A DNA stretch of 64,000 nt from Escherichia coli (GTDB taxonomy: Bacteria; Pseudomonadota; Gammaproteobacteria; Enterobacterales; Enterobacteriaceae), in the NCBI RefSeq assembly GCF_029227855.1, contig NZ_CP074356.1. One strand, 5' to 3'. Position numbers and translations under genes: made by a program. Shown here in pieces: positions 1 through 64,000 of the stretch (position 1 is the first letter of the stretch; each line of letters opens with the position of its first letter). Under the pieces are notes generated by a model, which searched no databases, had not been told where the DNA came from, and was given only the letters and a program-made list of their open reading frames with translations.

Positions 1-514
1 CGGTACCGGAGAGCTGAACCACGCCGTCGGTGGTTTCAACTTTCACATGACGGGAAGGGACGATATCGTCCGCCAGCAGTTTGGCTTTGATTTCACTGGT
101 GGTGGCGGTGTCACCCGCGTAGCCCTTCACCGAGCCTTCTTTAGCGTCGCGAACGTGCAGTTTGTCGCTGACAGAGGTCACCCCTTCAACGCCTTTCGCC
201 ACTTTCACTGCCTCTTCGGCCTGAGCCTGGCTTTCAACGAAACCGCTCAGGGTCACGACTTTTTGATCGGTTTTGACAGAGATATCGGTGCTCTTGATGT
301 TGTCATGATCCACCAGCGCCGCCTTCACTTTCGCGGTGATGGCGCTGTCATCCATGAAATTACCGACTTTATTCATAGAGCTATCGACTTTTTGCCCTGC
401 GCTTTCATTGGTAGTCTGTGCGTTGTTTTCCGCGTAGGCAGAGCCGGTCGCGACGGCAGAGGTCAACATTACAGCCAGCAGAGTTTTCGAAATCTTCAGT
501 CTTGTCATAGTCAT
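1..514 (-). CDS. osmY: Osmotically inducible periplasmic protein OsmY, N-terminal part; the C-terminus runs off the window start
   Basis: Reverse-strand translation gives [28 protein letters not shown]... and ...[18 protein letters not shown] (BON-domain protein); ATG at complement of 512-514. Confidence 0.85.
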
Positions 515-906
515 CGATTTATTCCTGTATGTTTGCTCGCAATTTGAGCCTGGCAACACGAGGTTGCATTGCTGAATAGGGAGAGACTTCACCCTCTACA
601 GAAGTCAATGGTCGCCATCACAAAAGCGATGGGTGATGAATAACGACCATTACAGCCTCTGAATCAGTTATTAATATCGGTAGAATGACAATCGACGGCT
701 TTAGATACTGATATCTACGCATTGAACGGTATTTAACGCCGCCAGAAATGTCATTACTTTGTTAAATATAGATCACAATTTTGAAACCGCTCGGGAGATC
801 AGCGAAAACATAAGCAAAAGTGAATGTTTTAAGAACATTCCGTAAGCGGCTAATAAGGAAGGGAAATTGACAGGGCGCAGCGGCTACCGCGCCCTGGAGG
901 CAAGAA

Positions 907-2496
907 TTAATGCTCGCGGGTCTGGTGGAACTGAACGTCCGGATAACGTTCCTGCGCCAGGCGCAGGTTGACCATGCTGGTAGCGATGTAAGCGAGGTTA
1001 TCGCCGCCATCAAGCGCCAGTTGGCTTTCGTTCTTACGCTTGAACTCTTCGAATTTCTTCGCGTCCGCACATTCTACCCAGCGGGCAGTGGCAACGTTGA
1101 CTGACTCATACACTGCTTCAACGTTGTATTCGCTCTTCAGACGCGCTACCACCACATCAAACTGCAGCACACCAACTGCACCAACGATCAGATCGTTGTT
1201 GGAGATCGGACGGAACACCTGCACCGCGCCCTCTTCGGAAAGCTGTACCAGCCCTTTGAGTAGCTGTTTTTGCTTCAGCGGATCTTTCAGGCGGATACGA
1301 CGGAACAGTTCTGGTGCGAAGTTCGGAATACCGGTGAACTTCATCATCTCACCCTGGGTAAAGGTGTCGCCGATCTGAATGGTGCCGTGGTTGTGCAGAC
1401 CAAGGATATCGCCAGGATACGCTTCTTCAACGTGCGAACGGTCACCCGCCATAAAGGTCAGCGCGTCGGAGATCACCACATCTTTCGCAGTGCGCACCTG
1501 GCGCAGCTTCATGCCTTTTTCATATTTACCGGATACCACGCGCATAAACGCCACGCGGTCGCGGTGTTTCGGGTCCATGTTGGCCTGAATTTTAAATACG
1601 AAGCCGGTAAATTTGTCTTCGCTCGCCTCTACGGTACGGGTATCAGTCTGACGCGGCATCGGCGCAGGGGCCCACTCCACCAGGCCATCCAGCATATGAT
1701 CAACGCCGAAGTTACCCAGCGCAGTACCGAAGAATACCGGAGTGATTTCGCCCGCAAGGAACAGCTCTTTGTCGAACTCGTTAGACGCGCCTTTCACCAG
1801 TTCCAGTTCGTCACGTAGCTGCTGTGCCAGATCTTCACCAACCGCAGCGTCGAGATCCGGGTTATTCAGCCCTTTAACAATGCGGACTTCCTGAATCGTG
1901 TGGCCTTTACCGCTCTGATAGAGATAGGTTTCATCTTTATAAAGGTGGTAAACGCCTTTAAACAGCTTGCCGCAGCCAATCGGCCAGGTGATCGGTGCGC
2001 AGCCGATTTTCAGCTCGTTCTCAACTTCATCGAGCAGCTCCATCGGGTCGCGGATATCACGGTCAAGTTTGTTCATAAAGGTGAGGATCGGCGTGTCGCG
2101 CAGACGGGTAACTTCCATCAGCTTACGGGTACGATCTTCAACACCTTTTGCAGCGTCGATAACCATCAGGCAGCAGTCCACCGCCGTCAGGGTACGATAG
2201 GTATCTTCCGAGAAGTCTTCGTGCCCCGGGGTGTCGAGCAGGTTAACCAGGCAATCGTGATACGGAAACTGCATCACAGAAGTAGTAATGGAGATCCCAC
2301 GCTGCTTTTCCATCTCCATCCAGTCCGACTTAGCGTGCTGGTTGGAACCACGGCCTTTTACTGTACCGGCGGTCTGAATGGCCTGTCCGAACAGCAGCAC
2401 CTTCTCGGTGATGGTTGTTTTACCGGCGTCCGGGTGAGAAATAATGGCAAAAGTGCGGCGCTTCGCCACCTCTTGCAAATAAGGAGACAACGTCAT
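907..2496 (-). CDS. prfC: Peptide chain release factor 3 (RF3), translational GTPase
   Basis: ORF 907..2523; known N-terminus [28 protein letters not shown] with P-loop, 529 aa from the internal Met. Confidence 0.95.
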
Positions 2497-2586
2497 AATT
2501 CTTTCTTCTTGAGTAAGCGGCATCGCGCCGCGCTTGTTGAAAACGAAAAATTGCGGCTATTTTACCCATCAACGGGGGGGAGGCAA

Positions 2587-3264
2587 TCAGTGTTTACACA
2601 GGAGCTGCTCCAGTTCGTGCAACGAAGAAACGGTCCAGGTGGGCGCGATGCCTTCTGGTTGCTCGCGATTGTGCGCATTCAGCCAGCAGGTCGCAAGCCC
2701 GGCGTTGATGCCACCGAGAATATCGGACTCAGCAGTGTCGCCAACCATCAGCACGCGTGAACGGTCAGGATTGCCCGCCTGTTCCAGCGCATAATCGAAA
2801 ATTTTCTTATTCGGTTTGGCAACGCCAACTTCTTCGGAAATCACCAGCAAATCGAAATAATCACGCAGGCCCGTGCGTTCCAGACGCACTTGCTGCAAGG
2901 CGCTAAAGCCGTTGGTGATGATGCCAATTTTAGCGTTGCCACGAATGGCGTTAAGCAGAGAAACCGCGCCCGGCAGCGGCGTACAGATTTCCGCCATCGC
3001 ATTAATAAAGGCTTCGTTGAGTTTACCCGGCTCGACGTTCAGCCGTTCGGCCCAGCTCTCAAAACGCCCGTGTTGAAGCTGTAATGAAGTGATCGCGCCG
3101 TTTTGATAATCCACCCACAGTGGCTTGTTAACGGCCTGATAGTCCTGAAAATCTTCAGCGGTAAAGGTGACGCTGTAATCAAGAAACATCCGCTGCAGGC
3201 CGGTGAATGAGTCAAATGTAAACAGCGTTTCATCGGCATCAAAGAAAATCCAGTCCCACTTCAT
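2587..3264 (-). CDS. yjjG: HAD-family pyrimidine 5'-nucleotidase YjjG
   Basis: 225 aa, [18 protein letters not shown] motif I, conserved position between prfC and rimI. Confidence 0.9.
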
Positions 3265-3278
3265 TATTCCACCTTGTC

Positions 3279-3725
3279 TTACATACTGATTGGCAACGCC
3301 ATGATGATGGCGTCTTCGCGACCGTCCGTGGTGGGGTAGTAATTGCGGCGAATCGTCGCCTCGTTAAAGCCTAAACTTTCGTACAGGGCAATGGCGGCAG
3401 CGTTTGAGGCACGGACTTCCAGCCATAGCGTCGCCACGCCGCGTTTTTCCAGTTCGTCGATCAGATGTTCCAGCAGCGCCCTTCCCAGTCCCTGACGCTG
3501 ATAGTCAGGATCGACCGCAATATTGAACAATGTAGCTTCATCCAGCACCACTTGCGTAATCGCAAACGCCGCCATTTTGCCGTTTTGCGTTAACTGAAAG
3601 TTGAGATAACGCTCGCCCTGATTACTGGCAAAGGTTTTTTCACTCCACGGAAAGGCGTGGGCGCGTTGTTCAATGTGGAAAGCCGCTGGTAAATCAGTCG
3701 TTTCGAGGGAAGAAATCGTGTTCAT
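3279..3725 (-). CDS. rimI: Ribosomal protein S18 alanine N-acetyltransferase
   Basis: 148 aa GNAT-fold protein, [13 protein letters not shown] motif; 3' end of holD overlaps its 5' end. Confidence 0.9.
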
Positions 3726-4107
3726 ATGTGCAAATTTGTTGCCATAACGCGGCGCGTGCCGTTGGGTTTGCCCGTAATTCGGTGAGCGCCGGTGATGCCA
3801 CCTGAGCGCCTTCCAGTGATAGCGGTTCGTCAGTACCCAACCGCCAGCTGTTGCAGCGACTGCCTTGCGGCAGCATCGCGATTTTTTCTGGCGTCAGTTG
3901 CAGCACTTGATCGGGGCTGACGGTTAACGCGCGCAGAACATCGCTCACTATAGGATCGGTCAGGGCGGGAAGATCGTTTGCCACCATCACCAGACGGACG
4001 TGTGCCGGGATCGCAATGGCAATCTCCCCCTGCAACGCGCCAGGGCGACGCAGCGACCACTGGGTAATGCCCAGTTGCTGTAACTGCCAGTCTCGTCGGG
4101 ATGTCAT
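3694..4107 (-). CDS. holD: DNA polymerase III psi subunit
   Basis: 137 aa MTSRRDWQLQQLGITQW...; overlaps rimI by 32 nt as in E. coli. Confidence 0.9.
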   Translation of the reverse strand: MTSRRDWQLQQLGITQWSLRRPGALQGEIAIAIPAHVRLVMVANDLPALTDPIVSDVLRALTVSPDQVLQLTPEKIAMLPQGSRCNSWRLGTDEPLSLEGAQVASPALTELRANPTARAALWQQICTYEHDFFPRND

Positions 4108-4209
4108 AGCGAATCGCTCCTGTTGTCAGGGGCGCAAATATAGCAAATTCGTCGATACCGCGCCAACATATGGCTATAATCGCCGCCAGTATCAATTGAG
4201 GAGCATTCC

Positions 4210-5241
4210 ATGTCTGCATTTACCCCGGCAAGTGAAGTCTTGCTGCGTCACAGTGATGATTTCGAACAAAGCCGTATTCTGTTTGCCGGAGACTTACAGG
4301 ATGACCTGCCCGCGCGTTTAGATACCGCGGCCAGCCGTGCTCATACCCAGCAATTCCACCACTGGCAGGTATTAAGCCGCCAGATGGGGGATAACGCCCG
4401 TTTCAGTCTGGTCGCCACGGCGGATGACGTCACAGATTGCGATACGCTGATTTACTACTGGCCGAAGAACAAACCGGAAGCCCAGTTCCAGTTGATGAAT
4501 TTACTTTCTCTGCTGCCGGTGGGCACGGATATTTTTGTCGTTGGCGAGAACCGCAGCGGCGTGCGCAGCGCCGAGCAGATGCTGGCAGATTATGCGCCGT
4601 TGAATAAAGTGGACAGCGCTCGTCGCTGTGGCCTCTATTTTGGTCGTCTGGAAAAACAGCCAGTATTTGATGCCGATAAATTCTGGGGCGAATACAGCGT
4701 CGATGGCCTGACGGTCAAAACGCTGCCGGGCGTGTTTAGCCGCGACGGTCTGGATGTCGGTAGCCAGTTACTGCTCTCGACGTTAACTCCGCACACGAAA
4801 GGTAAAGTGCTGGATGTCGGCTGTGGCGCGGGCGTGCTTTCTGTTGCCTTTGCGCGCCATTCGCCGAAAATTCGTCTCACTCTGTGCGATGTCTCTGCGC
4901 CAGCGGTAGAAGCCAGCCGCGCAACACTTGCGGCCAACGGTGTTGAAGGTGAAGTCTTTGCCAGTAACGTCTTTTCCGAGGTGAAAGGTCGTTTTGATAT
5001 GATCATCTCCAACCCGCCGTTCCACGATGGGATGCAAACCAGCCTCGATGCGGCGCAAATGCTGATTCGCGGCGCGGTGCGTCATCTTAATAGCGGCGGC
5101 GAGCTGCGAATTGTAGCGAACGCCTTCCTGCCTTATCCGGACGTGCTGGATGAGACATTTGGCTTCCACGAAGTGATCGCGCAAACCGGGCGCTTCAAGG
5201 TGTATCGCGCCATTATGACCCGCCAGGCGAAGAAAGGTTAA
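4210..5241 (+). CDS. rsmC: 16S rRNA (guanine1207-N2)-methyltransferase
   Basis: 343 aa, SAM-binding [11 protein letters not shown] and NPPFH motifs; divergent from holD. Confidence 0.9.
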
Positions 5242-5371
5242 GTATCTGATATCTGTCGCCGCATACCGTGTCGGATGCGGCGTACACGACTTCTCTGACC
5301 GACAAACGAATTATCCACAATCCGCTGATGGACATTTTTCCAGCAATTACACCTCCGGCGATAATTAACTA

Positions 5372-5399
5372 TTGACGAAAAGCTGAAAACCACTAGAAT
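5372..5399 (+). promoter_or_regulatory. Sigma70 promoter of the tRNA-Leu operon (TTGACG -35, 16-nt spacer, TAGAAT -10, GC-rich discriminator)
   Basis: ttgacgaaaagctgaaaaccactagaat followed by gcgcctccg about 40 nt upstream of the first tRNA; AT-rich tract upstream. Confidence 0.55.
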
Positions 5400-5440
5400 G
5401 CGCCTCCGTGGTAGCAATTCTTTTTAAGAATTGATGGTAT

Positions 5441-5527
5441 GCGAAGGTGGCGGAATTGGTAGACGCGCTAGCTTCAGGTGTTAGTGTCCTTACGGACGTG
5501 GGGGTTCAAGTCCCCCCCCTCGCACCA
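5441..5527 (+). tRNA. leuV: tRNA-Leu (anticodon CAG), copy 1 of 3
   Basis: 87-nt GCGAAGGTGGCGGAATTGGTAGACGCG...CCTCGCACCA with CTTCAGGT anticodon loop; gene name assigned by operon position only. Confidence 0.9.
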
Positions 5528-5555
5528 AAAACCACGTTGATATTGCTCGCACTGG

Positions 5556-5642
5556 GCGAAGGTGGCGGAATTGGTAGACGCGCTAGCTTCAGGTGTTAGT
5601 GTTCTTACGGACGTGGGGGTTCAAGTCCCCCCCCTCGCACCA
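5556..5642 (+). tRNA. leuP: tRNA-Leu (anticodon CAG), copy 2 of 3, with one C-to-T difference in the variable arm
   Basis: Same 87-nt sequence except GTTCTTACGGAC instead of GTCCTTACGGAC. Confidence 0.9.
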
Positions 5643-5676
5643 AACGAGGCGATATCAAAAAAAGTAAGATGACTGT

Positions 5677-5763
5677 GCGAAGGTGGCGGAATTGGTAGAC
5701 GCGCTAGCTTCAGGTGTTAGTGTCCTTACGGACGTGGGGGTTCAAGTCCCCCCCCTCGCACCA
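5677..5763 (+). tRNA. leuQ: tRNA-Leu (anticodon CAG), copy 3 of 3
   Basis: Identical to copy 1. Confidence 0.9.
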
Positions 5764-5801
5764 ATTATCTTTACTTCCTTTCTTGTTTCTTCCCTGTTTT
5801 A

Positions 5802-6038
5802 TCATCCCTGATTCAAATTCATTAGCATCAGCATGATGCCAGCACTAAGCGCCAGGCACGATGGCAGCAAAACGTAATGCCGCAACTGTTTGTGATACAG
5901 CATCACCGGCGTCAATATTAATCCCATCAGAATGACAATCCGCCACTGATCCGGCGATAAATCCGCATACATCAGCCCTGCAATCAGCAATCCCGGCAGC
6001 AACACTCCCCAGCCACTGCCCAGCGTACGTTGCAACAT
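5802..6038 (-). CDS. yjjZ: Small inner-membrane protein YjjZ
   Basis: ORF 5802..6149; the 78-aa form MLQRTLGSGWGVLLPGLLIAGL... starts at an internal Met; divergent from fhuF. Confidence 0.5.
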   Translation of the reverse strand: MLQRTLGSGWGVLLPGLLIAGLMYADLSPDQWRIVILMGLILTPVMLYHKQLRHYVLLPSCLALSAGIMLMLMNLNQG

Positions 6039-6049
6039 GGTTTCATCTC

Positions 6050-6178
6050 TTTCATTGATAATGATAACTAATATCATATGATAATTTTTATCATTTGCAA
6101 GCCAGAGAAATCCCTTGCTATCGGGTAAACCTATCGCTAGGATTAGCAATCATTATCATTTAGATTACTATCACGATT
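6050..6178. promoter_or_regulatory. yjjZ-fhuF divergent promoter region with Fur-box-like GATAAT/ATCATT repeats
   Basis: tgataatgataactaatatcatatgataatttttatcatttgc and gcaatcattatcatttagattactatcac resemble the Fur consensus GATAATGATAATCATTATC. Confidence 0.4.
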
Positions 6179-6967
6179 ATGGCCTATCGTTCCGCACCGC
6201 TCTATGAAGATGTTATCTGGCGAACGCATCTCCAGCCGCAGGATGCTGGGCTTGCACAAGCCGTACGGGCGACGATCGCCGAACATCGTGAACATTTGCT
6301 CGAGTTTATCCGCCTGGATGAACCCGCTCCGCTTAACGCCATGACGCTGGCGCAATGGTCATCACCGAATACGCTAAGTTCTCTACTGGCGGTCTATTCC
6401 GATCATATCTACCGCAACCAACCCTTGATGATCCGCGAGAACAAACCGCTGATCTCACTATGGGCGCAATGGTATATCGGCCTGATGGTGCCACCATTAA
6501 TGTTGGCGCTGCTGACGCAGGAAAAAGCATTAGATGTGTCGCCGGAACATTTCCACGTTGAGTTTCACGAAACCGGACGCGCCGCCTGTTTCTGGGTCGA
6601 TGTGTGTGAAGATAAAAACGCAACACTACATTCGCCGCAGCAGCGAATGGAAACGTTAATCAGTCAGGCGCTTGTTCCGGTAGTGCAGGCATTAGAAGCA
6701 ACGGGAGAGATCAACGGCAAACTTATCTGGAGCAATACCGGTTATTTGATCAACTGGTATCTGACTGAGATGAAACAGCTGCTCGGCGAGGCGACGGTTG
6801 AATCGCTGCGCCATGCCCTCTTTTTTGAGAAAATGCTCACGAACGGTGAAGATAATCCACTCTGGCGTACCGTGGTACTGCGCGACGGCCTGCTGGTGCG
6901 CCGCACTTGCTGTCAGCGTTATCGCTTACCGGATGTGCAGCAATGTGGCGATTGTACGCTGAAATGA
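6179..6967 (+). CDS. fhuF: Ferric-siderophore reductase FhuF (2Fe-2S protein)
   Basis: 262 aa; C-terminal C-C-x10-C-x2-C motif (CCQRYRLPDVQQCGDC). Confidence 0.9.
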   Translation: MAYRSAPLYEDVIWRTHLQPQDAGLAQAVRATIAEHREHLLEFIRLDEPAPLNAMTLAQWSSPNTLSSLLAVYSDHIYRNQPLMIRENKPLISLWAQWYIGLMVPPLMLALLTQEKALDVSPEHFHVEFHETGRAACFWVDVCEDKNATLHSPQQRMETLISQALVPVVQALEATGEINGKLIWSNTGYLINWYLTEMKQLLGEATVESLRHALFFEKMLTNGEDNPLWRTVVLRDGLLVRRTCCQRYRLPDVQQCGDCTLK

Positions 6968-7004
6968 AAGCACTGCCGGGGAAGTAAACCCGGCATCATG
7001 CGGA

Positions 7005-7682
7005 TTAATAGGGATGCAACACATTACTTGCTTCGCAATGCCGCATACATAACAGAATATCTGCGGCCTCCAACAACCCTGCATCAGAACTGACGCCCAG
7101 TTTCGACATCACATTAAATTTATGTGCACGGATCGTTTTGATATTGCGTTTAAGCTGCTCGGCAATTTGTGTCATTGAGTAGCCACGCGACATAAAGCGC
7201 AATATTTCTCTCTCCGTCGGGCTTAGCGTTCGGCTTTGATTAATGTACCACTGATTGTTCAGTCGGTCGGTCGCCTGACGTACACCATTTAATGACAAAA
7301 AGAGTTCCTGATGAAAAATCTCCAGCGTTGACGCTTTACTTAATACACCGTCCAACGGTGATGGCGACAAAGAACCAATCAGCCGAGCTTCAATATCATC
7401 ATCCGCAATAACTAAACGCCGGGTACGCGGAAACTTAATCGCCAGTTCAGTCAGGCAAGATAATCCCTCTCTGCGCTCACTTCTCATGGCAGAAAAAGAA
7501 AAAATGACCGCCGCAAACGAGATCCGCGACATGGCATCCTGAAATGACTCCTGACTGGTATAGGTATGGAGCTTATAAGGGTTACCCGCAAACTTTCTGA
7601 ATAAACTCTCAATACCGATACTACTCATGACGCATTTTTCTATGAGTGCGACATTTCTCTTCTTAATTCGGCTGTGTTCCAT
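7005..7682 (-). CDS. bglJ: LuxR-family transcriptional activator BglJ
   Basis: 225 aa with C-terminal LuxR-type HTH ([24 protein letters not shown]); overlaps yjjQ. Confidence 0.85.
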
Positions 7683-8365
7683 TCTGCGGCATCTCCATAA
7701 ACAGAAGGCAAGTTAAGTTCTCTTGCACCCTGCGCGCTATTTATCCATGCATACATTTCAGCGTTGCTGTGAATTGCCAGTCGACGCATCGCACTGTTTT
7801 TTTGGGCGCTGATAGTTTTATTACTTTTCTTAAGCAATGAAGCTATCTGGTTGATGCCCCATCCTTTACCTAATAGCCGCAGTACCTTGCGCTCTGAAAG
7901 AGTGAGAATGACGGAGCGATAGCTAAAATCATGAGTTTCAGTCATTGCCGGAGAGGTCAGCATGGCGCTGATACGCTCTGCGTGCGTATTGCCGGAACGT
8001 ACGGTCTTGACCAGATTCTCAATGGGTTCAACATCAGACAATAACGTCGCCGTAGGGCACATGAGCAATTCTACTGCCTGGGAATACCAGGAGCGTGACA
8101 CCATGAAAACCCAGTGAATTTCCCGATATTGCGAGATTAAAGAATAATAATGTTCACAAACAGAACGTGGATCTTCACTTTCACCGGCTAAATCAGCAAT
8201 GACTAATCCGGAACGACGTAATTGTAATAAGGTAAGGTCCTCCGCAGAGGCGCTGGATATTATTTCATATTCAGGGAAGTGAGTCCTCATGACCTCTTTT
8301 AACCCTGCTTGCATAACAGGTATTTTACTGATAACAATTCCATTTTTGCAGCATCCTGGCAACAT
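7640..8365 (-). CDS. yjjQ: LuxR-family regulator YjjQ
   Basis: 241 aa with C-terminal LuxR HTH ([23 protein letters not shown]); upstream of and overlapping bglJ. Confidence 0.85.
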
Positions 8366-8983
8366 ATTTCCTCCACATCCACTGTCTAAAAATCATGATG
8401 GTTTATTCAGGATATTCATTCCTTAAATGTTTCCAGCAAATTAATAGATTAAGCGAATAAATTATCCTTAGCATTCACTTTCATATCAGCATACTCCTGC
8501 TGCACAACAACTCCACTGCATGTGTCAGAAGGTTAGCATCAAATGATAACCTGGTGAAATAGCCTGGAGACATTTAAAATATCTACATTAAGTTGTTAGA
8601 AATACTTAATGAAAAACAGAATTCTCATTCATTTAATTTATAATTAACTGATATCCCTTCCCGCAGAATGCAAAATCACACAATCAATATTTATTCAATA
8701 AAATCTGATAGTTTTAACTTGTAAAAATTAAAAAACGCGCCCAGTTATCTTTTATCCTGATTCGTAAAGGCTAAACAATAAATTCATTATAGTGATAATA
8801 TTCATGTGATAATTTGTTTGCGACGAGAGATAATTCGCTTTTTATCACCGAGCTTCTCCTGATAACCAGGATTAATCAGCGCAATTTTGATCTTAACCTA
8901 CCGCAAAACAACCGTGCTTCATGATACAAATGGATTCTCATTATCTGAACAATACGCAGCACGTCTATGACAAAGGGCGAGTT
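8366..8983. promoter_or_regulatory. AT-rich divergent yjjQ-bglJ / yjjP control region, probably H-NS-silenced
   Basis: About 600 nt of very AT-rich non-coding DNA between divergent genes; H-NS silencing of yjjQ-bglJ is recalled from K-12. Confidence 0.4.
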
Positions 8984-9754
8984 ATGCAAACTGAGCAACA
9001 GCGAGCCGTAACACGGCTTTGTATCCAGTGTGGATTATTTCTTTTGCAACATGGTGCGGAAAGCGCGTTGGTTGATGAGCTTTCCTCACGACTGGGTCGG
9101 GCGTTGGGAATGGACAGCGTCGAAAGTTCTATCTCTTCGAACGCCATAGTGCTGACAACCATCAAAGATGGGCAATGCCTGACATCGACACGAAAAAATC
9201 ACGATCGCGGCATTAATATGCATGTGGTGACTGAAGTCCAGCACATTGTGATTCTGGCGGAGCATCATCTGCTGGATTACAAAGGTGTAGAGAAACGATT
9301 TAGCCAAATTCAGCCATTACGTTACCCGAGATGGCTGGTAGCCTTAATGGTCGGCCTTTCTTGCGCCTGTTTCTGTAAACTCAATAAAGGTGGCTGGGAT
9401 GGTGCCGTCATCACCTTCTTTGCCAGTACGGTCGCGATGTATATCCGCCAGCTGCTGGCACAACGTCATCTTCATCCACAGATCAACTTTTGCCTCACCG
9501 CTTTCGCCGCCACCACCATTTCCGGTTTGCTTTTGCAACTTCCCACTTTCAGCAATACACCCACTATCGCGATGGCCGCCAGCGTTCTGCTGCTGGTGCC
9601 GGGCTTTCCGTTGATTAATGCCGTCGCCGATATGTTTAAAGGCCACATCAATACCGGACTGGCACGCTGGGCGATCGCCAGTCTGCTGACACTGGCTACC
9701 TGCGTCGGCGTAGTGATGGCACTGACGATTTGGGGGCTACGCGGATGGGTGTGA
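8984..9754 (+). CDS. yjjP: ThrE-family exporter subunit YjjP
   Basis: ORF 8921..9754; the 256-aa form starts MQTEQQRAV. Confidence 0.8.
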
Positions 9755-10218
9755 TCGAATTTCTGTTAGCGTTGGCGCAGGATATGATCCTCGCCGCCAT
9801 TCCTGCGGTCGGCTTTGCGATGGTGTTCAACGTTCCCGTGCGGGCGTTACGCTGGTGTGCGCTGCTTGGCTCGATAGGTCATGGTTCCCGAATGATCTTA
9901 ATGACCAGCGGGCTGAATATTGAGTGGTCAACTTTTATGGCTTCTATGCTGGTCGGCACCATTGGTATTCAATGGTCGCGCTGGTATCTGGCGCATCCGA
10001 AAGTGTTTACCGTGGCGGCTGTTATTCCTATGTTCCCTGGCATATCGGCTTATACCGCAATGATTTCGGCGGTAAAAATCAGCCAGCTAGGTTACAGCGA
10101 ACCGTTGATGATTACCCTGTTAACCAACTTTCTTACAGCTTCATCAATTGTTGGTGCGTTATCCATCGGTCTTTCCATTCCTGGATTATGGTTGTACCGC
10201 AAGCGCCCTCGCGTATAA
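9745..10218 (+). CDS. yjjB: ThrE-family exporter subunit YjjB
   Basis: ORF 9730..10218; the 157-aa membrane protein starts [13 protein letters not shown]; overlaps yjjP. Confidence 0.8.
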
Positions 10219-10324
10219 AATTGCCTCGCTTAAGCACACGGATGAGAGACAGCCTCCTCTCCTCCGTGTGTTACTATAAAAGTTATCTCCCTTCTCGTTC
10301 ATCGTTCCATATTTGAGAAACAGT

Positions 10325-10864
10325 ATGTCTTCCAGAGTTTTGACCCCGGACGTCGTTGGTATTGACGCCCTGGTACACGATCACCAAACCGTTCTGGCAA
10401 AAGCTGAAGGCGGTGTGGTTGCCGTATTTGCTAACAATGCCCCGGCGTTTTATGCCGTCACGCCTGCACGCCTGGCTGAACTGCTGGCGCTGGAAGAAAA
10501 GCTGGCGCGTCCGGGAAGCGATGTCGCTCTGGACGATCAACTCTATCAGGAACCGCAAGCCGCTCCCGTTGCTGTACCCATGGGGAAATTCGCCATGTAT
10601 CCGGACTGGCAACCCGATGCCGACTTTATCCGCCTGGCGGCGCTATGGGGCGTGGCACTAAGAGAGCCGGTGACCACCGAAGAACTGGCCTCATTCATTG
10701 CCTACTGGCAGGCGGAAGGTAAAGTCTTTCACCATGTGCAGTGGCAACAAAAACTGGCGCGCAGCCTGCAAATCGGCCGTGCCAGCAACGGCGGACTGCC
10801 GAAACGAGATGTGAATACGGTCAGCGAACCTGACAGTCAAATTCCACCAGGATTCAGAGGGTAA
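10325..10864 (+). CDS. dnaT: Primosomal protein DnaT
   Basis: 179 aa [17 protein letters not shown]...; immediately upstream of dnaC. Confidence 0.9.
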
Positions 10865-10866
10865 CG

Positions 10867-11604
10867 ATGAAAAACGTTGGCGACCTGATGCAACGCCTGC
10901 AAAAAATGATGCCTGCCCATATCAAACCTGCATTCAAAACGGGTGAAGAGCTACTGGCCTGGCAGAAAGAACAAGGGGCGATCCGCTCCGCCGCTCTCGA
11001 ACGTGAAAATCGGGCGATGAAAATGCAGCGCACCTTTAACCGCTCCGGTATTCGTCCACTGCATCAGAACTGCTCCTTTGAGAACTATCGCGTTGAGTGT
11101 GAAGGGCAGATGAATGCGTTAAGCAAAGCGCGCCAGTATGTCGAAGAGTTTGACGGCAACATCGCCAGCTTCATCTTTTCTGGCAAGCCAGGAACCGGCA
11201 AAAACCATCTGGCGGCGGCAATCTGCAACGAACTGCTGCTACGCGGTAAATCCGTATTGATTATCACCGTGGCCGATATTATGTCGGCGATGAAAGATAC
11301 CTTCAGGAATAGCGGTACCAGCGAAGAACAACTGCTTAACGATCTGAGCAACGTTGATCTGCTGGTGATCGATGAGATCGGCGTGCAAACCGAATCGAAA
11401 TACGAAAAAGTGATCATCAACCAGATCGTCGATCGCCGCTCTTCTTCCAAACGCCCAACCGGGATGCTGACCAACAGTAATATGGAAGAGATGACCAAGT
11501 TGCTGGGCGAACGCGTGATGGACCGTATGCGCCTGGGTAACAGTTTGTGGGTGATCTTCAACTGGGATAGCTACCGTAGCCGGGTAACGGGTAAAGAGTA
11601 TTAA
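10867..11604 (+). CDS. dnaC: Helicase loader DnaC
   Basis: 245 aa with Walker A GKPGTGKNHLAAAI and DEIG Walker B. Confidence 0.95.
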   Translation: MKNVGDLMQRLQKMMPAHIKPAFKTGEELLAWQKEQGAIRSAALERENRAMKMQRTFNRSGIRPLHQNCSFENYRVECEGQMNALSKARQYVEEFDGNIASFIFSGKPGTGKNHLAAAICNELLLRGKSVLIITVADIMSAMKDTFRNSGTSEEQLLNDLSNVDLLVIDEIGVQTESKYEKVIINQIVDRRSSSKRPTGMLTNSNMEEMTKLLGERVMDRMRLGNSLWVIFNWDSYRSRVTGKEY

Positions 11605-11649
11605 TCCCCGTTTCTGGCGGTATACTGCGACACAATTCCACCTTGAGTA

Positions 11650-12147
11650 ATGATGATGAAAACTGTTAAACATCTTCTGTGCTGTGCCATTGCCGCCAGC
11701 GCATTAATTTCCACCGGGGTGCATGCTGCGTCCTGGAAAGATGCGCTCTCCAGCGCCGCCAGCGAACTTGGCAACCAAAACAGCACGACACAGGAAGGCG
11801 GTTGGTCGCTCGCGTCATTAACTAACTTGCTTAGCAGCGGGAACCAGGCCTTAAGCGCAGATAACATGAACAATGCCGCAGGCATTCTGCAATACTGCGC
11901 GAAGCAAAAGCTGGCTTCGGTAACCGATGCCGAAAACATCAAGAATCAGGTACTGGAAAAACTGGGCCTGAACAGTGAAGAGCAAAAAGAAGACACCAAC
12001 TATCTGGATGGCATTCAGGGTTTGCTGAAAACCAAAGATGGTCAGCAACTCAATCTGGATAATATTGGAACGACTCCGCTGGCAGAAAAGGTGAAAACCA
12101 AAGCCTGCGATCTGGTGTTAAAGCAGGGGCTGAACTTCATTTCCTGA
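11650..12147 (+). CDS. yjjA: Secreted protein YjjA
   Basis: 164-165 aa with signal peptide MMMKTVKHLLCCAIAASALISTGVHA. Confidence 0.75.
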   Translation: MMMKTVKHLLCCAIAASALISTGVHAASWKDALSSAASELGNQNSTTQEGGWSLASLTNLLSSGNQALSADNMNNAAGILQYCAKQKLASVTDAENIKNQVLEKLGLNSEEQKEDTNYLDGIQGLLKTKDGQQLNLDNIGTTPLAEKVKTKACDLVLKQGLNFIS

Positions 12148-12400
12148 ACCGCGAAACGCCGCGTTTTAGCTGTTACCCGGCTGACGCGGCTCTCTCCTGC
12201 CCTTTTCCCTGCTCCTGGACGGTTTTCCCCCTGTTACACAGGAAGCGACCGCGATCAAAAAAGTCTGTTTATAAACTAATTCCTAACAACATCGCATTTT
12301 TTTGACACTAGAATTGCAGCAATATGGCGACGCCATTACATTGTGCTTCTCAAAAAGCTTAAACGTTGGCTAAACGGCCCGGTTTAGTGAGGATCGCCCG

Positions 12401-14692
12401 TTGTCAGAACTACTCTCTTTCGCCCTTTTTCTCGCCTCTGTGCTGATTTACGCATGGAAAGCGGGACGTAACACCTGGTGGTTTGCAGCCACATTAACGG
12501 TACTGGGGCTATTTGTCGTTTTAAATATCACCCTGTTTGCCAGCGACTATTTTACTGGCGATGGTATTAACGACGCGGTTCTCTATACCTTAACCAACAG
12601 CCTGACCGGTGCTGGTGTCAGTAAATACATCCTGCCTGGTATCGGCATTGTGCTGGGGCTGACGGCGGTGTTCGGTGCGCTGGGCTGGATCCTGCGCCGT
12701 CGTCGCCATCATCCGCACCATTTTGGTTACAGCCTGCTGGCACTCTTACTGGCGCTGGGTTCAGTGGATGCCAGCCCGGCATTTCGTCAGATAACGGAAC
12801 TAGTGAAATCCCAGTCACGCGACGGCGACCCGGACTTTGCGGCTTATTATAAAGAGCCGTCGAAAACTATCCCTGACCCGAAACTCAACCTGGTTTATAT
12901 CTACGGCGAAAGTCTCGAGCGGACCTATTTTGATAACGAGGCTTTCCCGGATCTCACGCCTGAACTGGGCGCGTTGAAAAATGAAGGCCTGGATTTCAGC
13001 CACACGCAGCAGCTGCCGGGAACAGATTACACGATTGCGGGCATGGTGGCTTCTCAGTGTGGCATTCCGCTTTTTGCCCCCTTTGAAGGCAACGCCTCCG
13101 CTTCTGTTTCCAGCTTCTTCCCGCAGAACATCTGTCTGGGCGATATCCTGAAAAACTCGGGTTATCAGAACTATTTCGTGCAGGGCGCGAATCTGCGTTT
13201 TGCCGGTAAAGATGTGTTCCTGAAGTCGCATGGCTTCGACCACTTATACGGCTCAGAAGAGCTGAAAAGCGTGGTGGCCGACCCGCACTATCGCAACGAC
13301 TGGGGATTCTACGACGATACCGTTCTCGATGAAGCGTGGAAAAAGTTTGAAGAGCTTTCCCGCTCAGGTCAGCGATTCTCACTGTTTACCCTGACAGTCG
13401 ATACCCATCACCCGGATGGTTTTATCTCGCGTACCTGTAACCGCAAAAAATATGATTTTGACGGTAAGCCGAATCAGTCATTCAGCGCGGTAAGTTGCAG
13501 CCAGGAGAATATCGCGACGTTTATCAACAAAATCAAAGCGTCACCGTGGTTTAAAGATACTGTTATCGTCGTCTCTTCTGACCATTTAGCGATGAACAAC
13601 ACGGCGTGGAAATACCTTAATAAGCAGGATCGCAATAACCTGTTTTTTGTCATTCGTGGCGACAAGCCGCAGCAAGAGACGCTGGCAGTGAAGCGTAACA
13701 CGATGGATAACGGCGCGACGGTGCTGGACATTCTCGGTGGCGATAACTATCTCGGACTTGGTCGTAGCAGTTTATCCGGGCAGTCGATGTCGGAAATCTT
13801 CCTCAATATCAAAGAGAAAACATTGGCGTGGAAGCCGGATATCATCCGCCTGTGGAAATTCCCTAAAGAGATGAAAGAGTTCACCATCGACCAGCAGAAA
13901 AACATGATTGCCTTCTCGGGTAGCCATTTCCGTTTGCCGCTGCTGTTGCGGGTTTCAGACAAGCGCGTAGAACCGCTGCCGGAAAGTGAATACTCAGCAC
14001 CGCTGCGTTTCCAGCTGGCCGATTTCGCTCCACGCGACAATTTCGTCTGGGTTGACCGTTGCTATAAGATGGCACAACTCTGGGCTCCGGAACTGGCACT
14101 TTCCACCGACTGGTGTGTCTCGCAAGGGCAGCTTGGCGGTCAGCAAATTGTCCAGCATGTTGATAAAACAACATGGAAGGGCAAAACGGCATTTAAAGAT
14201 ACGGTCATCGACATGGCGCGTTACAAAGGCAATGTCGATACGCTGAAGATTGTTGATAACGATATTCGCTACAAAGCCGACAGTTTCATCTTTAACGTCG
14301 CCGGTGCGCCAGAAGAGGTGAAACAGTTTAGCGGGATTTCCCGTCCGGAGTCGTGGGGCCGCTGGTCCAACGCTCAGCTGGGCGATGAAGTAAAAATCGA
14401 GTACAAGCATCCGCTGCCGAAGAAATTTGACCTGGTGATTACCGCCAAAGCATACGGCAATAACGCCAGCCGTCCTATTCCGGTACGCGTAGGCAATGAA
14501 GAACAAACCCTTGTGCTGGGCAATGAAGTGACCACCACCACGCTGCATTTCGATAACCCAACCGATGCCGACACGCTGGTAATTGTGCCGCCGGAACCTG
14601 TCTCAACCAACGAAGGGAATATCCTCGGACACTCGCCGCGTAAGCTCGGGATCGGCATGGTGGAAATTAAAGTGGTAGAACGTGAAGGGTAA
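12401..14692 (+). CDS. opgB: Phosphoglycerol transferase I (osmoregulated periplasmic glucan biosynthesis)
   Basis: 763 aa; N-terminal membrane spans plus sulfatase-like domain; conserved position. Confidence 0.9.
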
Positions 14693-14699
14693 TTCCTGA

Positions 14700-14762
14700 C
14701 TGATGTGTAGGTCGCATAAGGTGCGACCTACACGCCTTCTCCGGCCTACAACACACTATTAA
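14700..14762. repeat. REP-like palindromic element / terminator after opgB
   Basis: tgtaggtcgcataaggtgcgacctaca inverted repeat followed by ccggcctacaa. Confidence 0.5.
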
Positions 14763-14830
14763 GAAACAGAAAAAAACAGCGCCCAACACTTCCCCGGACG
14801 CTGCATGGCAACTTTAATAATCTCGCCTTA

Positions 14831-15853
14831 TCAGAAAGTAATTACACCCTTAATCAACTCACGATTGTTAATCACATCGCGCTCGTAGGTTTCTGCCAGC
14901 GTGGCGAACGGATAGCGATGGGTTAACATCATGTCGGCAGTGATTTTCCCTTCCGCCATCAGTCGACCGACTTTAGCGAAATCTTCCGGCGTGGCGTTGC
15001 GGCTGCCCATCATCGTCGTTTCTTTTTTATGGAATTCCGGATCGGAGAACTGCAACTCACCTTTAAACAGGCCGACAAATACCACCGTGCCGCCGTGACG
15101 AATCAGGTTCACGGTGTTATTCATCGCATGTTGATTACCTGTCGCGTCGATCACTTTCTGCGCCAGAGAACCACCAAACTGCGCCCGCAGCTGCGCGTCA
15201 AAATCTTCGGCTGACGGGTCCAGTACAGGTAATTCCAGACGCGTTGCCACATGTTCACGGCGCGCCGGACTGGTATCCGCCACCACCACCTGTGCGCCAT
15301 CGGCTTTAGCGATTGCCGCCGCGCCCAGACCGATTGGCCCCGCCCCGACCACCAGCACCTGCTCGCCGGGAGCAATGGCTGCGCGACGCACCGCATGAGC
15401 GCTAATAGCGAAAGGTTCAATCAATGCTGCCGCCTGCGGGTCAATACCATCTGCGGGCAAAATGTTCGCCACCGGCACGCTCAAATACTCACTAAAACCG
15501 CCATCCTGATGCACGCCAATGACTGAAATTTTTTCACAGCAATTGGTACGCCCGCTTTTACACGCCGGGCATTGCTGACAGGCAACATAAGGGATCACCG
15601 CTACTTGCTGTCCATTTTTAAGATTTGCAATATTTTTACCCAGCCCAACAATCTCCCCACATATTTCATGGCCTAAAACGCGTGGATAACTAAAAAATGG
15701 TTGATTTCCACCCCAGGCATGAATATCGGTACCGCAAATCCCGACAGACTTAATTTTTATTAATGCTTCATTGTCACCCGGAATAGGTATCTCGCGTTGT
15801 TTCCAGACTAATTCTTTCGGCTGCTGGCAAATTAAAACATTCATCGTAGACAT
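14831..15853 (-). CDS. lgoD: L-galactonate 5-dehydrogenase (Zn-dependent alcohol dehydrogenase family)
   Basis: ORF 14831..15868; MSTMNVLICQQPKEL..., GHEICGEIVGLG zinc-binding motif. Confidence 0.85.
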   Translation of the reverse strand: MSTMNVLICQQPKELVWKQREIPIPGDNEALIKIKSVGICGTDIHAWGGNQPFFSYPRVLGHEICGEIVGLGKNIANLKNGQQVAVIPYVACQQCPACKSGRTNCCEKISVIGVHQDGGFSEYLSVPVANILPADGIDPQAAALIEPFAISAHAVRRAAIAPGEQVLVVGAGPIGLGAAAIAKADGAQVVVADTSPARREHVATRLELPVLDPSAEDFDAQLRAQFGGSLAQKVIDATGNQHAMNNTVNLIRHGGTVVFVGLFKGELQFSDPEFHKKETTMMGSRNATPEDFAKVGRLMAEGKITADMMLTHRYPFATLAETYERDVINNRELIKGVITF

Positions 15854-15991
15854 GATTCGGCTCTCCATTTTTTGTTGCCTTAGATATCAATGAAAATGAA
15901 AAATGGCAGCGGAACGGAAAATCTGTTTTGTGAAAACACACGCATAAAAATGTTTTAAATCGGGTTTTAATGGACTCACAAGGAGGAAAAT

Positions 15992-16906
15992 ATGAGTCGT
16001 TCACAAAATTTACGCCACAATGTGATTAACCAGGTCATTGATGATATGGCGCGGGGTCATATCCCTTCCCCACTTCCATCGCAAAGTGCGCTGGCGGAAA
16101 TGTACAACATCAGCCGCACTACAGTGCGTCATATTCTCAGCCACTTACGCGAATGCGGCGTCTTAACGCAGGTTGGAAACGACTATGTTATTGCGCGTAA
16201 ACCTGACCATGATGACGGTTTCGCCTGTACTACCGCTTCAATGAGTGAACAAAACAAAGTGTTTGAGCAGGCTTTTTTCACGATGATAAACCAGCGTCAG
16301 TTACGCCCTGGGGAAACTTTTTCTGAACTGCAACTGGCTCGGGCCGCGGGTGTCAGCCCGGTGGTTGTAAGAGAATATCTTTTAAAATTCGGCCGTTATA
16401 ATCTTATTCAAAGCGAAAAGCGCGGCCAGTGGAGCATGAAGCAATTCGATCAATCCTACGCCGAGCAGCTGTTTGAGCTACGCGAAATGCTCGAAACACA
16501 TTCACTTCAGCACTTTCTCAACCTGCCTGATCATGATCCCCGCTGGCTGCAGGCGAAAACCATGCTCGAACGTCATCGGCTACTGCGTGACAACATCGGC
16601 AATAGCTTTCGCATGTTCTCGCAACTTGACAGAGATTTTCACTCCTTACTGCTTTCAGCTGCCGACAATATCTTTTTTGATCAATCGCTTGAGATCATCT
16701 CAGTCATCTTTCATTTTCACTATCAATGGGACGAAAACGATCTTAAACAGCGCAATATCATTGCCGTCGATGAACATATGACCATTCTCAGTGCTCTGAT
16801 TTGCCGCAGTGACCTGGATGCCACCCTTGCGCTCCGTAACCATTTGAATTCAGCTAAACAATCAATGATTCGATCCATTAATGAGAACACGCGTTATGCT
16901 CATTAA
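15992..16906 (+). CDS. lgoR: GntR-family regulator of L-galactonate catabolism
   Basis: 304 aa; N-terminal winged-helix region (ALAEMYNISRTTVRHIL). Confidence 0.8.
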   Translation: MSRSQNLRHNVINQVIDDMARGHIPSPLPSQSALAEMYNISRTTVRHILSHLRECGVLTQVGNDYVIARKPDHDDGFACTTASMSEQNKVFEQAFFTMINQRQLRPGETFSELQLARAAGVSPVVVREYLLKFGRYNLIQSEKRGQWSMKQFDQSYAEQLFELREMLETHSLQHFLNLPDHDPRWLQAKTMLERHRLLRDNIGNSFRMFSQLDRDFHSLLLSAADNIFFDQSLEIISVIFHFHYQWDENDLKQRNIIAVDEHMTILSALICRSDLDATLALRNHLNSAKQSMIRSINENTRYAH

Positions 16907-17120
16907 GTACGGATTAAAAACAGCAAACTATTAGCGGGTGCACGGTTTTATCAAAAGATAAATACCGGGAAATTCCCGCTTACCTATGCTCACAATCAGT
17001 CGACTAAAAATGTTTTTGTGAGCGGTAGTAAAGTCCTAAAACTTTAACCTGCCGTTAATGTCAACCTTGCGTAATGCACAATTACGTAAACAATTAAAAT
17101 TATAAATACAGGAGTCCGGC

Positions 17121-18482
17121 GTGGAAAAAGAAAATATCACCCTCGATCCGCGTTCTTCATTTACTCCATCTTCGTCGGCAGATATTCCCGTGCCACCAGA
17201 TGGATTAGTTCAACGCAGTACCCGAATTAAACGCATTCAAACCACCGCCATGTTGTTATTATTTTTTGCGGCGGTAATCAATTATCTCGACCGCAGTTCG
17301 CTGTCGGTAGCAAATTTAACGATTCGTGAAGAATTGGGATTAAGTGCCACCGAAATCGGCGCTTTGCTCTCCGTGTTTTCACTCGCTTACGGGATTGCGC
17401 AACTTCCTTGCGGCCCACTATTGGATCGTAAAGGCCCACGCCTGATGCTGGGACTGGGGATGTTCTTCTGGTCACTGTTCCAGGCCATGTCTGGCATGGT
17501 GCACAGCTTTACGCAGTTCGTGTTGGTGCGTATTGGTATGGGGATTGGTGAAGCGCCGATGAACCCATGCGGTGTAAAAGTCATTAACGACTGGTTCAAC
17601 ATCAAAGAGCGCGGACGCCCGATGGGCTTCTTCAACGCAGCTTCTACCATTGGCGTTGCCGTAAGCCCACCGATTCTTGCGGCGATGATGCTGGTGATGG
17701 GCTGGCGCGGGATGTTTATTACCATTGGTGTACTGGGGATTTTTCTCGCCATCGGCTGGTATATGCTCTATCGCAACCGCGAGCACGTAGAACTGACTGC
17801 CGTTGAACAAGCTTATCTCAATGCAGGTAGCGTCAATGCCCGCCGAGATCCGCTCAGTTTTGCCGAATGGCGCAGCCTGTTCCGTAACCGCACAATGTGG
17901 GGAATGATGCTCGGATTCAGTGGCATCAACTACACTGCGTGGCTGTATCTGGCCTGGCTTCCTGGTTACCTGCAAACAGCCTATAACCTGGATTTAAAAA
18001 GCACAGGGTTGATGGCGGCTATCCCTTTCCTGTTTGGGGCTGCCGGGATGCTGGTCAACGGTTACGTTACTGACTGGCTGGTCAAAGGGGGAATGGCTCC
18101 GATTAAAAGCCGTAAGATCTGCATTATTGCCGGGATGTTCTGTTCTGCCGCCTTTACGCTGGTCGTACCGCAAGCGACAACATCCATGACAGCGGTTCTG
18201 CTGATTGGCATGGCACTGTTTTGTATTCACTTTGCCGGAACATCCTGCTGGGGCTTGATCCACGTCGCAGTTGCTTCTCGCATGACTGCGTCGGTGGGCA
18301 GTATCCAGAACTTTGCCAGCTTCATCTGCGCCTCTTTTGCGCCGATCATTACTGGTTTTATTGTTGATACCACCCACTCATTCCGTCTGGCACTAATCAT
18401 CTGCGGTTGCGTCACCGCGGCGGGTGCACTGGCGTACATCTTCCTGGTTCGTCAGCCGATCAACGACCCGCGTAAAGATTAA
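17121..18482 (+). CDS. lgoT: MFS L-galactonate:H+ symporter
   Basis: 453 aa, 12 predicted membrane spans, GTG start. Confidence 0.8.
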   Translation: MEKENITLDPRSSFTPSSSADIPVPPDGLVQRSTRIKRIQTTAMLLLFFAAVINYLDRSSLSVANLTIREELGLSATEIGALLSVFSLAYGIAQLPCGPLLDRKGPRLMLGLGMFFWSLFQAMSGMVHSFTQFVLVRIGMGIGEAPMNPCGVKVINDWFNIKERGRPMGFFNAASTIGVAVSPPILAAMMLVMGWRGMFITIGVLGIFLAIGWYMLYRNREHVELTAVEQAYLNAGSVNARRDPLSFAEWRSLFRNRTMWGMMLGFSGINYTAWLYLAWLPGYLQTAYNLDLKSTGLMAAIPFLFGAAGMLVNGYVTDWLVKGGMAPIKSRKICIIAGMFCSAAFTLVVPQATTSMTAVLLIGMALFCIHFAGTSCWGLIHVAVASRMTASVGSIQNFASFICASFAPIITGFIVDTTHSFRLALIICGCVTAAGALAYIFLVRQPINDPRKD

Positions 18483-18530
18483 TCTCCCTATGCCCGATAA
18501 CATTTTGCTTATCGGGCATTTTTATGGCGA

Positions 18531-20195
18531 TTAAAACGTTTCCCAGTTCTCCCCGCTATCTGCCACGGCCATTTTACGCGGCGCAGCTGGCGTCACGGTT
18601 TTTACCACAGCCGATGTTTCACGCTGCTGTTGCTGCTGTTGCTGAATCCGGAACACTGCCACAGCTTCGGTCAGGCGACTGGCCTGCTCTTCCAGCGCGG
18701 CAGCGGCGGCGGCAGATTCTTCCACCAGTGCGGCGTTCTGTTGAGTTACCCGGTCCATCTCAGCAACCGCTAATCCAACCTGATCGATACCACGGCTCTG
18801 CTCATCAGAAGCAGAAGCAATTTCGCCCATAATGTCCGTCACGCGGGTCACGGCACTGACAATCTCCGCCATTGTTTCCCCTGCGCTTTCGACCAGCGTA
18901 GAGCCAACATCCACTTTCCCCACCGAGTCTTCAATCAGGCTTTTAATTTCACGAGCCGCCTGGGCGCTGCGCTGGGCCAGATTACGCACTTCTCCCGCGA
19001 CCACCGCAAAACCGCGCCCTTGCTCACCCGCACGCGCAGCCTCAACCGCCGCGTTCAAAGCCAGAATATTGGTCTGGAAGGCAATGCCGTCAATTACGCT
19101 GATAATATCGGCGATTTTCTGCGAACTGGTGGAGATATCGCGCATAGTCTGCACCACGTTATCTACCACTTTGCCGCCGCGTTGCGCCGTTTCAGAAGCA
19201 CTTAACGCCAGATGGCTGGCCTGACGCGCATTCTCGGCGTTCTGTTTCACCGTTGCGGTCAGTTGCTCCATGCTGGCTGCCGTCTCTTCCAGCGAAGCGG
19301 CCTGTTGCTCGGTGCGCGAAGAGAGATCGTTATTGCCGGTGGCGATTTCGCTGGCACCGCTATAAATGGCATTGGCCCCGTTGCGCACATCACCGACGGT
19401 ACGCATCAGCTCTCCCTGCATATGGCGCAAACTCTCTGCCAGTTGCCCCATCTCATTAGAGCCATCCACCTCAATCGGTTTCACCAGATCGCCGCCTGCA
19501 ATATGACGAATGCTGTCAATCAGGCGATTCATTGGCGCTACCAACGAGGCTTTAATACCGAACCAGACGGCGAAGATGACCGCCAGTACGACGATCATCA
19601 CGCCCACCAGGATCCACATCGCCTGGCTGTAGGAGGCATTATTATCGCTGACGGCGATATCATAGAGCCGATCGTTTTGCTCCATGTAAGCCACATACTG
19701 CTTCTCGAAACCGTCCTGATATCCCTGGGTCGGCTGATCAAAGAACTCGTTGATTTTGCCTGCACCTAACAGTTGGATCAGCTCCGCCAGCGCATTGTGA
19801 TAAATATCGTAATTACGTTTGATCTCTGCCGCTGCGGCGGTGCTCTGACGCGGGTCACGCGGCAACGCTTCGTAATCCGCCCAGTTTTTTTCCGCCTGTT
19901 TCAGCGAAATACTGGCACTCTGCATCAGCTCAGCAACGGTTGAACCGCTACCAATATTATTCTGATCCATCATGTAGCGGATACCCGCGCGGTTGAGGGT
20001 GTTACGCGTCTGCAACAACGCGACCCAGCTGCCATTCAGCGTGGATTGCTGCTGGCGAATGGTTTGTAAAACAGTGAAATTTTCTTTGTCATTCTTTAAG
20101 GCATTAAAGAACAGACCGCCTGATGTCAGTTGTAAAAGGCCAAAAACGGCCAAAACCAGCAGTAAGCTGGTCACAATTTTGATACGTTTTAACAT
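18531..20195 (-). CDS. tsr: Methyl-accepting chemotaxis protein I (serine chemoreceptor)
   Basis: 554 aa; conserved MCP signalling domain, [15 protein letters not shown]-terminal NWETF pentapeptide; QQQQQQQ run before RETS. Confidence 0.95.
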
Positions 20196-20225
20196 GTTTT
20201 CTCTTTCCTGTGGACCGATGCAAGA

Positions 20226-20252
20226 TTTTCGGCCTGGAAAGGAAAAACTTTA
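20226..20252 (-). promoter_or_regulatory. Sigma28 (FliA) class-3 promoter of tsr
   Basis: Reverse strand reads TAAAGTTT-N11-GCCGAAAA about 30 nt upstream of the tsr start (consensus TAAAGTTT-N11-GCCGATAA). Confidence 0.55.
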
Positions 20253-20313
20253 TGAAAAGGTGTAACCCGCCATCCATGGAAAAACCAGGCGCTGGTTATC
20301 AGATATTAAAAAG

Positions 20314-20760
20314 TTATTCATTATCGCCCGGGATGTCTTCTTGTCGGGAATTACCCAGAGCAATAAATTCCTCTAACAGATGGGTTAACTGTTGCATTTT
20401 CTCGGCAGTAAACTGAGCTTCAATCTGCCGATAGGCCTCTTCAATCTGTGTCTGAGCGCGGTTATACAGCGCCTGCCCCTCTTTGGTCAGCGAGATATAG
20501 AGCTTCCGCTGATCATTGATCGGCTTTAATCGCAACACTAAACCGTCGCGTTCCATCCGCGTAAGGATCCCGGTCAGGCTTGGGCGCAAAATGCAGGCGC
20601 GATACGCCAGATCGTGAAAATCCATTGATGGGCTTTCCGCCAGAATACGCACGATGCGCCACTGTTGCTCAGTCAAATTATGCCGTTTAACGATTGGGCG
20701 AAAATAACTCATCGCCGCTTCTCGCGCCTGGAGCAACGCAATGGTTAGAGAGTCGTGCAT
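20314..20760 (-). CDS. hpaR: MarR-family repressor of the hpa meta-cleavage operon
   Basis: ORF 20314..20841; the 148-aa form starts MHDSLTIALLQAREAAMSYF; divergent from hpaG. Confidence 0.85.
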   Translation of the reverse strand: MHDSLTIALLQAREAAMSYFRPIVKRHNLTEQQWRIVRILAESPSMDFHDLAYRACILRPSLTGILTRMERDGLVLRLKPINDQRKLYISLTKEGQALYNRAQTQIEEAYRQIEAQFTAEKMQQLTHLLEEFIALGNSRQEDIPGDNE

Positions 20761-21031
20761 TATCTTTCCCCTGAAAAATTCAAAATCATTAATATAGAAA
20801 CAGTTAATCATCACGTTACCGGGACTGCGCTGCCCCTGCAATTCTTCATTTTATCAAAATTGAGCATGTTTTGTTAACTTGCTGATATTTAATATTTTAT
20901 TATCTTTAAATGTAAATAGTTTGTTAATTAGATCACATTTACATCACTTACTTTTGCCAAACTACGCAATCGGGAATAAAAGTAATCATTAACATATTAA
21001 TGATTAAGATGATCGAATCCGAGGAGTGGTA

Positions 21032-22321
21032 ATGAAAGGCACTATCTTCGCCGTAGCGTTGAACCATCGCAGCCAGCTTGATGCATGGCAGGAAGCGTTC
21101 CAGCAATCCCCCTACAAAACCCCGCCTAAAACTGCGGTCTGGTTTATTAAACCGCGCAATACGGTGATTGGTTGCGGTGAACCGATTCCCTTTCCACAGG
21201 GTGAAAAAGTACTGAGCGGTGCGACTGTTGCGCTGATTGTGGGGAAAACGGCGACGAAAGTACGTGAAGAAGATGCGGCAGAGTACATCGCCGGATATGC
21301 GCTGGCTAACGACGTCAGCCTGCCGGAAGAGAGCTTTTACCGCCCGGCAATCAAAGCAAAATGTCGTGATGGATTCTGCCCCATTGGCGAAACCGTGGCT
21401 CCCAGCAATGTCGATAATCTGACTATCTATACCGAGATCAACGGGCGTCCTGCCGATCATTGGAACACCGCCGATTTACAACGTAACGCCGCGCAGTTGC
21501 TGAGCGCTCTGAGCGAATTTGCCACGCTGAATCCAGGCGATGCCATTCTGCTCGGCACGCCACAGGCGCGCGTGGAAATACAGCCAGGCGATCGCGTGCG
21601 TGTTCTCGCAGAAGGTTTCCCGCCACTGGAAAATCCGGTAGTGGACGAACGTGAAGTGACCACGCGCAAGAGCTTCCCAACGCAGCCACACCCGCACGGC
21701 ACGCTGTTTGCCCTCGGCCTGAACTACGCCGACCACGCCAGCGAACTGGAATTTAAGCCACCGGAAGAACCGCTGGTGTTCCTGAAAGCGCCGAATACCC
21801 TCACTGGCGATAACCAGACCTCCGTGCGCCCGAACAATATTGAATACATGCACTACGAAGCGGAGCTGGTGGTAGTTATTGGCAAGCAGGCGCGTAACGT
21901 CAGCGAAGCCGATGCCATGGATTATGTCGCGGGCTACACCGTGTGTAACGACTACGCCATTCGCGACTATCTGGAAAACTACTACCGCCCTAACCTGCGG
22001 GTAAAAAGCCGCGACGGACTGACGCCGATGCTTTCAACCATCGTGCCGAAAGAGGCGATCCCGGACCCGCATAATCTGACCCTTCGCACCTTCGTCAACG
22101 GCGAGTTACGCCAGCAAGGCACCACCGCCGATCTGATCTTCAGCGTGCCCTTCCTGATCGCCTACTTAAGCGAATTTATGACCCTGAATCCGGGCGACAT
22201 GATCGCCACCGGCACACCAAAAGGCTTATCTGACGTGGTGCCTGGCGATGAAGTAGTGGTGGAAGTAGAAGGCGTGGGCCGCCTGGTGAACCGAATTGTG
22301 AGTGAGGAAACAGCGAAATGA
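21032..22321 (+). CDS. hpaG: Bifunctional 5-oxopent-3-ene-1,2,5-tricarboxylate decarboxylase / 2-hydroxyhepta-2,4-diene-1,7-dioate isomerase
   Basis: About 429 aa with two tandem FAH-fold halves; first gene of the hpaGEDFHI order. Confidence 0.85.
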   Translation: MKGTIFAVALNHRSQLDAWQEAFQQSPYKTPPKTAVWFIKPRNTVIGCGEPIPFPQGEKVLSGATVALIVGKTATKVREEDAAEYIAGYALANDVSLPEESFYRPAIKAKCRDGFCPIGETVAPSNVDNLTIYTEINGRPADHWNTADLQRNAAQLLSALSEFATLNPGDAILLGTPQARVEIQPGDRVRVLAEGFPPLENPVVDEREVTTRKSFPTQPHPHGTLFALGLNYADHASELEFKPPEEPLVFLKAPNTLTGDNQTSVRPNNIEYMHYEAELVVVIGKQARNVSEADAMDYVAGYTVCNDYAIRDYLENYYRPNLRVKSRDGLTPMLSTIVPKEAIPDPHNLTLRTFVNGELRQQGTTADLIFSVPFLIAYLSEFMTLNPGDMIATGTPKGLSDVVPGDEVVVEVEGVGRLVNRIVSEETAK

Positions 22322-23784
22322 AAAAAGTAAATCATTGGATCAACGGCAAAAATGTTGCAGGTAACGACTACTTCCAGACCACCAATCCGGCAACGGGTGA
22401 AGTGCTGGCAGATGTGGCCTCCGGCGGTGAAGCGGAGATCAATCAGGCGGTAGCGGCAGCGAAAGAGGCGTTCCCGAAATGGGCCAATCTGCCGATGAAA
22501 GAGCGTGCGCGCCTGATGCGCCGTCTGGGCGATCTGATCGACCAGAACGTGCCTGAGATCGCCGCGATGGAAACCGCGGACACGGGCCTGCCGATCCATC
22601 AGACCAAAAATGTATTGATCCCACGCGCTTCTCACAACTTTGAATTTTTCGCGGAAGTCTGCCAGCAGATGAACGGCAAGACCTATCCGGTTGACGACAA
22701 GATGCTCAACTACACGCTGGTGCAACCGGTAGGCGTTTGTGCGCTGGTATCGCCGTGGAACGTGCCGTTTATGACCGCCACATGGAAGGTCGCGCCGTGT
22801 CTGGCGCTGGGCAATACCGCGGTGTTGAAAATGTCGGAACTCTCCCCGCTGACCGCTGACCGCCTGGGTGAGCTGGCGCTGGAAGCCGGTATTCCGGCGG
22901 GCGTGCTGAACGTGGTACAGGGCTACGGCGCAACCGCAGGCGATGCGCTGGTTCGTCATCATGACGTACGTGCCGTGTCGTTCACCGGCGGTACGGCCAC
23001 CGGGCGCAACATCATGAAAAACGCCGGGCTGAAAAAATACTCCATGGAACTGGGCGGTAAATCGCCGGTGCTGATTTTTGAAGATGCCGATATTGAACGC
23101 GCGCTGGACGCTGCCCTGTTCACCATCTTCTCGATCAACGGCGAGCGCTGCACCGCCGGTTCGCGCATCTTTATTCAGCAAAGCATCTACCCGGAATTCG
23201 TTAAACGCTTTGCCGAACGCGCCAACCGTCTGCGCGTGGGCGATCCGAACGATCCGAATACCCAGGTTGGGGCGCTTATCAGCCAGCAACACTGGGAAAA
23301 AGTCTCCGGCTATATTCGTCTCGGCATTGAAGAAGGCGCAACCCTGCTAGCGGGCGGTCCGGATAAACCGTCCGACCTGCCTGCGCACCTGAAAGGCGGC
23401 AACTTCCTGCGCCCAACGGTGCTGGCTGACGTTGATAACCGTATGCGCGTCGCCCAGGAAGAGATTTTCGGGCCGGTCGCCTGTCTGCTGCCGTTTAAAG
23501 ACGAAGCTGAAGGTCTGCGCCTGGCAAATGACGTGGAGTATGGCCTCGCGTCGTACATCTGGACGCAGGATGTCAGCAAAGTGTTACGCCTGGCGCGTGG
23601 CATTGAAGCAGGCATGGTGTTCGTCAACACCCAGAACGTGCGCGACCTGCGCCAGCCGTTTGGCGGCGTAAAAGCCTCCGGCACCGGGCGTGAAGGCGGT
23701 GAGTACAGCTTCGAAGTGTTCGCGGAAATGAAGAACGTCTGCATTTCCATGGGCGACCATCCAATTCCGAAATGGGGAGTCTGA
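22318..23784 (+). CDS. hpaE: 5-carboxymethyl-2-hydroxymuconate semialdehyde dehydrogenase
   Basis: 488 aa aldehyde dehydrogenase (catalytic Cys region GERCTAGSR); start overlaps hpaG stop. Confidence 0.9.
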   Translation: MKKVNHWINGKNVAGNDYFQTTNPATGEVLADVASGGEAEINQAVAAAKEAFPKWANLPMKERARLMRRLGDLIDQNVPEIAAMETADTGLPIHQTKNVLIPRASHNFEFFAEVCQQMNGKTYPVDDKMLNYTLVQPVGVCALVSPWNVPFMTATWKVAPCLALGNTAVLKMSELSPLTADRLGELALEAGIPAGVLNVVQGYGATAGDALVRHHDVRAVSFTGGTATGRNIMKNAGLKKYSMELGGKSPVLIFEDADIERALDAALFTIFSINGERCTAGSRIFIQQSIYPEFVKRFAERANRLRVGDPNDPNTQVGALISQQHWEKVSGYIRLGIEEGATLLAGGPDKPSDLPAHLKGGNFLRPTVLADVDNRMRVAQEEIFGPVACLLPFKDEAEGLRLANDVEYGLASYIWTQDVSKVLRLARGIEAGMVFVNTQNVRDLRQPFGGVKASGTGREGGEYSFEVFAEMKNVCISMGDHPIPKWGV

Positions 23785-23785
23785 T

Positions 23786-24637
23786 ATGGGTAAGTTAGCG
23801 TTAGCCGCCAAAATCACGCACGTACCGTCGATGTATCTCTCTGAACTACCAGGGAAAAACCACGGTTGCCGCCAGGGTGCGATCGACGGGCATAAAGAGA
23901 TCAGCAAGCGTTGCCGGGAAATGGGCGTCGATACCATTATCGTTTTCGATACTCACTGGCTGGTCAACAGTGCTTATCACATCAACTGTGCAGACCATTT
24001 TGAAGGCGTCTACACCAGCAACGAGCTGCCGCATTTTATTCGTGACATGACCTACAACTACGAGGGCAACCCGGAGTTGGGGCAGCTTATTGCCGATGAA
24101 GCCTTAAAACTCGGCGTGCGGGCAAAAGCGCACAACATTCCCAGCCTGAAACTGGAATACGGCACGCTGGTGCCAATGCGCTACATGAATGAAGACAAGC
24201 ACTTCAAAGTGGTCTCCATTTCGGCTTTCTGCACGGTTCACGATTTTGCCGACAGCCGCAAGCTTGGCGAAGCGATTTTGAAAGCAATCGAACAGTACGA
24301 CGGCACCGTGGCGGTCCTTGCCAGCGGTTCGTTATCGCACCGCTTTATTGACGATCAGCGTGCGGAAGAAGGGATGAACAGCTACACCCGCGAGTTCGAC
24401 CGCCAGATGGACGAGCGCGTGGTGAAGCTGTGGCGCGAAGGCCAGTTCAAAGAGTTCTGCAATATGCTGCCGGAGTACGCCGACTACTGCTACGGCGAAG
24501 GCAATATGCACGACACGGTGATGCTGCTGGGGATGCTCGGCTGGGATAAATACGACGGCAAGGTGGAGTTTATCACCGAGCTGTTCCCAAGCTCCGGTAC
24601 TGGTCAGGTTAACGCTGTTTTCCCGCTTCCCGCGTAA
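23786..24637 (+). CDS. hpaD: 3,4-dihydroxyphenylacetate 2,3-dioxygenase (extradiol)
   Basis: 283 aa, LigB-type extradiol dioxygenase, cluster context. Confidence 0.85.
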   Translation: MGKLALAAKITHVPSMYLSELPGKNHGCRQGAIDGHKEISKRCREMGVDTIIVFDTHWLVNSAYHINCADHFEGVYTSNELPHFIRDMTYNYEGNPELGQLIADEALKLGVRAKAHNIPSLKLEYGTLVPMRYMNEDKHFKVVSISAFCTVHDFADSRKLGEAILKAIEQYDGTVAVLASGSLSHRFIDDQRAEEGMNSYTREFDRQMDERVVKLWREGQFKEFCNMLPEYADYCYGEGNMHDTVMLLGMLGWDKYDGKVEFITELFPSSGTGQVNAVFPLPA

Positions 24638-24646
24638 GGACGTTTT

Positions 24647-25027
24647 ATGCCGCACTTTATCGTTGAATGTACTGAAAATATTCGTGAAGAAGCCCGCTTA
24701 CCTGAGCTGTTTGCCAGTGTTAACACTGCACTGGCGGCGACGGGGATTTTTCCGCTTGGGGGAATACGTAGCCGGGCGCACTGGATCGATACCTGGCAAA
24801 TGGCTGATGGCAAGCACGATTACGCCTTTGTGCATATGACGCTAAAAATCGGCAGCGGGCGCAGTCTGGAAAGCCGTCAGGAAGTGGGCGAAATGGTGTT
24901 TGATCTGATTAAAACGCACTTCGCCTCACTGATGGAGAGCCGTTACCTGGCGCTTTCATTTGAGATTGCAGAGCTGCACCCGACGTTGAATTTCAAACAG
25001 AACAACGTACACGCGTTGTTTAAATAA
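24647..25027 (+). CDS. hpaF: 5-carboxymethyl-2-hydroxymuconate isomerase
   Basis: 126 aa [16 protein letters not shown]... Confidence 0.85.
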
Positions 25028-25094
25028 ATTTGTACCAGCTTCCAGGCCGGATGATAAGGCGCAGCCGCATCCGGCAATGCCACAGGATATCGCC

Positions 25095-25898
25095 ATGTTC
25101 GATAAACACACCCACACCCTGATCGCCCAGCGTCTGGATCAGGCAGAAAAACAGCGCGAACAGATCCGCGCGATCTCGCTGGATTACCCGGAGATCACCA
25201 TCGAAGATGCCTACGCCGTACAGCGCGAATGGGTCCGCCTGAAAATTGCCGAAGGCCGTACGCTGAAAGGCCACAAAATCGGCCTGACCTCGAAAGCGAT
25301 GCAGGCCAGCTCACAAATCAGCGAACCGGATTACGGCGCGCTGCTGGACGACATGTTCTTCCACGATGGCAGCGATATCCCGACCGATCGCTTTATCGTG
25401 CCGCGCATTGAAGTGGAGCTGGCTTTCGTGCTGGCAAAACCGCTGCGTGGGCCAAACTGCACGCTGTTCGACGTTTACAACGCCACGGACTATGTGATCC
25501 CGGCGCTGGAGCTGATCGACGCTCGCTGCCACAACATCGATCCGGAAACCCAGCGCCCGCGTAAAGTGTTCGACACCATTTCTGATAACGCCGCCAATGC
25601 CGGGGTGATCCTCGGTGGTCGTCCCATTAAGCCCGATGAGTTGGATCTGCGTTGGATCTCCGCCCTGATGTATCGTAATGGCGTGATTGAAGAAACTGGC
25701 GTCGCCGCTGGCGTGCTGAATCACCCGGCAAACGGCGTGGCCTGGCTGGCGAACAAACTCGCACCGTATGACGTACAACTGGAAGCCGGGCAAATCATTC
25801 TCGGCGGTTCGTTTACCCGCCCGGTTCCGGCGCGTAAGGGCGACACCTTCCACGTCGATTACGGCAACATGGGCTCCATTAGCTGCCGCTTTGTTTAA
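25095..25898 (+). CDS. hpaH: 2-oxo-hept-4-ene-1,7-dioate hydratase
   Basis: ORF 25077..25898; the 267-aa form starts [20 protein letters not shown]. Confidence 0.85.
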
Positions 25899-25908
25899 GG
25901 AGAGAACG

Positions 25909-26697
25909 ATGGAAAACAGTTTTAAAGCGGCGCTGAAAGCAGGCCGCCCGCAGATCGGATTATGGCTGGGGCTAAGTAGCAGCTACAGCGCAGAGTTACT
26001 GGCCGGAGCAGGATTCGACTGGTTATTGATCGACGGTGAGCACGCGCCGAATAACGTGCAAACCGTGCTCACCCAGCTACAGGCGATTGCGCCCTACCCC
26101 AGCCAGCCGGTAGTACGTCCATCGTGGAACGATCCGGTGCAAATCAAACAACTGCTGGACGTCGGCACACAAACCTTACTGGTGCCGATGGTACAAAACG
26201 CCGACGAAGCCCGTGAAGCGGTACGCGCCACCCGTTATCCCCCCGCCGGTATTCGCGGTGTGGGCAGTGCGCTGGCTCGCGCCTCGCGCTGGAATCGCAT
26301 TCCTGATTACCTGCAAAAAGCCAACGATCAAATGTGCGTGCTGGTGCAAATCGAAACGCGTGAGGCAATGAAGAACTTACCGCAGATTCTGGACGTGGAA
26401 GGGGTCGACGGCGTGTTTATCGGCCCGGCGGATCTGAGCGCCGATATGGGTTATGCCGGTAATCCGCAGCACCCGGAAGTACAGGTCGCCATTGAGCAGG
26501 CGATCGTGCAGATCCGCGAAGCGGGCAAAGCGCCGGGGATCCTGATCGCCAATGAGCAACTGGCAAAACGCTATCTGGAACTGGGCGCGCTATTTGTCGC
26601 CGTCGGCGTTGACACCACCCTGCTCGCCCGCGCCGCCGAAGCGCTGGCAGCACGGTTTGGCGCGCAGGCCACGACCGTTAAGCCCGGCGTGTATTAA
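25909..26697 (+). CDS. hpaI: 4-hydroxy-2-oxo-heptane-1,7-dioate aldolase
   Basis: 262 aa from [22 protein letters not shown]; class II aldolase family. Confidence 0.85.
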
Positions 26698-26806
26698 TGT
26701 CGATCCGGCCTACACGCGCACTAAACCATAGGCTGGATAAGACGTTTACGCCGCATCCGCCATAAACCTTGTCGTACCCTACAAAAATCCCATTAGAGGA
26801 AGAAAA

Positions 26807-28183
26807 ATGAGCGACACCTCACCTGCCATACCGGAGAGTATCGATCCGGCGAATCAGCATAAAGCGCTGACTACCGGACAACAGGCGGTTATTAAGAAGC
26901 TGTTTCGCCGCCTGATCGTCTTTCTGTTCGTGCTGTTTATCTTCTCGTTCCTTGATCGCATCAACATCGGCTTTGCCGGGCTAACGATGGGACGCGACCT
27001 CGGTCTGAGCGCCACCATGTTTGGCCTCGCCACCACCCTGTTCTATGCCGCTTATGTCATCTTCGGCATTCCCAGCAACATTATGCTGAGTATTGTCGGT
27101 GCGCGGCGCTGGATCGCCACCATCATGGTGCTCTGGGGCATCGCCTCTACGGCCACCATGTTTGCCACTGGCCCCACCAGCTTATACGTACTGCGTATAC
27201 TGGTTGGCATTACCGAAGCCGGCTTTCTGCCTGGCATTCTGCTGTATTTAACCTTCTGGTTTCCGGCCTATTTCCGCGCCCGTGCCAACGCCTTGTTTAT
27301 GGTAGCAATGCCGGTAACGACAGCGCTGGGATCGATCGTTTCCGGCTACATTTTGTCGCTGGATGGCGTAATGGCATTAAAAGGCTGGCAGTGGCTGTTT
27401 TTGCTGGAAGGCTTCCCGTCGGTATTACTCGGCGTCATGGTGTGGTTCTGGCTTGATGACTCACCGGACAAAGCTAAGTGGCTGACGAAAGAAGACAAAA
27501 AATGCCTGCAAGAGATGATGGATAACGATCGTCTGACGCTGGTTCAGCCAGAGGGAGCCATCAGTCACCACGCCATGCAACAACGCAGCATGTGGCGGGA
27601 GATCTTCACTCCGGTGGTGATGATGTATACCCTGGCGTATTTCTGCCTGACCAACACACTTAGTGCAATCAGCATCTGGACACCGCAGATCCTACAAAGC
27701 TTTAATCAGGGCAGCAGTAATATCACCATCGGCCTGCTGGCCGCCGTACCGCAGATTTGTACCATTCTCGGGATGATCTACTGGAGCCGTCACTCAGATC
27801 GCCGCCAGGAACGAAGGCATCACACCGCCCTTCCTTATTTGTTCGCTGCCGCTGGTTGGTTACTGGCTTCGGCAACTGATCACAACATGATCCAGATGCT
27901 GGGGATCATTATGGCTTCGACCGGATCATTCAGCGCAATGGCGATTTTCTGGACAACACCGGATCAGTCCATCAGCCTGCGGGCACGAGCGATCGGTATT
28001 GCGGTGATCAACGCCACTGGCAACATTGGTTCAGCGTTAAGTCCGTTTATGATCGGCTGGTTGAAAGATCTGACCGGCAGCTTTAACAGTGGATTGTGGT
28101 TTGTTGCCGCGCTGCTGGTGATTGGTGCGGGGATTATCTGGGCAATTCCAATGCAGTCCTCCCGTCCGCGAGCGACCCCGTAA
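26807..28183 (+). CDS. hpaX: MFS 4-hydroxyphenylacetate transporter
   Basis: 458 aa, 12 predicted membrane spans, between hpaI and hpaA. Confidence 0.85.
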   Translation: MSDTSPAIPESIDPANQHKALTTGQQAVIKKLFRRLIVFLFVLFIFSFLDRINIGFAGLTMGRDLGLSATMFGLATTLFYAAYVIFGIPSNIMLSIVGARRWIATIMVLWGIASTATMFATGPTSLYVLRILVGITEAGFLPGILLYLTFWFPAYFRARANALFMVAMPVTTALGSIVSGYILSLDGVMALKGWQWLFLLEGFPSVLLGVMVWFWLDDSPDKAKWLTKEDKKCLQEMMDNDRLTLVQPEGAISHHAMQQRSMWREIFTPVVMMYTLAYFCLTNTLSAISIWTPQILQSFNQGSSNITIGLLAAVPQICTILGMIYWSRHSDRRQERRHHTALPYLFAAAGWLLASATDHNMIQMLGIIMASTGSFSAMAIFWTTPDQSISLRARAIGIAVINATGNIGSALSPFMIGWLKDLTGSFNSGLWFVAALLVIGAGIIWAIPMQSSRPRATP

Positions 28184-28192
28184 GGAACGACG

Positions 28193-29083
28193 ATGTGTGA
28201 CCGTCAGATTGCCAATATTGATATCAGCAAAGAGTACGATGAAAGCCTGGGCACGGACGATGTGCATTATCAGTCCTTCGCCCGCATGGCGGCCTTTTTT
28301 GGCCGCCATATGCTGCCACATCGCCACGAACAGTACTTTCAGATGCATTTCCTCAATAGCGGACAGATTGAGCTACAGCTTGACGATCATCGCTACTCGG
28401 TGGAAGCGCCCCTGTTTGTCCTGACGCCGCCGTCAGTACCTCATGCGTTTATTACGGAGTCTGACGCCGACGGTCATGTGTTGACGGTACGGGAAGATCT
28501 GATCTGGCCCCTGCTGGAAGTTCTTTATCCGGGCACTCGGGAAACCTTCGGCCTGCCGGGGATTTGCCTGTCACTGGCAGATAAACCCGACGAACTGGCG
28601 GCGCTGGAACACTATTGGCAACTGATAGAGCGGGAATCGGTGGAACAACTGCCTGGACGGGAACACACCCTGACGCTACTGGCACAGGCAGTGTTCACCC
28701 TACTGCTGCGTAACGCAAAACTCGACGACCATGCCGCCAGCGGAATGCGCGGAGAATTAAAACTGTTCCAGCGTTTTCATATGCTGATTGAAAGCCATTT
28801 TCACCAGCACTGGACAGTACCGGATTACGCTAACGAACTGCATATCACCGAATCACGCCTCACGGACATCTGCCGCCGCTTTGCCAACCGTCCGCCAAAA
28901 CGGTTGATTTTCGACAGGCAGCTGCGAGAAGCCAAGCGGCTGCTGCTGTTTTCTGATAACGCCGTGAACAATATTGCCTGGCAACTCGGTTTTAAGGATC
29001 CGGCTTATTTTGCGCGCTTTTTTAATCGTTTAGTCGGTTGCTCGCCCAGTGCTTACCGTGCCAAAAAAGTACCTGTGACGTGA
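28193..29083 (+). CDS. hpaA: AraC/XylS-family activator of hpaBC
   Basis: 296 aa with C-terminal AraC-type HTH (NIAWQLGFKDPAYFARFF). Confidence 0.85.
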   Translation: MCDRQIANIDISKEYDESLGTDDVHYQSFARMAAFFGRHMLPHRHEQYFQMHFLNSGQIELQLDDHRYSVEAPLFVLTPPSVPHAFITESDADGHVLTVREDLIWPLLEVLYPGTRETFGLPGICLSLADKPDELAALEHYWQLIERESVEQLPGREHTLTLLAQAVFTLLLRNAKLDDHAASGMRGELKLFQRFHMLIESHFHQHWTVPDYANELHITESRLTDICRRFANRPPKRLIFDRQLREAKRLLLFSDNAVNNIAWQLGFKDPAYFARFFNRLVGCSPSAYRAKKVPVT

Positions 29084-29333
29084 AAATCCCTTAGCCTTAA
29101 CGGGAAACCAGGCATCACCTGCTATTCCTCTTTCTCCGCCTGGAGCAAGGGGATTTAGTAACGTCAAAAATAGCTAAAAGCGACCTCGATCACAAAACCG
29201 TACCCGACCTGAAAAGTACCAGCCATTGTCCCAAAAGTGTCTTCCCGTAATCGCCCCTGCAAGCTTCAATTGAATAACAAAAACAACACACAAAATTAAC
29301 AATCGTATTCCGATTAATACTGTAGAGGTCGAC

Positions 29334-30896
29334 ATGAAACCAGAAGATTTCCGCGCCAGTACCCAACGTCCGTTCACCGGGGAAGAGTATCTGAAAAGCC
29401 TGCAGGATGGTCGCGAGATCTATATCTATGGCGAGCGAGTGAAAGACGTCACCACTCATCCGGCATTTCGTAATGCGGCAGCGTCTGTTGCCCAACTGTA
29501 CGACGCGCTGCACAAACCGGAGATGCAGGACTCTCTGTGTTGGAACACCGACACCGGCAGCGGCGGCTATACCCATAAATTCTTCCGCGTGGCGAAAAGT
29601 GCCGACGACCTGCGCCAGCAACGCGACGCCATCGCTGAGTGGTCACGCCTGAGCTATGGCTGGATGGGCCGTACCCCAGACTACAAGGCTGCTTTCGGTT
29701 GCGCACTGGGCGCGAATCCGGGCTTTTACGGTCAGTTCGAGCAGAACGCCCGTAACTGGTACACCCGTATTCAGGAAACTGGCCTCTACTTTAACCACGC
29801 GATTGTTAACCCACCGATCGATCGTCATTTGCCGACCGATAAAGTGAAAGACGTTTACATCAAGCTGGAAAAAGAGACTGACGCCGGGATTATCGTCAGC
29901 GGTGCGAAAGTGGTTGCCACCAACTCGGCGCTGACTCACTACAACATGATTGGCTTCGGCTCGGCACAAGTGATGGGCGAAAACCCGGACTTCGCACTGA
30001 TGTTCGTTGCGCCAATGGATGCCGATGGCGTGAAATTAATCTCCCGCGCCTCTTATGAGATGGTCGCGGGTGCTACCGGCTCCCCGTACGACTACCCGCT
30101 CTCCAGCCGCTTCGATGAGAACGATGCGATTCTGGTGATGGATAACGTGCTGATCCCATGGGAAAACGTGCTGATCTACCGCGATTTTGATCGCTGCCGT
30201 CGCTGGACGATGGAAGGCGGTTTCGCCCGTATGTATCCGCTGCAAGCCTGTGTACGCCTGGCAGTGAAACTCGACTTCATTACGGCACTGCTGAAAAAAT
30301 CACTCGAATGTACCGGCACCCTGGAGTTCCGTGGTGTGCAGGCCGATCTCGGTGAAGTGGTGGCGTGGCGCAACACCTTCTGGGCATTGAGTGACTCGAT
30401 GTGTTCAGAAGCGACACCATGGGTCAACGGTGCTTATTTACCGGATCATGCCGCACTGCAAACCTATCGCGTACTGGCACCAATGGCCTACGCGAAGATC
30501 AAAAACATTATCGAACGCAACGTTACCAGTGGCCTGATCTATCTCCCTTCCAGTGCCCGTGACCTGAACAATCCGCAGATCGACCAGTATCTGGCGAAGT
30601 ATGTGCGCGGTTCGAATGGTATGGATCACGTCCAGCGCATCAAGATCCTCAAACTGATGTGGGATGCCATTGGCAGCGAGTTTGGTGGTCGTCACGAGCT
30701 GTATGAAATCAACTACTCCGGTAGCCAGGATGAGATTCGCCTGCAGTGTCTGCGCCAGGCACAAAGCTCCGGCAATATGGACAAGATGATGGCGATGGTT
30801 GATCGCTGCCTGTCGGAATACGACCAGAACGGCTGGACTGTGCCGCACCTGCACAACAACGACGATATCAACATGCTGGATAAGCTGCTGAAATAA
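29334..30896 (+). CDS. hpaB: 4-hydroxyphenylacetate 3-monooxygenase, oxygenase component
   Basis: 520 aa MKPEDFRASTQRPFTGEEYLKSLQDGREIYIYGERVKDVTTHPAFRN. Confidence 0.9.
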   Translation: MKPEDFRASTQRPFTGEEYLKSLQDGREIYIYGERVKDVTTHPAFRNAAASVAQLYDALHKPEMQDSLCWNTDTGSGGYTHKFFRVAKSADDLRQQRDAIAEWSRLSYGWMGRTPDYKAAFGCALGANPGFYGQFEQNARNWYTRIQETGLYFNHAIVNPPIDRHLPTDKVKDVYIKLEKETDAGIIVSGAKVVATNSALTHYNMIGFGSAQVMGENPDFALMFVAPMDADGVKLISRASYEMVAGATGSPYDYPLSSRFDENDAILVMDNVLIPWENVLIYRDFDRCRRWTMEGGFARMYPLQACVRLAVKLDFITALLKKSLECTGTLEFRGVQADLGEVVAWRNTFWALSDSMCSEATPWVNGAYLPDHAALQTYRVLAPMAYAKIKNIIERNVTSGLIYLPSSARDLNNPQIDQYLAKYVRGSNGMDHVQRIKILKLMWDAIGSEFGGRHELYEINYSGSQDEIRLQCLRQAQSSGNMDKMMAMVDRCLSEYDQNGWTVPHLHNNDDINMLDKLLK

Positions 30897-30913
30897 CGCA
30901 GCAGGAGGTTAAG

Positions 30914-31426
30914 ATGCAATTAGATGAACAACGCCTGCGCTTTCGTGACGCGATGGCCAGCCTGTCGGCAGCGGTAAATATTATCACCACCGAGGGCGAC
31001 GCCGGACAATGCGGGATTACGGCAACGGCCGTCTGCTCGGTCACGGATACACCACCATCGCTGATGGTGTGCATTAACGCCAACAGTGCGATGAACCCGG
31101 TTTTTCAGGGCAACGGCAAGTTGTGCGTCAACGTCCTCAACCATGAGCAGGAACTGATGGCACGCCACTTCGCGGGCATGACGGGCATGGCGATGGAAGA
31201 GCGTTTTAGCCTCTCATGCTGGCAAAAAGGTCCGCTGGCGCAGCCGGTGCTGAAAGGTTCGCTGGCCAGTCTTGAAGGTGAGATCCGCGATGTGCAGGCA
31301 ATTGGCACACATCTGGTGTATCTGGTGGAGATTAAAAACATCATCCTCAGTGCAGAAGGTCACGGACTTATCTACTTTAAACGCCGTTTCCATCCGGTGA
31401 TGCTGGAAATGGAAGCTGCGATTTAA
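30914..31426 (+). CDS. hpaC: 4-hydroxyphenylacetate 3-monooxygenase, flavin reductase component
   Basis: 170 aa MQLDEQRLRFRDAMASLSAAVNIITTEG. Confidence 0.9.
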   Translation: MQLDEQRLRFRDAMASLSAAVNIITTEGDAGQCGITATAVCSVTDTPPSLMVCINANSAMNPVFQGNGKLCVNVLNHEQELMARHFAGMTGMAMEERFSLSCWQKGPLAQPVLKGSLASLEGEIRDVQAIGTHLVYLVEIKNIILSAEGHGLIYFKRRFHPVMLEMEAAI

Positions 31427-31432
31427 GCTCCA

Positions 31433-31468
31433 GCCCCTTCACGCATTCGTCGAAGGGGCATTTTTATT
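31433..31468 (+). terminator. Rho-independent terminator after hpaC
   Basis: ccccttcacgcattcgtcgaagggg hairpin followed by catttttatt. Confidence 0.6.
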
Positions 31469-31511
31469 GTGATCTCAATCACATATCCACCCGATGAATA
31501 ATTCTTGCCCA

Positions 31512-31539
31512 ACCGCTCACCGCCATTCCTGACCGCTTA
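31512..31539 (+). promoter_or_regulatory. Candidate BtsR (YehT) operator: direct repeat ACCGCTCA ... ACCGCTTA upstream of btsT
   Basis: Two ACC(G/A)CT(C/T)A copies with a 12-nt spacer about 280 nt upstream of the btsT start; site assignment from memory of the yjiY promoter. Confidence 0.4.
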
Positions 31540-31818
31540 CGTCCCTAAAATAACCACTCAGTTATTTACCTTACTTTACGCGCGCGTAACTCTGGCAACA
31601 TCACTGCAGGATAGCGGTCAATTTACCTCCTCAAACGCAACGCAAACCTAGAACGGCTTCGGCCTATGATTAACAAATTACTCTATGGATTTTGGTTTGC
31701 AGGAAGGCAGCAAGTGAGTGAATCCCCGGGAGCTTACAACAGTAAGTGACAGGGGTGAACGAACGCAGCTGCCGCACCTGTAAGCCAAAAGACGACGAGT
31801 AAAATGCCAGGTTTTACT

Positions 31819-33969
31819 ATGGATACGAAAAAACTATTCAAGCACATACCCTGGGTGATTCTCGGAATCATCGGTGCATTCTGCCTCGCGGTAGTTGCAT
31901 TACGTCGGGGGGAGCACGTCAGCGCCCTGTGGATCGTGGTCGCCTCTGTGTCGGTGTATCTGGTGGCGTATCGCTACTACAGTCTGTACATCGCCCAGAA
32001 GGTGATGAAACTCGACCCCACGCGCGCGACGCCTGCGGTTATTAACAACGACGGTCTGAACTACGTTCCGACCAACCGTTACGTGTTGTTTGGTCACCAC
32101 TTCGCCGCTATCGCCGGTGCTGGTCCGCTGGTCGGTCCGGTTCTCGCCGCACAGATGGGCTACCTGCCTGGCACGCTGTGGCTGCTGGCGGGGGTAGTGC
32201 TGGCCGGTGCGGTACAGGACTTTATGGTGCTGTTTATCTCCTCTCGCCGTAACGGCGCATCTCTCGGTGAGATGATCAAAGAAGAGATGGGACCAGTACC
32301 GGGGACTATCGCGCTGTTTGGCTGTTTCTTAATCATGATCATCATCCTCGCCGTTCTGGCGCTGATTGTGGTTAAAGCCCTGGCCGAAAGTCCGTGGGGT
32401 GTCTTCACCGTTTGCTCAACCGTACCAATTGCGCTGTTTATGGGTATCTACATGCGCTTTATCCGTCCGGGGCGTGTGGGTGAAGTCTCTGTCATTGGTA
32501 TCGTGCTGCTGGTTGCCTCTATCTACTTCGGTGGCGTGATTGCTCACGATCCGTACTGGGGTCCGGCACTGACCTTTAAAGACACCACCATTACCTTCGC
32601 GCTGATTGGCTATGCGTTTGTTTCCGCGCTGCTGCCGGTGTGGCTGATCCTCGCACCACGCGACTATCTGGCAACCTTCCTGAAAATCGGCGTTATCGTC
32701 GGCCTGGCGCTGGGTATCGTGGTGCTGAACCCGGAACTGAAAATGCCTGCGATGACCCAGTACATTGACGGTACTGGCCCGCTGTGGAAAGGCGCTCTGT
32801 TCCCGTTCCTGTTCATCACCATCGCCTGTGGTGCGGTATCTGGCTTCCACGCACTGATCTCTTCCGGTACGACGCCGAAACTGCTGGCTAACGAAACCGA
32901 CGCGCGTTTCATTGGCTACGGCGCAATGCTGATGGAGTCCTTCGTGGCGATTATGGCGCTGGTTGCTGCGTCCATCATCGAACCGGGTCTTTACTTCGCG
33001 ATGAACACCCCGCCTGCTGGCCTTGGCATCACCATGCCTAACCTGCATGAAATGGGTGGCGAGAACGCGCCGATCATCATGGCGCAGCTGAAAGACGTTA
33101 CCGCACACGCGGCAGCGACCGTCAGCTCCTGGGGCTTCGTGATTTCGCCAGAGCAGATCCTGCAAACCGCGAAAGACATTGGTGAGCCTTCTGTCCTGAA
33201 CCGTGCAGGTGGTGCGCCGACGCTGGCGGTAGGTATCGCTCACGTGTTCCACAAAGTGCTGCCGATGGCTGACATGGGCTTCTGGTATCACTTCGGTATT
33301 CTGTTCGAAGCCCTGTTCATCCTGACCGCGCTGGATGCGGGTACTCGTTCTGGCCGCTTTATGCTGCAAGACCTGCTGGGTAACTTCATCCCGTTCCTGA
33401 AAAAAACCGACTCTCTGGTTGCTGGTATCATCGGTACTGCGGGCTGTGTGGGTCTGTGGGGCTACCTGCTGTATCAGGGCGTGGTCGATCCGCTGGGCGG
33501 CGTTAAGAGCCTGTGGCCGCTGTTCGGTATCTCCAACCAGATGCTGGCAGCCGTGGCGCTGGTACTGGGTACCGTTGTGCTGATTAAGATGAAGCGCATC
33601 CAATACATCTGGGTAACTGTTGTTCCGGCTGTATGGCTGCTTATCTGCACCACCTGGGCGCTGGGTCTGAAACTGTTCAGTACCAACCCGCAGATGGAAG
33701 GCTTCTTCTACATGGCAAGCCAGTACAAAGAGAAGATTGCTAACGGTACTGACCTGACGGCGCAGCAGATTGCCAACATGAACCACATCGTTGTGAACAA
33801 CTACACCAACGCAGGCCTGAGTATTCTGTTCCTGATTGTGGTGTACAGCATCATCTTCTACGGTTTCAAAACTTGGCTTGCGGTGCGTAACAGCGACAAA
33901 CGTACTGACAAAGAAACACCGTACGTTCCAATCCCGGAAGGCGGCGTGAAGATCTCTTCGCACCACTAA
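31819..33969 (+). CDS. btsT: CstA-family pyruvate/H+ symporter
   Basis: ORF 31804..33969; the 716-aa form starts MDTKKLFKHIPWVILG; multi-span membrane protein. Confidence 0.9.
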   Translation: MDTKKLFKHIPWVILGIIGAFCLAVVALRRGEHVSALWIVVASVSVYLVAYRYYSLYIAQKVMKLDPTRATPAVINNDGLNYVPTNRYVLFGHHFAAIAGAGPLVGPVLAAQMGYLPGTLWLLAGVVLAGAVQDFMVLFISSRRNGASLGEMIKEEMGPVPGTIALFGCFLIMIIILAVLALIVVKALAESPWGVFTVCSTVPIALFMGIYMRFIRPGRVGEVSVIGIVLLVASIYFGGVIAHDPYWGPALTFKDTTITFALIGYAFVSALLPVWLILAPRDYLATFLKIGVIVGLALGIVVLNPELKMPAMTQYIDGTGPLWKGALFPFLFITIACGAVSGFHALISSGTTPKLLANETDARFIGYGAMLMESFVAIMALVAASIIEPGLYFAMNTPPAGLGITMPNLHEMGGENAPIIMAQLKDVTAHAAATVSSWGFVISPEQILQTAKDIGEPSVLNRAGGAPTLAVGIAHVFHKVLPMADMGFWYHFGILFEALFILTALDAGTRSGRFMLQDLLGNFIPFLKKTDSLVAGIIGTAGCVGLWGYLLYQGVVDPLGGVKSLWPLFGISNQMLAAVALVLGTVVLIKMKRIQYIWVTVVPAVWLLICTTWALGLKLFSTNPQMEGFFYMASQYKEKIANGTDLTAQQIANMNHIVVNNYTNAGLSILFLIVVYSIIFYGFKTWLAVRNSDKRTDKETPYVPIPEGGVKISSHH

Positions 33970-33977
33970 CCGTGTTT

Positions 33978-34005
33978 AGCCCCGCTTCGGCGGGGCTTTG
34001 TTCTT
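33978..34005 (+). terminator. Rho-independent terminator after btsT
   Basis: agccccgcttcggcggggct hairpin followed by ttgttctt. Confidence 0.6.
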
Positions 34006-34018
34006 ATCAGAGTGAACT

Positions 34019-34222
34019 ATGTTTGGTAACTTAGGACAGGCAAAAAAATATCTCGGCCAGGCGGCGAAGATGTTGATTGGCATTCCAGACTACGACAACT
34101 ACGTCGAGCATATGAAGACCAACCATCCCGACAAGCCGTACATGAGCTATGAAGAATTCTTCCGCGAACGCCAGAATGCACGCTACGGCGGCGATGGTAA
34201 AGGCGGTATGCGCTGTTGTTAA
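34019..34222 (+). CDS. yjiX: Small conserved protein YjiX
   Basis: 67 aa [48 protein letters not shown]. Confidence 0.8.
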
Positions 34223-34231
34223 TGGAGAGAG

Positions 34232-35189
34232 CATGAACCCGATTGCAGTTACCCTACTCACCGGTTTTTTAGGCGCGGGCAAAACCACCCTGCTGCGCCA
34301 TATTCTTAACGAACAACACGGCTACAAGATTGCCGTGATTGAAAACGAATTCGGCGAAGTCTCCGTTGATGATCAACTGATTGGCGACCGCGCCACGCAG
34401 ATCAAAACGCTGACCAACGGCTGCATCTGCTGTTCGCGCTCCAACGAGCTGGAAGACGCACTACTCGACCTGCTGGATAATCTCGACAAGGGCAATATTC
34501 AGTTCGACCGTCTGGTCATTGAATGCACCGGCATGGCCGATCCCGGCCCGATTATTCAGACCTTTTTCTCCCATGAGATTTTATGCCAGCGTTACCTGCT
34601 GGACGGTGTGATTGCGCTGGTGGATGCGGTACATGCCGACGAGCAGATGAACCAGTTCACCATCGCCCAGTCCCAGGTTGGCTACGCCGACCGTATTCTG
34701 CTGACCAAAACCGACGTCGCAGGCGAAGCAGAAAAACTGCGTGAACGCCTGGCGCGCATCAACGCCCGTGCACCGGTCTACACCGTCACCCACGGCGACA
34801 TCGACCTGGGCCTGCTGTTCAACACCAACGGTTTTATGCTGGAAGAGAACGTCGTCAGCACCAAACCGCGTTTCCACTTTATCGCGGATAAACAAAACGA
34901 TATTTCGTCGATTGTGGTAGAACTGGATTACCCGGTAGATATCAGCGAAGTTTCCCGGGTGATGGAAAACCTGCTTCTGGAATCGGCAGATAAACTGCTG
35001 CGTTACAAAGGGATGCTGTGGATTGACGGCGAACCTAACCGCCTGCTGTTCCAGGGCGTCCAGCGCCTCTACAGCGCCGACTGGGACCGCCCGTGGGGCG
35101 ATGAAAAACCACATAGCACAATGGTGTTTATCGGGATTCAGTTGCCGGAGGAAGAGATTCGGGCAGCGTTTGCGGGGTTGAGGAAGTAA
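34232..35189 (+). CDS. yjiA: CobW/G3E-family GTPase YjiA
   Basis: 318 aa with P-loop GFLGAGKTTLL and CICC metal-binding motif. Confidence 0.9.
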
Positions 35190-35200
35190 TTTTGGATGAT

Positions 35201-35234
35201 GGCCGCCATGTGGCGGCCTGAATTATTTTTTGTT
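35201..35234 (+). terminator. Terminator hairpin between convergent yjiA and brnA
   Basis: ggccgccatgtggcggcc inverted repeat followed by tgaattattttttg. Confidence 0.5.
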
Positions 35235-35525
35235 CTGATCGCGCAGCATCGCTTCACGTAAAATTGCGTTCAGGCGAGTTTGATAGCCTTTACCTGGTCG
35301 CTTCAACCATTCCATCACATCAGCATCAATACGCACCGAAGCCTGAGTTTTCAATGGCCGATAAAACTTACCGCGTTCGGCGTTAGACCATTGCTCATCG
35401 CTGGAAGGTGGGATATCACTGTAATCAATATCTTCGTCGGATTTATTCGTCAGCGCCTTCAGTTCGGCCTCATGCTGCACATCGAGTGTAGAGGAGGTCC
35501 CTCGTTTATGTTTAACCATGCTCAT
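35223..35525 (-). CDS. brnA: BrnA-like antitoxin (DUF4415-type small DNA-binding protein)
   Basis: ORF 35223..35666; about 100 aa from MSMVKHKRG...; C-terminus ...RIDADVMEWLKRPGKGYQTRLNAILREAM matches the BrnA family; start overlaps brnT stop. Confidence 0.7.
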   Translation of the reverse strand: MSMVKHKRGTSSTLDVQHEAELKALTNKSDEDIDYSDIPPSSDEQWSNAERGKFYRPLKTQASVRIDADVMEWLKRPGKGYQTRLNAILREAMLRDQNKK

Positions 35526-35808
35526 AGCGATTCCTCTCTTTACGATCTGCTTTTCGTGCACTGATGATTCGAATAATTTCATTTCCGCTTTCGAAACGGA
35601 TGGTATGCGCAACCAGAATAACCACGATGCCGTAAACCAGGCCGATTGTCTGCCAGCGATACTCACCGTTTTCTATGCGTTCTTGCTGTGACAAATGTTG
35701 TGGATCATCAAACAATAACACCGCATCTTCAAAGCGGATGCCATGTTTCACCCGATTACTTTTGGCCTTGTTTTCATCCCATTCAAACTCCATTGGCATA
35801 ATTGCCAT
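35512..35808 (-). CDS. brnT: BrnT-like toxin (DUF497, RelE-fold ribonuclease)
   Basis: ORF 35512..35826 (TTG start); from first ATG: MAIMPMEFEWDENKAKSNRVKHGIRFEDA...IRIISARKADRKERNRYE, the BrnT signature. Confidence 0.7.
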   Translation of the reverse strand: MAIMPMEFEWDENKAKSNRVKHGIRFEDAVLLFDDPQHLSQQERIENGEYRWQTIGLVYGIVVILVAHTIRFESGNEIIRIISARKADRKERNRYEHG

Positions 35809-35997
35809 CCCTAATTGTATATACAAAAATGTATCTACAATTATTCTGCAATTATAGCGTTGATGTTGGAAATAGCATCACGTTTCGAATAATCAACCAT
35901 GAAATTGACAATGAGTAAGTTGGACTTGATTCATCCAATAGAATTTCTCGCCTGACATGGCACACTAAACACCTCGCTGTCGGGTAATGACTCCAAC

Positions 35998-36500
35998 TTA
36001 CTGATAGTGTTTTATGTTCAGATAATGCCCGATGACCTTGTCATGCAGCTCCACCGATTTTGAGAACGACAGTGACTTCCGTCCCAGCCTTGCCAGATGT
36101 TGTCTCAGATTCAGATTATGTCGCTCAATGCGCTGAGTGTAACGCTTGCTGATAACGTGCAGCTTTCCCTTCAGGCGTGATTCATACAGCGGCCAGCCAT
36201 CCGTCATCTATACTACGACCTCAAAGGCCGACAGCAGGCTCAGAAGACGCTCCAGTGTGGCCAGAGTGCGTTCACCGAAGACGTGGCCACAACCGTCTTC
36301 CGAAGCCTGTCATACGCGTAAAACAGCCAGCGCTGGCGCGATTTAGCCCCGACATAGCCCCACTGTTCGTCCATTTCCGCGCAGATAATCACATCACTGC
36401 CCGGTTGTATGCGCGAGGTTACCGACTGCGGCCTGAGTTTTTTAAGTGACGTAAAACCGTGTTGAGGCCAACGCCCATAATGCGTGCACTGGCGCGACAT
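35998..36500 (-). pseudogene. insB: IS1 insB frame, disrupted (1-nt deletion relative to copy 2 gives a premature stop; split into two ORFs)
   Basis: Track ORFs 36240..36500 and 35998..36207; protein diverges from InsB after ...[12 protein letters not shown] and stops; direct comparison with copy 2 shows a 1-nt gap. Confidence 0.6.
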
Positions 36501-36694
36501 CCGACGCCATTCATGGCCATATCAATGATTTTCTGGTGCGTACCGGGCTGAGAGGCGGTGTAAGTGAACTGCAGTTGCCATGTTTTACGGCAATGAGAGC
36601 AGAGATAGCGCTGATGTCCGGCAGTGCTTTTGCCGTTACGCACCACGCCTTCAGTAGCGGAGCAGGAAGGACATCTGATGGAAATGGAAGCCAC
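36419..36694 (-). CDS. insA: IS1 InsA
   Basis: 91 aa [43 protein letters not shown]. Confidence 0.9.
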
Positions 36695-37007
36695 GCAAGC
36701 ACCTTAAAATCACCATCATACACTAAATCAGTAAGTTGGCAGCATTACCAAATTTTAATTACACTTAAGGTGTATATTTTCTATGCAAGCCATCAATTAA
36801 AGAGGTGTAATGTGCTGATGACTATTTGTAATCGTTATACATTCTGACCTGGAGTCAGAAGGTATTTCTCTGTCTGTGTATTCGCAGGCAGTGTGGTTGA
36901 TTACATGAAATTCAGTACATTTGTCCTTCTCGCCTGCCTTTCGTCATTACCGACGGTATTGAATTTCGTTTTCCCCATTGGGTTCTCCGGACAAGGAGTT
37001 GTTTGTT

Positions 37008-38240
37008 ATGCCACGTTTTTTTGCCCGCCATGCCGCCACGCTGTTTTTCCCGATGGCGTTGATTTTGTATGACTTTGCTGCGTATCTGTCGACGGACCTG
37101 ATCCAGCCAGGGATCATTAATGTGGTCCGTGATTTTAATGCCGATGTCAGTCTGGCCCCGGCTGCCGTCAGTCTCTATCTCGCTGGAGGCATGGCATTGC
37201 AGTGGCTGCTGGGGCCGCTTTCCGACAGGGTTGGCCGCAGGCCGGTGCTGATTACCGGGGCGCTAATATTTACCCTTGCCTGCGCTGCGACAATGTTCAC
37301 AACGTCTATGACACAGTTTCTTATCGCGCGTGCAATTCAGGGCACCAGTATCTGTTTTATTGCCACCGTTGGTTATGTCACGGTGCAGGAGGCGTTCGGA
37401 CAGACAAAAGGGATCAAGTTGATGGCGATTATCACCTCCATCGTACTGATTGCGCCGATTATTGGCCCGCTTTCCGGCGCAGCTCTGATGCACTTTGTGC
37501 ACTGGAAAGTCCTTTTTGCCATCATTGCGGTTATGGGTTTTATCTCATTTGTTGGCTTACTGCTGGCGATGCCAGAGACGGTGAAGCGCGGCGCGGTTCC
37601 ATTTAGCGCCAAAAGCGTCTTGCGCGATTTTCGTAATGTCTTTTGCAATCGGCTGTTCCTCTTTGGCGCAGCAACCATCTCTTTAAGCTATATCCCCATG
37701 ATGAGTTGGGTGGCTGTCTCGCCGGTGATCCTGATCGACGCGGGCGGCTTAACAACTTCGCAGTTCGCCTGGACACAGGTTCCGGTGTTCGGCGCGGTGA
37801 TTGTCGCGAATGCCATCGTGGCGCGTTTCGTTAAAGATCCGACCGAACCGCGCTTTATCTGGCGTGCCGTACCCCTTCAACTGGTTGGCCTCGCGCTGTT
37901 GATTATCGGCAATCTGCTGTCACCGCACGTCTGGCTGTGGTCGGTGCTGGGCACCAGTCTGTATGCTTTCGGGATTGGTTTGATTTTCCCGACCTTATTC
38001 CGCTTTACGCTGTTTTCCAATAACTTACCGAAAGGGACCGTCTCCGCATCGCTGAATATGGTGATCCTGATGGTGATGTCTGTCTCGGTCGAAATCGGCC
38101 GCTGGCTGTGGTTTAACAGCGGTCGCTTGCCGTTTCATCTGTTAGCCGTTGTGGCAGGCGTTATCGTCGTTTTCACCCTGGCCGGATTGCTTAATCGCGT
38201 GCGCCAACATCAGGCTGCCGAGCTGGCGGAGGAGCGGTGA
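37008..38240 (+). CDS. mdtM: MFS multidrug efflux protein MdtM
   Basis: ORF 36978..38240; the 410-aa form starts [23 protein letters not shown]. Confidence 0.85.
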
Positions 38241-38280
38241 TTTTTGCGCGATCCTGCCGTCAGGCTCTATTCTTAACATT

Positions 38281-39561
38281 ATGAATAAACTCATTGAACT
38301 CAGACGCGCCAAAATGTTGGCGCTCTCTTTACTGCTTATCGCCGCTGCTACCTTTGTCGTTACGCTGTTTTTGCCGCCCAATTTTTGGGTGAGCGGCGTG
38401 AAGGCGATTGCTGAAGCGGCGATGGTCGGCGCGCTGGCGGACTGGTTTGCGGTGGTGGCGCTGTTTCGCCGCGTGCCGATTCCGATCATTTCTCGTCATA
38501 CGGCGATTATTCCGCGTAATAAAGACCGGATTGGCGAAAATCTCGGCCAGTTCGTGCAGGAAAAATTTCTCGATACCCAATCGCTGGTGGCATTGATTCG
38601 ACGTCACGAACCGGCGTTGTTGATTGGCAACTGGTTTAGTCAGCCAGAAAACGCCCGCCGCGTTGGTCAGCATCTGTTGCAGATCATGAGCGGTTTTCTT
38701 GAACTAACCGATGATGCGCGTATTCAGCGCCTGCTTAAGCGCGCGGTCCACCGGGCGATTGATAAAGTCGATCTTTCTGGCACCAGTGCGTTGATGCTGG
38801 AGAGTATGACTAAAAACGATCGTCATCAGGTGCTGCTGGATACGCTGATCGCACAGTTGATCGCCCTTCTCCAGCGCGATAAATCGCGCAAGTTTATTGC
38901 CCAGCAAATTGTTCGCTGGCTGGAGAGCGAGCATCCACTGAAAGCCAAAATTTTGCCCACTGAATGGCTGGGCGAACATAGCGCGGAGTTGGTTTCTGAC
39001 GCGGTGAATTCTTTGCTTGATGATATCAGCCGCGATCGTGCGCATCAGATCCGCCATGCGTTTGATCGCGCTACCTTCGCCCTGATCGAGAAACTGAAAA
39101 ACGATCCGGAAATGGCGGCGCGAGCCGATGCCGTAAAAAGCTATCTGAAAGAAGATGAAGCTTTTAACCGCTATCTCAGTGAATTGTGGGGGGATTTACG
39201 GGAATGGCTGAAAGCGGATATCAACAGTGAAGATTCTCGTGTGAAAGAACGTATCGCGCGGGCTGGTCAATGGTTTGGCGAAACGTTAATTGCCGATGAT
39301 GCCTTGCGGGCGTCGTTAAATGGTCATCTGGAACAAGCCGCACACCGCATTGCGCCTGAGTTTTCCGCATTCCTGACTCGCCATATCAGCGACACGGTAA
39401 AAAGCTGGGACGCACGGGACATGTCGCGGCAAATCGAGTTAAATATCGGCAAAGATCTCCAGTTTATCCGTGTCAACGGTACGCTGGTTGGCGGTTGTAT
39501 TGGACTTATTTTGTATTTGCTGTCGCAGCTCCCGGCCTTGTTCCCCCTCGGCAATTTATAG
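38281..39561 (+). CDS. yjiN: DUF445 membrane-associated protein YjiN
   Basis: ORF 38149..39561; the 426-aa form starts [19 protein letters not shown]. Confidence 0.8.
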
Positions 39562-39676
39562 AAATCCATGAAAAACTAAGTGGCTAACCGCGAGAGAGAT
39601 CAAATAAACCACACTAAAAGAATGGTAATAATGTGGCCTCTTTTCATTATCTCCCGTGGTACGGGGAAGGAAAATC

Positions 39677-41605
<1,929 letters not shown>

Positions 41606-41776
41606 AAGAGTATCTGTTTTTATTTCACTCCACGGTCGGCGTCATACAAACCCGCAAGGCGTTGCAGGCAGCGGGCATGACTTTTCGCGTCAGCGATATT
41701 CCCCGTGATTTACGCGGCGGCTGCGGGTTATGCATTTGGCTGACCTGTCCGCCTGGCGAGGAAATTCAATGGGTGA

Positions 41777-42784
<1,008 letters not shown>

Positions 42785-42851
42785 CAGGCTGGCATGTTTC
42801 ACCTTTTTGTTATTAACTTGTTAACAACAAAAATGACAAACAAGGTTAAAC

Positions 42852-44030
42852 ATGCCTTCGCCCTCGCATCCCGTAGAACGCTTTTCTTTCAGCACCGCGC
42901 TTTTCGGGATGCTGGTTCTGACCTTAGGTATGGGTTTAGGCCGCTTCCTTTATACGCCTATGTTGCCCGTCATGATGGCGGAAGGATCGTTTTCATTTAG
43001 CCAGCTCTCGTGGATTGCCAGCGGCAACTATGCGGGGTATCTGGCTGGCAGTCTGCTATTTTCGTTTGGCGCATTTCACCAGCCATCGCGCCTGCGCCCA
43101 TTTCTGTTGGCTTCTGCCCTGGCGAGCGGGTTGTTGATCCTCGCAATGGCATGGTTGCTGCCATTTATTCTGGTGTTATTGATTCGCGTCCTGGCGGGTG
43201 TCGCCAGCGCCGGTATGCTGATTTTTGGTTCGACGCTGATTATGCAGCACACGCGCCATCCTTTTGTGCTGGCAGCTTTGTTTTCTGGCGTTGGCATTGG
43301 CATCGCACTGGGCAATGAATATGTTCTGGCAGGCCTGCATTTTGACCTCTCCTCGCAAACGTTATGGCAAGGCGCCGGGGCGCTTTCTGGCATGATGCTG
43401 ATTGCACTTACGCTTTTAATGCCCTCGAAAAAACACGCCATCACACCAATGCCATTGGCAAAAACGGAGCAACAGATAATGAGCTGGTGGTTACTGGCTA
43501 TTCTGTACGGCCTGGCGGGATTTGGTTATATCATCGTCGCGACTTACCTGCCGCTCATGGCGAAAGATGCAGGCTCACCATTGTTAACCGCCCATCTCTG
43601 GACGTTAGTCGGCTTATCAATTGTGCCTGGTTGCTTTGGCTGGCTATGGGCAGCAAAACGTTGGTGGGCTTTGCCCTGCCTGACGGCGAATTTGCTGGTG
43701 CAGGCTATCTGTGTGCTGCTTACTCTCGCCAGCGACTCGCCTCTCTTGCTTATCATCAGCAGTCTTGGTTTTGGCGGTACCTTTATGGGCACGACATCTC
43801 TGGTGATGACTATCGCCCGCCAACTGAGCGTACCGGGAAATCTCAATCTTTTAGGCTTTGTGACGCTCATTTACGGCATTGGACAAATCCTCGGCCCGGC
43901 GCTGACCAGTATGCTCGGCAATGGAACATCGGCGCTTGCCGGCGCCACTCTCTGCGGCGCGGCGGCGTTGTTTATTGCTGCGCTTATCAGCACAGTACAA
44001 TTATTTAAGCTGCAAGTGGTCACTTCATGA
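42852..44030 (+). CDS. yjiJ: MFS-type membrane protein YjiJ
   Basis: 392 aa multi-span membrane protein. Confidence 0.8.
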
Positions 44031-44042
44031 GGAGTGTTTCCC

Positions 44043-44597
44043 TTACCACTCAAGAAATTCGACCGCAACCGTTGATGTCAGCCAGACCCCGTTTTCCGCT
44101 TGCCAGAAAGGGAGGCCTCGTTTCGCCATTTCCTGTGCTTTGACGGTTAAAATAACCGGCGATCCGTGTCTTGCTCCCACTTTGCGTGCCGTTGCTTCAT
44201 CAGCAGAGAGATGTACGTAGTGACGCTCACCTGCAATCAGCCCCTGTTTTTTTATCTCGTCAAGGAAACGGCTTGCCGTACCGTGGTAGAGAAACTGTGG
44301 CGGTGTTTTTTCGGCAAAGGAAATAGCGACCTGCGAAGTCGAATGCCCCTGAACCGCGCGGATGCACCTACCATCACTGGAATAACTAAAACGCTTTTTA
44401 TCGCTGGTGGCAACCACGGTATCCAGCAATGCACGGGTTAACCGCTTGCCCGCTTTTTGGGCACAAAGTATGAGCTTATCGATATCCGCCCATCCTTCAC
44501 GGTCCAGTACGATACCAATCGCCTCCGGTTTGTGTCGGAGGACAAAACTTAAAAACTTGCTCGTATCCGCCAGCTCTTTTTCGTTGTACTTTGCCAT
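44043..44597 (-). CDS. kptA: RNA 2'-phosphotransferase (Tpt1 family)
   Basis: 184 aa [42 protein letters not shown]. Confidence 0.9.
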
Positions 44598-44846
44598 CGC
44601 GTTTTCGTCCCTGGATTATCTGTTTTTTATTTACTATGTCATTGTCACTGGGTTTATGAATTTTCTGCAACTCAATCCTGCGTAGAACCTTTTCCACACA
44701 GCGTAATTTTACCGCTATGCAAAAAACGCATAGTCAGAAACATACTTGCATTTTCCCCATACCCACATCGCTGATAAGGTTTTTCAGCTCCAGGAATTTT
44801 CCTGGCTCAAGCAACACACAAACACAAAAAAACAATGGGGATTGTT

Positions 44847-45530
44847 ATGACACAACAAGGGGATGCTGTAGCCGGGGAGCTGGCGACAGAAAAAGTGGGC
44901 ATTAAAGGGTATCTGGCTTTTTTTCTCACCATAATCTTTTTTTCCGGTGTTTTTTCCGGGACAGACAGTTGGTGGCGCGTTTTTGATTTTTCCGTTCTGA
45001 ACGGATCGTTTGGGCAACTGCCTGGTGCGAACGGAGCCACCACCTCGTTTCGCGGCGCGGGTGGCGCGGGGGCTAAAGATGGCTTTCTCTTTGCGCTGGA
45101 GCTGGCACCGTCAGTCATTCTCTCTCTGGGGATTATTTCAATTACCGATGGTCTTGGCGGATTACGCGCCGCGCAGCAGTTAATGACGCCAGTGCTAAAA
45201 CCGTTGTTGGGCATTCCAGGGATCTGCTCGCTGGCGCTGATCGCTAACCTGCAAAACACCGATGCCGCCGCAGGTATGACCAAAGAGCTGGCGCAGGAAG
45301 GTGAAATTACCGAACGCGATAAAGTGATTTTCGCCGCATATCAAACCAGCGGTAGCGCCATTATCACCAACTACTTCTCTTCCGGCGTCGCGGTGTTTGC
45401 CTTTCTGGGCACGTCCGTAATCGTACCTTTAGCAGTCATCCTGGTGTTTAAATTTGTCGGAGCCAACATTTTGCGCGTCTGGCTTAACTTCGAAGAACGT
45501 CGCAACCCAACGCAAGGAGCGCAAGCATGA
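44847..45530 (+). CDS. yjiH: Inner-membrane protein YjiH
   Basis: ORF 44835..45530; likely start MTQQGDAVAGELA; overlaps yjiG start. Confidence 0.75.
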   Translation: MTQQGDAVAGELATEKVGIKGYLAFFLTIIFFSGVFSGTDSWWRVFDFSVLNGSFGQLPGANGATTSFRGAGGAGAKDGFLFALELAPSVILSLGIISITDGLGGLRAAQQLMTPVLKPLLGIPGICSLALIANLQNTDAAAGMTKELAQEGEITERDKVIFAAYQTSGSAIITNYFSSGVAVFAFLGTSVIVPLAVILVFKFVGANILRVWLNFEERRNPTQGAQA

Positions 45531-45988
45531 CAACTCAGGTCCGCAAAAACATCATGGATATGTTTATCGATGGTGCGCGCCGTGGCTTTACTATCGCCAC
45601 GACCAACCTGCTGCCAAACGTGGTGATGGCGTTTGTCATCATTCAGGCGCTGAAAATTACCGGCCTGCTCGACTGGGTGGGGCATATCTGTGAACCCGTA
45701 ATGGCGCTGTGGGGATTACCCGGTGAAGCGGCAACCGTCCTTTTAGCCGCATTAATGAGTATGGGTGGCGCAGTCGGTGTTGCCGCCAGTCTGGCAACCG
45801 CTGGCGCATTAACCGGTCACGATGTCACCGTTTTACTGCCCGCGATGTATTTAATGGGCAACCCGGTGCAAAATGTCGGTCGCTGCCTGGGGACAGCCGA
45901 AGTGAATGCCAAATATTACCCGCATATCATTACGGTCTGCGTGATTAACGCATTGCTGTCGATCTGGGTTATGCAGCTTATTGTTTAA
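45527..45988 (+). CDS. yjiG: Inner-membrane protein YjiG
   Basis: 153 aa MTTQVRKNIMDMFIDGARRGFTIATT. Confidence 0.8.
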   Translation: MTTQVRKNIMDMFIDGARRGFTIATTNLLPNVVMAFVIIQALKITGLLDWVGHICEPVMALWGLPGEAATVLLAALMSMGGAVGVAASLATAGALTGHDVTVLLPAMYLMGNPVQNVGRCLGTAEVNAKYYPHIITVCVINALLSIWVMQLIV

Positions 45989-46000
45989 CAAGGAGTTACC

Positions 46001-47173
46001 ATGATTGATTATACCGCAGCCGGTTTTACCCTGCTGCAGGGAGCGCATTTGTATGCGCCGGAAGATCGGGGAATTTGCGATGTCCTCGTCGCTAACGGCA
46101 AAATTATCGCCGTTGCCAGTAATATCCCTTCTGACATTGTACCGGACTGCACGGTTGTCGATCTCAGCGGGCAGATCCTCTGCCCAGGTTTTATTGATCA
46201 ACACGTCCATTTGATTGGCGGTGGCGGCGAAGCAGGTCCCACGACGCGCACGCCGGAAGTGGCGTTAAGTCGTCTGACGGAAGCAGGCGTCACGTCAGTG
46301 GTTGGTCTGCTGGGCACCGACTCTATCTCTCGCCACCCGGAATCCCTGCTCGCCAAGACCCGTGCGCTCAATGAAGAAGGCATCAGCGCCTGGATGCTGA
46401 CCGGCGCTTATCATGTCCCTTCCCGCACTATTACGGGTTCCGTGGAAAAAGACGTGGCGATTATCGATCGCGTGATTGGCGTGAAATGCGCCATCTCTGA
46501 TCACCGTTCTGCCGCACCGGACGTTTATCACCTGGCTAATATGGCGGCGGAATCCCGCGTTGGCGGTTTGCTCGGCGGTAAACCTGGCGTCACCGTGTTC
46601 CACATGGGCGACAGCAAAAAGGCGTTACAGCCTGTCTATGACCTGCTGGAAAACTGCGATGTGCCGATTAGCAAGTTGCTGCCGACCCACGTTAACCGCA
46701 ACGTTCCGTTGTTTGAGCAGGCGCTGGAGTTCGCGCGCAAAGGCGGCACCATCGATATCACCAGCAGCATTGACGAACCAGTCGCCCCTGCCGAAGGTAT
46801 TGCCCGCGCCGTTCAGGCGGGTATTCCGCTGGCACGCGTCACCCTCAGCTCCGACGGCAACGGTAGCCAGCCGTTCTTCGATGACGAAGGGAATTTAACC
46901 CATATCGGTGTTGCCGGTTTTGAAACGTTGCTGGAAACCGTGCAGGTGCTGGTCAAAGATTATGATTTCAGTATCAGCGATGCCCTGCGCCCGCTCACCA
47001 GTAGCGTAGCCGGTTTCCTTAACCTGAGCGGGAAAGGCGAAATTCTGCCAGGCAATGACGCAGACTTACTGGTCATGACGCCAGAATTACGCATTGAGCA
47101 GGTATACGCTCGCGGCAAGCTGATGGTCAAAGACGGCAAAGCCTGCGTGAAAGGAACGTTTGAAACGGCATAA
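46001..47173 (+). CDS. iadA: Isoaspartyl dipeptidase (amidohydrolase superfamily)
   Basis: 390 aa with metal-binding HVHLIGGGGE motif. Confidence 0.9.
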   Translation: MIDYTAAGFTLLQGAHLYAPEDRGICDVLVANGKIIAVASNIPSDIVPDCTVVDLSGQILCPGFIDQHVHLIGGGGEAGPTTRTPEVALSRLTEAGVTSVVGLLGTDSISRHPESLLAKTRALNEEGISAWMLTGAYHVPSRTITGSVEKDVAIIDRVIGVKCAISDHRSAAPDVYHLANMAAESRVGGLLGGKPGVTVFHMGDSKKALQPVYDLLENCDVPISKLLPTHVNRNVPLFEQALEFARKGGTIDITSSIDEPVAPAEGIARAVQAGIPLARVTLSSDGNGSQPFFDDEGNLTHIGVAGFETLLETVQVLVKDYDFSISDALRPLTSSVAGFLNLSGKGEILPGNDADLLVMTPELRIEQVYARGKLMVKDGKACVKGTFETA

Positions 47174-47237
47174 ACGGTTGTCAGCCGCCCGAATGGACGT
47201 AGAATGCCCGCAAGGGCGGCTGACAGAGTAAAACGTA

Positions 47238-48149
47238 ATGGATGACTGTGGTGCGGTTTTGCATAATATTGAAACTAAATGGCTTTATGATTTTCTGACC
47301 CTGGAAAAATGCCGCAATTTTTCCCAGGCAGCAGTCAGTCGCAACGTCTCGCAACCGGCATTCAGCCGCCGCATCCGTGCGCTGGAACAGGCGATTGGCG
47401 TTGAATTGTTTAACCGCCAGGTGACGCCGCTGCAACTCTCGGAACAAGGTAAAATATTCCATTCGCAGATCCGCCATCTGTTGCAACAGTTAGAGAGCAA
47501 CCTTGCAGAACTCCGTGGTGGCAGCGATTACGCGCAACGCAAAATTAAAATAGCCGCTGCACACTCTCTTTCCCTCGGGCTGTTACCGTCCATTATCAGC
47601 CAGATGCCGCCGCTCTTTACCTGGGCAATTGAAGCTATTGATGTCGATGAAGCGGTCGATAAACTGCGTGAAGGGCAAAGTGACTGTATTTTTTCCTTTC
47701 ACGACGAAGATTTGCTGGAAGCGCCGTTTGACCACATTCGCTTATTTGAATCTCAATTGTTCCCCGTTTGCGCCAGTGACGAACACGGAGAAGCACTTTT
47801 TAACCTCGCGCAGCCACACTTTCCGTTACTGAATTACAGCCGCAACTCCTACATGGGGCGATTGATTAATCGCACCCTGACGCGCCACAGTGAGTTAAGT
47901 TTCAGCACCTTTTTTGTCTCTTCGATGAGCGAGCTTTTAAAGCAGGTTGCCCTCGACGGCTGTGGGATTGCCTGGCTACCGGAATACGCCATCCAACAAG
48001 AAATTCGCAGCGGGCAGCTCGTTGTACTGAATCGGGACGAACTGGTGATCCCGATTCAGGCCTATGCATACCGGATGAATACCCGCATGAATCCAGTTGC
48101 CGAACGCTTCTGGCGTGAACTGCGCGAGCTGGAGATTGTGCTTAGCTGA
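47238..48149 (+). CDS. hypT: LysR-family hypochlorite-responsive regulator HypT (YjiE)
   Basis: 303 aa with N-terminal LysR HTH. Confidence 0.85.
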
Positions 48150-48534
48150 CATTCTCCAGCGTCGCACTGCGCCAACCGCCATTATCCCAGACCAGATCAA
48201 ACGTTAGCGATTCATCGTCGTGATACAGCATTATCTCAAGGCTGATCGCCAGAGTGTGGCAGTACGCTTCTTTCAAATTAACCTGCAACGCCGCAATCCG
48301 TGGCTCATGAAATAACAGTGCAGAACGCAGCTGACGGCAATACCAGCTCTGGAGATGTTTGTCGCTCGGGTTATGCACTTGCCACTCGGGCATGCCTGAA
48401 ACAAGTAATGACGGTAATGCCGAATGAGGAGAATTAAAAAGAGTGAGGAGATCGCTGCATACTGATTTACGCAGCGGTGACGTTTTATTGCCTGAAATTT
48501 CAGGTAAAACAGCCTGAAGTGATTGGCGCATCAT
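48142..48534 (-). CDS. iraD: Anti-adaptor protein IraD (stabilises RpoS)
   Basis: ORF 48142..48543; the 130-aa form starts [25 protein letters not shown]. Confidence 0.8.
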
Positions 48535-49316
48535 TTTGCGCACTCCTGACGTTTAGCAACATATGCGGCTTGCCCTGAACACCGGGCACCACTGTATTGA
48601 TGCTCATTTTCCATAGCCATTCCCTTTTGTTCATTACATCCATGTCAGTCTGAGACAGGCCTGAATCCTGTCAGCAAAGTATAAAACCTTACTTGCCTAT
48701 GAATATCTACTGACTTTTCAGGAAAAAAGTCATGATTTGATAAAAATCATCAAACTCAAAAAAAAACCGCTAGTATATTCTGAATATTCCGAATAGTTAC
48801 GTAGATGAAAATACTTGTCACCACCGCTACTTAATTCCGGTGGGAAATTATTTATTTCCGCATAATCAGCTATGTATTATTTAAAACAATTAGTTTGTAA
48901 ATAATATAAATTGATAACATATCAAATACATCAAAAATACCATTCACAGGCATTATTAATATAGACATCAATATAGCAACATCAAATTCCAATTAGTAAT
49001 AAGATATGCTTTTAAATTGCATGCAAATAATTTTAAATGAGCGTTTTTTGATACTTTAGAGTGTTTCCCACCATTTAATATCACTGTGTAGAGTTGATAT
49101 CACTACAACAGAAACATGCATGTCATTTGTTTACTTCTCTTTTTACTACAGAAAAATTTATCTATTTTTCTAAGCATCAGTGAAATACTCATAAAGGTAA
49201 CTATTATGTCTATGCCATTAAGCAATGCCCTTCAGAGTTAAATTATTACAGATAATCACTTCCTTCATCATCCAAAAGTCGACAGTGAGTTAACACGTAA
49301 ACATGAACGTGCACGC

Positions 49317-49895
49317 ATGGATACGGAAAATATCTATCTTCCGCCTCTTGCTCGTGGCAATAACCATAATTACGATGGAAAAAGCGTTGTCGAAATTAGA
49401 AAACTTGATATTAGTAAAGAGTCCTGGCCATTTAATTATGTGACAGAAACATGCAGAGAATTCAATGGTATTACAACAACAGGACGTATGCTCTATCGAA
49501 ACTTGAAAATCACCTCAGCTTTAGACGAAATATATGGTGGTATATGTAAAAAGGCGCATGCTGCCACAGAGTTAGCAAAAGGATTACGGCTAAATTTATT
49601 TATGAAAGGCCCTTTCGATCCTGTTGAGGACTATACAGTTCATGAAATAACATTAGGCCCTGGTTGCAATGTTCCTGGTTATGCCGGAACCACGATAGGA
49701 TATATTTCAACCCTTCCAGCTTCTCAGGCAAAAAGATGGACCAATGAGCAGCCAAGGATTGATATCTATATTGATCAGATAATGACGGTAACAGGGGTAG
49801 CAAATTCTTCCGGATTCGCCCTTGCCGCATTACTTAATGCTAATATTGAGTTGGGTAATGACCCAATAATTGGTATAGAAGCCTATCCCGGGTGA
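49317..49895 (+). CDS. Hypothetical protein in the AT-rich iraD-uxuR interval (the position yjiC occupies in K-12)
   Basis: 192-aa ORF, ATG start with in-frame stop 75 nt upstream; preceded by about 770 nt of very AT-rich DNA; identity not recognised. Confidence 0.45.
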   Translation: MDTENIYLPPLARGNNHNYDGKSVVEIRKLDISKESWPFNYVTETCREFNGITTTGRMLYRNLKITSALDEIYGGICKKAHAATELAKGLRLNLFMKGPFDPVEDYTVHEITLGPGCNVPGYAGTTIGYISTLPASQAKRWTNEQPRIDIYIDQIMTVTGVANSSGFALAALLNANIELGNDPIIGIEAYPG

Positions 49896-50092
49896 TGAAA
49901 ATGCACCACTCAAACGTATGACTCTGCAACCGTCATCTCTTCCAGAACTGTTTGAATTAAAAAATGGTGAATGGAATTATATTGGTAAATAACTACCAGG
50001 AAGAATGAGTACTAACATTCAGGTTATACAGATAGCTAAACAATCCCCTGCAATTTACAAAGTAATACTCATTGCGACTTCTTAATTTAAGA

Positions 50093-50121
50093 AAGCGCAA
50101 GGAACGTTTACCCTTGCGCTT
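50093..50121 (-). terminator. Hairpin downstream of uxuR
   Basis: aagcgcaagg aacgtttac ccttgcgctt inverted repeat just past the uxuR stop. Confidence 0.4.
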
Positions 50122-50132
50122 ATTATAATAAG

Positions 50133-50906
50133 TCAGGCGTCGCCTTTATCCAGCGGCCATGAATCAAACAGATAGCCATCAAAATAAATATCGTCAACGT
50201 TCGAGAATTCCAGCAGACGTTGCTTAACGTTTTCCAGATGCTGCCACATTGCCAGCTTCGCCGCTCGGGCATCTTTTTTGATTAACGCGGCGAGGATCTG
50301 TTTGTGATCGCCCAACCACTCTTTGCGATACAGGCTGTCATCCAGATGGCTGTGCAACTGGATCCACATTGGATTGTTTTCCCGCCACTGCCAGGACTGA
50401 CGGAACAGCTCCACCAGCATGCTGTTATGCGTTGCTTCGGCAATAGCGAGATGGAACTGCATGTCACCGCTTTCGCTGCTGCCCGGCGCACTGGAAGCCA
50501 GTTCACGCTCTTCCAGTTGCAATGCCTGACGCATTTTGACGATATCTTCGCGGGTAGCCTGCAGGGCGGCAAACTCGGCGATGTTGCTCTCAAGAAGCTG
50601 TCGCGCCTGCAACAGCTCAAAAGGACCCGCATCATTGCAAACGTTGGCATCCGGACTGTCTGTGTTGTGGCTGCCTGAGCTATCAAGAACATAGATACCG
50701 GCACCCCGGCGCACTTCCACCAGCCCTTTGATCTCCAGCATGATCAGCGCTTCACGTACCACCGTCCGCGTGACATCAAGCATTTCTGCAATTTCACGCT
50801 CCGGCGGCAACCGTTCGCCAGGATTGTACGGCGTCTTTATGATCAGATCGCGGATCATCGCCCCGACTTCCTGGTAAGGTCTTTGCGCAGAGGTGGCAGA
50901 TTTCAT
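50133..50906 (-). CDS. uxuR: GntR/FadR-family repressor UxuR
   Basis: 257 aa MKSATSAQRPYQEVGAMIRDLIIKTPYNPGERLPPEREIAEMLDVTRTVVREAL. Confidence 0.9.
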   Translation of the reverse strand: MKSATSAQRPYQEVGAMIRDLIIKTPYNPGERLPPEREIAEMLDVTRTVVREALIMLEIKGLVEVRRGAGIYVLDSSGSHNTDSPDANVCNDAGPFELLQARQLLESNIAEFAALQATREDIVKMRQALQLEERELASSAPGSSESGDMQFHLAIAEATHNSMLVELFRQSWQWRENNPMWIQLHSHLDDSLYRKEWLGDHKQILAALIKKDARAAKLAMWQHLENVKQRLLEFSNVDDIYFDGYLFDSWPLDKGDA

Positions 50907-50939
50907 GGTGTTGTGTCCGTTAGGTGCGGTTAATCAAAT

Positions 50940-50985
50940 TTTTGCCGGATGCGGCGTGAACGCCTTATCCGGCCTACAACGGGCA
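50940..50985. repeat. REP element
   Basis: gccggatgcggcgtgaacgccttatccggcctacaa. Confidence 0.6.
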
Positions 50986-51120
50986 ATTTTACGGCACCCG
51001 TTAATCTCAAACTATACCATTAGCACTGGAAGTTGGCACGTACAGGTGGGCAAAAAAACGAAAACTGGTCAACCAAATATCAGTTTGATTGACCAGTAAG
51101 TCTGTAGGGTAATCAGTTAG

Positions 51121-52581
51121 TTACAGCGCAGCCACACACTCGCGCGCACCGCGTTCGCACAGCTGCTGATATGCCGCCGTCACCGCGCCAACAAAGTCGG
51201 CATTCTGCGGCAGATCATCGGCAAAAATACCGCTCAGGCCCAGCAGCGCTTTCACGCGGTCTGCGCCCTGATACTGCGCGTTAATCTTCTGGAACTCGGC
51301 CAGCATCGGGTCGACCACGTCAATGGCATTACCCTGCTCATCCACGCCCTGGGTGTAACGCATCCAGCCAGCCACGCCCAGCGCCAGGTGACGCCAGCTG
51401 CCGCCGTTTTGCAGGTGCAGACGCACCGGATCCAGCAGACGCTGCGGTAACTTCTGGCTGCCGTCCATCGCAATCTGCCAGGTACGGTGACGCAGAGACG
51501 GGTTGCTGAAACGCTCGATCAGCAGCGTCGCATAGGCGTTCAGGTCCGTACCTTCCGGCATCGACAGCGTTGGCGCTTGTTCCTGCATCATCAGGGCAAA
51601 GGCCGCTTTGCGATAATCCGGGTTAGTCATGGTGTCGGCAATAGTTTCATAGCCGCCGAGGTAACCGAGGTATGCCAGGAAAGAGTGGCTGCCGTTCAGC
51701 ATACGCAGCTTCATCATTTCGAACGGCACAACGTCTGCAACGAACTGTGCGCCCACTTTATCCCAGTCCGGACGACCATTAACGAAGTTATCTTCAATCA
51801 CCCACTGACGGAACGGTTCGCAGGCAATGGCGCACGGGTCATAAACACCCAGCTGGTCAGCAATTTCCTGTAAGGTTTCTGGCGTCGCCGCCGGAACGAT
51901 GCGGTCAACCATGGTGCACGGGAAGGTGACGTTCTCTTCAATCCATGCCGCCAGCTGCGGGTCACGCGCCTGAGCCAGCCCCAGTACCGCGACCTTCGCC
52001 ACATGACCGTTTTCACGCACGTTATCGCAGGACATCACCGTAAACGCTTTCAGCCCTTTTTCACGACGCAGACGCAGGGCTTCGACGATGTAACCAATCG
52101 CAGACTTCGGCGCAGTCGGGTTTTCCAGATCGTGCTTGATCAGCGGGTTATTGAGATCCAACTGACCGCTTGCCGCATCAGCGCAGTAGCCTTTTTCCGT
52201 GACCGTCAGAGAGACAATCGCCGTCTGCGGACGCGCCATCGCGTTGAGAATACCTTCGCAGCCGTCGATTTCCGGATGCAGCGCTTCTTTCATCGAACCG
52301 ATAATTTTCAGTTCGGTGCTTTCCGCGCCTTTTTCCGCCACGGTGTACAGCAGTTGCTGTTTTTTCAGGTTTTCAATCAGCACACGGTCGTTACCTGGCA
52401 TCAGGTTAACTTCGCAGATACCCCAGTCGCTGTCGGTACTTTCCAGCAGATGATGGGTATACAGCGCCTGGTGCGCGCGGTGAAACGCCCCGCAACCGAG
52501 ATGCACAATGCGTGATTCCAGACGAGAATGCACCCATGACGGGCGGGCAACCGGCAGATTGCTGTCAACAATAGTAGTCAT
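51121..52581 (-). CDS. uxuB: D-mannonate oxidoreductase
   Basis: 486 aa MTTIVDSNLPVARPSWVHSRLESRIVHLGCGAFHRAHQA. Confidence 0.9.
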   Translation of the reverse strand: MTTIVDSNLPVARPSWVHSRLESRIVHLGCGAFHRAHQALYTHHLLESTDSDWGICEVNLMPGNDRVLIENLKKQQLLYTVAEKGAESTELKIIGSMKEALHPEIDGCEGILNAMARPQTAIVSLTVTEKGYCADAASGQLDLNNPLIKHDLENPTAPKSAIGYIVEALRLRREKGLKAFTVMSCDNVRENGHVAKVAVLGLAQARDPQLAAWIEENVTFPCTMVDRIVPAATPETLQEIADQLGVYDPCAIACEPFRQWVIEDNFVNGRPDWDKVGAQFVADVVPFEMMKLRMLNGSHSFLAYLGYLGGYETIADTMTNPDYRKAAFALMMQEQAPTLSMPEGTDLNAYATLLIERFSNPSLRHRTWQIAMDGSQKLPQRLLDPVRLHLQNGGSWRHLALGVAGWMRYTQGVDEQGNAIDVVDPMLAEFQKINAQYQGADRVKALLGLSGIFADDLPQNADFVGAVTAAYQQLCERGARECVAAL

Positions 52582-52661
52582 CGTAAACTCCAGAATCCGT
52601 CTTCAGAGAGTGACGGCAAGGAAGAAGGAACCGGCACGGCGCGCAGCCATGCCGGTGGATA

Positions 52662-53846
52662 TTAACGGCTAAAGAAAGCGCGCTGGATCGCCAGTTCGAC
52701 ACCGCGAACTTCGGCCAGGCCTTTCAGACGACCAATTGCGGAGTAACCTGGGTTAGTTTTCTTCTTCAGGTCGTCCAGCATCTGATGACCGTGGTCCGGA
52801 CGCATCGGGATCAGGTCTTCTTTGCCTTCCGCTTTACGACGGTGTTCTTCTTCAACAATCGCTTTCACCACTTCGTACATATCAACGTCACCGTTCAGGT
52901 GCGCCGCTTCGTGGAAGGTTTTCGGGTTATCTTCACGCATGGTGGAGCGCAGATGGGTGAAGTAAATACGCGGACCGAACTGCTTGATCATATCAACCAG
53001 ATCGTTGTCAGCACGCACGCCGTAGGAACCGGTGCACATGGTGAAACCGTTCGCCATGCTATTTACGGTATCAACCATCCACTGCATATCTTCAATGGTA
53101 GAAACAATGCGCGGCAGGCCGAGGATTGGGCGCGGCGGATCGTCCGGGTGAACAGCCATACGCACGCCAACTTCTTCGGCAACCGGAATAATCGCCTTCA
53201 GGAAGACGGCAAAGTTTTCGCGCAGTTTGGCTTTGTCGATATCTTTGTACAGCTCCAGGTGCTTACGGAACTGGTCGAGGGTGTACCCTTCTTCCGCGCC
53301 CGGCAGACCGGCAATGATGTTACGGGTCAGACGCGCTTTGTCTTCGTCGCTCATAGTGGCGAAGCGTTCAGCTGCCTGAGCAATTTCTTCTTCGGTGTAA
53401 TCCGCTTCCGCACCTGGGCGTTTCAGGATATGCATTTCGAATGCAGCGAATTCGATCTGGTCGAAGCGCAGAGCTTTGGAGCCGTCTGGCAGCACGTATT
53501 CGAGGTCAGTACGGGTCCAGTCGAGCACCGGCATGAAGTTGTAGCACACGGTGCGAATACCGCACTGCGCCAGGTTGCGCAGAGTCTGCTGATAGTTAGC
53601 GATCCACTGCTCATAGTTGCCAGTGTGGGTTTTGATATCTTCGTGAATTGGCACGCTTTCTACGACAGACCACACCAGGCCTGCATCTTCAACGATAGCC
53701 TTGCGTTTGAGGATCTCTTCTACGGACCATACTTCACCGTTCGGGATATGGTGCAAAGCGGTAACCACGCCAGTCGCGCCCGCCTGACGGACATCAGCTA
53801 AAGAAACCGGATCGTTTGGGCCGTACCAGCGCCAGGTCTGTTCCAT
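52662..53846 (-). CDS. uxuA: D-mannonate dehydratase
   Basis: ORF 52662..53882; the 394-aa form starts [28 protein letters not shown]. Confidence 0.9.
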
Positions 53847-54008
53847 GATTTTTCCTCTTTCACATAGTGGGTTCCACAGCAAAGAGACGCGGAACCCTGG
53901 AGTTGTTTAGGTATCCGGATGAACAACCAGACCGCAGCCGTGGCGTTGCATCGGATGAGATGGCGTATAAGTTCTACCTTTTGGTAAGACATGTCAACCC
54001 GAATTCTG

Positions 54009-54025
54009 AAATTGGTTAACCACAT
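54009..54025. promoter_or_regulatory. Candidate UxuR/ExuR operator in the uxuA-gntP divergent region
   Basis: aaattggttaaccacat, close to the palindromic AAATTGGTATACCAATTT-type operator. Confidence 0.45.
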
Positions 54026-54185
54026 CACAAGAATTTCACTCTCCTGGTTGTTGCTGCAAATTGCAGCAAAAGGTAATCGATGGTTATTGATCAGAGGATG
54101 TGACATTCATCGCAACAATGGTTGACCAATTTACATAACATATCGCCCAAAATAACAACGGTTCAACCAGGTAAGGTAAAACGTT

Positions 54186-55529
54186 ATGCATGTGCTTAAC
54201 ATTCTCTGGGTGGTATTCGGCATTGGTCTGATGCTGGTACTGAATTTGAAGTTCAAAATCAATTCAATGGTGGCCTTGTTGGTGGCGGCGCTGTCCGTCG
54301 GGATGCTGGCGGGCATGGATTTGATGTCGCTGCTGCACACCATGAAAGCGGGCTTCGGCAACACGCTGGGGGAACTGGCTATCATCGTGGTGTTCGGTGC
54401 GGTCATCGGTAAATTGATGGTCGACTCCGGCGCGGCTCACCAGATAGCGCATACGCTGCTGGCACGTCTCGGTCTGCGTTATGTACAGCTGTCGGTGATT
54501 ATCATCGGCCTGATTTTCGGTCTGGCGATGTTCTATGAAGTGGCCTTTATCATGTTAGCACCGCTGGTTATTGTTATTGCCGCCGAAGCTAAAATTCCGT
54601 TCCTGAAACTGGCGATCCCGGCAGTAGCAGCTGCCACTACCGCACATTCACTGTTCCCACCGCAGCCGGGTCCGGTGGCGCTGGTGAATGCTTATGGCGC
54701 GGATATGGGGATGGTTTATATCTATGGCGTACTGGTGACGATCCCAAGTGTCATCTGCGCAGGTCTGATCCTGCCGAAGTTCCTCGGCAATCTTGAGCGC
54801 CCAACGCCATCATTCCTGAAAGCAGATCAACCGGTAGATATGAATAATCTGCCCTCTTTCGGCGTTTCGATTCTGGTGCCGTTGATCCCGGCGATCATTA
54901 TGATCTCTACCACCATCGCCAATATCTGGCTGGTAAAAGATACCCCTGCGTGGGAAGTGGTTAACTTTATCGGTTCCTCGCCGATTGCAATGTTTATTGC
55001 GATGGTGGTTGCATTCGTACTCTTTGGCACCGCGCGCGGGCACGATATGCAGTGGGTAATGAACGCTTTTGAAAGCGCGGTGAAAAGCATTGCAATGGTG
55101 ATTCTGATCATCGGTGCAGGTGGCGTGCTGAAGCAGACCATCATCGACACCGGCATCGGCGACACCATCGGCATGCTGATGTCCCACGGCAATATCTCGC
55201 CCTACATCATGGCATGGCTGATCACCGTACTGATTCGTCTGGCGACGGGTCAGGGTGTGGTTTCAGCGATGACCGCCGCCGGGATTATCAGTGCAGCAAT
55301 CCTTGATCCAGCAACTGGTCAGCTGGTTGGCGTGAATCCGGCGCTGCTGGTACTGGCGACGGCTGCGGGTTCCAACACCCTCACCCACATTAACGATGCC
55401 TCATTCTGGTTGTTCAAAGGTTACTTTGACCTGTCAGTAAAAGACACGTTGAAAACCTGGGGTCTGCTGGAGCTGGTCAACTCCGTGGTTGGGCTGATTA
55501 TTGTGCTGATTATTAGCATGGTAGCGTAA
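54186..55529 (+). CDS. gntP: GntP-family fructuronate/gluconate transporter
   Basis: 447 aa [32 protein letters not shown]. Confidence 0.9.
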
Positions 55530-55539
55530 AAGAGCACCT

Positions 55540-55568
55540 GAGCCTGCCATTGGCAGGCTCTGTTCGGA
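55540..55568 (+). terminator. Terminator hairpin between convergent gntP and fimH
   Basis: gagcctgccattggcaggctc inverted repeat followed by tgttcgg. Confidence 0.55.
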
Positions 55569-55701
55569 TTGTCGGTAAAGTGCGCTTTGTTTATGCCAGA
55601 TGCGACGCTGACGCGTCTTATCTGGCCTACAAAGGGCTAACGTGCAGGTTTTAGCTTCAGGTAATATTGCGTACCTGCATTAGCAATGCCCTGTGATTTC
55701 T

Positions 55702-56604
55702 TTATTGATAAACAAAAGTCACGGCAATAATCGATTGCACATTCCCTGCAGTCACCTGCCCTCCGGTACGTGCGTAATTTGCCGTTAATCCCAGACTTAC
55801 CGCCGAAGTCCCTACTGCTCCTAACGATACCGTGTTATTCGCTGGAATAATCGTACCGTTGCGCGTCAACTGTACGCCGACGCCCTGTGCAGGTGAAAAC
55901 GACGCGGTATTGGTGAAAATCGAGTTGCCCGCATCTGCGGTTGTGCCGGAGAGGTAATACCCCAGGTTTTGGCTTTTCGCACAATAAACGGTAAGAGGAA
56001 TCGGCACTGAACCAGGGTAGTCCGGCAGAGTAACGGTGACATCACGAGCAGAAACATCGCAGCCGCCAGTGGGCACCACCACATCATTATTGGCGTAAAT
56101 ATTCCACACAAACTGGAAATCATCGCTGTTATAGTTGTTGGTCTGTCGCAAAATAAGCACGGCAATTAATGAGCCAGCTTTAATCACCACCACGCCCGCA
56201 CTGCTCACAGGCGTCAAATAAAGCGCCACCGGCCACGGCTTATCCGTTCTCGAATTATAAACAACCCGCGGCGTTTCACTGGTGGTCGGAAATGGATAGC
56301 TACTGCCACTATATTTTACGGTCCCGGAAAAATTAGATAACACGCCGCCATAAGCCGAGCCTCGTTGCAGTGTGACATAATCTGTAATGGTTTCCGGGTA
56401 ATCGTTATGGCAAAAGATTTGCGTCGAAAGATCCACGACCAGGTTTTGCCCCACATTCACGGCGGGCGCAAGGTTTACATAAACATTGGCGCTGCCACCG
56501 CCAATAGGGATAGCGGTGCCATTGGCGGTTTTACAGGCGAATGACCAGGCATTTACCGACCAGCCCATCAGCAGTACAGCAAACAGGTTAATAACTCGTT
56601 TCAT
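55702..56604 (-). CDS. fimH: Type 1 fimbrial mannose-binding adhesin FimH
   Basis: ORF 55702..56613; MKRVINLFAVLLMGWSVNAWSFACKTANGTAIPIGGGSANVYVNLAP. Confidence 0.95.
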   Translation of the reverse strand: MKRVINLFAVLLMGWSVNAWSFACKTANGTAIPIGGGSANVYVNLAPAVNVGQNLVVDLSTQIFCHNDYPETITDYVTLQRGSAYGGVLSNFSGTVKYSGSSYPFPTTSETPRVVYNSRTDKPWPVALYLTPVSSAGVVVIKAGSLIAVLILRQTNNYNSDDFQFVWNIYANNDVVVPTGGCDVSARDVTVTLPDYPGSVPIPLTVYCAKSQNLGYYLSGTTADAGNSIFTNTASFSPAQGVGVQLTRNGTIIPANNTVSLGAVGTSAVSLGLTANYARTGGQVTAGNVQSIIAVTFVYQ

Positions 56605-56623
56605 TACAATCATCTCTTCGGCT

Positions 56624-57127
56624 TCAGCTGTAGGTATAGGTGATGCTAATCACTGCCTGAATGGTTCCCTGAGTGGCTCCGCCATTTACCGTCAATGCTC
56701 TGACCTGTAACGGGAAGTGCGCTGATTGTGAGGAATCATCCACCTGAACTGTTTTGGTTGCGCCACTATTCAATGTGTTGCCACTGTCATCCTGTAGCTC
56801 TAACTGGATGTTTTGCGCGGTCCCCTGGTTTTTATAATATCCGGTACTGTCGGCTGCCCCGCTGAAGCTGGCAGTGACCCTCGACGTTCCCACCGGACAA
56901 TTAGTCAACTCAAGCGCAACATCATGCCAGGCCGATGCCGCCCCGGCAGACATCAGACTGAAAGAATAAAGATCGCCGAGATCTACCGTGGCATTGGTGG
57001 TGGAAACCGTGCACGGTTTGGCGACGACCTTACCGTTCACCGTGATGGTGACATCGGCTGCCTGTATCGTCGCACTTGCGAGCGCCAATATTGCCGCCAA
57101 TACATACCCACGTTTGCACCATTTCAT
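56624..57127 (-). CDS. fimG: Type 1 fimbrial minor subunit FimG
   Basis: ORF 56624..57133; MKWCKRGYVLAAILALASATIQAADVTITVNGKVVAKPCTVST. Confidence 0.9.
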   Translation of the reverse strand: MKWCKRGYVLAAILALASATIQAADVTITVNGKVVAKPCTVSTTNATVDLGDLYSFSLMSAGAASAWHDVALELTNCPVGTSRVTASFSGAADSTGYYKNQGTAQNIQLELQDDSGNTLNSGATKTVQVDDSSQSAHFPLQVRALTVNGGATQGTIQAVISITYTYS

Positions 57128-57139
57128 GAGCATCTCCAG

Positions 57140-64000: not shown

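Follow-up and report, generated by a model that had tools for sequence, protein, structure and literature searches.

A well-studied relative of the DNA considered here is the iraD control region of Escherichia coli K-12, in which the gene for IraD, an anti-adapter protein, is served by two promoters, P2 and, at a distance of 280 nt upstream, P1 (Park et al. 2017, PMC5574718). In that work the P1 fusion spanned nucleotides -547 to -413, the P2 fusion spanned -254 to -133, and a leader fusion began at nucleotide -138. The K-12 leader contains five GGA motifs, four of which are bound by CsrA, and in P2 transcripts the site BS1 has only 3 nt 5' of its GGA; ORF47 (ytiD) and ORF23 are among the small ORFs of this leader that were found to be translated (PMC5574718). 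A binding site for HusR (YnfL) has also been reported between ytiD and idlP, the gene for an iraD leader peptide (PMC12844172).

On its other side this control region faces yjiC. The DNA between yjiC and iraD in K-12 figures in a list of 78 "promoter islands"; it is scored as H-NS-bound in ChIP-chip data sets (entry "K" in the H-NS column) and is linked to predicted foreign genes (Panyukov & Ozoline 2013, PMC3661553). In K-12, AZT induces yjiC 11-fold alongside its divergent neighbours, and ytiC, induced 260-fold, is the gene that responds most strongly to it (PMC11228462). YjiC of K-12 is a protein of 276 residues in the DUF2686 family (Pfam PF10887).

Here we describe the corresponding locus in a 64,000-nt stretch of an E. 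coli genome (contig NZ_CP074356.1), referred to below as the window. An earlier note, made from the sequence alone, had described about 770 nt of AT-rich non-coding DNA (48544..49316) preceding a 192-aa ORF that it could not assign to a family. We hold with high confidence that the locus consists of a pseudogenised yjiC together with an iraD control region of the K-12 type, with a core that is H-NS-bound in K-12. It is an ordinary locus, whose elements are already known, having been annotated or published before.

Results

The iraD control region

The stretch between iraD and yjiC carries the following features, most of them on the minus strand.

48142..48534, minus strand: iraD, anti-adapter protein IraD (RefSeq annotation of the identical sequence; translation)
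48531..48614, minus strand: idlP (ORF27), 27-aa iraD leader peptide, the same as in K-12 (RefSeq; mechanism from PMC5574718)
48610..48668, minus strand: putative CsrA-binding segment within the leader of iraD (from the GGA motifs and PMC5574718)
48671..48683, minus strand: putative iraD promoter P2, -10 element TATACT at 48683..48678 (from the fusions of PMC5574718 and the sequence)
48730..48873, minus strand: ytiD (ORF47), a small ORF of 47 codons within the leader made from P1 (RefSeq; translation)
48767..48782, no strand assigned: HusR (YnfL) binding sequence CCGCTAGTATATTCTG, an exact match to the site in PMC12844172
48870..48920, minus strand: ORF23, or short ytiC (RefSeq; translations; K-12 translation reported in PMC5574718)
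48952..48985, minus strand: putative iraD promoter P1, TTGATG, 16 nt, TATATT (promoter scan and PMC5574718)
48953..49205, no strand assigned: divergent core between yjiC and iraD P1 (composition; the promoter island "yjiC(-)/iraD(+)" of PMC3661553)

iraD itself, the stress gene regulated by the AT-rich region, lies just beyond the left edge of the stretch examined. Positions 48544 to 48822 show no difference from K-12. Counted from the ATG of iraD, GGA motifs stand at -134, -107, -89 and -78, positions that fit BS1 to BS4, and a fifth, at -12 (48544-48546), overlaps the Shine-Dalgarno (SD) sequence of iraD. The stop of idlP (48531-48614) overlaps the start of iraD at 48534, and both sets of promoter hexamers lie at the distances expected from the K-12 leader (PMC5574718). 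We note that a consensus promoter scan of the region returned 6 sites against 7.8 expected from shuffled sequence and was by itself uninformative, so the positions of P1 and P2 are taken from the literature; a simple terminator scan of the region made no calls. On this basis P2 transcription would start at about 48671-48672, and P1 transcription at about 48952, giving a leader of approximately 418 nt. DnaA is reported to regulate iraD; a search of the region for the exact form of the DnaA-box consensus, TTWTNCACA, found none.

The window does depart from the K-12 leader in its small ORFs. A single SNP at 48871 converts the ATG start of K-12 ytiD into ATA, and ytiD is missing from the canonical ORF list; the same change (TGG to TAG) shortens ORF23 from the 22 codons of K-12 to 16. 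The small-ORF content therefore differs from that of K-12, since ytiD lacks its ATG and ORF23 is truncated. Some RefSeq records give ytiC in a 32-codon form (48870-48968, minus strand).

If the K-12 findings apply to the window, P1 would direct a leader carrying ORF23/ytiC, ytiD and idlP, all translated in K-12, and P2 would fire from about 48671 on the same minus strand. CsrA bound to the GGA sites around the idlP start would block translation of idlP and, through translational coupling, that of iraD. What the earlier note had taken for the long leader of the 192-aa ORF belongs for the most part to iraD, being that gene's minus-strand promoter and leader, in which K-12 has CsrA sites and translates three small ORFs (PMC5574718).

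The AT-rich core and H-NS

The AT-richness described in the earlier note is borne out. The GC content is 32.6% over 48544..49316 and 26.5% over the core (48953..49205), and the 300-bp segment starting at 48851, at 25.7%, has the lowest GC content of the whole 64 kb, about 4 standard deviations below the mean for such segments (51.0%, sd 6.2%). The stretch is not, however, non-coding: RefSeq records with the identical sequence, including that of E24377A (NC_009801.1, 100% identical to the window over 24 kb), place idlP, ytiD and a small ORF within it, and 49206-49316 constitutes the first 37 codons of yjiC, premature TAA included. A repeat search of the region found only short repeats that are probably due to chance, and PADLOC and PHROGs returned no matches.

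The suggestion that this composition marks foreign DNA silenced by H-NS agrees with the K-12 data, where the promoter island is H-NS-positive (PMC3661553), and with the confinement of DUF2686 to Escherichia. Nowhere in the window is the DNA richer in AT than in this island, to which the core between P1 and yjiC belongs; H-NS would occupy that core as it does in K-12, a strain other than that of the window, in which the binding was measured. Any acquisition would have to be old, because yjiC occupies the same position in Escherichia albertii. The title of Battesti 2012, as cited in other papers, is in line with the H-NS reading. No mapped transcript covers 48953..49205.

The 192-aa ORF is a fragment of yjiC

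The remainder of the stretch, on the plus strand, is accounted for as follows.

49206..49992, plus strand: yjiC pseudogene, DUF2686 family (K-12 alignment; translations; RefSeq "DUF2686 family protein, frameshifted")
49239..49241, plus strand: premature stop at codon 12, with TAA in place of the K-12 CAA (Gln)
49317..49895, plus strand: 192-aa ORF with an ATG start, equal to YjiC Met38-Gly229 followed at once by TGA
49882..49992, plus strand: out-of-frame remnant with the native YjiC C-terminus, ending in PGDENAPLKRMTLQPSSLPELFELKNGEWNYIGK and a stop (frame-2 translation)
49884..49891, plus strand: junction of a 44-bp deletion, with one copy left of the 8-bp sequence TATCCCGG, which in K-12 is present as two direct-repeat copies 44 bp apart
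50093..50121, no strand assigned: GC-rich hairpin, AAGCGCAAGG-N9-CCTTGCGCTT, separating two convergent genes, yjiC and uxuR (RNA fold)

The ORF has exactly the coordinates, ATG start and strand first given for it, and it does sit in the iraD-uxuR slot that yjiC occupies in K-12 while being shorter than YjiC (192 against 276 residues); it is not, however, without a family. The product matches PF10887 (DUF2686, YjfZ/YjiC) with 370.6 bits (E=5.2e-111, against a gathering cut-off of 25 bits), and a protein search thus places it clearly as a DUF2686/YjiC fragment. The match extends only over profile positions 46-238 of 285, short of the full length, whereas K-12 YjiC covers 1-285, and this partial coverage follows from the two lesions in the gene. 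NCBIfam holds no model for YjiC or for the small proteins. Comparison of yjiC alleles shows a doubly disrupted one, already recorded in RefSeq as a frameshifted pseudogene: the ancestral frame runs from the ATG at 49206 to the stop at 49990-49992, it is interrupted at codon 12 by TAA, and at residue 229 the 44-bp deletion then alters the frame, so that the final 47 residues of the 276-aa K-12 protein are lost. Over 48544-50132 the locus is 97.2% identical to K-12 at the nucleotide level.

The nonsense mutation would halt translation from the native start, the 44 bp were probably lost between the direct repeats by replication slippage, and the ORF is the longest ATG-to-stop stretch that survives between the two lesions. 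To judge by the sequence, the ORF most likely gives no functional protein, and the allele appears to be one of loss of function.

The hairpin 3' of yjiC folds with -22.1 kcal/mol (z = -4.3), none of 200 shuffled sequences being equally stable, and is a probable bidirectional terminator, though one for which the simple terminator scan gave no call.

Distribution of the disrupted allele

Among 5,426 complete E. coli genomes, 812 (approximately 15%) carry the exact 46-bp deletion junction, as counted with a 46-bp junction query that is unable to seed on intact yjiC alleles, and the codon-12 TAA in its exact 60-bp context is found in roughly 500-660 genomes. The locus as such is borne by 4,910 genomes. 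Each lesion also occurs without the other: two alleles have the deletion only (L007 and P0018) and one has the stop only (L006). The allele in the window is of the L007 type with the stop added and 2 further differences. These observations fit a stepwise decay, since each lesion occurs alone and the window allele amounts to L007 plus the stop. Apart from the deletion, the 3' 385 bp are the same as in K-12; together with the commonness of the allele, this leaves little sign of long decay. Such a pattern need not point to function, as a recent event or recombination could account for it. Natural knock-outs of yjiC are recurrent, and comprise the 44-bp deletion (15% of genomes), the codon-12 stop and IS1 insertions.

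DUF2686 orthologues and a possible fold for intact YjiC

Intact orthologues of YjiC, 273-276 aa long, are encoded at the same locus in K-12, divergent E. coli and E. albertii, and a comparison of K-12 with E. albertii yjiC gives a dN/dS of 0.30 for the whole gene and of 0.23 for its C-terminal half, indicative of purifying selection. The idea that the 276-aa K-12 form might itself be the aberrant one is contradicted by the orthologues of 273-276 aa in E. albertii and divergent E. coli. Conservation across the family is highest in the C-terminus that the window allele has lost. Searches of 5.8 billion clustered proteins and of 1.84 billion representatives found DUF2686 proteins in E. coli, Shigella and E. 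albertii only; the exhaustive HMMER search of the 1.84 billion representatives returned nothing but fragments from Escherichia and two junk proteins of repetitive sequence, with no distant relatives. The E. coli paralogue YjfZ (264 aa, DUF2686) is 42% identical to YjiC over 226 aa and shares the conserved C-terminal block; unlike yjiC, its gene adjoins rplI/ytfB, outside the window, and is intact in K-12. Published "YjfZ" qPCR primers match yjiC, and one of these primers has two mismatches to the window allele.

An AlphaFold prediction from 10 close YjiC sequences was unusable (pLDDT 34); with YjfZ added (8 sequences) the mean pLDDT was 55. This low-confidence model shows the topology of the GNAT fold, a mixed beta-sheet with a beta4-alpha3-beta5-alpha4-beta6-beta7 core, preceded by an extra N-terminal region of approximately 140 residues that is poorly modelled. 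Intact YjiC may therefore have a GNAT-like acyltransferase fold, from which the deletion would remove C-terminal elements: the 47 deleted residues would form alpha4, beta6 and beta7 in the model, leaving the window allele without the C-terminal third of that fold. At the level of sequence YjiC and YjfZ are unlike GNAT acyl-CoA N-acyltransferases such as the toxins TacT/AtaT, which acetylate tRNA, the siderophore acyltransferase DfoC and SpeG, to which they show no sequence or profile similarity. Pfam hmmscan at E<=10 reported no GNAT family for either protein, a PDB profile search with the two gave no GNAT match, and hhalign of YjiC/YjfZ against a RimI profile gave a probability of 0.3%, both profiles being shallow. 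In the place of motif A (Q/R-x-x-G-x-G/A), YjiC has the non-canonical loop TGVANSSGF.

Discussion

We considered whether the 192-aa ORF might be a functional short isoform of YjiC starting at Met38, with the allele kept because it is useful. The ORF is intact and retains the DUF2686 core with the predicted beta4-alpha3 loop, the deletion junction is shared by 812 genomes, and a database cluster of 239-aa proteins (P0015) begins at the same methionine. Such an isoform would nevertheless lack the 47 C-terminal residues that are most conserved, and with them the predicted elements alpha4, beta6 and beta7; nothing resembling an SD sequence stands 5' of the start at 49317, and 14 nt upstream, at 49303, lies an ATG that is out of frame. 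PGAP marks the locus as a pseudogene, and two independent inactivating lesions in one allele, each also found solo, are typical of decay. We consider a functional isoform very improbable, though a 192-aa product may be made at a low level. Short indels are frequent assembly errors, and an artefact of sequencing or assembly hiding a really intact yjiC would have that general tendency in its favour; it is contradicted by the clean loss of 44 bp between direct repeats with no homopolymer slip, by the recurrence of the same 46-bp junction in 812 independently assembled complete genomes and by that of the TAA context in hundreds, which together make an artefact a negligible prospect.

The earlier note also raised the prospect that the AT-rich stretch holds regulatory elements or a small RNA. 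Regulatory elements are indeed there, in the form of the iraD control region; an undescribed sRNA, or a plus-strand cis-regulatory leader of yjiC, strikes us as very improbable. A yjiC promoter and a short 5' UTR must admittedly sit within the approximately 250 bp that separate P1 from the yjiC start at 49206, the promoter scan found a sigma70-like match at 49180-49207, and in K-12 yjiC shares the AZT induction of its divergent neighbours. Against this, promoter-like sites are no commoner in the region than in shuffled sequence, the stretch from 48544 to about 48952 is already explained by the minus-strand iraD leader, and promoter islands reportedly yield little productive transcription (PMC3661553). 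An Rfam search of 48000-50400 at E<=1 gave only sub-threshold eukaryotic snoRNA and lncRNA noise, and an sRNA is unsupported because no Rfam family matches. A pseudogenised yjiC facing an iraD control region remains our reading of the locus.

A more speculative proposal concerns the intact protein. YjiC and YjfZ might form a highly divergent, fast-evolving and Escherichia-restricted branch of the GNAT acyltransferases, with yjiC transcribed away from iraD and co-induced with it under replication stress; this is possible but unlikely. Were it true, the natural knock-outs would mean that the enzyme is costly in some lineages, as are the structurally similar GNAT toxins TacT/AtaT, and the copy in the window would be dead.

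The locus itself is of little importance, and what the analysis removes is a false lead, for it contains neither an orphan gene nor a giant leader. A biofilm defect has reportedly been linked to yjiC. That yjiC is dead in approximately 15% of complete E. coli genomes matters wherever the gene is used as a marker or yjiC phenotypes are considered. Lastly, DUF2686 as a possible GNAT-fold family, predicted from a model, may provide a testable start for two E. coli y-genes.

Results

The 192-aa ORF at 49317-49895 is present, and the earlier note, which could not place it in a family, was right to suspect that it is too short for YjiC (276 aa in K-12). A protein search with its product returned a clear match to DUF2686, the YjfZ/YjiC family (Pfam PF10887, E=5.2e-111), over profile positions 46-238 of 285 only; K-12 YjiC spans the entire profile. 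With this match, and with RefSeq labelling 49242-49992 'DUF2686 family protein, frameshifted' both in E24377A and in other strains of identical sequence, the ORF is not unrecognised but part of a pseudogene already flagged. Alignment with the K-12 locus and translation place the ancestral yjiC start at 49206. Codon 12 is TAA in the window (49239-49241) and CAA in K-12, and relative to the K-12 locus a 44-bp segment is absent between two copies of TATCCCGG, leaving a single copy at 49884-49891. Through the resulting frameshift, TGA directly follows Gly229, and the native C-terminus (ending in PGDENAPLKRMTLQPSSLPELFELKNGEWNYIGK and the stop codon) is still readable out of frame, to 49992. Because these two lesions bound it, the ORF corresponds to YjiC Met38-Gly229, the longest ATG-to-stop stretch between them. 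Translation of the fragment is doubtful, since inspection of the sequence ahead of 49317 found nothing resembling a Shine-Dalgarno sequence and an out-of-frame ATG lies 5' of the ORF start, at 49303. We also note an exact 13-nt direct repeat, ACAGAAACATGCA, at 49108-49120 (5' of yjiC) and 49443-49455 (within yjiC), which is probably due to chance.

The 24 kb around the locus matches, at 100% identity, the chromosome of E. coli O139:H28 strain E24377A (NC_009801.1; window position p is NC_009801.1 position 4962431-p), with the gene order iadA, hypT, iraD, the region studied here, uxuR and uxuB. Among 5,426 complete E. coli genomes, 4,910 contain this 1,589-bp region, 893 of them at an identity of at least 99% and 4,004 at 95-99%. 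A 46-bp query centred on the deletion junction, for which intact alleles cannot supply the 28-nt seed, had hits in 812 genomes, every one at 100% identity. For the TAA codon, an estimate based on ranks in a listing sampled at even spacing puts the genomes with its exact 60-bp context at roughly 500-660. The deletion occurs without the stop in L007, a compared locus from another genome that keeps Gln12 (matching protein cluster P0018, 229 aa), and the stop without the deletion in a second such locus, L006, where the PGAP annotation is a 264-aa protein whose ATT start codon lies just past the TAA. Compared with the L007 type, the window allele has the stop and two further substitutions; a history of deletion and then further decay would fit these alleles. 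The same stop sits in L006 within a sequence background that is more divergent (dS ~0.10), which points to recombination or recurrence. All 28 yjiC substitutions relative to K-12 fall within 49239-49608; in 49609-49992 the only difference is the 44-bp deletion. This mosaic suggests a recombination break within yjiC.

Several other features of the locus and its surroundings were noted. In several other E. coli genomes (matches H1, H7 and H25) an IS1 element interrupts the region, and such insertions are a further natural route of disruption of the yjiC/iraD upstream region. In E. albertii CP034212.1 (L009; 1644-4822), iraD and yjiC come directly after iadA, without hypT between iadA and iraD. 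RefSeq annotation of the source strain shows a truncated type 1 fimbrial cluster at ~57680-59276, where an IS1 transposase adjoins a partial, N-terminally truncated fimD and the nanC-fimD interval is without fimB/E/A/I/C. The mdtM-yjiA interval (~35223-36694) holds a frameshifted IS1 remnant, then a BrnT/BrnA toxin-antitoxin pair. Between the convergent yjiC and uxuR lies a hairpin that probably acts as a bidirectional terminator:

50093-50121, GC-rich hairpin, -22.1 kcal/mol, z=-4.3

The AT-richness of the DNA between iraD and yjiC is far beyond the local range. GC content is 32.6% over 48544-49316 and 26.5% in its core (48953-49205), and the claim of an AT-rich island is borne out by the lowest 300-bp GC in the whole 64 kb, 25.7% from 48851 (mean 51.0%, sd 6.2%). 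Other 300-bp stretches below 33% GC lie at 8351-8900, 20751-21050, 59301-59700 and 60351-60750. According to Battesti et al., iraD expression is reportedly inhibited by H-NS. Among 78 'promoter islands' is the intergenic region between yjiC and iraD of K-12, which was scored as linked to predicted foreign genes and, in the data sets of Kahramanoglou and Oshima, as bound by H-NS (PMC3661553), so the suggestion of H-NS silencing is sound.

Most of 48544-49205 is the iraD control region, on the opposite strand. Numbered from the iraD start codon, P2 was placed by Park et al. (PMC5574718) between nt -254 and -133, the leader beginning at about -138, and P1 280 nt further upstream (fusion -547 to -413). 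In the window, where the iraD ATG is at 48534, these fusions and the sequence give the putative starts below, listed with a reported HusR site located by sequence match:

near 48671-48672, minus strand, iraD P2 start, 3' of TATACT (48683-48678)
near 48952, minus strand, iraD P1 start, 3' of TTGATG-16-TATATT (48985-48958)
48767-48782, HusR site, CCGCTAGTATATTCTG

The P1 leader in K-12 contains ORF23, ORF47 (ytiD) and ORF27 (idlP), all shown to be translated, and the idlP stop overlaps the iraD start; by binding GGA sites around the idlP start, CsrA represses iraD via translational coupling (PMC5574718). GGA motifs occur in the window at -134, -107, -89, -78 and -12 relative to the iraD start, matching that description, and 48544-48822 is identical to K-12. 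AZT induces ytiC 260-fold and ytiD 33-fold, which places both with the most strongly induced transcripts, and ytiC is described as sharing a transcript with iraD (PMC11228462). Control of iraD has also been reported for ppGpp, DnaA and SspA. What had been read as a non-coding leader is thus mostly iraD promoter and leader with ORFs translated in K-12; the regulatory elements proposed for it are there, as P1, P2 and the CsrA and HusR sites, and the small RNA is not supported, as no Rfam family matched the region. A SNP at 48871 (C>T relative to K-12, plus strand) changes the start of ytiD (48730-48873, minus strand) from ATG to ATA and codon 17 of ORF23 (48870-48920, minus strand) from TGG to TAG, shortening it from 22 to 16 codons. 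This sequence is also found in two compared loci (L001 and L003), and RefSeq still annotates ytiD in the window despite the ATA start.

Discussion

The observation itself is real, and an ordinary situation accounts for it: a yjiC allele that is disrupted twice and annotated in RefSeq adjoins the well-characterised iraD regulatory region. YjiC orthologues of 273-276 aa occupy the same iraD-uxuR slot in E. albertii (61% identity) and a divergent E. coli (63%), and given the synteny with E. albertii the island is therefore old. DUF2686 is a tiny family. Two protein searches on a very large scale returned only Escherichia/Shigella sequences and fragments, and an acquired or lineage-specific island is consistent with this confinement to Escherichia. 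It likewise agrees with the match of the IraD product to Pfam GPW_gp25, a phage baseplate protein family (in E. albertii L009 and in L011).

Intact yjiC is a constrained yet fast-evolving gene, with a dN/dS between K-12 and E. albertii of 0.30 (0.23 in the C-terminal half). As to function, the literature offers only hints: a transposon insertion in yjiC lowered biofilm in an atypical EPEC strain (PMC4100040), and in K-12 AZT induces yjiC 11-fold in a LexA-independent manner (PMC11228462). We note that the qPCR and Sanger primers and the probe of a published set of E. coli markers named 'YjfZ' (PMC11057252) hit yjiC, both in the window and in K-12:

49477-49498, 49512-49541, 49569-49590, 49214-49235 and 49922-49941, 'YjfZ' primer/probe matches in yjiC

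They have no match at up to 3 mismatches in the 49-kb K-12 region holding yjfZ. Two positions of the qPCR reverse primer mismatch the window allele, from which the Sanger primers would yield an amplicon shorter by 44 bp.

No relatives of YjiC were found in PDB, NCBIfam, PADLOC or PHROG; its paralogue is YjfZ (42% identity). AlphaFold gave a pLDDT of 34 with close YjiC sequences alone and, with YjfZ added, a mean pLDDT of 55 and a pTM of 0.57, with 67-89 across most of residues 141-276. A GNAT relationship gained no support from Pfam at E<=10 and 0.3% probability from hhalign against a RimI profile, both profiles being shallow. A GNAT-like fold is predicted for intact YjiC, with moderate support. 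In the model, the deletion takes out helix 231-236 and the strands at ~240, 251-255, 264-267 and 270-273, the best-conserved and best-modelled parts. This predicted GNAT-like fold of the DUF2686 family is the sole mildly new item, and it would concern intact yjiC alleles elsewhere rather than the copy in the window.
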